64,000 bases of DNA from positions 46,624,001 to 46,688,000 of the forward strand of contig NC_083229.1 of NCBI RefSeq assembly GCF_032191835.1, in the 5' to 3' direction. Shown here piece by piece: positions 1-64,000 of this stretch (its first letter is position 1; each line of letters starts with the position of its first letter). Source of the DNA: Heteronotia binoei (Eukaryota). The notes beneath the pieces were generated by a model, which saw nothing but the letters and a program-made list of their open reading frames with translations, searched no databases and was not told where the DNA came from. A program made the translations under genes and the position numbers.

Positions 1-364
1 TATTCTATAATTAATTTTTTCCCTTTCCTTTCCTTTTTTCCAATTTTTCAGGAAAAAACAAAGGCTTCAGGAAAAAAAATGAAAAAAACCCAGTTTTTTC
101 TCAATTTTTTCCAGTTTTTTCCTGGGCCCTCACATCTCTAGACTGAATGCAAAGACTCTGAGCATCCAAAAGCATCTGTGCTTCATGTTACAGGCAGTGC
201 TTTTAAGTCTCTTATATTAATGGGAAAATTAGCTAACAGACTTGGTAGAGTGAATTAGGAGCGAAGATCTTTTCTTTCAATAATATGGAGTTCGGGGTTT
301 TCAGCCAAGAATAGTCCAAACAATTGTACTTTTATAGTGCTTACTTAGGATATATAGCAAAAGG

Positions 365-370
<6 letters not shown>

Positions 371-418
<48 letters not shown>
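371..418. repeat. (CA)24 microsatellite
   Basis: Uninterrupted CA dinucleotide run. Confidence 0.97.
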
Positions 419-423
<5 letters not shown>

Positions 424-429
424 CTTTAT

Positions 430-1240
430 ACAAGCAATCAAGAGACTAAGAAAATAGAGGTTATCGATAGAGGAATTCAAGGGTTGTTGAAGCCGGTAAT
501 ATTCACCTGATCCAGAAGAGGAGATGTCTGTTCAATGGGAAGTACATGAAGAGAAACGCGAATGACCAGCGTAACGCGTCCTATAGACCCAGTTACAGGA
601 GTAACGGGTGGTACAGACTGCAAATGGCACCCTACAGAATGCACACCGAGGTGGGTTTTTGACCCATACTATATTGGGGTTCGACGGATGGGGGTCGTTA
701 GTTAAAAGGGGCTTTGATGTACCATAGATGGCTATCTTGAATTGCTATGTTGGGAAACATCGCACATTTTGCTAGGATGATAAGCTGGAGGGGCTGCTTA
801 ATTTGTTACGGGGGTTTTGGCTGACACTTGGAAAAGGGATCAAAGACCTTTAAGGGTAGGATCAATCAAGTTATGCATTTGATTGGATTTAGCAAGGTAG
901 AGGTGATAGACTGAAGGAAGAGACAATTGGCAAGAAGCGGACGATCAGAGTGAGAGTAGTATTTATCCACAGTTCCCATGTTATTATGCATCCCATTTGG
1001 GTGGAGGCACTAGAGGGGGAATGGGTGAGATTATGCTGAGAGACAGACTGCAGGCACCAACCAAAACAAGCTCTCTACTGGGTCCACTCCACCTGTTTAG
1101 ATGGAGTGTTTTCTTGACCTGTCTTTGGTTGGATTCCATTTTGTTTAACAGAAGTAGGAGACCCTCTCTCTTTATTTGCACTGGGGTACTCCATTTTATC
1201 AGGCAGTGCCTCTCAATAACATTCAGAATCATCTTTTGGC
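430..1240 (-). mobile_element. Possible decayed LTR-retroelement/ERV remnant (integrase C-terminus followed by env-like sequence)
   Basis: The minus strand reads ...KKTLHLNRWSGPSRELVLVG..., resembling the RWxGP(Y/F) integrase C-terminal motif. Stop-interrupted Cys/Trp-rich frames follow, and some CpGs are retained. Weak, by-eye similarity only. Confidence 0.25.
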
Positions 1241-4200
1241 AGAATGGTGCATCATGAACTTGTGGATCCAAGATCTTTCTGATGTAAACCATGACCATGA
1301 TATGTGATATGATGGGGGTATTGGGGTGATCCAACGCAAAACCCCCAAAGATCAATGAGGATCCATGGAAAAACATGTTTTTACAGCATGGCTTCTCAAA
1401 GAGAGTGTGGATGTATGATTTTTGTGGCACAAGTTGTACCATGGGTATGATATGTGATTTGATGGTGATGTTGTGCTAAATTCAAGAAAACCCCAGAGGA
1501 TCCATGGGGATTCATGTTTCAAAACCATGTTTTGGCTCCATGGTGCTGCCATGAAGCCATGAATTCATGATTTCTGTGGTGCAAACTCTGTCCATATACA
1601 TGATATGTGATTGGATGGTGAGCCTGGAGGGATCCAAGGCAAAAATCATGAGGATCTGTGGTTCAAAACCAAGTTTTAGGTACATAGTGCTGCCACAAAA
1701 CCATGGATCCACAATTTTTGAGATGCAAACTCTGCCCATGGACATGATATGTAATTGGATGGTGGGCTTGGGGGGATCCAAAGCAAAAATCATGAGGATC
1801 CATGAGAATCCGTGGTTCAAAACCATGTTTTGGCTCCATGGTGCTGCCATGAAACTGTGGATCCACAATTTCTGTAGTGCAACCTCTGCCCATGGACAAG
1901 ATATGTAATTGGATGGTGGATTTGGGGGGATCCAAAGCAAAAATCATGAGGATCCATGGTTCAAAACCAAGTCTTTACCCTAGAGTGTTGCCATGAAGCC
2001 GTGGATCCATGATTTCTGTGGTGCGACCTCTGCCCACGAACATGATATGTGACTGAATGGTGGGCTTGGGAGATCCAAGGCAAAAATCATGAGGATCCAT
2101 GATTCAAAACCAAGTTTTTGGTCCATGGTGCTGCCACGAAGCCATGGATCCATGATTTCTGTGGTGCAACCTCTGCCCATGGACATGATATGTGATTGGA
2201 TGGTGGGCTTGGGGTGGCCCAAAGCAAAAATCATGAGGATCCGTGGTTCAAAACCAGGTTTTTGGTCCATGGTGGTGCCACGAAGCTGTGGATCTATGAT
2301 TTCAGGGGTGCAAGCTCTGCCCATGGACATTATATATGATTGGATGGTGGGCTTGGGGGAATCGAAAGCAAAAATCATGAGGATCCATGGTTCAAAACCA
2401 AGTTTTTGGTCCATGGTGCTGCCACGAAGCCATGGATCCATGATTTCTGTGGTGCAACCTCTGCCCATGGACATGATATGTGATTGGATGGTGGGCTTGG
2501 GGTGGCCCAAAGCAAAAATCATGAGGATCCGTGGTTCAAAACCAGGTTTTTGGTCCATGGTGGTGCCACGAAGCTGTGGATCTATGATTTCAGGGGTGCA
2601 AGCTCTGCCCATGGACATTATATATGATTGGATGGTGGGCTTGGGGGAATCGAAAGCAAAAATCATGAGGATCCATGGTTCAAAACCAAGTTTTTGGTCC
2701 ATGGTGCTGCCACGAAGCCATGGATCCATGATTTCTGTGGTGCAACCTCTGCCCATGGACATGATATGTGATTGGATGGTGGGCTTGGGGTGGCCCAAAG
2801 CAAAAATCATGAGGATCCGTGGTTCAAAACCAGGTTTTTGGTCCATGGTGGTGCCACGAAGCTGTGGATCTATGATTTCAGGGGTGCAAGCTCTGCCCAT
2901 GGACATATATGATTGGATGGTGAGCTTGGCGAGATCCAAGGCAAAAATCATGAGGATCCATGGTTCAAAACTAAGTTTTTGGTCCATGGTGCTGCCACGT
3001 AGCCATGGATCTATGATGTCTGTGGTGCAAGCTCTGCCCATGGACATATGTCAGATGTGGCCAGCGGTAGCATGGGCAATGGCTGGGGATGATGGGAGTT
3101 GTAGGCAAAAAACATCTGGAGAGCTACTGTTGGCCATCCCTGTGATATGTGATTGGATGGTGGGCTTGGGGTGGCCCAAAGCAAAAATCATGAAGATCCA
3201 TGAGGATCTGTGGTTCAAAACCAAGTTTTCGGTCTAGGGTGCTGCCGTGGATCTATGATTTCCGTGGTGTAAGCTGTGCCCATGAACATTATATATGATT
3301 GGATGGTGGGCTTGGAGGCATTCAAAGCAAAAATCATAAGGATCCATGAGGATCTGTGGTTCAAAACCAAGTTTTCGGACTATAGTGCTGCCATGTAGCC
3401 GTGGATCCAAGATTTCTGTGGTGCAACCTCTGCCCATGGACATGATATGTGATTGAATGGTTAGCCAGAGGGGATCCAAAGCAAAAATCATGAGGATTCA
3501 TGAGGATCTGTGCTTTGGAAACATTTTTTTTCCACTGTTGTGGCACCACTGATTCCTGGAGGTATGATTTTTATGGTGCTGCCTATAGTCTAAGACAGAA
3601 TCTACAGCATGATGGTGGTTTGATTTCATTTCACCGTAAAAAAATCATGAATTCATGAGGATCCGTGCTTTGGAACGCTGTTTTTGCACTGGTGAGGTGC
3701 CATAAATCCGTGGAAGAATGATTTTTGTGGTTCTGCCTATAGTCTATACAGGATCTACAGAATAATAGTGGTTTTATTTCATTTCAATGTAAAAATCATA
3801 TGAATTCATGAAGATCCGTGTAGATCCGACTTTTACCTTTTTCCTTTGTGGAGCAAGCTTTGCCCATGGAAACGATATGGGATTGGATAGTGAAGTTTGG
3901 ATGGCTCGAAGCAAAAATTATGAGGATCCATGCTTCCACACTGTTTTCGCTCCACGGTGTTGCCACAAAGACGTGGGTCCACGATTTTTGTGGTGTAATC
4001 TCAGCCCATGGACACAATATGCAATTGGATGGTAAGCTTCAGGTGGCCTGAAGCAAAAATCGTGAGGATCGGTGCTTCAAAACCTTGTTTTGGCTTCATG
4101 GTGCTGCCACGAAGCCATAGATCTGTGATTTCTGTGGTGCAAGGTCTACCCATGGACATGATGTGTGATTTGATAACGAGCCCAGGGTGACTCAATGCAG

Positions 4201-4826
4201 AAATCATGAGGATCTGCGCTTCATAACCATGTTTTTGCTCTATGGTGACGCCACAAAGCCGTGGATGTGTGATTTCTGTGGTGCAAGCTCTCTCCATGGA
4301 CAGGATATGTGATTGTATGGTGGGCTTCCAGTGACCCAATGCAGAAATCATAAGGATCTGTGAGGATCCATGCTTCAAAAGCATGTTTTTGCTCTGTGCT
4401 GCTGCCATGAACCTGTGGATCCATGATTTCTGGGGTGCAAACTGTGCCCATGGACATGATATAAGAATTGATGGTGACTTTTGGGGGATCCTTAGAAAAA
4501 ATCATAGGGATCCATGAGGATTCATGCTTTGGAAGCATGTTTTTTTTCCACTGTTGTTGTGCCAAGAATTTGTGGAGGCATGATTTCTCTGTTGTTGCCT
4601 ATAGTCTAAGACATGGTCTACAGCATGATGTTTTGATTTCTTTTCCGCATAAAAATAATAGGAATTCGTGAGGATCCATGCTTTGGAACCGTTTTTGCAG
4701 TGGTGTGACGCCACGAATCATGGAGGCGTTATTTTTGTGGTGCTGCCTATAGTCAAACATGATCTACAGTATGATGGTGTAAAAATCATTTGAATTCCTG
4801 AAGATCCGTGTAGATCCGACTTTTCC
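1240..4826. repeat. Tandem array of ~24 monomers of ~144 bp with a homogenised 288-bp dimeric core
   Basis: The anchor gcaaaaatcatg recurs at 1639, 1783, 1937, 2080, 2224, 2368, 2512, 2656, 2800, 2941, 3181, 3327, 3481, 3911, 4053, 4197 and 4341, mostly at 144-bp spacing. Flanking units are degenerate. Confidence 0.95.
3052..3142. mobile_element. Internally deleted palindromic hAT-type MITE inserted in the array
   Basis: Ends are cagatgtggcc...ggccatccctg. The right flank tgatatgt duplicates monomer sequence; the left copy lacks 3 nt. Same family as the half-element at 19276-19337. Confidence 0.75.
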
Positions 4827-4899
4827 TTATTTCAAACCAGGGTTAACCAGCGCTAACTGGTCTGCTTCCAGTCCCAATCTATCTGGGCGCAAAATGCTT

Positions 4900-5660
4900 G
4901 ATTCCGTTATGCATCTTGGCATTTTGATACAAGTGCACAGAAGTGTTGTGTCCCCTGGCTCTTATTCCTTAGCAGGAACCACCGACGGCCTGGGGTCCCC
5001 CCACTCCACGAGGCATGCCTTGTTTTGCGCGGGGCGGCCCTCCCTCCCTGTTAAAAGTTGCCGGTCACTGTCACCAGTAGCTAGTCCCCCCTCCACGCCA
5101 TGGGAGCGCAGCCGTTTTGGTATCACAATAATTTCAATGGGTTTACGCACGAGTAACCCTGCACAACCGTAATAAATACACTCCCCAATCACGGCCGAGC
5201 ATCACGCACTTAACAGCTCCAAAATACCCAACGGGGCGGAGCTTCTTAGACCGGGACTTCCCACTTTCTGCGTTTGAAGACGCATTCAGATGACGGAAGT
5301 CACTTGCGCAGCCGCACGTGGAGCAATAGGAGAGTTCGGGAGTTGGGTGAGTTTGGAGTCGGGGAATGAGAGTGAGGCTGTGGGGAGGACGGAGTCCGCT
5401 AAATGGAGGATGCAAGACGTCCCTTTAAACTGCACGTAGTGTAATGGGCTGTGGGGATTATTATTTCTTCTCCGGAATCACAGCGTCCCTAAGCTGCTCC
5501 AGCAACTTCGATGGGCGGCCATTAGCCGTGATAACTAAATGGAACCTCCGCGTACAGAGGCAGTGTGCCTCTGCAAACAAGATGCTAAGCGCAAACAGTG
5601 GAAGGCGGGTTTGTGCCTCCAGCCTTCGTTGCCGTGGGCTGCTGGGAAACGCTACACTTA
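4900..5660 (+). promoter_or_regulatory. RBIS: CpG island promoter and probable non-coding exon 1 of RBIS
   Basis: CpG-dense. GC box GGGGCGGAG 5233-5241, TGACGGAAGT (CRE-half/ETS) 5291-5300, E-box CACGTG 5315-5320, strong donor G|GTGAGT after 5346. Confidence 0.75.
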
Positions 5661-6284
5661 GATGGACCTTTGGGCTGATCCAGCAGGGTGCTTTAACCGC
5701 TTATGTATGCTTAACAGCCCTACAGACCTTGTGAACTTTCCCCAAAGGTTTGCATTGGATTGAATATGGAGAGTAGTCCTTGCCTAGTTGTTTGACATGG
5801 CTCGTAGGAACGTAATTTTAACCTGCACATATCTTTGAGGACTTCCAGTGTTAAGGCTGAATACGTGTTGTAAAGGAGAAACAAATACACAGTCTAACTA
5901 TGAAGCAGAAACGTGCCACACCTGGTTCAAATAAAGGTCTAGAGATTGTGAGTTTTAGGAACTCCCTTCTCTCATCGTTCTTCCTACCCTTTCTTTGCAT
6001 CTTCTCTGTTTAACAAGAAGCCAGGGCTACAAAAGCACAGTGCTTCCACTGTGTAATGGCCTACCTGGATCTTTTGCCTTTAAAAAAGAATCTGCGTTGT
6101 AATGGCAGTGATTGTTTTGTCATGTAGTGTTGAACATCACTTTAGATTGAGTTTTAGTAGTTCTATGATTTGTAGATTCTTGTCTCAGTCTCTTGGATTA
6201 GGCAAACCACTATTTCATCCCAACCCCATCAGTTTGGGAATAATGCTCTCCTGCTTTATGGGGTAGTTTTATGAAGGCTATTGC

Positions 6285-6478
6285 TATTTATATATTTGAC
6301 TTCATTCATACCTGCCCTTCTCTCCAGTGGGGACCCAAAGCAATTTACATCATTTTATCCTCACAACAACCCCTATAAAGTAGATGTGGCAGAAAGTATG
6401 TGACTTTTCCAACAAGTTTCCATGGCAGACTAGGGATTCTGAGACCCTAGTCCAACTCTAACCACTAACACCACACTA
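6285..6478 (-). mobile_element. Old Squam3/Ther1-like tRNA-derived SINE
   Basis: Reverse-complemented SINE body (cctcacaacaaccct...cttaaccact), degenerate. Confidence 0.6.
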
Positions 6479-6893
6479 GGATTAATAAATACAGCTTTTG
6501 CTATGACTCCCAGTGATTAGGACCTATGAGAATGATTTTTTTTGCCCTGTTATGACATACTTTTCTAGGAGATTTCAAATGACTGCTTTTATTTTGCTGA
6601 TCAACTAAAGTAAATTGCTTTTACTTTTACACCCATTGCTTTCATGTCTGTTCTTTACCTAACTAACAGCTTGGAGACATAATTTTGTGCATACTTGCTG
6701 ATAAGTACCATTTGGTTTAACTAGGCTTACTCCAAGTAAGTGTGCATACACCTGTGGCCTTAGTTGCACAAACAATTCAAGGAGCTCTTATACGTTCCTT
6801 ATTGCAGCAACAACAAAAAATTGTTCCTGAATGGCTGAGTGACAGTATAGCCTTAGAAAACAAGAAACAAGATTTACTCTTAACGTTTAGGCA

Positions 6894-7007
6894 ATGGGCA
6901 AGAGCAAAGGAAAAGGACAGAAGCAGAAGAATGTATTCCATGTGGCCAACAAAAACATCACAAAGGCAAAAAGTAAAGCCAAGCCAGTGACAACCAGTCT
7001 GAAAAAG
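6894..7007 (+). CDS. RBIS: RBIS coding exon 1
   Basis: Acceptor tttag before 6891, ATG at 6894, donor AAG|gttagt. Confidence 0.93.
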
Positions 7008-8456
7008 GTTAGTACAAGTGAACATCTTTGAATTCTTCATGGTCACTGATATACTTGGTCAGCACTTTGCTTGTTTAATGGAATCTATCTTATTACATAA
7101 CAGGCAAAGTAGTGAAGTACTGATGATTCCCCACCTTCCATTGAACTTGATTCTTTTCCTGATGCAGGAATTGGGAGAGATGCTCAAAACTGAATTTTAG
7201 AATTATCTAAGACCTTTTTTTTTTTTACACAAACCAAGGCTGCTTTCAGAGTTAAACCCACTGAACAACCAAAAAAAATGCCCTCCATTCCCTAGAAGCA
7301 ATATTCCATTTCTGTTTGGGTAGACTGGCAGTTTCAACTTACTGACCAATGCTTTCTGCCAAACCTAATCCTCAGTTCTTAACACTGTGAATAAATGTTT
7401 TTCACCCCTGGTTTATGCTTATGCTAATATTCATATTTTGAACTTTTCCTCAGATTCTGGTACTATTCAGTAAGGGCAAGGAGTTGTCTCCCCACACTTT
7501 AAAAGTGACTTTGTCTGATTCCCTTTGACAGACACACCAACTGTCTGGCTACTGACTCATCAGAGAGGACGAACAGCCCCCAAAGACCTTTTTCCTCAGC
7601 ACTCAGCTGCTCTTAAAGTTCTCCTCAGCAGGCACTGACCAATCAAAGATAAGAGGCAGCAGCCTGTCAGTCAAACTCTGCATTACACTGGGACATTCTT
7701 TACCTCTTAGCTCTCTGAAATTGCTGCACTAGGGGACCTGTTTTATGCACAATCCGTCAAACCTGCATTTTTATTCTCTTGAACACCTTACCTATTAATT
7801 GACAAGTCTGCCAATGTAAGAAAGGTCATATTAAATGTTAATAATAATAATAATAATAAAATTTTATTTATACCCTGCCCTCCCCACCGAGGTAGGCTCA
7901 GGGCAGCTTACAGAGTGTGGCAAAAGCCATGTTAAACAATAAAACAATTATACATTCAGTACCATTTAAAATTACCATTAAATTTACATAATATAAAAAT
8001 CTAAAATCAATCTAAAATAATCTTATCTTATGAAACCTGAAATAAACACCATGCCATCACTAACATCAACATCAACAATTGAGTTAGCAATAAGATAAAT
8101 GTTTCCTATTTAGAACCTCTTAAAGCTGTTTTCATGTTCAAGTGTAAAAGTTGTGTGTCTTTTCTTCTTTTCCCAAAGATCAATATAGTGAATGATGAAA
8201 AGGTTACCATGGTAAATAAGATATTTACACAAGTACAGAAAGAAGTCAAGCAGTTATCCAAAGCCGCTTCATCAGATCCACCCAAAAGGCATCTGGTAAC
8301 TTCATTAACTATTATTATTATTCAATCTATAATCTGTGACTTTTTGTTTTTAAAATGCCTGTTTTTTAATTTCACTTTTCAATTTAGATCCAAGAGTCCC
8401 CAGAAAGAGAACCACCTAATGTGGATGCTGCTACCAACTTATTGTCTCATCTGTAG
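6894..8456 (+). CDS. RBIS: Ribosomal biogenesis factor (C8orf59 orthologue), 99 aa; join(6894..7007,8179..8295,8388..8456)
   Basis: MGKSKGKGQKQKNVFHVANKNITKAKSKAKPVTTSLKK / INIVNDEKVTMVNKIFTQVQKEVKQLSKAASSDPPKRHL / IQESPEREPPNVDAATNLLSHL*. GT-AG introns, all phase 0. Matches recalled human RBIS and its position tail-to-tail with E2F5. Confidence 0.93.
8179..8295 (+). CDS. RBIS: RBIS coding exon 2
   Basis: caaag|ATC...CTG|gtaact; 117 nt. Confidence 0.93.
8388..8456 (+). CDS. RBIS: RBIS coding exon 3 (terminal)
   Basis: tttag|ATC...TAG; NVDAAT motif; AATAAA at 8663-8668. Confidence 0.9.
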   Translation: MQESPEREPPNVDAATNLLSHL

Positions 8457-9151
8457 TATTAAGTGTTTGGACTCCAGTACCCCATTTAACATCAGCAAAC
8501 AAAATTGTTGTATACTTTGTATTTTTAAAGAATCTTGTTTATATACAGGCATTGACACTCTTCAATACAATGTACAAATGGTTTTCCTAAATCTAGGAAT
8601 ATGGAATGTCAGACTTTTTAAAAAGTGGAGGCAGGGAGGGAAAAGGAGAAATTTAAAGTGCTAATAAAAAGGCACCCCACAAAATGGATTCAGTGGACCA
8701 ATGCAGCATTACCTAGCTTATGCCCTTCATTTTACAATTGGCAGTGAAAAATAAAACAAAAACCTGCCAAAATTTTAGAATGATTGCTGAAGGTTTCCAA
8801 ATGGCAAGGTATGAATAAAATGCAGCACTGCCTAGATTATTTTACTAACAGAAAGAAGGGAGCTACGAAATTCTGATTTCTAAAAAATGATGAAACCAGT
8901 TTTCAGTCTACTTGCACCGCTGTGATGTTGTGTAAAAAAACCCTTGTATTTTATTGAGTTTAGCATTTCCTTAGCATAACAAAATAAGGGGGAAATGCAC
9001 ATCTGCTGTTGGTGAGTTATAAAAGCCTTACATTCATTATTGTAAGTGTGTGTTATGAAACAGTCTACACATTCATTATTGTGTGTTATGAAACAGTCTA
9101 CAATCTTACACAGTTAGAGGAGGTAGATGAGGCACTATGGTTGCATTGAAT

Positions 9152-9261
9152 CTAATAGTTCAGTATCTGCACATCAAAGAGATCATAGATTCCTTCGTTG
9201 TCATCCAAGTTGAAGCTGTAGTCATCACCAGGAGTAGGAGACAGCCGCAACAGTGGAAACA
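9152..9261 (-). CDS. E2F5: E2F5 exon 8 (terminal)
   Basis: ctgtag|TG TTT CCA...TAT TAG; [36 protein letters not shown]. Confidence 0.96.
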
Positions 9262-12200
9262 CTACAGAACAAAAAGCACAGGTGTAACTGGAATCCTGTA
9301 CCTTCAAATGAAAGCCACTTCTGGGGCAGTATCAGTTTGAGTGCTCTGAACTATTCTCTTACCTCAATCGTATTTCTGCAGGTGCTCGAGTATGGTTATT
9401 TATTTATTAGATTCCATTTCTATCCCACCCTTCCTGCAATTGGGTTCAGGTGTATTGGTCTGTGAAAGACCTATACTGTTGCATGCAGCAACTGCATGCT
9501 ATTTAAATGCTAGTTTTGCCAGTGCATATGATTCAAGGGATCATAGTTACCTTTTTTCCTCCCTTAAAGGAGGTGTTTGTAATGATGTGACTTTTTTGTT
9601 GCCCTAATGAGATGTCAGTTTAGCTGTGTATTTTTTTTTAGAAAAAGAAACCACCCTTTATTTCTCTTCAACAAAGACAAACTTTAAATGAATGATCAAG
9701 GCACGAAGTCTTCCCTCAGGGGCATGAACTGAAGAGATATGTAAACTAACTTCCTAAATTACCTTTCTATGGAATTTGATGAACTGGTGAAATCAATTAG
9801 ATAAGTGGCTTGCCTTAGATGCAGTCATTGTGAGTGTTGGTGTTCTAGGATTCAATTTAAGAAACACTGGTTACCTTGAGCAAGAAATCTCTCCATAAAA
9901 CTGTCACAGAGATGCCACAAGGATAAGGGTCAAACAACATGTCATGCAGCAAATCTGCAAGGGTAAGGAATCTTTTACCTTCTCCTGTACTGCTTCCCTT
10001 CAGTCTTATTTTAAACCCCATTTTTGCCCACCTATCCTTGAAGAGCTCTTTCTCCCTCTCCCACTGTGGGAAATATACTATTTCTGTGTAGAGAGGAAAA
10101 GGATGAGTGAAAAGGCTTAGTGCAAGGAATCAACACCTGCTCTGGCGCCATTTCTCCAATAAAACGATGCCCTTTGCAACTGCATTCAAATAAAAAAAAA
10201 TCAGATGATCCAGTCTTAGTTTTTCTTTGGGAATCTCAAGCTGCCATCCTAAGAAGGCAAATGAACAAATGTGATAATTCTGTGTTGTAATAATTCAAAA
10301 TAGTCATCGGTCTTTAGGTGCTCCTGAACTCAGCCTTAGCTTTGCACACACAAGAAGTGTGCAGGGGGGGAAGAGGGATGAGAGAAGGAAGCAGACACAG
10401 CTCATATTTTGGAAAAAATATCATTGGTATTTAGATGCCACTAGACTCAGCTTTAGCTTTGCACAAAAGAGACAGGGGAGGGGAGGGACAGGTGGAGGAA
10501 ACAGACCCAGCTCATATCTTAAAAGAAAACCTCATCGGTCTTAAGATGCCTGTGGACGCAAACACACTTTTGCACACATACAGACCCGAAGTAGTGACGT
10601 GAGGGGGAGGCGGACCTGAGTATCGAGGGGGTGGGATTTGTGTGGGGAAAGAAGTAGGTTATCACAGCCACCAGGAAAAAACCAGTCATGTAGCTGCTGA
10701 TCTTACTGCCAACCCCAATAGTAATTGGATGTACATTTTTAACTGGGGGAGGGGGTTGCGGGGGTACACAGTACCCACAGGATGGATTAAAAACCTTGGA
10801 GGGATGGTGGGTTCTGGCCCGGGGGTCATATGCTTGACATCTCTACCCTAGAGAGCCACTGCCAGTCTGAGTGGACAGTACTGACTTTGAGGGACCAAGC
10901 GTCTGATTCAATATAAGGCAGTTTTATGTGTGTTCAATTACTAACAGGTAAACTGAGTGTTTCTATAGCAGTGAATGAAAAATTTAAAAGAAAACTAAAT
11001 TAGGGCTTGATCCTGCTTCAGTATGCCACTATTCAAGTACTAGCCAGTGGCACCCCATCAGTGAGGATAGGCTAGAAGCATTTCAAATACCACTTTGTTG
11101 TGGAGAGGATAGAAGACATGGAGGAAAAAAGGTAAGACCTGGCCAATTCAGTGAATCTTCATTCAAACACCAGGGAGAACTGGAAAGTATGAGGTTACTA
11201 TTGGACTGTGGAGGAGCATTTGTAAGGTGAGCCTGAGTCATCTCACATTAACAGAAATATGAAGAATTTACCATCAGAGGACATCAGTTCATCGATGATA
11301 TCACTGGTAATTATGCCTACAAACACAAAAGCAAATTATCACTTTTCATTAAATACTGTTTTCCAGTGATGTTCAACACTTCAGGACACTATTAATCCAC
11401 CACCTCCCAAATCCCATAAAAAGCAAGATTTAGTTCACCTTCAGGCTCATCTATTTTTGCTATATCAAGTAAGCTGGGCTTGAGGATACTATTGACATCC
11501 AGTGGAAGGAAGGGCTGACAGGTATTTGAGCTTGGTGTGGTTTCTGTTACAAGACTGTCATACAGCTCAGAATCTGGAATGCTTGCATAAAGAAGTTCAG
11601 GTGTTGCATTCTGTTGAGAACTATCTATAACAATACACAGTTAAAATTAGAAAACAAATTGTATCCCTAAGCTTTGAACATTTTACCATACCTTTTTTGA
11701 TAGCCAGACGATTCATTACCATAGCTTTTGTGATGCAGGGCATATCAGCATTTAGCAATGAGCCATTTGTAAAGTGAGAGACGTAAAAATTCTGGGAATT
11801 TTGAAGTTGCAGAAAAATACTTTTGGGGGGGGAGGGGGTGGGATTACAAGGAAACTGAAATGTATGAATACTTAGTTTCCTATCAAGCCTAAACTTACTT
11901 TACTGATTTAACAACTTAAAATATGTTATATTCATTCTATGGAAACTTTGCATATAAAATTATGGACTTAATATCTTGCTTTTCTGTTTAAAAAATGCAA
12001 TATAGCCAATACTTGATAAAGGTGTGAGTGGTTGCACCCTGTGTTACCTTAGCAAATGTATGTTACCTTTTGTCATCAGAGAGGTATGGTGGGGGGAGTT
12101 GGAAGGTAAAAAAGCCAAATTATTTAGTAAGTATTATTTGATCCAAAAGAGGCAGGTCACAGGCAAGAAGATAAGCATATTTGTGTAAAACTGTATAACA

Positions 12201-15200
12201 TTGAAAATGATGAACTCAAAAGTTTTACTGTTAAACATATAACATCTGTTGTTGGCAAAATTATTTACATTTAAACAAGACATGTTATTGAAAACATGTT
12301 GATGTCTACAATATACATATATCTAATGCTGCAGACTGTCTTAGAAATTTCTTTCCATACTGCACGTTTTGAGCAAAATTGCATTCCGTAGGTGGAAATC
12401 ATTGCATCCATAGACGTGCCCCCAAAGTATCTAATCTACTGAGTGCTGATATCCACTACTGCTGTTCTCTATTATTCTTTCCAGCTAATCTTTTGAAGGG
12501 GAATGTCTCCACACCTACCTGTAACTGGTGTCTGTGGAAGGGATTGACCCAGACTAATGTATTTATCCTCTAGTAAATTCTGAGGATGAGAGTTCAGTTT
12601 AGGGGAAGTCAATGGAACCACAGTTTGAGATGGAGGCTGAATGAGGTCATCTGGTGGAGGAACTGGAAAAACCACTGGCTTAGAGGAACTGGATTCTTTA
12701 TTGATGAGCAACACATGGATAGGTCCTGAGTGACTGTTTAAATTGATCTGGTATTTTTTCTGGCCCTTGAGGAAGAAAAAACATTGAAATGTAAAAGTAC
12801 AATCCTTTCTGGAAACAGAAGTAGCCATTAAGCCAAATAGCAATGCAGGCAAAATGATATCCCTAAAGAATTTGATAACTAGTTTATGCTAAAGCACTGT
12901 GCCAGAAGCATAAAAATGAAATACATAAAGCATGGATCTTTCTTTTATAACACTACATACACTTTTAGAACTGTAGAACAGCATCTAGCTGCTATTTTGT
13001 GTCCAATTTGTTATTTAGATCCAGACCGAAAGTGTGATGAGGTTTTCCCCTCTGTTCCATTCATTTAGCATGCAAAATAAATTCAACACTATTACAGGGC
13101 ATTAAAGACAGAAAACACTGTGGAAATGGTTGTGTCCATTGAATTCACACCTTTAGGGGTGACAGACCCATTAAGAGCACCCACCACAAGCACTTGATCA
13201 ATCCCAATAGCTTTCTATCAGCGCTTGGGGATTTCCCCACTATAGCTGCTGATGCATCTGTCAAAGTCCTATGTTGCTATGTCATCCACTCCCCACCCCT
13301 GGAATTGAACCCAAGCAAATGGTAACTATATAAACTAAGCTTGTAATTCCTGAATCTGAATAGAAAACCCTTAATTATATTGCATGCTAATTTACTGCTC
13401 ACCCTCTGCCTGTGCGTATGGACTGGTAAATTCCATTTCATTGTATCTAAGGAAGTTTGTGCACACAAAAGCTCATTGAATAGAACTGGCCTCAAACTTT
13501 GTTCTAGTGGTTCAGATCAACACAGCTATCCACTGAATCTAAGGTCCTGATTACTCTCTGGAATTGGGAAATGGCCCAGATTGTTGACACAATAGCCTCT
13601 AAATGCCCTCGCCCCATGTGGACAGAGCCAAGCAGTCTCCGTAGTTTACCAGCAAACATGGCATAGAGCCCATATGGCAGCCTATTCTGTGGCAGTGATG
13701 ACAGCAAAAAGGCAGTATTTCTCCAATGCCACTGCATCCGCAGGTAATTGTTCAGCTGAATTGTTTCATGTGGTTTGGGGGCTTTTACATCACAGCCCCA
13801 GGGAACTGGATTCTGACCACATGCCAGCCCACTCTGATCATTTTGCTACTTATCCTGCAGACAAAACACTCAGATCTGCTCTAGGTTAGATGCTGGTGCG
13901 GATGTATGTCCAGACAATGTACCTTTGGTGCCTGTTTGTCTGATTTGTATGGATACCTTTCAGCTTGTGGAAGCCAAGGATGAGGGCAAGATCCTTGAAG
14001 ATATGAGACCTATCTGTATTGACTCTGGCCCAGGGGTGGCCAAACTATGGCCTGGCAGCCACATGTGGCTCTTTCACACATTGTATGGCTCTTGAAGCCC
14101 GCACCACCCCTTCTGCCAGCTTGGAGAAGGAATTTGTCTCTTTAAATCACTTCTCCAAGCCAGAGAATGCATTTAAAGTTAAAGTTGATTTCTTTCCACC
14201 TCTACCTCCCTCGGCTCTCAAGCATCTGATGATCGTGTCTTGTGACTCTCAAACATCTGATGTTTATTCTATGTGGCTCTTCTGTTAAACAAGTTTGACC
14301 ACCCCTGCTCTGGCGCTTCCTGGCTGATAAAAACTACCAGAGGGGGACATGCTGAGTGGTAAAGGGGTAAATGTTTTCTTGGCTGGAAATTGTACCTCCC
14401 AGGAGGCAGTGATTAGACCTGTTTTGGAAAAACTCCCTCAAGTCTACTATGTTGGAGAACTTCTGGCCAGTCTCCCATCTTCCACTCTTGGTCAAGATGC
14501 TTGAGTGGGTGATTGCTTCAAAGGCTCTTAGAAAAGACTGATTTTCTGCATCTGGCTTCAGTCCAGGGTTTGGAGCAGACTGCTTCGGTCACTTTGGCTG
14601 ATGATTTCTATTGAAAATTAGATAGGGGAACGTGATCCTGCTAGTTCTGCTGGATCTCTCAGCGACCTTCAACAGTATTGACCATAGTATCCTACTAAGC
14701 CACCTCTCAGCACTGGGACTGGGGGCAGGGCCGGCCCTAGCCTCGCTGCCTGCTGCCCCCTCTGTGGTGCCCCACCACCCCCACTCCACGGCTCTGCCCC
14801 CCTCCACAGTGACACTTCCTCCCTCCCTTCCTCACAATTTCAATGCACAGGAAGGGGCAGTGGATTGTGGGGAAAGGAAGGGGGGGGGAGGCAGCAGCAG
14901 CAGCCACTCTTTCAGCGACTCACTCATCCTTCCCGCCGCTGCTGCCCCCTCAACCCCACACTGATGTTGATCGTGCCAGAGGGCTAGCTTAAGAGCTGCA
15001 AACTTCCAGCGCGTTTTACCTGTCGATCAGCTGACTGGCCAGGGGTGGCCTTTAAGGAGCCCAGAGAGCCCAGTGCTCCACTGCCCCTTCCCAGGCATTG
15101 AAATGGTAAGGGAGGGAGGAGGAGACTGGGGAGACAAATAGGGATTTGCCTAGGGGGCGGGTGGGGGGAAGGACCGAATTCAGCACCCCCCACCGGTGCC

Positions 15201-18200
15201 CTCGGCAAATGTCTAGTTTGCATAGTGGGTGGGCCAGCCTTGACTGGGGGGTACCGTGTTATGGTGGTTTAAGTCCTATCCATATTATCTGTAATAAAAT
15301 TTTGTGTACGTTATTAATATTGCAAATCGCCCTGAGTTCTGTAAGGAAGAAAGGCTGCTAATATATATTTTAGATTAATTAAATGAAAACAAAAATCAAT
15401 CTTCCTATTCTTTTCCAATTTTGCCATTGAATCTTGTTATGATCAAACATAAGTTGATGGAACAGTCATCATCAGCAATGATTTAGTTCATTATTAATAA
15501 TTTAATGGAAAATTCAGTAATGAAATTAATTACTTTATTCAGTAATGAAATGTCTTTAATTCCAGATAAACATGAAAAAGATTACTGTGGAATGTAAAAA
15601 GAACTATACATACTCTTTCACGTTATTGTAAACCCTAATTTTTAAACAGCTCAGAAATCAAAACCCTGGCACTACTTGGCACCAGCATCACAGGCTAGAT
15701 CCTACAGATGCATTCTGCTAGTAAAAGTGTTTTCCTTCAGCAAAAAGAGCCTTTCCTTCATGAGGGGCTCCTGCCAGCTGAACAGATATGCAGGACACAA
15801 CCCATTTTTTTATTACATCAACATCATTAAAATAGCTTCTCATACATACCAGATGAGGTACAGGTACTTCTAACTGTGTGCCGGAAGGTGCCTGAATTGC
15901 TAGCAGTGTATCCCCTGATTATGGAGTAATTGTAACATTTTAACTGCATGCATTTAACCATGTAAGGTGTGCCAGAACATAAAATCTACTGAATTCCCTT
16001 TCATTTTCATTTGTCGGAAAAGTTGTATCACTCAACATATCATTTTCCAAGCAAATATAATATCATGCAACAAAACACAAACATGGATACTGTTCAGTCT
16101 ATATTGCCTATAAATACAATGCATACTTTTAGAAAGATAACTCCTGTGGAATCTTAATTTTGGCATTTCTTTTCTGTGATCTACCAACTTGATCTTCCCC
16201 AATTCCAAGCTAGAGCTGCCTTCTTCTTGGCTATCCTTTCTCACAGAGCAGTCATCTGGCTACTGGTTCTAGCTCTTCTGTTTAAAGGAATGGTCTGATT
16301 TAAAACAAAGTACAACATGACAGATCTGAGTGGAAGAAACTAGTCCTCCACTAAACAGTTTCTGAAGATTGTTTACAGCAAGACAGGGGTCCTTCTATCT
16401 CTGAAAATAAGTTCTGACAGAACTAGCTCAGATTCTGTTTTAGTCACCAGCTAAGTGATTAGAGTGGTACTAACCAACATAGCTACAGTGTTCTAGCATC
16501 AAACACAACTGGCTTTCCCCAAATGACATTTACAATGCACTAAGTCTTTCACTAACTTACCATTGAAACAGTCACAAATATCTTTGTGAGTGATATATGA
16601 AAAAGTGGCCTGTGTCAAAGGCAAAACTGAAATCTTCAGGAACATTTTTTACAAAGGGATTAGGACAGTAGTACAGTGAAACAGCTCAGCAGGTTGCTTC
16701 TGTAAGGTTAATACTGCAGAATGTTGCAGTGTTTATTGTATGTATCACCTCTCTTCCTTTACTGCAATGTCCCCTACCTCCATTTAGGAATGCCATGACT
16801 TAGACATTTTTGTTGCCTTGGGCGGCTTTTATTTACATTGTTTTCTAGTCTCTGTAATCCCATTCCTACTGCATTATTGTAGGGCTTCGCTATCTGACTA
16901 AATTGCTTTTCATATTTTGTAATCCATCTCAAGTCTCAGTGAGAAAGGTGGTATATAAATGAAGTTAATGATTTTCAAAATAAACTAGTGGAACTTCAGG
17001 AAAGGAAAGGAAAGGAAAGGTCCGCTGTGCAAGCACCAGTCGTTTCCGACTCTGGGGTGACGTTGCTTTCACAACGTTTTCACAGCAGAGATTTTTACGG
17101 GGTGGTTTGCCATTGCCTTCCCTAGTCTTTTACACTTCTCCCCCAGCAAGCTGGCTACTCATTTGACTGATCTCGGAAGGATGGAAGGCTGAGTCAACCT
17201 TGGGCCGGCTACCTGAATCCAGCTTTCGCCGGAATAGAACTCAGGTCGTGAGCAGAGAGTTCAGACCACAGTACTGCAGTACTGTTGCTTTACCACTCTG
17301 TGCCACGCGGCCGCTGTCGAAGAACTATTATTATTACTTCAGAGTGCTCCTTAAAAGTCAGAGAGTAGATTTGTTTGAATGATTTTTCTGGCATGGCCTA
17401 AACCACTGAATCAAACAGCATGGTTTAAATACCCGTATAACTTACAGTGAGATTCCATGCAGAGTTACCCCAGCGTAAGCTCATTGAAGTTTGTAAGCCT
17501 GGAATGGAGTAGCTCTGCCAAGAATTGCACTGTTAATGGTTGTTGTGGAAAAAAAAATCTTCCTTTCCATTACTGGACAGTGAAGGAAACAAATAGAACT
17601 TCTCTATTATACTAGTTTTGACAGAGACCTCTTAGGCCAATTATGATCTATCAATGACCTTTAAGAACATAAGAAGGGTCCTGCTGGATCTGACCAGTGG
17701 TCCATTTAGTCCAGCATCCTGTGCCCAACTGGTTCCTCTGGAGGGCCAACACCAGGGCACAGGGGCCAAGATCTTCCCCTGATGTTGGCTCCTGGCACTG
17801 GGATTCAGAGGCTGACTGGCTCTGAAAATGGAGGTTCCCCTCAATCACTGATGGATCTATCCTCTATGAATCTACCTAATCTCATTTTAAAGCTGTCTAT
17901 TTCTTTGTTGTTGCTGCAACATAGTGTATTTTTCTCATATTCCTGGACAAATCTGTCTTTAACATTTACTTCCAGCAGCCTGGCAGTTTTTCTGAAAGCT
18001 TCTATGAGATGCGGGCAAAAAAATCTCTTAACTACCAGTTAAGAAACTAACCATCACATTATCTCAAGTAATCCAGCTTCCTTTTTCTGTGTGTTTAGTT
18101 TTACTAAAGGATTTTTTCCCGGTAATGCCATTTTCTAAGAATTACACAGCATACGTTTAAAGGATATCTTTTATTTGTGGAGTCTTCTTTAACATTTTTA

Positions 18201-21200
18201 ATGCTTTGCTGTAACCACAATTTCTGCTGATCCAGCTCTTTTTCTTTTAGTTCCAGATCTTCAATCTCTGCCTCAAGATACCTTAATCGATCTACAATTT
18301 CCTTTGTATTGCAGCCAGCACTTACACCTCTTTAAAAGAAACACAAAAATGCAATACTATTATAAATGAACAATGTGGAATCAAAAGGATTAAAATAGCA
18401 TAGTAAGAAGGTTATGGGCTGAATCTTACACACCTCCAGCAGAAGGTTCCAGGAGGGTGGCTTCCTTCCTGCCTTCCCCTATCAGCCTTAAGACGTAATG
18501 TCAGTCGGCTGGGCAACTCATATGGACAAAACATCACACAACATGGGTAACTGCAGTGCGAGCATGCAACTGGTGTAATTTATTTATTATTTATTTTGTT
18601 TTATTTATATCCTGTCCTTCCTGCAGATGGGCTCAGGGAGGATTACACAAGTCAATTCAGCAAATGTAGTGACTGTAATATACAAATAATTAGGTTAAAA
18701 TAGTTACAAGAGGTTTAAAACAGTTTAAAAACTGTTTTTGTTAGGGCATCAGATGACTAAATATGATTGCCTTGTAGATGATGCTATAATGAGAAACTCA
18801 TCTAGAGGAGTCACTAGATGTTTAATCACTGAACACATCTCTGCGTTGCAGGGAAAGCCCGGATGTCCGTCGCCTCAGCCAAAGGCCTGGCAGAACAGCT
18901 CCATATTTATTTATTTTATTAATTTTATTTTATCTAATTTATATCCCGTCCTCCCCTAGCGGGGTCGGGACAGCTATTACAGGCCCTGCAGAACTGTAAC
19001 AGGTCCTGCAAGGCCCTGATCTCAAATGGGAGCATGTAAGTGACCCTCTCCGCATTTCACAGCAGCAGTTATCACTAGCATAAACATTACCAACAAAGAG
19101 ACAGGGAATGCAATTTTGCCACTTCTCTCCCCACCTGTGCTATAGGGCTTATTTTCCACATGGATTCCCCAGCTCCTACCATTGGGGAGAGATCAAAAGG
19201 GGCTACCACAGGAGGGGTAATGTGAAAAAAAAATCATTTTCACCAGTGCATAGAATTCAGTCTATTAATTTCATGCAGGGGTGGCCAACGGTAGATCTCC
19301 AGATGTTTTTTGCTTACAACTCCCATCAGCCCCAGTCATAGTATTTAAGCAAGGGACAAAGCAATACTTTTTCCTTTAAAAAAAATGAACATTATTATAG
19401 TGAGGGTGAGGCATTAGGTTTGAATAGTATGCCCTGAGTTGAAGTACAATGACATTTTGATTCTATATGGAAAGATACTAACTGGAACAACGTCTATGAG
19501 CTCCTTGTTTCTACTACTTCAACAGAATACCAGAGAGGCATTAACTTTCACAGCTACAGCCTCATTTTCTTATTTAACAGTAACAGCAGCTTAGAAAATA
19601 CTATGTTCATGCTTCAACTACTATTCTTCTGTGTTACTTAAACTTGTACACATTTATTTGCTTATCTCCTTTGCTAGCAATAAAGTGGAGCAGGGAAGTA
19701 ACTAGTATCAAAAAGGCAAATGAGATAGGTAACTGTAAAACTGAGTCCATCTTCCTCAACAGGGCTCAAAGTGGATTACACAGAACAAGTCCTTGCATTC
19801 TGCAGGGTGGAATAACCAATAGATAGTGCTATAAAAATAAGTTGCAAAAGCTTTCCATGTTGCACCACCAACATTTAATTGTACATCCATTTGTGGTCCT
19901 CAAAACAGCCCACTAGCTCCCTCATATGGCTCTCCTCCTTATGGTCCACCCAATCTTACTAAATGGGAAATTAGCTGCTACATCCGGTCAACTCCTCTGT
20001 GCTTCAGGTTTTCCACATGCATAAAAGGTCGCATGGAAGGCCAATGGTCCCAATATTCCCCTTTTTTGTGACCTGCCATACTCACATTTCATGCTGAAGT
20101 GCTTCATTCTCCAAGATTAAATAGGTTTTGCAAGCACTAGAGGATGGGCCATGGCTCAAAGGTAGAAACTCTGCTTGGGGTGCAGAAGGTCCCAAATTCA
20201 ATCCCTGGCATCTCCAGCTAAAAGGTTAGGCAAGTAGGTGATGCAAAAGACCTCTACTTGAGACCCTGGAGAGCTACTGTGAGGCTGAATAGTTGATACT
20301 GACCGATGAGCCAATGGTCTGATTTGGTATAAGGCAGTTTCATCCATTCATATGTATTAAAGATACCTGAAGTTTAGGAAACTGGACTGAAATTAAACAA
20401 TATATATTCAAGATGGCCCACTGACAGCCCATAGGTTAGCCCTGACCTCTAAGACTTTGTCAATCCTAACACATATCAAAATATGATAAGAGGTCTGATG
20501 ACAACTTCACTTGCAACAACAACAAAACCATTATTTTCAAAACTGCAAAAGGCAAAGATAATCTACACTCTATTATCATATCTCTTCAGTGAAGCAGGGC
20601 ACAAAATTTTCCAATTAGATCTAGCCCTTCTGTAATGCAAAATTTTCTGATGCTGTATTTTTTCCATGGAAAATTTTCATCATTGCAAGTCTGTTTATTT
20701 GTAGTTGTCAGGGCTGTTGTGCTGCAGAGCAATCATACTGAACGGGCGAAAAGCATAATATGAAATATAGACAAACCCCAGTTCTTGTACATCATTCAAG
20801 CTTGTGCATGGTATATTTATCTTCTTTTGCTAAACTGATAAGTTATATTTGAATCACACCAAAAAAAAATCCCAAAAGTTTTAGCTATTCAAATTTTCCA
20901 AGAAAACCCAAAATCACTGCAGTTGTTTTTTTTTTAGTTTTTTAATGGAAAGATCTGGGTACATTGAAAGAATGCGCCACATAACTGTGAATCTCTTATT
21001 ATCATTACTATACAGCCTGACTTCCAGGGAAGGAATCTGTCTGTGGCAAATACACTTCCAGCTCTTGAGTAATTTTCTTAAAATGAAAACACAAAAAGAA
21101 ACCAGCAACAGTGGTACCCAAGATACAGAACTTTGCCATCATTGACATATCTTTTCACATACCAAAATGTCTAACTGTTCCAGCTCAAAAGAAACAGGTC

Positions 21201-24200
21201 TAATTAATTTTCTGTATTTTGTGCTAAAATAAAGAAGTTGTCTTACTTCCACTGGATGCTGTTCTTTGACTTTTTTTCAATTAGATCTATCCCTTCCAGC
21301 ACATTGGTGATATCATAAATCCTCCTTTTTTGTCTCACTGCAAGAGTATCAGCAGCCTGGTTAACAGAACAGAGATAAAGAACAATAAATGCAGATGAAG
21401 GGCAAAAGGGGAGACTCTTTAAACAGCTTCATTGAAGCTGCACAACCATCCTAGGGAATACTAATCACTAATCTAAAAGGGAAATCTTCCACTTGCCATA
21501 GGCACAGATGTGCAGTTAGATGTCTTCGACCACCTTCTCTTTTTCTGGAGTGAGACAAGGACCATCACATTCAAACAAACTGTCTATCAAGAATGACCTT
21601 TTCAAAACACACCCAGAGAATTCCCCAGCTGTCCACAGCAAGGGAATAAGTTCTTTTGGAGTTAGCCATGCATGAATCAGCATGTGGGAAGGGGGGAGAG
21701 AACAAGACATGCAGTGGCACAGGAAAAAAGTTGGCATACTTTTAATGAGCAAGGATAGAAATACAATGGCAGGTTATTCTCTTAAAAATATGTGACTTCA
21801 GAAATGTCACTTTGAGGTGGTTGACAACAACAGCGTAACGAAGATAAACCCAGTGCTTGTTTCATTTAAAAAATGGTTCCAGTACTCATATATATGGCTG
21901 CACTAATTTCCACCAGTTCCCTCTCCCTCTGAAGATCTACTCTATGCTATTCCTGAGAGTCCACTCTCTTTCTCTGGCTGTGTTGAGCAGGGCAGTGCAC
22001 AAGGATCATGACTTGAGAAATCCCTTTAAAAAGGTACTTGTATTTAAGTGCTGATGAGTATTCTCAAGAACAAGAAAGCCCTCTGTGGGCTTACTTTCAT
22101 TTTATGGAAGTGGACTTCTATTGTGTGCTTGTCTGAAATAAGTCAGGCTTGCCACAGAGCCACAATACAAAGGGAGATGGTTCAGACAGGACTTCAGTAG
22201 ATGGTATCACCTGTGAGAGATAATCATGGGCTTCCTGAGTGCTGAAGACAAGGAATAGAAAAGTTAAAATGGAAAATGGAAGAGCCATGCTCTCACTCTG
22301 TCTTACTGCACGCCTAATGGGGCTGAAAGCCACAGCAGAAGAGTTCATCATGCAACTAACTGACAACGTGATTAGCAGCCTAAGCCCCAAACCTCACACT
22401 TTTCCACTGGCATGGGCCCAGGACTCTTGGCAACCAAGCAGGCTGCCTTGACTATTTGTTTTGCCAGTACAGACAAAACAGATTTCATTTTCATACTGGA
22501 TCATAAAGCAACACTCTAAACACTTTTTGCTTATTGAACCCTAAACAAAGGGACAGAAGCTTTGATTATTCTTAAACCTGAGAAATGCATTTTCTAGTAA
22601 CAAAAAATAAATAAATCAGTGGTAGATTCTCCATTCCATAGGTCTCTAAGTATACCCTGCTGGTGGTCCATAAGCCATATTTGGAGTAATTTTGATCTTG
22701 TTTATGTGCATAGACTCAGGGTAAGTATCAGCAAAAAAAAAAAGTTAATTGTTAATAAAATAAAAAAGTAAGGCTTCCTCCTCTATATACCCCAGCCCCA
22801 CATTGCTACTTGTAGAATCAAACTTCTATCTGTTTAATTCCAGCATAGGTCCAGCTACTAAACAAACAGGGAAAAGGCTAAGAAACTTATCTGCAGTGTG
22901 AAAGCTATATTTCCTCATATCGTATTAAAAATACCTACAAATTAACTTTTCTCCCTGAAGTTTTATGCATTTGCGAAGTATCATGTTGATTAGTCATTAT
23001 TTTTCACATTCTATTTGGACACAATCTCCAGATTTTTGGGATAGCTGAAATGAGACTCCTGACTGTTCAAAAAAAAATTGAAGGCTACAATTAGACTGCT
23101 TAAGGAAACCAATACCTGTATAGTCACATAAAGCTCCCTTTCCAAATTACACTGTGTAGTCACATTCCAGTACTATAAAATACATACATTTCCACAATGT
23201 AGTGTGGGAATTGAGCAGTCAAGGAAGCAGCAGACTATGCTCACTTTCTATACTGCACTTTCATAGCTCCTCCTATTCCAAATTTTATAACCTATGTGCA
23301 ATTACAGACAATTCACATGAAGTTCAGCAAGTGATTAAGACAGTGAAACATGCAATCACAACAGTATACATATTAAAATAATAATATACATGGATTTTAT
23401 ACATTTGAAATACACTAATGTTAATAGTGCATTTCATCAAATACACTTCTAAATGCTTTCTAATCAGAATTAATTAGGAGACTAACACTTTGGGAAGTCC
23501 TGAACTAAGTGACTCAGCCATATCACCAAACATAGGTGATGCCTAGCTATTTTATATACTTCATTTATAACCATCCTTTCTTGCTGAGATTCAAGACAGG
23601 GTACAAAACATTTCTTTTAAAAAATCAATCAGATAGCAAAAATATCCAATGAACTATGCAACAAGGCCAGGATTATGGAACTGGAAAACTGCAAAGGAAA
23701 AAAAAAGGGGGGGGGGACACTGTCTAAGGCATGTCATGCTATAAGAATTATATTTGCTTGGAAAATGACATGATTATTAATGCAATAAGATGACAAATCC
23801 AGGCCTATAAGCTATGTCCTACTGTCAGAATTGATACCAGCCTTCAGTCTAATGACAAAATCTCCACTGGGGAGAAAGGTGTATAAATTATTAGGGTTGC
23901 CATTCTCCAGGTGGGATATACAAGCACAAAAAATGTGAGTAAAAAATCTCTTAAAGGAACCTTTCAATTATTTCTAACATGTATTCTATTGTATTCATAG
24001 ACTGATACACAAAGTACAATACACATTCACAAACTCATTCCATAGATTGTTAAAGTCCAAAAACAATTTTATAAAGTCCTCAAATTGCAATGCCAAATAA
24101 TGAAGATAGCTCATCCTGGAATCTCCACTCTTCCGCCTTGCGATTTGAAGCAACCGCTTGAATTTCCAGCTGGTGGTGAAATTGACCAGTAAGCACTACA

Positions 24201-26105
24201 AGACTTTAAATAGCTGTATTTCATCCAGAAAATAACATGAATCCAAGGCTTACTTCATAAGGTCTCTTATGTGCTACATAGAATATACTAGAGCTTTTAC
24301 ACAGGTTGAAGAGAGAGATAAGAGGCACAGGTTCTGATTTAAGTTACGGCCAAGAAGAAGAATTTACAGAAACATAAAGTAAGCCTAGGATTCATGCTGC
24401 CGTTTATTTTCTGGAAGAAATGCAGTGATTTGGCGACTGTGATCCATGCTATTGTCACTTTGAGAATAGACTACTGTAATGCCCTTTAAATTGGGCTGCC
24501 CTTGTCTCAAATCCGAAAGTTGCAGCTCATGATGATGATATTGGATGATATTGGATTTATATCCCGCCCTCCACTCCGAAGAGTCTCAGAGCGGCTCACA
24601 ATCTCCTTTACCTTCCCTCCCACAACAGATACCCTGTGAGGTGGGTGGGGCTGAGAGGGCTCTCACAGCAACTGCCCTTTCAAGGACAACCTCTGCCAGA
24701 GCTATGGCTGACCCAAGGCCATTCCAGCAGGTGCAAGTGGAGGAGTGGGGAATCAAACCCGGTTCTCCCAGATAAGAGTCTGCACACTTCACCACTACAC
24801 CAAACTGGCTCTCTCATGCAGAATGTGGTGGCCAGGTTGCTATTATAGCTACCTATACAGGAGCATATTCAACCTGCGCTGAAAACACTGCATTGGCTGC
24901 CTGTGGAATTCCGGATTTGTTTCAAGGGGCTGGTCTTAACCTTTAAAGCCCTATATGGCCTGAGACCTGTATGCCTTCAGGACCGCCTTTCCCCACATGT
25001 GCCCCAGAGCGCGATTCCTGGGTCAAAGGAAGCCCAGATGACTACCACCAAGGCCAGGGCCTTCTCCGTGGCAGTTCCATGGCGGAATTTGCTCCCAGAT
25101 AACATCAGAGCTCTGTGGGGCCTCTCACAGTTCTGCAGGGTTTGCAAGACTGAATTATTCCACCTTGCATTTAGTGAGTAATATGGGAGACAGCTGTCAA
25201 ATCGCCACAGAACTGATAATCTTAGCCGACATTATTGTATAAACATCATGAGCACCATCCCTGACAAGATCTTGGGATAGTACTAGCAATGTTATTGCTT
25301 ACTGATTATATAATTTCAATCGATTATTTTATTGTATAGTATTTGTTTTTAAGTTTTGTGATCTGATGTTGTGTTTTTATCAGTCACCCTGAGCCCATTA
25401 TGGAAGGGCAGGATATAAATCTAATAAAATTTAAAAAAAAATAAGACAACCTACGAGATAAATCACCATAGTACACATGAAGCACACCACAAATGCACGA
25501 ACACAGCACAACTGGTTAGTGCATTTAAATTAAAAGAGTGAACCTGTAAAGTTCGCACAGATAAAGCCCATGCACTGTACAAGCCAGGCTTCTCCCACAC
25601 AGCTACACCTATTGCTTCCCCCACCCAAAAGATTTAAAATCCCACTGGTTCTAAAGATCCCAAGTACAGAGACACTGAAAGAACTCTAAAGTTCAGGGCA
25701 CCAGAAGTTACTCATGCCTCGAAAGATTCAAGTGAAAGATGCAAACAAAAGCAGATCTAGCGTTCAGTCCCCGCCAGCCGCATCGTCTTCTCCTCCCTTG
25801 AGATCCCATTCCAGAGATTCTCCCACTGGATCCCCCAAGCCCTGACACCAGCCTGATTTCTGGGGTTCCTCTGCCCCAAGTTCAGGCCTCCCGCTGAACG
25901 CTAGCTCTCCCGTTCGCACCGCTTTCAGGTCGAGCACGCTGTCCTTGGCCTCCTGCAGGAGGGACACAAACTTCGTGGTGAGGAGCCCCAAGCTCTTCTC
26001 GTGCCGGCTGCGGCTGCTGCTGCTGCTGTTTCCTCCGCCAGCACCTGCAGCTGCTTCCACGCTGCAACTATTGCTGGGAACCGGCTCGGTCAGCGCCGCG
26101 GCCAT
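9152..26105 (-). CDS. E2F5: Transcription factor E2F5, 322 aa; complement(join(9152..9261,11272..11316,12519..12765,15850..15914,16561..16604,18168..18329,21247..21356,25920..26105))
   Basis: DNA-binding domain [18 protein letters not shown]...[30 protein letters not shown], dimerisation and marked-box region, and pocket-protein-binding C-terminus [24 protein letters not shown]. Exons total 969 nt with consistent phases. Confidence 0.97.
11272..11316 (-). CDS. E2F5: E2F5 exon 7
   Basis: [15 protein letters not shown]; tgtag / gtaaat. Confidence 0.94.
12519..12765 (-). CDS. E2F5: E2F5 exon 6
   Basis: [40 protein letters not shown]...; caag / gtaggt. Confidence 0.95.
14031..14307. mobile_element. 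hAT-type MITE (277 bp)
   Basis: TIRs caggggtggccaaact / agtttgaccacccctg; 8-bp TSD ctctggcc / ctctggcg. Confidence 0.88.
14405..15385 (+). mobile_element. L2 LINE remnant (RT fragment plus 3' tail) interrupted by a hAT element
   Basis: Reads ...[29 protein letters not shown]|[10 protein letters not shown] across the insertion, then the L2-type tail cgccctgagt...aaggctgcta. Confidence 0.8.
14726..15242. mobile_element. GC-rich hAT-type non-autonomous element (517 bp)
   Basis: TIRs cagggccggccc / gggccagccttg; perfect 8-bp TSD actggggg (14718-14725, 15243-15250). Confidence 0.88.
15850..15914 (-). CDS. E2F5: E2F5 exon 5
   Basis: [22 protein letters not shown]; atcag / gtatgt. Confidence 0.95.
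16561..16604 (-). CDS. E2F5: E2F5 exon 4
   Basis: [15 protein letters not shown]; AC acceptor, donor gtaagt. Confidence 0.93.
16999..17311 (-). mobile_element. Sauria SINE (Squam1), near full length
   Basis: Minus strand: gtggcacagagtggtaaagc tRNA-like head, Sauria core (cagcaagctgg...gcaaaccacc) and (CCTTT)n tail. Confidence 0.9.
17661..17900 (-). mobile_element. CR1 LINE 3' fragment
   Basis: aagaacataagaa...ggatctgaccagtggtccatttagtccagcatcc is the reverse complement of a CR1 3' end. Confidence 0.75.
18168..18329 (-). CDS. E2F5: E2F5 exon 3
   Basis: [46 protein letters not shown]; 162 nt. Confidence 0.96.
18580..19040 (-). mobile_element. L2 3' fragments
   Basis: tttatttatatcctgtcc...gggctcaggg tails (twice) and ggcctggcagaacagctcc / gccctgatctca body motifs. 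Confidence 0.65.
20144..20345 (+). mobile_element. Squam2-like tRNA-derived SINE
   Basis: A/B-box head tggctcaaaggtagaa...ggtcccaaattcaatccc and tail gtctgatttggtataaggcag. Related copies at 40301-40470 and 10850-10935. Confidence 0.75.
21247..21356 (-). CDS. E2F5: E2F5 exon 2
   Basis: [37 protein letters not shown]; ccag / gtaag. Confidence 0.97.
24420..25440 (+). mobile_element. L2 3' remnant interrupted by a Squam3 SINE
   Basis: DYCNAL..GLP...KLQL|MQNVVARLL and [22 protein letters not shown]; typical tail at 25385-25440. Confidence 0.8.
24532..24812 (-). mobile_element. Squam3C-like SINE, full length and young
   Basis: Minus strand agagccagtttggtgtagtgg...gagaaccgggtttgattcccc...ggcgggatataaatccaatatc(atc)n; flanking ctcatg repeat (24526-24531, 24813-24818). 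Confidence 0.9.
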
Positions 26106-26330
26106 GCTGCATCCCCAGCTGAGCTTCCCCGTGTGCTCCTCCAGTAGGCCGCAAGAAAGCAGCAGCAGCCCTGAATAGTGCGTCTGCAGCCCTTGTTCCT
26201 GAACCGCTAGCCTGAGGGGGAGAGGAAGTGACGCTGCCTGCGCAGTTGCTGGGAGACCAAGTTTTGTGTAAGGAAGATGGGGCAGCAGTTTTAGGAGGGT
26301 GGTGTGTGTGCCCCCCTCAAACTGGCACTT
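25750..26330 (-). promoter_or_regulatory. E2F5: E2F5 CpG island and promoter
   Basis: CpG-rich around exon 1; GGAAGTGACG ETS-CRE composite at 26224-26233; TGCGCA nearby. Confidence 0.7.
25920..26105 (-). CDS. E2F5: E2F5 exon 1 (coding part)
   Basis: MAAALTEP...[30 protein letters not shown]; agcATGg Kozak context; donor GCG|gtgcga. Confidence 0.96.
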
Positions 26331-26619
26331 TGGTTGCTATGTGGCCATAGAGAAAAGCCCCTTTCAGGAGGGCGCCTTTCCCTCAAATTGTTTTGTTTTC
26401 GTTCTAAAGTCCTCCCTGTACACACACAGCTTACAGTAATTAACTTCCTCCCTGTACACATGTACCTTACAGTCTCCAAAATAATATAGGGCCATAGTGT
26501 ACATTGTATAGTTCTAGCGTTTCCTACAAACGAAGCAAGTGAGGAAGGAGAAGCGCCCTTTAGTGTTCAGCAACAGAATGAACAAAGTGAAGGGCAGAAC
26601 TCTTTGTGTCAGAAGAGTT

Positions 26620-26835
26620 GGTCTTTATATCCTGCTTTTCTCTACCCTAAGGAGTCTCCAAGCAGCTCGCAATCGCCTTTCCCTTCCCCTCTGCTCAACA
26701 GGCACCTTGTGAGGCAGGTGAAAGTTCTATGACTGGCCCAATGTCACCCAGCAGGCTTCACATGAAGGAAGGTAGAATAAAACTCAGACCTTCAGATTAG
26801 AATCTGCAGCTCTTAACTACTGTACCACTATGGCT
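26620..26835 (-). mobile_element. Older Squam3-like SINE
   Basis: Degenerate reverse-complemented Squam3 body. Confidence 0.65.
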
Positions 26836-27746
26836 TTGGTGTCATGTGAATGCATATGTCCTTCACATGTAAGTTTCAAGACTGCAGCATTTAACATTGA
26901 CTAGCACATTTGCAACACTGAATTTCCCAAATATGAAATTAAGACTAGGCATGGGTAGTAGCGCATTACAGGAATAAATTAACTCCTCTGTTGTTCCCAT
27001 ACTACTGTCTCCACACTAGCACTTTTAAGAATTATAGTGCATGTCCAAATTCATCACAATATACAGTAGTAAGCTTTTATTCATTCTGATGGAAAATTTA
27101 TTTCTTTCCAAGAAGGAATGTTGCTGAGCTAAGATCTGTCAAAACTGGGTCAGGATGGCAATCCCGCTCTTCAATTATCAATGAAATGAAATGTTTCTAA
27201 TATACAGTTTGTACAGATGGAATAACTATTAAATTAGATTAAAACCTGTATTGAAGCCATCTATATTTCCAACTGCACTGTTCCTGGAGGTCTTCCACCC
27301 TTCAGGAATGATTTTTCAGGGTGTACAGACAGCTGTAGTATTGTGTAGTATCATGTCAACACTATCAAAAGCTCCCCCCGCTCAGTACCCTAGTCCTACA
27401 TGAAATAAAATGTCCAATTGTAAAATCAATACAAAGCTCATAGAATCGATCCCCCCCACTTTTCAGTATCAACATCACAAAATATAACCTCTCAGTGACA
27501 GTTCACTCACCCCCCCAAAAAATGACTTCCATGCAAAGTGATTTTCTTAACAAGTTTAACAAAATTATTTATTTTGAAAATACTGTACATATTTATGTGC
27601 AAAGGTAAGTCAGCTAACATGCAGCATTTTCCCTTCAAGACAACTCTTTAGAAAAATAACTGCTAACATGATTGCATCTGTCAAGAATACTGTCGATTTT
27701 TTTACTGGTTTTGGTAAACCAACATAGGTTTGTCAGGATCTGTAAT

Positions 27747-27869
27747 TCAGAGCACTTGTTGAATGTCACCCAAGGCAATTGTAAGTCGTTTTATTTTCTC
27801 TTCCATGGCCTTTTTATTGTTTGCTGTTTCTTGAAGTAACTGTCTCATTTCTTCTTCAACCTGATAAAC
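27747..27869 (-). CDS. LRRCC1: LRRCC1 exon 19 (terminal)
   Basis: [40 protein letters not shown]. Confidence 0.94.
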   Translation of the reverse strand, partial: VYQVEEEMRQLLQETANNKKAMEEKIKRLTIALGDIQQVL

Positions 27870-30800
27870 CTGAAATTAAATTTAAAGATGCTATAAATAG
27901 CCTTCTTTTGAATTTTGATGTATCACTACACTCAATGTTGCTGTCTTGAGAAAGCAAATGTCAATTATATACTATTTCACTATTAATGAAACATTTTTCT
28001 TGCTAGCTTTTCCCTAACAGTATGAATCTATAGAATACATTTCCCCTTCCCAAAGTTTTATAGAACGGAAGGCAAAGCTCTGACATCAGCTGAAGACAGT
28101 ACAGTGCTTGAAGGCATGAAAATGTGGCGGTATTCTCATCCAACTGTATGTGAAAAGCCTATCCATAATAATAAGCTTCCCCACCTGTTCAAAGTCTATT
28201 ATATTAAAAGGTTCACTTTGTTAGTTAAATGTGCATTTAAAGACCAGAGTTAACTAGAAAGATAATGTAACAAAATAACCTCTCCTTTAAAATTAAACAC
28301 CCAATACTAACACATTTGGTACAGCACTAATTTACTGTAACCTCTCAACATTTTCCTAATTAATCATGTTTTACAGGGCTTTCAAAAGATCTGTAAAGTT
28401 TTCACCCTCTGTTGGAAACAAATTCCACAAATTCAAAGTCATAACTTCAGTATCTGGAGCAAGTATACATCTGTAACAACCCCAGCAGCTGAGTGACACT
28501 TAACTCAACTACAGTTTACCAGCCAACAAAAATCCTAACTGACTTTCTTATTTAGCTGAGGGATGAGAAGGTGAACTGCATAGTTGAACATCTTCAGAGT
28601 TATCTATCACCTTTTCATTTGCTGCTACGATTTGCTGTTGTTTTTCATTTGCTAACTGCAGTAGTTCTGCTTGATGACTTGCTAAAGTTGATTCAAGTTG
28701 CCTTCTGAAAGCATCATCAACAGAATGAAGCTTTTCCATTGTAGCCCTAAACACAAGAGGAAACTTTAAATCTTTTCAATAACACTGCAATACTGTATCA
28801 ATACTAAAGAAAAAAATGTATTACACACACATCATAAATTACATTCAAGAATATTCCGTTTCTGTGGGTGCATTGTAGTAACTTGTCCATGCCTCAGACA
28901 TTATTCTTAACAATGTTTATGGTTGCAGCATTGTTTGTGAAGCAGCCTCACTTTGAAAACTTTGTGTTTATGCAGTAAAGAAGAGAGGAAAATAATGTGA
29001 GGAAGAAAACAAATTTGAATGTTTATCAATCATCTAGAGAAAAATTTACAAAAAACATCAGCTTTTACTACAGGAATGTTCACTTGACACTATGATCAAG
29101 ATGCTGTTGTACTGGACTGTAAAATTCCTGAACCTGCCTACTTTTCCAAATTGGGGTGGTGGTGGTACAACACCAGAAACTTATTGAATTCCAGCAGATA
29201 AACTTTATGTCCAAATTAACCATACTGGAAATTCATAATGTGCTGAACAAAGTGAAAGAATTCCTATCTCTAAAAGTAAAAAGTGGCCCTTTTTAATTTC
29301 CTGCTTAACAAGCCAACTGTTAGCACTTTTTACTAACCCCCATTCCCTATATGTCTAGTTTATGCTTGATTCTGCAAACTGGATAAACCTCCAGAGTTGA
29401 AGCAGTCTCATTGTTCTTCTGAGGCAAGGCCTCATCTCAAGCTTCAGGGTTTTCCCCAAATCATAGGGAAAAAAGACACACACATTAACACATTTTCTAT
29501 TTACTTCTGAGTTTGAAGACTTTTGTCTCTTTCTTCAATCAGGCGTTTCTCCTTTATATCAAAATTTTCTTTCATTTGTTTAACCTGTGCTTCCAGCTTG
29601 CTTAATAATCCTCCTTTATCTTGCCACTTCTTATTCATTGCACTGAAACAAATGGGCATGATCAGAATGGCTTCAAAAATTATTCACATTAGTGCAAAGA
29701 AAACATTTTCCTTACTTTACGAGCATTAAAAGTGCTTGTAAAGTGCATGTAGGATCATAAGCATGTTTCCCAGCTCATTTCAATATAGTCTGCACCAGGG
29801 GTGGAATTCTAGCAGGAGCTCCTTTGCATATTAGGCCACACACCACTGATGTAGCAATCTTCCAAGAGCTTACAAGGCTCTTTTTTGTAAGCTCTTGGAG
29901 GATTGGCTACATCAGGGGTGTGTGGCCTAATATGCAAAGGAGCGCCTGCTAGAATTCTACCCCTGGTCTGCACACTACACTTGACTTTAGCCAAAAGGCA
30001 GAGAAAGCACAATTTTGAGATTCTTTCACTCCAAAGGGGGACCCTATGTACCTGCTGCACTGAAGCTTTTTCAACCAAAGTAATAATTCAACTTCTCTAT
30101 GGCACCTTTTTTTGTATTTGGGCCGCTAGTCTACATTCCTTTGAAAAAATGCAATCTTAATTTCTTTGTGGCATTTACAGGTCCCCCTTGGTGTTCCTAA
30201 CTCCCTTCTTCACTTAGAAACATAGAATCACAGAGTTGGAAGGGACCTCCAGAGTCATCTAGTCCAACCCTCTGCACAATGCAGGAAACCCACAAATACC
30301 TACCCCAAATTCACAGGATCTTCATCGCTGTCAGATGGCCATCTAGCCTCTGTTTAAAAACCTCCAAGGAAGGAGAGCCCACCACCTGAGGAAGCCTGTT
30401 CCACTGAGGAATCGCTCTAATGGTCAGGAAGTTCTTCCTAATGTTGAGCTGGAAACTCTTTTGATTTAATTTCAACCCATTGGTTCTGGTCCTACCTTCT
30501 GGGCCACAGAAAACAATTCAATACCATCCTCTATATGACAGCCCTTCAAGTACTTGATGGTGATTATATCACCTCTCAGCCACCTCCTCTCCAGGCTAAA
30601 CATGCCCAGCTCCTTCAACCTTTCCTCATAGGACTTGGTCTCCAGACCCTTCACCATCTTTGTCACCCACCTCTGGACCTGTTCCAGCTTGTCTATATCC
30701 TTCTTAAAATATGGTGCCCAAAACTGAACACAGTACTCCAGGTGAGGTCTTACCAGAGCAGAGTAAAGCGATACTATCACATCACATGATCTGGACAATA

Positions 30801-33800
30801 TACTTCTGTTGATACAGCCCAAAATTGCATTTGCCGTTTTAGCCACCACATCATACTGTTGACTCATGTTCACCATATGATCCACTAAGACCCCTAGATC
30901 CTTTCGTACATACTACTGCCCAGACAAGTCTCCCCAATCCTATAACTATGCATGGGATTTTTCCTACCAAAATGCAGAACTTTACATTTATCCATGTTAA
31001 AATTCATTTAATTGGTTTTAGCCCAGTTTTCCAGCCTGTCAGGGTCATCCTGTATCCTGTTTCTGTCTTCTACTGTATTTGCAACCCCTTCCAATTTAGT
31101 ATCATTGGCAAATTTAATAAGCATTCCCTCTATTCCTTCATCCAAATCGTTTATAAAGATGTTGAACAAAACAGGACCCAGGACTCCTTGAGGCACTCCA
31201 CTTGTCACTCCTCTGCAAGAGGATGAGGAACCATTCACAAGCACTCTTTGGGTGCAATCTGTCAACCAGTTATAGATCCACCTAATGGTAACAGGATCCG
31301 AACCACATTTTACCAACTTGTCAAAAGGATAGTGTGTGGAACCTTATCAAAAGCCTTACTGAAATCTCGATAAACAACGTCTACAGCATTCCCCTGATCC
31401 AGCAAGGTAGTCACTTTCTCAAAAAAAAAAAATAGATCTGGTTAGTTTGACATGACTTGTTCTTGAGAAACCCATGCTGGCTCTTAGTAATCACATCCAT
31501 TCTTTCTAAATGTTCCAGGACCGATTGTTTGATTATTTGTTCTAAAACTTTTCCAGGTATAGAAGCCAAGCTGACGGGTCTGTAGTTACCCAGATCCTCT
31601 TTTTTCCCCTTCTTGAAGCTGGGGACAACATTCACCCGCCTCCAATCTTCTGGCACCTCTCCTGTTCTCCAAGAATTCTCAAAAATAATAGCCAGAGGCT
31701 CAGAAATTATATCCACAAGCTCTTTTAGAATCCTTGGATGCAGTTCATCTGGCCCCGAGGACTTAATTCATTTAAAAAACTAGATGTTTATGTACTACCC
31801 CTATGTTGATCCTAGGTTGGAACTTTATACCCTCCTTATATTGTTGTTTTTGCCATGTTGAGCACCATTTCCCTCAGAAGAGAAGACTGAGGAAAAGTAG
31901 GAATTGATCAGTTTTGCCCTCTCTTCATTACCCGTTACCATTTCACTTTCCTGCCTTCGCAGTGGGCCTACAATGTCTTTGCTCTTTTTCTTACTCTGAA
32001 TATAAGAACCCTTTTTTGTTGTTTTTAGCATTTTTGGCCAGCCTAAGCTCATTCTAAGCTTTAGCTTTCCTAACTTTTTCTCTACAAGCACTTGTGATTT
32101 GTTTATATTCATCCTTGGTTATAAGGCCCTCTTTCCAATTCCTAAAGGAGTCTTTTTTCTTTCTCAAGTCTTTAGAGAGCTGTTTATGGAGCCAACTCGG
32201 CTTTTTTTTCTTCTCATAAGAATCGTCTGTGATTGCGCTTTCAGTATTTTGCTTTTAAGAAACTCCTGAACCCCTGAAGAGGACAAATGAGAATTGAGGT
32301 GAGAATCTTGTTGACCTCTGCTTTTCAGTGGCTTAAGATACACAGAAATTCAAAAGGCCTTCTTTCCTTAATAACACAAGATTTCCACCAGCTAAGATGG
32401 TCACACTTAGTTGAGGGTAGTCTAGAAACCATGGGCCTTTTAACTGGTGTTCTAATGTTACAGAACATTGATCACGTTAAATCTATAATTAAACAAAGCA
32501 TCTGTGACATGGAGTGACACAAGACCTAACAAAAACTCCAAACTTTATGGCTCCTGCAAAATTTAGATACTCCATGACAGTGGCCCAATATCTTAAAACT
32601 TTAGATTTTCCTCCCCACAGGAGGGCTTTTACCTTGGTAAGATGTGATGTTATGCCATCATTGGTATTTAGAAGGGAGATACAAAAAGATACATCCTGAA
32701 AGGCTCTGTCCCTGCTCCCTTGGCAAGGTGGAAACATTGGGACACGTTTTTATCATTGTCCTTTTTATAAAGAAATTAGAAATCAGACAATCCTTCCTTT
32801 TTTGGATGGACTGGTAGTGCTGACAGATAGTTGGAATTTCACCTATCACTAAGGTAACAGCAAAGTTTTGTGCTCAAGTGATCAAAGTGTACAGCGGCCA
32901 ATAGATCTGTTTAATATGTTTTCTCCTCTCTCATTTAGAGTTTATTTTTTTAGATTAATATATTATTATTTTTAAAAAATTCTTGAAATATTACGACTGG
33001 TTTATTTTATTCATGAAAAATGATCCTTTGTATTTTTAATGTCACACTTTTAGCTATTATAGTACTATGTTTTTATCGTGTTGTATGCTTGAATATTGTC
33101 ATTGACAATAATAAATAAACTACAACTACAATATAGTCTGTAACATACCAAACATGTGCATATGAGGTTACTAAGTAAGCACCTGAAAGCTTTCTTGGTA
33201 TCTTCAAGTTCTGTATCTTTTTGTTGCAACTGCTGTTTTAGTTCTTCTTTCCTCTCATTTTGCCTTTCTAACTTTTCCATTAGCTCTTCCAAGTGTGCAT
33301 CTCTTTCTTCTAGTTGTATCTGAAATCTCTTCTCCATTTCCTTACTCTCTTCATGATGCTTTCTTATTTGCTCATCTCGTTCCTGTAAGGCCTTAAAAAC
33401 AAAATTCTTCATCAATCTGTACCCTATTGTGTGAATGAAAAAAGACAACAGTGAATAAGTTTTTCTTACTGGGGTATAAGAGTTCAGTGACTTCATAAGC
33501 ATAGTATTACCTTGCCAAAAGATTCCTTATACACTGTTTCTCATATCTTAATAACATATTGGGATTGAACTGTTTCTCATACCTTAATAACGTATTGGGA
33601 TTGAACAATTAAGAAATTTGGCAGTTTCTGATTGTCACAGTGAATCTGTCATAGGAGGAAGAGATTAAAAGTGACTGAAAAATAAAATACTGCCTTAGTT
33701 CAGTGTTAAGACACACTGAACACAACTGAAACACAGACCACAAGGACAGCAGAGAAATCAATACACCCTCCATTAAAAACAATTTCCTTGCGCATAGAAA

Positions 33801-36800
33801 CTATACATCAGGGAGCGCTGTAGCGTGGCCTGCTATGGTTCTAAAAAAGCACTGTTAAATTATAGGAGACTACGCCTGTAACCTGATTTGGTGCAGCCCA
33901 GACCATCTCATCTGCTGTAAACATTAGGTCTAAATTATCTCATTGCTTTCAATGGGGCTTGGTTGCAACTACCTTTTGCTAAGCTGTATCTAGTCACAAC
34001 ATAATCATAGGATTCTGATGTAGTATAGCAAATCAAACTAGATGTAGGCTACATCTTTTCTGTAGCTCATTAAAGGGAAAAAAACCTTCAGAGCAGGGGA
34101 ACGGATACATTAATTTAAAAATGAGAAAACAAAACTAAGCTTCAAATTTGAAGTCATAAATTAACTCTGAAAATCTAATAACAGTTCCTAAATCTCCCCT
34201 CCAATCAAATGGAATCAGGTGATTAGGGGCTAGGATATTTGGAATGCTAATATTATTATATGATGAAATGTAAAAGCAAAAAAGGTCTATACATATAAGT
34301 CAAGGTTTGTCCAGCTTGAGTTAGTTTGTAGAAAGAAGAGATTCATGAGACAAATGGAGAAACACTAGGCTTTTACATTTGTTTAAAAAAGCCAAGCAAA
34401 GGAAATGGTAAACACTTTGAATCTATCAGAGCACTTATGAGATCTACCATATTTAGGGTCAACTAAGTGAAACTTCCACCATCTAGCATTCCTATGGATA
34501 CCAATATTTTTACTCAGAATCTTCAAGTTTTCTGTCAGGTTATTATTACAGAATCTTCAAGATTTTTGTCAGATTATTATCAAGCTCTTTGCCTAACTAA
34601 AACTCTGAGAGGGTCCACATACTGACAGCTACAGGATGTGTAGAAACTCAGTAAGTACAACCTTCCCTATAAACATGCAAGGACAGAGAAGATTTCATCG
34701 ACTGTATTTCAGCCTTTCATGTAGCTGTTTAAGCACCAAGCCATTTCTGGAAATAAAGAAGTGATAATGAATAAGCTATTGACATAAAAAGGTAACATTC
34801 TAAAGTAAGCCCTATACGATCTAGGACCCACCTAACTTACTGGGCTGCCTCTCTGATTATAAGCCTACTAGAGTGCTCTGCTTCTCCCAAGAAGCCATCT
34901 TTTCCAAAGAAGGGCTGAAATCTGGGACAGCCCTGCTCCTACCGATCTAGCCGCCCAGTGAAATCAGAGCCATGACATCTTTGCTACTCTTTAGGAAAGC
35001 ACACAGAACAGAACTTCTAATTTTCTAAAAATGCCTAATTTTCTGAAATTTCTTATTAAAAATGTTTTTATCATCTTTATATCATCTGTAAGAAACCACT
35101 TCAATAGGAAAAGCAGAATAACAATTTATTAAATAAACCTTTACAATTATGCCCTGTACCTATTTTCTCATATCACTATAAGAGTCAATATGGAACACTC
35201 ACTACTTTTAATTTTCTAATGGTTTCTGTTTGATCATCCATTATTTTAGACTTGATCTTCAACGTATCTTGGTTATGTTCATTTTCTTTCTTCTGAGCCT
35301 TAATCTCACTAGTTAGGACTTCTATTTTGGCTTCCAATTTTCCTCTATCTTGAGCAAGAGAAGCTCCTGGGGAGAAGGGAAGACACCAAGACAGATTTGG
35401 TATTTTGAGTACTGTAAATATTTATGCTGCATAAGATTAAACTACATGGTAAGGCAAGCAACCCACCACCTTCTGTTCCATTTCTAAAATATTTTAGGAA
35501 GAACACAACTTATAGCTCTGACCTGGATGGGCCAGACTACCCTGATCTCATCTATCTCAGAAGCTAAGTAGGATCAGTCCTGGTCTGCATTTGGATGGGA
35601 GACCACCAATGAATGCCAGGATCATTAAGCAGAGGCAGGAAATGGCAAACTGCTTCTGAACATCTCTTGCTTTGGAAACTCCAAGTGGTTGTTCCAAGTC
35701 AGATGCAACTTTGGGGTTTTAATTTTTTTTAATATGTGCATGTGTACACATGCAAGTATGTGTGTGTGAAAGTCACAGCAACCTCTGCTGACTGATCCCT
35801 ACTGGGGGCCTGGAGAATATTCAGGGAGGTGGCTGAATAAAGCCTGCCCCAACCTCCTGATTCCTGGTATTCCAAGGAGGTCTCCCATCCAAGTACTTGC
35901 CAGAGTTGACCCTGCTTAGCTTCTGAGATTTGACAAGACTGGGCTTGCCTGGGCTATCCAGGCCCACCCTTGGTCTAACCCCCTCAGCAGAGAGGAGGGA
36001 GGAACACCCTAGGCTGCCACTTGCTGCAACAGACCCCAACACCATGGGCTGAACAAAAAAGTAACAGGTTGGTTTTGGTGCTCCTTCACCTTTGATGCCT
36101 AGATGCACCTAATAGATGGACCAACCCTGACAAAACAGGTTTTTATGCAACAGTTGCTACCTCTTTTGGAGAAACTGAAAAGAAATCTAAGTTGGAATCC
36201 ACTGACATAAAGGGTACAAGGATATGGGGCTTACCACCATTGTCTCACCTATTACAAAATCACTGTGAATTCTTACACATGCAACTAAGAGATTTCAAGT
36301 TAATTATTCACCAAAACTAAAACAAGGCACATTGGTTATTTCATGTATTACTTTCCAGTCTAAGATCGTAACAGCCTTTAGCCATTTCCAAAGAATTCTA
36401 CTACTAATTTACCTTGTTGCGCCAGCTCTTGTCCCCAAATTTTTCTTTCAGCTTTTAATCCATCAATTACAGATTCTTGGGCTGCTATCTGTGAAATAAG
36501 TTTGGATTTTTCTTGTTGAAGAAGCTCAAGTTGAATAGTCTTCTGTTTATCGTCTTCTACCATGTGTTCAAGTGCTCGGATTCGACTCTACAAAGCAAAA
36601 AAAGGGGAAAACTTTAATTAATCTCTCTCTAAAAAGTTACTCCATTACCTTATAATTTACTAAAGGAATATATAATAAAGTTTGAGTCCAGTGGCACCTT
36701 TAAGACCAGCAACATTTATTCAGGGTATGAGCTTTGTTTGTAATAGCAAAGCCTTTGTTAGTAAAGATGTAGCAAAAGAGAAATCTAGAAATATACACAC

Positions 36801-39800
36801 CCTTCAAACCAGCCTGGTGGCTGGAAATGTGATTACAAAGTTAACACTCATTTGTAAAGTGTTATTACTTATCTTCTCAGTAGATATTAATGTAAGACAG
36901 AATGCAATACAGAAAACATGCAAAACATTACTTAAAACCCCCTGCAGATTCATACTTTCCAGTTAAATGTTGTTTCCTGTTTCAATTTGACCAGCTCCGT
37001 GATCTTAGTTTTTTGTTCTTTCACTATGGATGTTAGCTCTTGGATCAGAGTGGCAGACTTCTTTTCTTTTTGTTGAGACTGAATAAGAGCATGCCTGTGT
37101 TCTGCCATCTCAGTAGCGACATTATCAAAGGCTTCTTTAACCTATTATAGAAAAAAATACTGTTTATTAAGATTAACTCCATGTCTCTTAATTTCTGGAA
37201 TAAAATACAGTGTAGCAAGTCTAGGAAAACAGAAACAAAGTAAGTATTGGAGAACATACTGTGTTGAAAATTAAGTATTAATTTTGTACTTTAGGAATAT
37301 CAGGTTGCTTGTTGAACAGCCTCTTGAAGATGTACTGGTGTAGGGAAGGCTCCTTGCACCAGAGGAGATAATTACCAGTAGTAGAACAGACTCACAGGAT
37401 GAACCCATAGATGTGAGGCATTTAATCACAGTTCAATAGTAGTAGGTTTTTAACCAAAAGAGCTGGGAAAATGATCATTTCAATTTTATTCCTACAGAAA
37501 AGAAAGGAATAAAGCCGCTTTTAACAGCACTAGCAATTCCTAAGTATTTATCCCCCTCCCATTGCTTACCTCTGCAAACCTTTTGGCTTCAATTGTTAAC
37601 GCAATCCGAAATTCGTCTTCTAGATCTTTATAATTCTTGCGTAAGAAATTAATTTTACCCTCTAGTTCTTTAATATGATGTTCATGTCGCTGTTGCTCTT
37701 TAGCAGCTTCTTTAGCCACAGCATCTTGGAATTCTGAGCCATTTAAGCTAACTCTAGCTTCTAGTTCCTTTCTAAGATTACAAGACAAACAAGAAATTAA
37801 ACATTAAGAAAAATAAAGACTTTATCCTTATATGCCCTGAAGGGGAAACAAGGTAGTGCTTAAGACCTCAAATGAACTAGGGTACAAGAATGAATGGCAA
37901 ATTCTTCATTTACAACCAACAATTTGTGCTTGAACACTACCTTCTTCTCTAGTGTTGTTCAACAAGGTACTTGCACTATACCTTAAAAGGGAAAAAAAGA
38001 ATGTCTGCAAATGATAGTGGATAAGCTTTCAGAGAACAGGGGTTATGTTGACTTGTTGGGTCATGAGAAATGGCTCCTACAGTATACATAGAAGAGCTGG
38101 TTCTGTGGTCCACCAATACATCTACAAACAGAAATACTAGCTGTCCTCTGTCATGCTTAAAAAGTTCAATCTTTCAGCAACAGAATTTGGTGTATGAAAA
38201 AGATAATTTTGCCTATTTTTATTTAACCATAGTTTCAAACGTACAACTCTTTGTATATTTATGACTCATCTTGAGTCTTAAGATGCCTGGGAGAAAGCTG
38301 GATATATAAATATCTTAAACTAAATAGATAAATCTGTTTCAGTATACCTACCTGTGCTCCTGCTCTCTTAATGCAAGAACTTCGTGGAGTTGTTCCATCT
38401 TCTCTTTTTGCTGCCGAAGAGATACTCGAAGTAACTGAACTTCTCTCTCAGCTGCTGAAGCTTTAAGTTCTGCAGCTTGAATTCGTTTCATCTGTAACAT
38501 GTTTTAAGAAGACAATGGAAACATGGCCATACTGTCTTTAAATCATCACAAGACTCCCACCTATATCGCCTGCAACAGACTTGCAACCCACTAAGTTTTG
38601 GTACAAAAACAACAAATTCTGCTATAATTGCCGCTTTCATTATTTATTAGGTCCAATGCCATGGAAAAACCAAAATGATTATCATGCTGGACAGCTCTAC
38701 AAGCTGCTTTTCTAGTGTTTAGTGAACATCAGGGAATACATATATTTATTTTACTACTCTGATTTAAGAAAAGCCAGTTAAATGCAATACTGAACTGTAA
38801 TTCCTGCATAAAAACAGTATCAATCCCATGCATAATGCCTTTTCTTCTTCATTGCCTCTCCTGCTGGGTAAAACACACCTTTCACTGGTTGGCTTAGAAA
38901 CATTTAACCAATACCACTCATCAGCTTTTCAGTGTTAAGGCTGGTTCATAATTCAGGGGCTGTGGTAAAGCATTCATATATCCTTATAGTCATGTGGGGG
39001 AATTTCAGAGCAAATGGGGATATACTAGGATATAGCTGCAAATGTGCCATCATCATGCCCACATATGTACTACTAGTCTATGTTAACGTTGACCACTCAA
39101 AAGATACAAAGGTAGGGCTATATTTACTGGTGATTCACAAACTAACTGGTCTTGCCCCAAATTAAACTCCATAAAACTAATAAATATGCAAGGGATATTA
39201 GGGCTGTCTGGACAGTTGGAACTAATTTGGTCAAGTGCATCTCTTATCACAATCGTGATAACAATCTGCCAACATGCCTTTTCTACCGTAGACACTCATC
39301 ACCAATAGCCTCAGCTCTTCAACACTTGGAATTAAAGCCTATACCTCTGAAGCTTGCCGTTGCACCCTTTGTGTATCCATTTTGGACAAGGTTTCTTCTA
39401 ATGTCTGCTGTGCCTTTTGTTGATCCTCCTCTTTCTGTTTAGACTGATTTATCTCCTTACGGAGGCTTTCCGTTTCGTCTCTTAGTTGCTGAATGTCAGC
39501 CTGCAGTTTTGTTTTGGCATTTCTCTCTCTCAAAACCAGCTCTTTTAACCTGATAAAGTAGTGCACAAAACTTGTACATCACAATCTTTTCCTTTAGTTT
39601 AATTATTTAGAACAAGAGCCTAAGCAGAGATCATCTTTGGGAAAAGTACAGTTGTGTGTTCCAAAAACAAATACTTGTTAATTCTGGACACTCAGTGGAA
39701 GATAGAAAATCCGATTTTAAAAAGTGATCATGTTTGTCATCTGCCCATCTCTAATAATGATTTTTATTCACAACAGTGTAGTAGGACTAAAACTTGACCA

Positions 39801-42800
39801 AGTTAGAAGTCAACAGGAAAATGCTCAAAGTTCAGGAGACGGGGCTGTAAATAATTTAGTTTGGCAGATCATTAATCTGTAGAAGCAAACACAACCTTCT
39901 ATGTACAGAAGCCCCATACTGCCATGACTCTGGCATTTATTCACCTTCTGCATTGCTGCACTCAAGTTGTAGAGGTGATTGTAGAGAAACTTTTCAGTTC
40001 TGAGCTACTTATAAAGTATCTTATATTATGGTGACTTGGCTCATTCTGTGATTTCACACAAGCAAAGACAACAAAACATTTGAAAGTGGTCACAAAATTC
40101 AGCAAGTCTATTCTATTTTTCTTTAAAGAAGAAAACAAGTTTCTGGCCCTCTTTAATAGTAAAAGTGTACCATTCACCTCATTAATGGTGAACTCCCTTA
40201 AATGTACATAAAATAAGTCTAATGGCTACAGCTGCAATCCTAACGACATCTTCCCGGAAGTTAGTCCCACTAAAAACCTTAGGAATTATTTCCAAATAGA
40301 GCTGCTATGGCTCAGTAGAATACCCTAGGCTCAATCCCCACCATCTCAAGTTAAAAGATCTGGCAGTAGGTGATGTGAAAGACCTCTGCCTGAAACCCTG
40401 CCAGTCTGATTAGACAATATTGACTTTGATAGACCAAGGGTCTGATTCAGTATAAGGCGATTTCATGTGCTTAGCATCACTACCAATTCCCACAGATCTG
40501 AATGGACAAAACTTTATTTAAAAAGGGTAAAATAAAGAATCCTCTTGTTCTGAGTAAACATATTTTTGTGTTTACTTTTTACAAAATATTATTTACATGC
40601 TGGTTCCTAACCTGTCTGTAGTGTATACAGCCATGCTTTGAATATCCTTTTCTTCTTTTGCATGGCTCTGCAACTCTTTGATATTTTCTCTCAGTTTCTT
40701 TTCAGCTTGTTCAGCTTTCCACCTCCTCTCACGCTCCTGATCCAGTTCTTGAATCAGTGCCTGAATAAGAAGGAAAACCATCAGATTACAGCACAAGTGA
40801 AACTACAAATACAGAACAATTTGATTATTCTCTTGCATCTGTAGCAAACCTTCCTTCCCCCCACCCCCAGTGTCCTAAAACTAGAGCTGTAATACATTTA
40901 TCTCCTAGGGAGAATGAAAATACATGTACATCAGTCTTCTTATTAACGGCAAAACATTTATTTTTCACTTGGCAGTATTAGAATAAAAGGCAGTGAGTAG
41001 CCAAGACGGAAATGTATTCTGGGATGTCTAACTATGAAGCCATATAAAGTAAAGAATTGATATTGGAATTTTCAGTAATACAGACAATTAGAGTCTGGTT
41101 TGCATCAGTACATTTTGGGCTGTAAATGGAGGCTTTGCACCTCTCTAAAGAAATAGAGAGAATAGCAGAATAGAGGCTGGACTGCTGATAAAAAGTCTAC
41201 AACAATAAATTTTTCTCTTTGAAATGACAGCTTTCAGTTGGCATTAAATGTTTTGTATCATTTAATCATGGGAACTCCCTATTTGCTATATGTGTATAAT
41301 CCTGGTGAAAATTGAACCCAAATTGTAAAAGTTGTAAAAAGGTGAAGCTTCAAGTGATGCTATGAAGTGCCATAGCACATATATTTGGACGTAAAGAACC
41401 CCAAGAAACAGCTGAAAAACAGCAAGAACTGAGCTTATTAGGAAGTTGTTTGGGGCTGAAACAGGCAACCAAGCCAGTAAGGGTTAGGAAACAACTTGCT
41501 AGAAAACTATTATTGTCAGGACAAATTCGATTCTTTAAAAATCCTCATACATGGGTTTCTGCTTAACAGTATGCATTATTAGATATTTGTGCCTGTTTAT
41601 TTCATTATATCAGTCCCATTAACAGATTTCTTTTGTATGTGAAGCAGAGAGAGCTTAAGAAACATCTTTTCACTAAAAGAACAGAAGAACCCAGATAGTA
41701 ACATGAAATCGGCATAGTAGATGCTAGAATGTGAAAATCAGCTTTGCTGTCAAGAACAGAAGATGAGGTGTGAGGTTATTGGTTTAACAAAATCAGAGAC
41801 TAGTTGTGTTATCTGCACAAAAAAAGAAAGAAAGAAAAGTGCTTCAGAACTAGTTAAATGTAAATAACAACTCAGGACCTTAAACAAGCAGGTCAGATGG
41901 TAGACACAGAAAAATAGTTTTTTATATTCTGTTTTTCTTTACCTGAAAGAGTCTCAAAGCAGCTTACAACCACATTCCCTTCCTTTCCCCACAACAGGCA
42001 TCTTGTGAGGTAGGTGGGGCTGAGAGAGTTCTGAGACTTGCCCAAGGTCACCAGCAGGCTTCATGTGGAGGAGAAGTGGAGAATCGAACCTGGTTTCCCG
42101 ATTAGAGTCCACTACTCTTAACCACTACACCACATCAGCTCTCAACAACACTCTGGGTCTCAAAAAAAGGCACTGAACTATAGCATGATTCCCAAATTCT
42201 CTCTCTGCATCTTAATCTATGAGGCTCTTGGAAATCTTATATTTGTATTGTATTACAAGAAGTATCAGCCCCCTAACACTATAAAGACAGTTTTGTTCTG
42301 AAGTTGTTCTCATTTTCTTTTGTTCAAACTAATGCTAGATTTACTGCAGATCTCTGAAAACTAAGCAGTCATTATCTCAGACCAAAAAACCAGAAGTACC
42401 TTGTAAGTTGACTCTTCTGGAATACTTGAATCTAAACTTTTTAGTTTTTTCACTGGACTCTTCCGCCCAGTCATCAATTTCTTGGGTGATTTCCCCACTA
42501 CTTCCAGACTTGGTACATCAGAAAGTAAACTGGAATCTTCTTCCTCTTTGACTTGAGCATCTAATTTTTTTGATTTTATAGAAGCCCGCTCTTCTCTACT
42601 AAAATGACACAGAAGTTTATGATCACACTGGAATACATATATTCTTTGTACAAAGAGAGTTAACTTTATGGGTGAGAACAAACTGAGAATGGGGTGTGTG
42701 CACAGACCCATGTACAACAAAAAGAGAGATAAGAATCTCCTCTTCAAGCATTGTACCTTCCTGGTATGGGGCACCATAAGCAACTTTTTGCTAACTGAGC

Positions 42801-45800
42801 CACAAAATCTTCACTGTCAGCATTACAGGGCTGTTGTCCTGGATTGCAGACATTTACAGGTAGTCAAGACAGTACTCTATATAAGGCAAGAGGGATCTTT
42901 CATTTATTCCCATCCTCACAATTCTGCATGGTCCCCACTTTCTACAGTGCATGTATGATTGCCAAGTTAACAATGTGGGACAAGATGTATAAGTATCAAA
43001 GTTCTCACAGACGAACATTTACCTTCATTTTATCAAGGTTCACCCAAGTATCCCCATCCCATGTTTGCAGGGGGTGGGGGTTGTAGCTGAAGGTACCTGT
43101 CCAAGACTTTGCTCCTCTGAGAACGGTGTTTGGTAGATAAAGTAGCTTTACGATAATTAGGGATTTTGCTTCTTTTTGCCACCTTTCTGCTGTTTTCTTT
43201 TTCACCATCACTCCCTGAAGTGAGATCTGTATCTCTTTTTGCCTTAAGAACATTCACATCAGTGCTGCTTTTTGCAGAAGAGTCCAACACCTAGAAATAA
43301 GAGAATTGATTCAGAATCCACAGTGCTGCTTGTCCTAATTGAGTGTCAGATCCATCAGCTTTAGACATAAAGGTCTGTAGAGTGAAAGAGGTAAATTATA
43401 CTGGAAGTCATTTAGAACTGAATAATCCGTGCAACTGTATTAATTCCAAAACCTCTTTTGAAGCAGCAAAGTTCAGTATTTGTGGTTCTCAAGCTTATGC
43501 TTATCAACACTTTATGAGCTTCAGTGTTTTTGAACCAGACTTACAAGTATGCAATTCACACTGCACTCTAAAGACTATTAATTTGTATTAAGAGGGATTA
43601 TGTTGTTTCAAGTGGAGTCTAGGCCACACTATCAGAAAAGAAGTCACAGATCAGATCATTAAAAGGTAAATACAGAGGCAACCAAGTGGGGAAAATGGGG
43701 ATTAAAAAACCCTACAGTTTTTCACAGGCAAATTTATACTTTTATGGTACAGTCATGGTAAACCTCCAAATCACAGGCAAACAGCATATGGAGAAAGCCA
43801 ACTTGGCAGTTAACACCTAGGATTAGACTACTATAGCATGTTCTATACCTTTGAAGATGTCTGGGTAAAGTAAAGTAAGGTTGATCAGAACATGTGGGGG
43901 GGCCTTTTTGGTTGTCAACCCTAATTTCCCAAAAAGAGAGATTAGATGATCCCTATAAACCATCCAGTCTGGATTATATATTTGGTACAATATATGGAGT
44001 TTTGTGAGCAAAAATTATACTTTGTGAGCTACTGGCATTGAAACTGTGAGCTACTGCATAAATTAGTTTGCTATGGGGCCATTTTCCCTGAGCTAAGACA
44101 AAATGTGTGAGCCAGAGGCTAAAGAACCTGTGAGTTAGCTCACACTCACTCAGTTTAGAGGGAACACTGACTGGGTACAGCACTGCCAAGGTTCTGAAAT
44201 TGCTGCAGATTCTACCACTGCAGTTTAATGTTGTGTGCTTTATATGCTACTTTTGCATTTTTTCCTTGTTAGCCACTGAGGATCTTGTTAAGTGGAAAGC
44301 AAGCTTTGAAATCTCTTAAATCAAAATAAACAATGTCTTTCGGTTTCAATACATGTGTGCTAACTACATGAATCATGACAAATATAGTACATAGCTATGT
44401 AACAGTAAGCTGAACTGTCCTCTCCTGTTTAATTGTAGACTGGTACAAATTAAACAAGTATACTAGCAGAATTGTCATCCAGAGACTGCAAGATGAATGA
44501 CACAGAATATGTAGAACTAAAGACCTTGTTGCCTTTCCGTCTGGGTCAAATCACAGGAATAAAAACAGCATTCCGAGATCTATTTGTATGTTTTTTCTGG
44601 TTTTGTTTAAGTCAGACTAGAATTTTTTTTTAAAAAAAAAATTGGATTTTTATTTTGCTGTCCCCATGTGGGCTCTCTTGTCCCTAATCAACTTGTCTGC
44701 CAAGGAATTCTAAAAAGTCTGCAAAAATTACCTGCATACTGGAGCACATTCTAGCATGCTGGTTAAATTTAATTTGGCCAAGTGTATCAGACTTGTAAAT
44801 ACATAACATTTTTTAAAGATTACCAAGTTTGATTAAAGAGCACATTGCTCCTTAAACCTATTACCTTTTCCAATAGATGTGATATTTGATCCTCTAATTT
44901 TTTAATCCTCACATCATTGTATAAGTCGTTGGCAAGTTTCATTGTTTCTGGCTCTGAAGAGGATACCAGCTCAGTGGAAGCACTAGTTGTAGGCCAAGAT
45001 GGCATACTTGTACGTTGGCGAAAATGAGCTAACACCTGGTCAATACGGGGTGTTATCACGGGTAAATTAACACAAGCCTATTTAAAAATGACAAAAAACA
45101 TAAATAGTATAGGGAAGCATAAATTGTGCTTTTATGTTTTAGACATAATAAATAATAGTCACACCTCCTCTTCATCTGTGGGTGAATGGGATGAAGCCAA
45201 GCAGTCCAAAAGGTTTTCAAAGCTCATCAGATCTGATGGATTTGCTTCCACAATGTCTACTGGTTCACCAAATATATTCTTGCCATCTAGAGTAGTTAGC
45301 TGGGGTAAAGCCTGGAGGAGGATTTCTCTGTAATCTTAAAAACAGATATTGTGTTTATTCTTAAAGAATCTATAGAAGGATACCATAGATTACTGAAAAT
45401 TATTTTCAACGCAGCATCACTTTAAAAGGCACTACTTCTTATTGAATAGCTAATAATAATCTAGCATATCTTCAGGAAAACACAAGCATGCTAAGCAGCT
45501 ATATTGTAAACACAGTTCTTACCTGCTCTGGCACAAAGTGGATTACTTTTTCCATTCTTCTCTAAAGTAAGGTGGGTCAGGTACTGTAATCCAGTCAAGC
45601 ACTGGAGTAAGTGGTTAACATTATTTATACAATTGCTGTGAAGTTCAAGATGGCTAATTTTGTAATTGGTTCCATGAAGACATAACAGCCCTGGAAAAAT
45701 AATTAGACAAAAATTGTTAAACATTTTAAGGGAGACCATCATCATAATTCAAAAACTGGTCTTTCTTCAACTAAATTTTATGTAGAATGAACTCTTGTGT

Positions 45801-47922
45801 AAAAAAGACTCCATAAGTATTTTATTTGTAAAACAGAGTATAACTACACAGCAGCACCAATTGATGCATTAGTCTGAAAAAGGCAGAAACAGCAAAGTTG
45901 GATACACTATTAAATGGCAGCAAGCATTAGTTTCCTTCCTTCCTTTCCACCATGGGGGCGCTTTGGATTTCCCACCTCAGGAAAACTTATCTTAAGAGAC
46001 TTTGTTTATTTAAACTCAAAGATCTCAGATGAAACAATGCATTTATTTTAACTGAATATGATCCTTAGTTTTGACCTGGACTGAATAAATATAGCTCTTG
46101 AATAACTACGAGCATGTATACACCTAATTAAATCCTATTGTGTTAAATGGGACTTCCTCCCTAGAATATGCTTATAATTGAGGCTTCAGAGTATCATTGC
46201 ATCATTATCCCCATGAAAAATACACACATGATTAACTAGTTTCTTTGCAGTAGGCAGCAAGCAGGATCTAAGTTCCCAGATCAAGCACATTAGAGGTTTC
46301 TTCATCAAGCACATTAGAGGTTTATACTAATTTACCCTACCTGTAAGATCATGTATGCGGTTATAAGATAAATTCAATCTTGTTAAGTTGAATAGCTTTT
46401 CCAGTCCTGGACAAGAAGAAAAAGTAAAGACTTATTGTAGCAGTCTACTGTAGTCAAAATAACAAAGAGTTTTGGGCAATAACATTTAAAAAACATTATT
46501 ATAAACCGAAGTCCATTGAGGCACATACATGTTTGCAGGAAGTAACTACATAGAAGGGAAGGGAGGGTGGAATGGTATAGCCCGATCTCATCAGATCTCA
46601 AAAGCTAAGCAGTCAGTACTGGGAAGATAGACCAAGGAAGACTCTGCAGAGGAAAGCAATGGCAAACCACCTCTGCTTCTCACTTGCCTTGCTGGGGTCA
46701 CCACAAGCTGGCTGTTACTTGATGGCACTTTACACATACACCACTACATAGATACAACAGGGAATGGACAAAGAAATAACGTTTCCCCCCGCCCCCCATA
46801 TCAAGATTTTAGAAGAGGCACAGAAATTATCATTGATATTCAAAATCTGGTGAGCTTAACATCAAGCTTCATGTAGCTTCCCTAGTAATATGGATAATTA
46901 AGCATAAAATAAAATTGAATAGCACAAGTTTTGCAAGCTTTCTTGAACAGAGCTTTTAGATGTTTGTGAGCAACATTCACAACAAAGACAGTAACAATCC
47001 CACCACAAACTAACCTTCAACTTTTGTTATCAAGTTACAAGACAAGTTTAAAGTTCGCAAGTTAATTAAAGAACTCAGTCCTTCAATCCGATGTATGCAA
47101 TTGGATGATAGATCAAGGTGTTGTAAATTCAACATGTGGTCAAGTCTTTCAATCCTTGAGATCTGGTTGCAGTGCAAGTTGAGTGTGTGGAGTTCTGAAC
47201 TGAAAGGTATTTCCACCAAACTACAAATGAAGGACATGAGGCACTGAGACATCAGTTATTTCAGAAACTCAAGAATCACAGCATACTACACAATTCTTAG
47301 CACAATCCAAGTTTTCAAAGCACATATACATCATTACAATACCCTGTACCCCAATTCAGACAAATATTTGATTACTCAGAGTCTGAAAAAAAATTAATTT
47401 AAAAATAAATGTTTCAAGAAAGGACTCACCTAAGGTACTTAAGATTTTTAATACAGTATGCATAAGATACAATTACAAACATAACACAAATCATTCTGCA
47501 AATGCTCAGAGTATCTTTTATAATTTATTCACATATTCATGGACACTGAACAAAAACGAACGCCTGTCCCTCTAATTAGGACATGGTTCTTTCACACTTA
47601 TAAACAATGGAACGAAATAAATGGGGATGACATACTCAGTTTAACATCGTGTCAAACTCTCCATATTTCAGAACAGAGACTGGGCATCCCATACGAATAA
47701 GGGGGTGGGGGACCACATTATACACCACCCTGAATTCCTTGGAGGAAAAGCGGGATAAAAATGCAAGCGTGAGGATGAGAGAGACAATCAGATCCCGCGT
47801 GTAAACTTTTACCACCGTTTAAGACAGCTCTTCATTCTGTCAACGCTTCTTTCAGCCACTCACCTCTTGATGCGTCGATCCATGAGGCTGAGCTCCCTCG
47901 CTTCTGCACAAGGCTCTGCCAT
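27747..47922 (-). CDS. LRRCC1: Leucine-rich repeat and coiled-coil centrosomal protein 1, 1033 aa, 19 exons
   Basis: N-terminal LRRs ([37 protein letters not shown]), an LRR-cap and a long coiled coil ending ...[15 protein letters not shown]. All introns GT-AG, phases consistent, total 3102 nt; syntenic with E2F5. Confidence 0.96.
28611..28746 (-). CDS. LRRCC1: LRRCC1 exon 18
   Basis: [18 protein letters not shown]...AANEK. Confidence 0.94.
29505..29642 (-). CDS. LRRCC1: LRRCC1 exon 17
   Basis: [25 protein letters not shown]...SLQTQK. Confidence 0.94.
29796..29965. mobile_element. Palindromic hAT-type MITE (170 bp)
   Basis: caggggtggaattctagcaggag...ctgctagaattctacccctg; perfect 8-bp TSD gtctgcac. 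Confidence 0.92.
30214..32268 (-). mobile_element. CR1 LINE, 5'-truncated (~2.05 kb), frameshifted ORF2 including the RT domain
   Basis: Minus ORFs with [69 protein letters not shown]; ends in an (ATTCT)-type CR1 tail. Confidence 0.95.
32340..32990 (+). mobile_element. Non-LTR retrotransposon 3' remnant with a zinc-knuckle-like motif
   Basis: [14 protein letters not shown] and [28 protein letters not shown] (one frameshift); clade not determined. Confidence 0.65.
33183..33391 (-). CDS. LRRCC1: LRRCC1 exon 16
   Basis: [11 protein letters not shown]...LEDTKKAF. Confidence 0.94.
35203..35366 (-). CDS. LRRCC1: LRRCC1 exon 15
   Basis: [16 protein letters not shown]...[12 protein letters not shown]. 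Confidence 0.93.
35520..35705 (+). mobile_element. 5S rRNA-derived SINE (5S-Sauria-like)
   Basis: cctgatctc...tctcagaagctaagtaggatc...ggatgggagaccacc matches the 5S internal control region; tail ggcaaactgcttctg. Confidence 0.8.
35820..35965 (-). mobile_element. 5S rRNA-derived SINE head
   Basis: Minus strand tctcagaagctaagcagggtc...agtacttggatgggagacctccttggaataccagg. Confidence 0.8.
36413..36587 (-). CDS. LRRCC1: LRRCC1 exon 14
   Basis: [16 protein letters not shown]...WGQELAQQ. Confidence 0.94.
36956..37141 (-). CDS. LRRCC1: LRRCC1 exon 13
   Basis: [19 protein letters not shown]...KQETTFNWK. Confidence 0.93.
37570..37771 (-). CDS. LRRCC1: LRRCC1 exon 12
   Basis: KELEARV...[18 protein letters not shown]. 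Confidence 0.94.
38352..38491 (-). CDS. LRRCC1: LRRCC1 exon 11
   Basis: [22 protein letters not shown]...REQEH. Confidence 0.93.
39345..39549 (-). CDS. LRRCC1: LRRCC1 exon 10
   Basis: [12 protein letters not shown]...QRQASE. Confidence 0.93.
40612..40760 (-). CDS. LRRCC1: LRRCC1 exon 9
   Basis: [20 protein letters not shown]...YTTD. Confidence 0.94.
41919..42143 (-). mobile_element. Squam3-like SINE
   Basis: Reverse-complemented body with B box (ccaggttcgattctcc on the minus strand). Confidence 0.78.
42400..42598 (-). CDS. LRRCC1: LRRCC1 exon 8
   Basis: REERASIK...PEESTYK; ttttag / gtactt; phase 2 to 0 fits the neighbouring exons. Confidence 0.85.
43097..43290 (-). CDS. LRRCC1: LRRCC1 exon 7
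   Basis: VLDSS...[11 protein letters not shown]...RSKIP. Confidence 0.9.
44865..45077 (-). CDS. LRRCC1: LRRCC1 exon 6
   Basis: [13 protein letters not shown]...[14 protein letters not shown]. Confidence 0.9.
45165..45334 (-). CDS. LRRCC1: LRRCC1 exon 5
   Basis: [25 protein letters not shown] (LRR-cap). Confidence 0.93.
45523..45690 (-). CDS. LRRCC1: LRRCC1 exon 4
   Basis: [22 protein letters not shown]...NPLCARA. Confidence 0.94.
46341..46406 (-). CDS. LRRCC1: LRRCC1 exon 3
   Basis: [22 protein letters not shown]. Confidence 0.94.
46555..46740 (+). mobile_element. 5S-derived SINE with a Sauria/BovB-type tail
   Basis: gcccgatctcatcagatctcaaaagctaagcag...ggcaaaccacctctg. Confidence 0.7.
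47015..47220 (-). CDS. LRRCC1: LRRCC1 exon 2
   Basis: [20 protein letters not shown]...NLITKVE. Confidence 0.95.
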
Positions 47923-48280
47923 ACTTCTCTTCTATCTGCCTCCCAGCCTTTGCCGCGGAACATGCCGCCATTAACTTTAAATCCCTCCTCCCTGTGCCGG
48001 GCTAACGGCGCCGAAAGGCACGACGGGAGAAAGCGGCGGCTTTATGTTTGCTTTGGGCAATGGGCAAGAAAGAACCGTTGGGGTGGTCGCCCGCGAGAAG
48101 TGCTTGACGTCCGGTAGAGTCAGCCACCTATAGCCCCCCCACTCCCAGCTTCCGGTTGAAGGGAAAGAGAGAGAGAGAGAGAGAGAGCCGAACAGGGCAT
48201 ACCGTGAACGCAGGGAGGAGACAGAGCGGCTCCTCCCAAGTGTGCAGGATATGTTGCGTCCGCGTTCAAATAGAAAGCGG
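47780..48280 (-). promoter_or_regulatory. LRRCC1: LRRCC1 CpG island and promoter, including (AG)11 at 48166-48187
   Basis: CpG-rich stretch around and upstream of exon 1; TGACGT, TTCCGG and an E2F-like TTCTCGCGGG (minus strand). Confidence 0.65.
47864..47922 (-). CDS. LRRCC1: LRRCC1 exon 1 (coding part)
   Basis: [20 protein letters not shown]; donor AG|gtgagt. Confidence 0.88.
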
Positions 48281-48410
48281 AAATAGTTGTTTAAATGTTG
48301 AGGGTTTCTCTTGAAGAAGAATCTTGGGGCTTCTTGAACATGTAATATAAAGGGATCCCCCACTCCGGACTCTAACCTTTGTTTGTTTATTTATTTTTAT
48401 CATTCTGGGA

Positions 48411-49418
48411 TAGGGTTGCCAAGTCCAATTAAAGAAAAATCTGGGGACTTTGGGGGTGGAGCCAGGAGACTTTGGGGTGGAGCCAAGAGACATTGGGGCG
48501 GAGCCAGGAGCAAGGGTGTGACAAGCATAATTGAACTCCAAGAGAGTTCTGGCCATCACATTTAAAGGGACAGCACACCTTTTTAAATGCCTTTCTTCCA
48601 TAGGAAATAATGAAGGATAGGGGCACCATCTTTTGGGGCTCATAGAATTGGACCCTCTGGTTCAATCATTTTGAAACTTGGGTATTTTGGGGAGAGGCAT
48701 TAGATGCTATACTAAAATTTGGTGCCTCTACCTCAAAACATAGCCCCCCCAGAGCCCCCAATACCCGCGGTAGGGTTGCCAATCCCCAGGTGGGGGCAGG
48801 GGATCCCCCAGTTTGAAGGCCCTCCCCCCGCTTCAGGGTCATCAGAAAGCGGGGGGAGGGGAGGAAAATGTCTGCTGGGAACTCTGTTATTCCCTATGGA
48901 GATTTATTCCCATAGAAAATCATGGAGAATTGAGCCGCGGGTATGTGGGGCTCTGGGGGGCTGTTTTTGGGGGTAGAGGCACCAAATTTTCAGTATCGCA
49001 TCTAGTGCCTCTCCCCAAAATACCCCCCAAGTTTCAAAAAGATTGGGCCAGGGGGTCCAATTCTATGAGCCCCAAAAGAAGGTGCCCCTATTCTTCATTA
49101 TTTCCTATGGAAGGAAGGCATTGAAAAGGTGTGCCGTCCCTTTAAATGTGATGGCCAGAACTCCCTTTGGAGTTCAATTCTGCTTGTCACAGCCTTGATC
49201 TTGGCTCCACCCCTAATATCTCCTGGCTCCACCCCCAAAGTGCCCAGATATTTTTTAAATTGGACTTGGCAACCCTGACCCGTGGATCAATTCCCCATTA
49301 TTCCCTATGGGAATCGTTCTCCATAGGGAATAATAGAGTGCCCAGTAGACATTTCCCTCCCCCCCACACGCTTTCTAAAGGGGGGGGAGGGCCTCCAAAC
49401 CAGGAATCCCCTGCCCCC
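48411..49418. mobile_element. Two nested, oppositely oriented copies of one hAT-type non-autonomous family
   Basis: Outer copy 48411-48770 plus 49278-49418. Inner copy 48771-49277 has TIRs tagggttgcc / ggcaaccctg and TSD acccgcgg / acccgtgg. Confidence 0.85.
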
Positions 49419-49952
49419 TCCCTCTCTCTCACACACAAATACTTACTAGATCCTCTTCCTGCAGAACTCTACTTGCTGTGAAAACGAAAGCAAAAGAAAG
49501 GGAGGGGCCGTTCTTCATGGAAACTATTCCTGACCCTTTCCCACGAAGCCCTTCCTGTTTCCTGCGCAGCCTTAAAGTGGCACACATTTTACAAACCGAT
49601 CAGTTTGCAGGTTTCTAAGTTTACAAGTGTAGTTTACAAGTGTTATGCTAAGTTAGTTTACAAGTGTAATGCTTTTTATTAAGACCCTCTACTTTAGCAC
49701 AAAGCAGTGTCCAAGTCTTCAGGTTCTTCAGATTCTCAGAACTCTTCAGGCTGGAAAATAGTAAGGTGGGGCATCTTATGGGAAATGGTGCGCCTGGAGC
49801 CTCTTTGTTAGAAGCGAATTTGCTAAGTTACAGAAACATGGATAATTAATTAAGTATTGACTGGTTTTAATGTTTTAATGCTAACTCGATGTTTTATTAC
49901 TGTACTGTTTGCTTTTGAGTTGTTAGCCGCCCTGAGCCTGCTTCGGCGGGGG

Positions 49953-50084
49953 NNNNNNNNNNNNNNNNNNNNNNNNNNNNNNNNNNNNNNNNNNNNNNNN
50001 NNNNNNNNNNNNNNNNNNNNNNNNNNNNNNNNNNNNNNNNNNNNNNNNNNNNNNNNNNNNNNNNNNNNNNNNNNNNNNNNNNNN
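49953..50084. other. Assembly gap (132 N)
   Basis: Run of N following a G-rich L2 3' end. Confidence 0.99.
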
Positions 50085-50229
50085 GGCACTTTTGTCCATT
50101 ACACCTATAATAGTGAGTCCAATGCAAGGCAGAGTCGCAGTTGTAGTGATCATAGCTCTTTTATTAAGTACAGCATTGTAACGGCTGAACTCTGTGACTG
50201 GCCAACAGGGCCAACTATATACGCTTCAA

Positions 50230-50960
50230 GGTTCCCATGCTAGGACGCCATTGGATCATTCAAACTAGCAGGGGGCCTGTGATTGGAGCAGGGCAGCAGG
50301 GTAATGCTTTCTACATGGGGCTACCCTTGACGCTGACTCAGAAACTACAGCTAGTGCAGAACGCTGCAGCACAGCTGTTAATGGGGCTCCCCATGGAAGC
50401 CCCATTAACAGCACTGGCTACCTATTGTGTTCCGAGTTGGTTTCAAGGTGTTGGTATTGACCTTTAAAGCCCTTTATGGTCAGGGGCCTATCTGTGGGAC
50501 CGCCTTTCTCCACATGTTCCCCAGAGAACACTGCGTTCAGGGACAAAAAGTCTATTGTCCATCCCTGGACCAAAGGAGGCTAGGTTGCGTTTGACGCGAG
50601 CTAGGGCCTTCTCGGTGGCAGCACCAGAATTTTGGAATGCTCTCCCAGAGGCCATAAGGGCCCTGCGAGATCTTTCCACTTTCCACTTTCCGCCTGTAAG
50701 ACCGAACTGTTCCGACAGGCCTTTGATATCTAACCGGGAGTGAACTGCCACCCGACATATAGAGTACTAGGTGATCACTGTTCGAAAAGAAGAACTCACT
50801 TATATTGTAGTAATACAGCACCACGAAATGTTTTTAAAATCTTAAATTGTAATTATGTTTTATTGGTTTTAACTTGTGAATTTGAATGTTGTCAGCTGCC
50901 CTGAGTCCACTTGCGGAGAGGGCGGGATAGAAATTTGAAGTAATAATAGTAATAATTTGG
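50230..50960 (+). mobile_element. L2 3' remnant
   Basis: YMGLPLTLTQKLQLVQNAAAQLL, TRARAFSVAAPEFWNALPEAIR, tail ctgccctgagtcc...gggcgggatagaaat. Confidence 0.85.
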
Positions 50961-51189
50961 ATCCTACTGCCCATTGTTCCTAAGTTCCCAAGCTCAGTTC
51001 TAAAGGCTCCAATGAGCCAGGCAGGAACACTATTAATTATTCACAACCTTCGTCTGCATAGACAACAATACTAAATGGCAAGACTCAGCCTTCAAGCAAT
51101 CCCATTCTTATAACCTGCTGTGCAAATGCCAGCCCTGCTTCATCCATGACAAATGGAATGTCCCTCTAAAACATCAGCCTTTGCAACCA

Positions 51190-51440
51190 ATATAATTCTC
51201 TGTATTCCATTTCCATTTGTCCTGCGTTAGCCACCTGACCACAGCCTTAAAGCATGGCTTCAGAACCACCATAGACACATCTGAAGGCTTGGATGTTGAT
51301 ACGTAGAGCTGAATGTCATCTGCATATTCATGACATCCAACCTAGAAGTGACCTATTTGGCTTTTTGTTTCTGCTATCTGGTTTGCTTGGGGTCAAATGG
51401 CTTGGATGGATCTGATTCAGGATAAGGTACCATGTTATTC
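51190..51440 (-). mobile_element. L2 RT fragment
   Basis: The minus strand reads GCHEYADDIQLY (YADD motif) followed by ...AVVRWL. Confidence 0.7.
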
Positions 51441-52725
51441 AGGATTCTGAAACATAGTATACGTGTGTTGAGCCCTGCATGGTACTATAGTGGTACTACC
51501 TTTATGGTACTACCATTATCTACAGTGGTACTACCATTATCATTTCACTATATAATACAATGTTTCTTTCATGTGATACAAAGAGTTGTAAAGAGTTTTG
51601 CCTATCAAGATATCCAGTTTTTCAGCCACATTTTGCAATTCAGCCTTTCTAGATTGCTTAGCTCCATAGTTACTCAAAATATGCTTCTACACTAGATTAG
51701 AAAGAAGAACTTAGAAACTTAGTAGGGGCAAATGGTCTGATCCCAAGCTGCATTCTATAGGTTATATCTATTTTGAGTCATTCAGGAGAGTCTTAGCTTG
51801 CTGATGGAAGTTTTGGAAAAACAGTTGTTGCTAAGAAGCCATTAAAATGGCTAAGTGTGCAGGGATTCGTGGATTTTCTAAAATGCCATGTTTACACTGG
51901 TGTAAATTCATTTTGGTAGAGTTGACAAATCGATTTGGAAAGACCTGGAGATCTGAGGATGGATCATGGGAAAGTGAGGTTGAGGAAGGGGAGGGACCTC
52001 AATAGGATATAATGCCATGCAGTCCACCTTCCAAATCAGTCATTTTCTTCAGGAAATTAGGAATAAATGATTTAAATAAGAAATAAATGATTTATGCTAT
52101 CTGGAGATAGGTTGTAATTCTGAAAGATCTCCAGCCTCTATGTGGAAGTTGGTAACCCTAAAACTTGAAGTTTAAAGACAGTAAAAAGAAGTAAGAAAGC
52201 CTTAGCCCTTCCAAGAAAAACAGCTCAGGAAGAAGCACAATGCAGCAGATGGTATTTGTAGTTCTTTAGAATAAGAAAGTTGGAAATCCTTGTTGAAGTT
52301 CCAAGAAGAGGCCACTTGCTAAATCAATAAAGCAGACAGTAAATGTTATGACAATTAATTGTCTGAAGAGTGGAACTGAAGAATGTCAATATGAGTAATC
52401 CAATTTAGTTTGCTGGCATGCTTTGCTTTATTTCTTGATAACCTATATACCTGCTGAATCCATATTTGTTCTGAGTTACTTAAACCAAATATAATTTCAT
52501 TGTTATTTATAGGAAATCCAGGTGTCTTGATGTCAAAAGATGACTTGTAATTGGACACCCTGACATTTTATTTTTCTATCTGCCACTGTAATGTCTAGGA
52601 ACTAATAGAATTTTCCAGGTGTGCTTCTCTGTGAAAAGAGACTGGGACAGATTAGATTATTTAGAACAGATGATGAGAGAGGTTAGAGATTTTAGCCTGT
52701 TCTTCATGTAAATCAACAATACGGC

Positions 52726-52911
52726 CAGGGCTTTTTTTGAGCAGGAACACATAGGAATGCTGTTCTGACTGGCTTGGCACCAGGGCGTGTGGCCTAATAT
52801 GCAAATGAGTTCCTTCTGGGCCTTTTCTATAAAAAAGTCCTGTGTAGTCAGGGAATGTGGCCTAGTATACAAATAAGTTCCTGCTGGGTTTTTTCTACCA
52901 AAAAAGCCCTG
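52726..52911. mobile_element. hAT-type MITE carrying an octamer motif
   Basis: TIRs cagggcttttttt / aaaaaagccctg; flanks aatacggc / aatacagt; ATGCAAAT at 52799-52806; internal duplication. Confidence 0.7.
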
Positions 52912-53626
52912 AATACAGTACTTAAGTAATGTTTATTTTTTCTTGTTGTAGTATTTATAATCTAACCTGGCATTTTCTGTTACTTTTATTCTCTTGTATA
53001 TTTAATTGTATGCCTTGATGGAACGGAATATGTTTTTTTTTCATTGTTGAAGAATATAGCTGATCTTTGCCTTGAGAATTCAAATGGCCTGGCCTCTATT
53101 CATAAAGCGGTTGGGTTCTGTGGCAGTTGTATAGCCAGGACTGAACAATGAGACTGGAATGCCCTGTATCTTAAAAATGACAGAAGTGCTTGGCTCACTT
53201 TCTGCTTTTTTGCAGATGGTCTGTTTAACTACAGAAATAATTCACAGGGCAATCCTATGCAGAGTGGCTTCAGCCTAAACCCATTAAAATCAATAAGGTA
53301 AACTGGAAGCAGCTTACTCTAAAGATGAGGAGCATATTGGCTCAACTACATCAGTCCTTGTATCCATGATACAGAGGAACTGTGAATACAAACAGAACAA
53401 AGACAATCTAGTTTCTTTTTCTTGTGTAAAGTCCTACATAAATAATGTTGATTAATCATCACCACTGTGGTCTGCAGTCATCTGCCTGGAGTACTGTTGC
53501 ATTTTTGTCTTCTAGTACAGCCTAAACAAAGTGCTCCATTTACATTTTCTCAAGAGAAACAATTTGAGAAAGCTGATCAAATTGTCATTTTCAAAGACAG
53601 GCAAATTACTTTTAAGGAGACACATA

Positions 53627-53639
53627 GTTAATCATTAGC
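53627..53639 (+). promoter_or_regulatory. HNF1-type binding site upstream of the SLC7 gene
   Basis: GTTAATCATTAGC matches the consensus GTTAATNATTAAC at 12 of 13 positions, ~145 bp before the ATG. Confidence 0.65.
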
Positions 53640-53783
53640 ACTTTGAGTGCTTTGCTTGTGAAAGGTAAAAGGATAATCTGTTTGTAATGACCTTGCAAAA
53701 ATTCCCAGCACTGAAGTAAGGAGGCAGCAAATGATAATTTTAGATTTTTAACTGTTCTCAGCTGAAAAACAGCAGAAGGAAAC

Positions 53784-54501
53784 ATGGGGGAGGACCTCTG
53801 CGATCCATCTAAAGGAAGAAATGAAGTCAGTGAGATGCGGCTCAAAAAAACCATTGGATATTTTGAAGGGGTTAGCTTTATAATGGGTACGATTGTAGGA
53901 GCAGGGATCTTTGTATCCCCTACTGGGGTACTGCAATACTCTTTACTCAATGTTGGTGTTGCCTTGATCATCTGGACGATCTGTGGTGTCATATCTCTGA
54001 TGGGCGCTCTCTGTTATGCAGAACTAGGCACTGCTTTACCATTGTCGGGAGGAGAATACAGCCACATAAAGAGAGCCCTTGGCTCTCCTCTTGCTTTCAT
54101 TTTTATGTGGACAGCACTGTTCAATAAACCAGCATCAAATGCTGCTCGGGCCTTGCTGTTTGCTGAATATGCAATCCAGCCTTTCTACGGTGAATGCCAG
54201 GCTCCAGAAGTGCTGAAGAAAGGTTTAGCTCTGGCTGTTCTCTGGTTTCTTGGAATCCTCAATGGCCGAAGTGTCAAGATGGCTACTTGGGTGCAGACCG
54301 TTTTTACCATACTGAAAATGATGGCGCTGTCTGTAATTGCAATTAGCGGGATTGTCCTGCTGATAATAGGAAGGAAAGAGAATGTAGCAAGATTTGAGAA
54401 TGTTTTTGGTGCAGAGGTTCCAGATGCTGGTCAGATTGCAGAAGCCTTTTTCCAAGGACTTTATGCATATGGTGGCTGGTGGTCTCTCAATTATATGGCA
54501 G
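53784..54501 (+). CDS. SLC7A13: SLC7A13-like exon 1
   Basis: aacATGg; donor GCA G|gtataa. Confidence 0.9.
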
Positions 54502-57500
54502 GTATAACTCTCTTTTTTTTCTGCTTAGGGCAACCACATTTATTTATCCAAGCATATTTATTTATCCAAACACTCTACTGAAATAGAGCTACCTGCTAGG
54601 TGCTGGCTAAATTCTTGCCTTACCACAGACTTAATAGTTGTGCTGAGTAGTTCCATGTTAGGTCAATTCAGGGTGAGTTCAGGCCATGTGAAACTTCTCT
54701 TGTATTTTACAAGCTGTGCATTTATATGCAGGGTAAAATATTTTATCTTGCATGGGACAATGCTTCTGTTATTCACTGTGCTGAAGATATATTTCTAATA
54801 ATTCCAGCGCTTAAACTGTATGTGTGGAAGCAATATAGAAAATGGTTATTTTCTCTTTATTTCATTGACAGATAAATTTTGTAACCAAGCTTTCTCCCCC
54901 TGTATTAGCGCTATCAGAAATAAATGTAGATGCATGTATTCTGTAGATGTTTGATGCAAGTGTATTGTAGGATTCAAGACCTAAGGTACATACCTGTGGT
55001 TATATATCTTCTTTCAGTAGTGGCCATGATCCAGAGTTTCAGCACTCACATACAAATTTTCTGCAGTGGATATCCTAGCACTACATTATTTTTGGTTCCT
55101 GAAAAAGGTCCTCAAAAAGGCTTTGCCAGTGACTAGAGAATCTACCATAGTCCCTGTTTGTATCAAATCTCTGTATGAAGCTGACATCTGCTAGTCTGTG
55201 AGGTATATAGTCAGTATTTGTGTGATAAAGAGTCTTCTAAATTTTATATTCCAGAGGAGATGAAAAACCCAAGCAAAAATATTCCAAGGACTGTGATGAC
55301 TGCACTTCCTTTAGTGACTGCATTTTACTTGCTGGTAAATGTTTCATACTTGACAGTTCTCACACCCAAGGAAGTTGTCTCCTCAGGTATGCTTAGCATG
55401 TCCGCTTCTGATTTTGGCCAGAGTATTGGGGGCAGGGATGTTTAAGTCTCCTACCCCTTTACAGAAAGTTATACAGTTTTTAAAATTCTGCACCTGTAAC
55501 CAATATACAGTAAAAATGATAAACTTGTCACTAGTGATTTGCAGAATGTTATTCTGTGCTTCTATGCTTTGTTTCTATTGCCTTTCTGTTTTTACACCTC
55601 ACACCTCTTCATTGCGGTCTCTGTCTTCACCACGTTCAAGTTATTCCTCACATTTACCGTCTTCATTCTCAGCTTCTTTGAACTCAGGCAAGTCATTTTC
55701 AGTCCCATTCATGGAATCTGAACTACAGTATTTATTAAACCCTTTATCTAGAACTCCTGGATTTATCCTATCCCTTGTTATGTTTTTTAATCCAATGAAA
55801 AAACAGTGTTGCACGAGGCTTCTTTATTGCACTGTAGGGGTTAAAACATGATTCCATCACCAAGAGCAATTCTGGCTATAAAGACCAGGGATGGGCACAA
55901 ACCTCATGATTCTAATTTCCTGACAAACATTGCTGGCTAGTGGTTTGCAAACTGGAGGTTCATGCCCATCCCTATCCATGATGCTCCCATGACCCTCCAC
56001 ATAGTTTCAGAGGTGCTTGGGGGTTCATGTTGGGAAGGGGGAAGATGCAAGAGGAATCACTGAAATGGCTTGCATCCATTAGATGCAAGCCATTTCAACT
56101 ATCTCTCGCCCCCCCAAGCATTCACTTTAAATGATTTTTGCAAGAAAAACATGAGTGAAGTCCTTCTTGCAGTACTGTTTTATTACCTCTTTTATTGTTT
56201 TAATGTATTTTGTGTTTTTATTGCTCTTCTTGCTGCTTTTTGTTTTTTTAAACTTGTTTCTGTGTGTTTCTATGCTGCTGGCTTTCTATTGTTTTATCTG
56301 TTGTAAGCCACTTGTACTATATTTTGTTGGGAAGGAAGGATATAAGTAGGATATAAGTTAATAAATGAACAGAGACTTGCTTGCTGATCCTGCAGTGTTT
56401 AACAAGTGGCAAGGCTGGCGAGCTGTTAGCACAAGTCATCTAATATTTTTGGTATTTCCTTGCAGTTGCTGTAGCAGTCACATGGGCTGACAGAGTGATC
56501 CCTTCAATTGCATGGATTATTCCTGTATCTGTGGCCATTTCAATATTTGGTGCCCTTAACAGCAGCATGTTTACACTGGGACGATTAAGCTATGCTGGGA
56601 GTCAGTCTGGACATTTGCCCACTATAATATCCATGCTTAATGTCCACTATTGGACTCCAGCGCCAGCCATGATTTTCTCAACCATTATTGCATCCATTTT
56701 TATTATCCCATCAGACCTAATTGCTTTAACCAGTTATTTTGGATTCTCTGTCTGGCTCATGATTGGATTTACGTGTGCTAGCCTGATTGTCCTTCGGTAC
56801 CGAGAACCTAATCTACACAGACCATACAAGGTAAAAGGGAATAAGTTAAAATATGTAATCAAAGTTTCTGAAAACATTTTATTGTGAATAATATGTGGGT
56901 CTTACAAACCTTTACAAGTTAGTTATGCCATGATAAATAGACTATTTCATTTAAACAAGCTTAGCACCACTAATATCAGTGATGCTGCAGCACTTCAGTC
57001 TCCAAATTTACAAACTCTTGGTGCTTAAATTGAATTATCCAAGGGATCTCAAAGAATAAAATAAGCCTCTTCAGGGGAATGCATGTGAGTATTAGGGGAA
57101 CAGTTTACTGTGATATTGTTACATGTTCCTCATTTCTTCAAATATTAGGAAGTACTGGAAGGAAGTACTTTCCTGTACTGGTTTCCTTTGGAGGATGGAT
57201 TACTGAGTCTTACAGCATTCCTGTAATATTTACTTTATTAGAAAATATACAAGTGGAGCACTGATGCAGGCGAAGAGGCATCCCCCAGGATAGGAGATCC
57301 ACTACTCCTCATCAGATTCACAGAGGGAAGTCCTGTCAGCAGATCTGTCTGCTTCCCTTGCTGCTTCTTCCCTCACAGAGGCATACCTCTCTCTCCATTC
57401 ACCTATGAGGGACCACTAGGCTTCCCAACCCTCCCGCCCTGGCGGGGGACCCCAGGATGTCCACCCTCTTCCCCCGCTCCCCAAAAAAATGGAAGTGGGG

Positions 57501-59989
57501 GGAGGGAGGGAAACGGCACCGGGGAGCATGGCGAGCCGCCCCATCCCGGAGCGGGCGAGGCCGCCGCGCCGCTGCCCCCTCCCCACCCACCGCAGCTGCT
57601 CGTCCGAGATGGGCCCAGGCTGAGCCCATCTCGGAGGAGCAGCCAAGACGCGGCAGCAGCACAGGGGAGGGAGAGGCAGGCCAGGAGCATGGCGAGCCGC
57701 GAATCCGAGCCCGCCTCCACCCCCCTCCGATTCCACCCCAGAGGCAGAGCGGGCGAGGCCGCCGCGCCGCTGCCGCCTCTTCTCCGCTCGCCGTGGCTGC
57801 TCCTCCGAGATGGGCTCAGGCTGAGCCCATCTCAGAGGAGCAGCCACGGTGAGCGGAGGAGAGGCGGCAGCGGCTCAGCGGCGTCGCCCGCTCTGAGACG
57901 GGGCGGCTCGCCATGCTCCCCGGCGCCGTTTCCCCCTCCCCCCTAGCTTCACCCCAGTGTCTCCTGGCTCCACCCCCAAAGTCCCCAGATATTTCTGGGG
58001 TTGGACTTGGCAACCCTAGGGACCACCAAACTCTGGTGGGAGGTAGAACGGAATCACTGGATGATCCTCTTCTCCATCTTGGTCAAATCCCAGATCTGTT
58101 CTAGACACTAAAATGAGCACATGCTTGCTTGAGAAGTGGAAATATCTAATTATCTGGCCATGTACAGATAATTCTGCCCCCATTCCAGTGCTTTTTGTCC
58201 ATTCTGATCCCCTGAGCCCCTGAATTCCCTTGGTGGTCATAGGGAACCTTCCTCCTGTTTTTGTTCAGCGGCAAAGCTTATCAAATCTAACCCAGTGTTT
58301 ACAATTGGGTGAGTCTCACAGAATAACTAATTAATATTAAAAATAAGTTATTCCAAACTTTCTTTCACAGCCCAATATTGCTCAGTGTTTTTTCAGAATT
58401 CAGATCTTAACCTATATATTAGCTTTAACAATGGTAATTATCTAAAATTTCAAACAGTGAACAGTGCAAATGGTAGAAAGGAAAATGGAGATTAATATGT
58501 ATTCATGTATAGATGTTTGGGCATCTGTCTGCATGGCTGATAAGAAAGGGTGAATTTATAGGACCAAAACTCAGCTAACTATTTTGTTCTCCAGAGGTGA
58601 TCAACTGCATAGGAGCACAAAGATACCACATGGACATAGTGAGCCAGGGCTGGGGATGAGAGAAACAGATGGTTTATTGGAAGTTTGAGCAAATGGGACA
58701 TGTGTTAAGGATAGGGATCAGTTGAAGGCAGAACTGCAGAACTTAAGAAGTGAACAAAAGAAAGAAGGGGGGGGGGGGCAAAGCTCCAACATCCTTCTTC
58801 CCACATGTTGCACATTGTGGAAGCAGTAAGAAACCACCTAGGAGAGGTTGGTCATGGGCAGTGGTGAAGGTGATAAGGTGGTGATTAGGCAGATAGGGGT
58901 CAGAGACATAACAGTTTTTGATGAAGATATTCAAGACTGTGCCCAAGGCAGACTCTGTCTGAAGGTGGAGATCAGTGGAAGAAGGTAGAAATAGGAAACA
59001 GCAAGGCGGTTATTATCATGAATATTGACATCATCCAAGAGCTGCATCTCTGTGCAACTATTGGAATGTATGGGTTGGTTATGAATGGCTCAAAACTGGC
59101 TGCATCTCCTTTACTTATTTAGTTGATTTGATTTCAATTCCACCCTTTCACACCAACGGCTCAGGGTGGAGTACAAAATATCAACAATGACAATAATAAA
59201 TCACTGTGATTAATTAATAAAAACATGCCATTAAAAACATGTCATCTCCTTGTTTAGAAGCCATCTGTGGGGCAGCAAACCATAGTTCACTATATTATCT
59301 GAATCAAACATTAGTTGGGCATCTGAAGCCTCTCATTTTGAGGGGAGGGGGGAAAGAAGACTTATAAATAATGTTAATGTGGTAATGTGTAAGAAAAATT
59401 AATTATCCATCCCAATCAATGCAGGTTTTAAAGTCACAATGATAAACAAGCTTGAAACAAAGCCAATATAAGTGTTTTGTGAAAACAATATAACTGTTTT
59501 GTGAGAAGTTGTTGCTACTGTGCAAGGTGACTGCAAGCCAACCGTGAATATTTAGGAGTTATGATGGAAATGCAGCTTTGGAAAGATTGTGCCTGGGGCT
59601 ACTTCAGTTGTTTTCACAGATTGGAAAACAGGCTGCTGGGAACTCAAGACCTTGTGTACAGAATATGAAAAAAGGAGTTTGTGTGTATATATTTACTCCA
59701 TGCTGGTTTATATATCTGACTTTTGCTTTCTCAACCCTCTTTTTCTATTCTGCAGGTTTTTTTACCAGTTGCATATGGAATGGTGGCAGTTTCTCTGTTC
59801 TTAGTTTGTGCTCCTATAGTTTGGTCTCCAAAGGTGCAGTACATATATGCATTCCTTTTCGTGCTTGGGGGTCTTCTCTTATATGTGCCTTTTGTACATT
59901 TTAAAATACATTTTGAATTTGTTGACAAAATTACATGCTATCTGCAGTTGTTGCTGGAGGTTTCACATGCTGATCACAAATACGAGTAA
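53784..59989 (+). CDS. SLC7A13: SLC7A13-like (AGT1/Asc-2 subgroup) heteromeric amino-acid transporter light chain, 482 aa; join(53784..54501,55255..55386,56466..56830,59756..59989)
   Basis: TM1 IVGAGIFVSP, heavy-chain cysteine in QPFYGECQAP, RKENVARFENVF, VAVTWADR, YREPNLHRPYK, KITCYLQLL. The 4-exon layout resembles recalled SLC7A13. Orthology versus Slc7a12 is unresolved. Confidence 0.85.
55255..55386 (+). CDS. SLC7A13: SLC7A13-like exon 2
   Basis: EEMKNPSKNIPRTV...KEVVSS; ccag / gtatgc. Confidence 0.92.
56466..56830 (+). CDS. SLC7A13: SLC7A13-like exon 3
   Basis: VAVAVTWADRVIP...LHRPYK; tgcag / gtaaaa. Confidence 0.92.
57417..58018. mobile_element. CpG-rich hAT-type non-autonomous element (602 bp) with internal palindromic repeats
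   Basis: Ends taggcttccc / ggcaacccta; perfect TSD gggaccac (57409-57416, 58019-58026). Confidence 0.9.
58780..59060 (-). mobile_element. Ancient L2-like endonuclease fragment
   Basis: GTVLNIFIKNCYVSDPYLPNHHLITF resembles the GHTLDL...SDHHL motif of APE-type endonucleases. Confidence 0.45.
59756..59989 (+). CDS. SLC7A13: SLC7A13-like exon 4 (terminal)
   Basis: VFLPVAYG...HADHKYE*. Confidence 0.92.
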   Translation, partial: VFLPVAYGMVAVSLFLVCAPIVWSPKVQYIYAFLFVLGGLLLYVPFVHFKIHFEFVDKITCYLQLLLEVSHADHKYE

Positions 59990-60339
59990 TGGCTGTCATT
60001 TATATTTTGTGTTCATTTTAAAAGCCATCTCTCTAAATTATGGGCTATTAGTAACCATAAAGCTAAGTAAGTCTAAAAAAAATCATAGAGGTAAATATTT
60101 TAAAACAAGCACATTCCACAATATTTTTTTTACATTCTACAGTCTCCATTTCATTTTTTCAAAACTAAAAATATTGTTTTTCAAGTATATATTAAAAAAA
60201 TACTGAAAAGGCTAGTATCTGCATATATATATATGTTACAAAAAGCTGAATGTGTTGAATTACTTTGTCAATTTTATATTCATATTGTTAGCTTCATTTA
60301 TATCCATGTTGTTAGCTTCAGTATCATGTTGTTAGTTGT

Positions 60340-61420
60340 GTGGCTGCAACAGGTTAAATATTAAATATTTCTGTTGATGGGCAGCCAACCGGACACCATT
60401 CCCATGAATTTAGCTGAGAGTTTGGAGGCCATGGTTGGTTAGTAAAGCAGAGCAGGCTGAAACTGAATCCAGGTAAGATGGTGGTTCTCTGGCTGGGGGA
60501 AGGGGAGCTGAGGTCAGGTTACCAACTCCTGGCTCTTGATGGTGTGGCCCTTTCACCAACCCCTAACGTCAAGAGCCTGGGCTTGATTCTGGATATCACC
60601 TTGTCTATGGAGGTCCAGGTTATGAAAGTTGCCAAGCTGGCATTTTTTTCAGCTGCACCAGGCTAGGCAATTGGCTCTCTACCTGTCTTGCCCCAACCTA
60701 GCCACTGTAATCCATGCAACGACTGCCTCCAGGATAGACTACTGTAATTTACTGTATGTAGGCCTACCCTTGCGCTTGACCCAGAAGCTCCAACTGATCC
60801 AGAAAGTGGCTGGGTAGGTCCTTGTGGGGACCCCTCAGACTGCATATATTCAGCCTGTGCTGTGCAAGCTGCACTGGCTTCCAGTGGAGCACCAGATCTG
60901 GTTCAAGATTTTGGTTTTAACCTTTAAGGCCCTTAGCAGGGACCCACATACCTCTGGGACCACCTCTCCCAATATGCACTTGAAGGGCATTATGATTGAA
61001 CAATAAGAACCTTTTGGTGATTTCCAGCCTAAAAGAGGTCCAGCTGTCCTCAACTAGGACTAGGGCTTTTTCAGCCCTGGTACCCACGTGACGGAATGCT
61101 CTGCCTTAGAACATCCATGCCCTGTGGGAGCTGCTACCTTTCCGTAGGGCTTGCAAGGCAGAGATGTTCTGCCTGGCATTTGATTGAAGACAGCAATGGT
61201 TTGACATTCTCATATCCCCCCACCTCCCTCCTTACCTTCTATAACCCCACTATCCAGGGGTCAGTGGGAAGAATTTTCTGTATGCCATCTTGATATTGTA
61301 TTGATTTTAATTATTGTTTTAATCTTTATTATTTATTGTCTCTCCATTTATGATGTAAGCACCTAAGCCCTATTTTTAGGGAAGGATGGCCAATAAATTG
61401 AACATAATAATAATAATATT
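60340..61420 (+). mobile_element. L2 3' remnant (~1.1 kb)
   Basis: [50 protein letters not shown]; (AAT)n tail. Confidence 0.85.
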
Positions 61421-62075
61421 GGCTCAGTTCATACATCACAGAGAAGTGGTTTAATTGGACTAACTATAGTTGGTATGATGCAGCTATTCCACTAAGACTG
61501 GGTAGCTGGTGTCCATCAAACCAGAATCAGAAGATGGTTTATGAGCCACAGTTAGTCTTAGCTGTAGTGTTGTGTGATGTCTGAGGCCTCCTGTCTTAAT
61601 CCTGGCTTATTCCTTGGTGAAACCCTGATACAGAGAGAAGGAAATTAAACCAGTATTAGTTGAGGCAGACCAAGATTTTAGATTCACAAACTAATCATAA
61701 TTGACATAAACCATGGTTTTGTGATATGTCTGAACAAAGTCTAGACCACTGCATAATTTGTGATATGTTTGAACCAATGTGTAATTGAACAATAAATGCA
61801 AGTTGTAAACTTGAGTCATAGATGTATCTTTTTGTTTTGTTTTGTTTGCTAGTTTTACTCTGTAAAAAGCCATATACATTGATGGCACTATGTAAAGCAA
61901 CCAATAAATAAGACATAATCATAGTTTATTCATTTTATGCAATCCCTGAATGTGTTTGTAATGACCACCTTGAAATATCCAACTTGTTGAAGGACACACT
62001 ATCTATTTTAGACCCTTCTGCATGTAATGCCAGTCACTATGTAGCTACTTGCAATACTTCCCATCATGAAACATA

Positions 62076-62485
62076 GATCCAGAGGAGTTAGCCTGTTAGT
62101 CTGTTGCTACAAAATAGTAAAAAGTCCAGTAGCACCTTTAAGACAAATTTTATTGTAGCATAAGCTTTCGAGAAACACAGGTCTCTTCATCATCATGAAA
62201 TAGGCACCAAAACATACTTCTAAGGATAAGATGTATGGACATTCACTGGATTCCTAGTAGTTTTTTAAACTAAAGAAATCTTTTTGAACCTGTGCATAGA
62301 GAACGTTCTCGCTGTAATCCAGATGTCCTGCTTCTCCCAAAAAAGTTCACTCACAGCTGTATCCTTAGATTCAGGTGGGTAGCCTTTCATTGTTTGTATC
62401 TATGGAAATGTGTGTGCACATGAAAACTTATACTTTGGATAAAACTTTGTTGGTCTTAAAGGTGCCACTGGACTCAAGCTTTCTC
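62076..62485. mobile_element. Penelope-like terminal-repeat fragments in opposite orientations
   Basis: agtccagtagcacctttaagac (62124) and gtcttaaaggtgccactggactc (62453); a related fragment lies at ~36685-36735. Confidence 0.55.
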
Positions 62486-62867
62486 AGTTTTTTCCTGGTC
62501 AAGATCCAGAAAAAAGCAACCTAAGAAGGCCTGAGGTAATCACAATATGAAAAGACGAGCAAAGACTCTCAGCATACGAACCAGGAACCACCACTGAAAA
62601 TGGACTTGTCTGGCTCTTCATGTCTAATGTTGCCTTTAGCACTGGAAGTATTTTTATTTATTTATTAGATTTCTATTCCACCTTTTCCCAAGGGTGGATT
62701 ACAGCAGTAAAACAGCAATTGCATATAAAATACATAGTATATAAGGAAATAAAATCAACCACTGGCCATTCATGAGTAATCAGTAAAATATAAGGAAGTG
62801 AATGGGTGGATGAATTCCAGGTGGGGCAACAGAACAAGATCAGGGAAGGCCTCCTTGGAGAAGAAGA

Positions 62868-63129
62868 TGATATCGGATTTGTATCCTGCCCTCCACTCTG
62901 AAGAATCTCAGAGCGGCTCACAATCTCCTTTACCTTCCTCCCCCACAAGAGACACCCTGTGAGGGGCTGGAGAGAGCTCTCACAGCAGCTGCCCTTTCAA
63001 GGACAACCTCTGGCAGAGCTATGGCTGACCCAAGGCCATGCTAGCAGGTGCAAGTGAGGAGTGGGGAATCAAACCAGGTTCTCCCAGATAAGAGTCCACA
63101 TACTTAACCACTACACCAAACTGGCTCTC
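62868..63129 (-). mobile_element. Squam3C-like SINE, full length, inside an L2 remnant (62650-63270)
   Basis: Same family as 24532-24812; flanks tggagaagaaga / tgtagaagaaga. Confidence 0.9.
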
Positions 63130-64000
63130 TGTAGAAGAAGACTGAACTGCAAAGCCCTACAGAAGCTCGGAAGATCCCACAGGGCTCAAATCTTATCCAG
63201 CAAGGCATTCCACCAGGGTGGGGCCAAGGTGGAAAAAGCTTTTGTCCTGGTGGTAGCTAAGCGGACAATAGCTAACCCAATGAAATATCACAGTGATACT
63301 TTTTCTGTACAAGCAGGGGGGAAAGCAGCAAAAATTGTATCTATCTTGCTCTGGGTAGAATTTAATTTTTTTAGTGACACACAAAGTTGCTATATAAAGG
63401 CAGGAAAATAGTGCCTCATCTGCTGTCCAAGGCAATGGTTCACATTATTTCATGGTTCAACCAACTATGCCTAGAACATGAAAGAATCCACCAGGATTAC
63501 AGTGATTACACAGCAATATTATAGGCAGATATTTCAGGACAGATGTTTGGGATTGGAAAACCAGGACTGTTTGCAGTAAGAGTATGTCTATGAATCTGTC
63601 CACTAGATGGTGCCACTCAAACATAGCTGCTATGAATCATCAACCTGGCTTATAGTGCAGCATTAAATCTCCCCCCCCCCCCCCAAAAAAAAAGTGAAAT
63701 CATCCTTTAGTTCAGAAGCTTAAAAGCCAAAGGGAAACAGACTCTTAATATCTTAATCAAAAGGCCAAGAAAACATAAGTGCAGGTTTGTATGGTGATGG
63801 TGAAAACTTTATAAAGTGGCTGGAAATGCAACAAAGAGTATCTTAACTACTGTCCATTGGGCAGGACAGCAAACAGAAGTTTCCTTCTATAACCAAAGTT
63901 CTTGGTATGATTTCTTAAATTTTGGCTTCAGCTCAGTGCCATTTAGTTGGTTACCCACCTGGATCTAGTTTGTAGTTCAGTTAACTTCCTCCACTAGCCC

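What the first reader, a model, noticed from the sequence alone, without database searches (positions are those of the whole stretch)
1240..4826. Hierarchical 144-bp / 288-bp satellite-like array abutting the RBIS CpG island
Seen: ~24 monomers. The core (2080-2940) is (A-B)x3, where A and B differ at 16 of 144 positions but the 288-bp dimers are nearly identical; I found one A/G difference between dimers 1 and 2 and a 3-nt deletion in the last B. Similarity decays toward both edges. Known: this monomer-to-higher-order-repeat gradient typifies satellite evolution by unequal exchange. Inference: a euchromatic, still-expanding seed of an undescribed gecko satellite or VNTR, ending ~500 bp from a housekeeping promoter and possibly affecting its chromatin.
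Basis: partly seen in the sequence, partly recalled or inferred. Interest (0 to 1): 0.75.

Follow-up and report, generated by a model that had tools for sequence, protein, structure and literature searches.

The report
Minisatellite array beside gecko RBIS promoter
A real 3.6-kb block of about two dozen head-to-tail copies of a 144-154-base non-coding unit lies about 470 bases upstream of the likely start of a gecko housekeeping gene (RBIS), and it looks like an ordinary, locally evolving repeat with no sign of a function.

Summary
Window 1222-4830 is one tandem array of 26 segments: 22 full or near-full units of 141-154 bp and 4 partial ones. Its core has perfect 288-bp (A-B) periodicity over 2080-2906, apart from one A/G mismatch (2102 vs 2390) and a 3-nt deletion. 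A and B differ at 16 of 144 positions.

The array is more structured than reported:
- The right side is a two-step pattern, because about 1 kb of the array's 3' edge was duplicated long ago (3846-4830 mirrors the end of 3145-3845; K2P 0.22).
- A 97-bp MITE-like element sits at 3048-3144.
- The 154-bp units carry a 10-bp internal duplication.

The unit is non-coding: no codon periodicity, no Pfam hit, no protein relatives. It is CpG-depleted, occurs nowhere else in the 64 kb, and shows no similarity to the Squam3-like SINEs or the CR1 3' end in this window. No flanking target-site duplication was found.

Best reading: a locus-specific minisatellite or VNTR-like array evolving in place by unequal exchange, with a recent dimer triplication.

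Not testable here: genome-wide copies, other geckos, read support for the perfect dimers, and any effect on chromatin. The scan has noted other tandem arrays in this genome, none with this unit.

The parts
1222..4830 (+). Whole tandem array: 26 segments (M01-M26) of a 144/154-bp unit
   Evidence: TRF, the repeat finder families D1-D8, nhmmer, MAFFT alignment of units
1222..2044 (+). Left, decayed units M01 (partial) to M06; 65-90 % identical to the core A unit; M03 (153 bp) and M05 (154 bp) carry the 10-bp insert
2045..3047 (+). Core M07-M13 with alternating A/B units. 2080-2906 is perfectly 288-periodic apart from one mismatch (2102/2390) and a 3-nt deletion at the end of M12
3048..3144 (+). 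Foreign 97-bp MITE-like insert with CAG...CTG ends and arms of about 20 nt in inverted orientation (15 of 20 by my own reading of the sequence). Its 3' 64 bp recur at 19276-19339 (-) with 91 % identity. It splits the array and is not copied into other units
3145..3845 (+). End module 1: M14 (B-like), M15 (A-like, 154 bp), then edge-type units M16, M17 and truncated M18
3846..4830 (+). End module 2: old duplicate of about 1 kb of the array's 3' edge. M19 (partial), M20-M23, then edge-type M24, M25 and truncated M26. M16~M24 77 %, M17~M25 79 %, M18~M26 89 %; K2P 0.22 over 3445-3845 vs 4459-4830
   Evidence: (D5, D7, D8)
4951..5700 (+). CpG-rich block (o/e 0.77, GC 0.55) with a GC box (5233-5242) and ETS-like GGAAGT sites (5253-5264, 5293-5300). 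Putative non-coding RBIS exon 1 ends at a GTGAGT donor (exon end 5346). The transcription start and exon 1 are inferred, with no RNA evidence
   Evidence: motif reading is my own
6894..7007 (+). RBIS coding exon (38 aa, includes the start codon)
   Evidence: Pfam PF15679 positions 1-38, E 2.5e-13
8179..8295 (+). RBIS coding exon (39 aa)
   Evidence: PF15679 positions 39-76; 74-84 % identical to RBIS-like proteins P0001 and P0003
8388..8456 (+). RBIS last coding exon (22 aa plus stop); read by eye, too short for Pfam

Best explanation
This is a non-coding, locus-specific minisatellite or VNTR-like array that arose and evolved in place upstream of RBIS.

Inferred order of events:
1. An old array of units of about 144 bp formed. 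Its outermost units stopped taking part in exchange and drifted: the edge-type units M16-M18 and M24-M26, and M01-M02 on the left.
2. About 1 kb covering the 3' edge and a few bases of flank was duplicated in tandem, possibly at a short T-rich microhomology. It has since diverged by about 0.22 substitutions per site.
3. A 10-bp slippage duplication (CATGAGGATC) created the 154-bp unit variant.
4. A small MITE inserted at 3048-3144.
5. An A-B dimer of two units differing by 11 % became the exchange unit. Older B-A copies (M14, M15) sit at about 91 %. The dimer was very recently amplified to about three copies (0-0.3 % divergence) by unequal sister-chromatid or homologue exchange, or by replication slippage.

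Shown: the anatomy, the identities, and the absence of coding signal.
Inferred: the order of events, the mechanism, and neutrality. The array core is CpG-depleted like bulk methylated DNA, while the neighbouring island is not. I take the array to be a passive neighbour of the promoter, not a part of it.
For: - Array and periodicities.
- Unit alignment and identity matrix.
- The 288-bp lag has one mismatch over 2080-2906; A and B differ at 16 of 144 positions.
- The unit tree puts the edge-type units in their own clade (100/99), shows a B clade that includes M14 (91/89), and pairs M17 with M25.
- K2P is 0.22 between the duplicated edges, 0.003 between dimers 1 and 2, and 0.09 for M14-M15 against B-A.
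- Both modules end in the same sequence, followed by different sequence.
- The MITE insert has a second copy elsewhere in the window.
- No copy of the unit or of the edge module lies elsewhere in the 64 kb.
- No target-site duplication flanks the array.
- Not coding: substitutions show no 3-base periodicity (p = 0.41); A and B differ at 10 of 48 codons in the open + frame (read); no Pfam family; no protein relatives for either strand.
- No Rfam family or tRNA.
- CpG o/e is 0.13-0.45 in the array against 0.77 in the island.
Against: - The genome outside this window could not be searched, so 'locus-specific' rests on one 64-kb window plus blanks from collections that do not hold gecko DNA.
- Two modules ending in the same terminal sequence could also be two copies of a mobile element with an internal array.
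- Other arrays in this genome were reported by the scan to ride on transposons or to derive from retroposons.
- The two arms of the internal inverted repeat are better conserved than the unit average: 15-16 of 17 pairs are kept in units only about 75 % identical to the core. This could hint at constraint.
- The copy number of the perfect dimers has no read support.
Confidence: 0.6

Rival explanations
1. The array belongs to a dispersed family: either the internal tandem region of a transposon (Helitron-, Maverick-, hAT- or LINE-type carrier) or one locus of a genome-wide gecko satellite. On this reading the two end modules are two element termini.
For: Both modules finish with the same 30-40 nt terminal sequence, which itself looks like three imperfect decamers of the type ATGAAGATCC. 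Unit sizes of 126-151 nt and loci of 4-60 units are typical of retroposon-derived satellites in geckos (PMC10702118). Scan notes report transposon-borne and retroposon-derived arrays in this same genome (these are unchecked leads).
Against: No second copy of the unit or the end module lies in the 64 kb. No target-site duplication or terminal inverted repeat surrounds the array or module 2. Alignment scores against the window's CR1 3' end and Squam3-like SINEs are no better than shuffled controls. By eye there is no resemblance to the published Squam2/Squam3 satellite consensuses. The junction between the modules falls inside a unit, as expected for a local tandem duplication.
Confidence: 0.25
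2. The array is a functional cis element of the RBIS promoter region: a repeated protein-binding platform, enhancer, silencer or boundary, or a copy-number-dependent modifier of methylation and expression.
For: It lies about 470 bp from the putative start site. The arms of a roughly 75-nt inverted repeat (AAATCAT..GGATCCATGG / CCATGGATCCATGATTT) are the best-kept part of the unit. Many units carry an inverted CCAAT core (TGATTGG; my own reading). In humans, promoter-associated tandem repeats can act as expression and methylation QTLs (PMC4857002; bioRxiv 10.1101/2020.12.16.423078; abstracts seen).
Against: Units diverge freely, down to 50-70 % at the edges. The hairpin is kept by sequence conservation with almost no compensatory changes, and its folding z-score is only -2.4. 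The CCAAT core is lost in about a third of the units. The CpG depletion looks like ordinary methylated DNA. There are no expression, accessibility or comparative data.
Confidence: 0.07
3. The perfect (A-B)x3 core is partly an assembly artefact, with the copy number over- or under-called. The older array around it is real.
For: 804 bp (2103-2906) are exactly 288-periodic, which is the kind of stretch assemblers can mis-size.
Against: The outer copies carry private differences: a mismatch at 2102 and a 3-nt deletion at the end. Older A/B-like units (M07, M13, M14, M15) flank the core, so a dimeric organisation exists independently. At 3.6 kb the array is shorter than typical long reads. No reads could be obtained.
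Confidence: 0.08
4. The array encodes a repeat protein of 48-residue units. Frames are open on both strands through the core (382 aa on +, 355 aa on -).
For: The ORFs; the unit length is divisible by 3; the deletion in M12 is 3 nt.
Against: The open frames reflect only 288 bp of independent sequence. Each frame of the unit has just 0-3 stops. Variability shows no codon periodicity (p = 0.41). A and B differ at 10 of 48 residues for 16 nucleotide changes. The 143-, 146-, 153- and 154-bp units break the frame. No Pfam family and no protein relatives.
Confidence: 0.01

Closest known systems
Large-motif minisatellites / VNTRs near promoters (as surveyed in human: PMC4857002; bioRxiv 10.1101/2020.12.16.423078)
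   Same: Single-locus head-to-tail array in gene-rich DNA, a few kb long, with a unit above 100 bp, internal homogenisation and a position next to a CpG-island promoter.
   Different: Copy-number polymorphism, the defining property of a VNTR, could not be tested. No expression or methylation data.
Satellite DNA with higher-order repeats (alpha-satellite-type organisation)
   Same: Unit close to nucleosome size (144-154 bp), a dimeric higher-order repeat that is far more homogeneous than its constituent units, and older diverged units at the array edges.
   Different: Only 3.6 kb at one euchromatic site. No evidence of a genome-wide family, of heterochromatin, or of a centromeric or subtelomeric position.
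SINE-derived satellites of squamates (sSat2/sSat3; Vassetzky et al. 2023, PMC10702118)
   Same: Gecko genomes; unit sizes of 115-151 nt; loci of 4-60 units; near-100 % similarity in long loci.
   Different: The unit shows no detectable similarity to Squam3-like copies in the window. By eye it does not resemble the published Squam2/Squam3 or sSat consensuses. Its GGTTCAAAACC stretch only loosely resembles a B box.
Tandem polymers of the CR1 3' hairpin and tail
   Same: The unit contains a long hairpin followed by a T-rich ...ATTTCTGTG stretch that recalls the CR1 octamer tail.
   Different: Alignment to the canonical CR1 3' end in this window (30180-30480, - strand) scores no better than shuffled sequence. 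No target-site duplication.

Membership tests
Minisatellite / VNTR | Head-to-tail array of units from 10 to a few hundred bp, 0.5-30 kb long, at a single locus | tested here: met
   3.6 kb with 144/154-bp units. It is the only locus in the 64 kb; the rest of the genome was not searchable.
Minisatellite / VNTR | Copy number varies among individuals | not testable with these tools
   No sequencing run was listed, so read laying could not be used.
Satellite DNA (strict sense) | Tandem units with higher-order periodicity | tested here: met
   The 288-bp lag has one mismatch in 2080-2906; A and B differ at 16 of 144 positions.
Satellite DNA (strict sense) | High genomic copy number: long arrays or many loci, usually heterochromatic | not testable with these tools
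   Only one 3.6-kb array was seen. Genome and reads were unavailable. The metagenome and paper string searches were blank, which is uninformative.
SINE-derived satellite (sSat) | Unit is a recognisable part of a Squam1/2/3 SINE | tested here: not met
   Squam3-like copies exist in the window, but the unit does not align to them above shuffled controls, and blastn/nhmmer hit nothing outside the array. Squam2 and Squam1 were compared only by eye with the published consensuses.
CR1 3'-tail polymer | Unit is the CR1 terminal stem-loop plus octamer tail, within one target-site duplication | tested here: not met
   No similarity to the CR1 3' end at 30180-30480. No target-site duplication. Other LINE families were not tested.
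Transposon-borne internal tandem array | Array bounded by element termini (inverted repeats, or a hairpin plus CTRR) and a target-site duplication, with further copies in the genome | tested here: inconclusive
   No target-site duplication or terminal inverted repeat was found and there is no second copy in the window. However, two modules share one terminus, and the genome could not be searched.
Coding tandem repeat | Open frame kept across diverged units, with substitutions biased to third codon positions | tested here: not met

The most novel reading that the evidence does not exclude
The 144-bp unit is the founder, or one member, of a so far uncatalogued gecko repeat family that spreads through a carrier element whose terminus is the shared end module. 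On this reading the RBIS-proximal locus catches it at the stage where a dimeric higher-order repeat is starting to amplify. Alternatively, the array has been retained beside this promoter for tens of millions of years because its conserved palindromic block binds a factor.
Probability: 0.12. Interest if true: 0.45.

Novelty: new member of a known kind. Interest (0 to 1): 0.2.

Why it matters
As it stands this is a tidy textbook example of how a tandem array layers itself. It has old, frozen edges, an old segmental duplication of one edge, a transposon insertion that marks a unit excluded from homogenisation, and a very young dimeric higher-order repeat in the interior. That makes it a convenient small locus for studying unequal exchange in a reptile genome, and a candidate copy-number marker. 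It would become more interesting only if the unit proves to be a genome-wide family, or if array length affects RBIS methylation or expression.

Tried and rejected
1. Coding repeat: rejected.
2. Structured RNA, tRNA or SINE head: Rfam gave only sub-threshold chance hits and ARAGORN found nothing.
3. Functional hairpin: the inverted repeat of about 75 nt is real. It is kept by sequence conservation with essentially no compensatory pairs, and the folding z-score is -2.4.
4. Squam3 or Squam2 SINE origin, and CR1-tail origin: no similarity above shuffles.
5. Transposon insertion with a target-site duplication: none found.
6. Read-based tests of depth, copy number and transcription: the look-up of sequencing runs listed no run, so read laying was never usable.
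7. Orthologous loci in other geckos. I searched RBIS exon by exon by reference; the joined spliced model was deliberately left out.
8. A metagenome scan for a 32-nt unit motif and a literature search for four unit strings were both blank.
9. The scan's own index gave nothing by sequence.
10. The assembly gap at 49953-50084 was left untouched.
Full report
**1. Observation**

TRF finds a period-144 array at 1503-3047 (10.7 copies, 85 % matches). It also reports adjoining rows of period 154, 153, 144 and 154 out to 4544 (repeated with a maximum period of 2000). The repeat finder groups 15-18 copies into families spaced 144 or 154 bp apart.

A profile HMM built from eight core units detects + strand units from 1222 to 4748. 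I cut the region into 26 segments, M01-M26, covering 1222-4830. Of these, 22 are full or near-full units of 141-154 bp. Four are partial: M01, M18, M19 and M26.

- At a lag of 288 bp, 2080-2906 shows one mismatch (2102 A against 2390 G) and then a 3-nt deletion at the end of M12.
- The A unit (2332-2475) and the B unit (2188-2331) differ at exactly 16 of 144 positions, 9 of them transitions.
- Ungapped identity in the core is 0.77 at lag 144 and 0.83 at lag 288, against about 0.32 one base off either lag.
- The unit occurs nowhere else in the 64-kb window by blastn or nhmmer.

**2.

(a) The A/B alternation is older than the perfect triplet. M07 and M13 are A-like (92-94 %), M14 is B-like (90 %) and M15 is A-like (91 %). 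So 2045-3444 is a dimeric domain with a young centre.

(b) The 153/154-bp units (M03, M05, M15, M16, M23, M24) and the 146-bp M14 carry a 10-bp duplication of CATGAGGATC.

(c) The right part is not a simple decay. M16-M18 and M24-M26 are a distinct edge-type unit, about 55 % identical to the core, that forms its own clade (support 100/99). They pair by position: M16~M24 77 %, M17~M25 79 %, M18~M26 89 %. Both modules stop in the same truncated unit with the same last 30-40 nt, after which the sequences differ. After module 1 the array resumes in mid-unit; after module 2 comes unique DNA. I read this as an old tandem duplication of about 1 kb that included the array's 3' edge. K2P is 0.22 over 3445-3845 against 4459-4830. 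The junction lies in a T-rich stretch that both partners share, which would suit a microhomology-mediated event, but at 80 % identity this is only suggestive.

(d) At 3048-3144 a 97-bp foreign piece interrupts the array between M13 and M14. Its ends are inverted (CAG...CTG; 15 of 20 nt by my reading). Its 3' 64 bp recur at 19276-19339 on the minus strand at 91 % identity and end at the same base. It is a small MITE-type insertion that has not spread to other units.

**3. What it is not**

- **Not coding.** Frames are open through the core on both strands (382 and 355 aa), but this reflects only 288 bp of independent sequence. Each frame of the unit has just 0-3 stops. Variability across 14 non-identical units shows no 3-base periodicity (permutation p = 0.41). 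A and B differ at 10 of 48 residues in the open + frame. Units of 143, 146, 153 and 154 bp break the frame. There is no Pfam family and no protein sharing words with either strand's translation.
- **Not a known RNA family or tRNA-like element**.
- **Not a functional hairpin on present evidence.** Each unit holds an inverted repeat of about 75 nt, with arms AAATCAT..GGATCCATGG and CCATGGATCCATGATTT. The pairs are kept in 15-17 of 17 positions even in units about 75 % identical to the core. This is through conservation of both arms, not through compensatory change, and the folding z-score is only -2.4.
- **Not derived from the retroposons tested.** Published gecko SINE-derived satellites have similar unit sizes (PMC10702118). 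The window holds Squam3-like copies and a canonical CR1 3' end (30180-30480, minus strand). Local alignment of the dimer and of the edge module to these scores no better than shuffled controls. The published Squam2/Squam3 consensuses show no resemblance by eye.
- **No sign of a transposon insertion.** No target-site duplication flanks the array or module 2.

**4. Context**

The array ends at about 4830. CpG o/e is 0.13-0.45 in the array and 0.77 in 4951-5700. It rises already in the last ~230 bp of the array, but on only 6-7 CpGs.

The block carries a GC box and ETS-like sites, and a GTGAGT donor follows position 5346. This is my own reading; the transcription start and exon 1 are inferred, with no RNA evidence.

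RBIS is confirmed. The exons at 6894-7007 and 8179-8295 match Pfam PF15679 at positions 1-38 and 39-76. Exon 3 is 74-84 % identical to RBIS-like proteins of 98-99 aa. The last exon (8388-8456) was read by eye.

**5. Most likely history and mechanism**

This section is inference from the anatomy. An old array formed in place and its edges dropped out of exchange and drifted. The 3' edge was duplicated long ago. A slippage event made the 154-bp variant and a MITE landed in the array. A pair of units 11 % apart became the unit of exchange and was very recently amplified to about three copies by unequal exchange or replication slippage.

With a neutral rate near 1e-9 per site per year (my assumption), 0.22 would mean tens of millions of years and 0.003 about a million years or less. 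Conversion among units makes both figures rough.

I see no evidence of function. The CpG depletion suggests the array is methylated like bulk DNA, next to an unmethylated island.

**6. Limits**

- 'Locus-specific' and the copy number of the perfect dimers therefore remain unverified.
- Scan notes on this genome describe transposon-borne and retroposon-derived arrays elsewhere. I used them as leads. The CR1 and SINE leads failed here. The carrier-transposon lead stays open at about one chance in four.
- None of those notes concerns this unit.

**7. Verdict**

This is a new example of a well-known kind of sequence.

Noticed in passing
window 3048-3144 and 19276-19339 (-): A MITE-like element of about 97 bp with CAG...CTG inverted ends is inserted in the array. 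A second, 5'-different copy shares its last 64 bp (91 %) and the same end point. A possible 6-8-bp target duplication around ATATGT is blurred.
   Followed up: partly
window 30180-30480 (-): Canonical amniote CR1 3' end: the GGACTAGATGA...GGTCC hairpin followed by ATTCTRTG-type octamers. It is unrelated to the array unit.
   Followed up: partly
window 26736-26748 (-) and 42040-42052 (-): Squam3-type SINE core motif (GGTGACCTTGGGC), indicating Squam3-like SINE copies in the window.
   Followed up: partly
window 53784-54581 (+), 56495-56884 (+): Long open exon-like frames.
   Followed up: partly
window 4600-4899: CpG o/e climbs to 0.7-0.8 within the last ~230 bp of the array, before GC content rises. 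The unmethylated shore of the RBIS island may therefore reach into the oldest units. This rests on only 6-7 CpGs per 200 bp.
   Followed up: no
window 370-418 and 49953-50084: A perfect (AC)24.5 microsatellite, and a 132-N assembly gap that was left untouched.
   Followed up: no
window 3790-3830 and 4780-4820: Both array termini end in three imperfect decamers of the type ATGAAGATCC, related to the 10-bp CATGAGGATC duplication that defines the 154-bp units. This points to a slippage-prone decamer inside the unit.
   Followed up: partly
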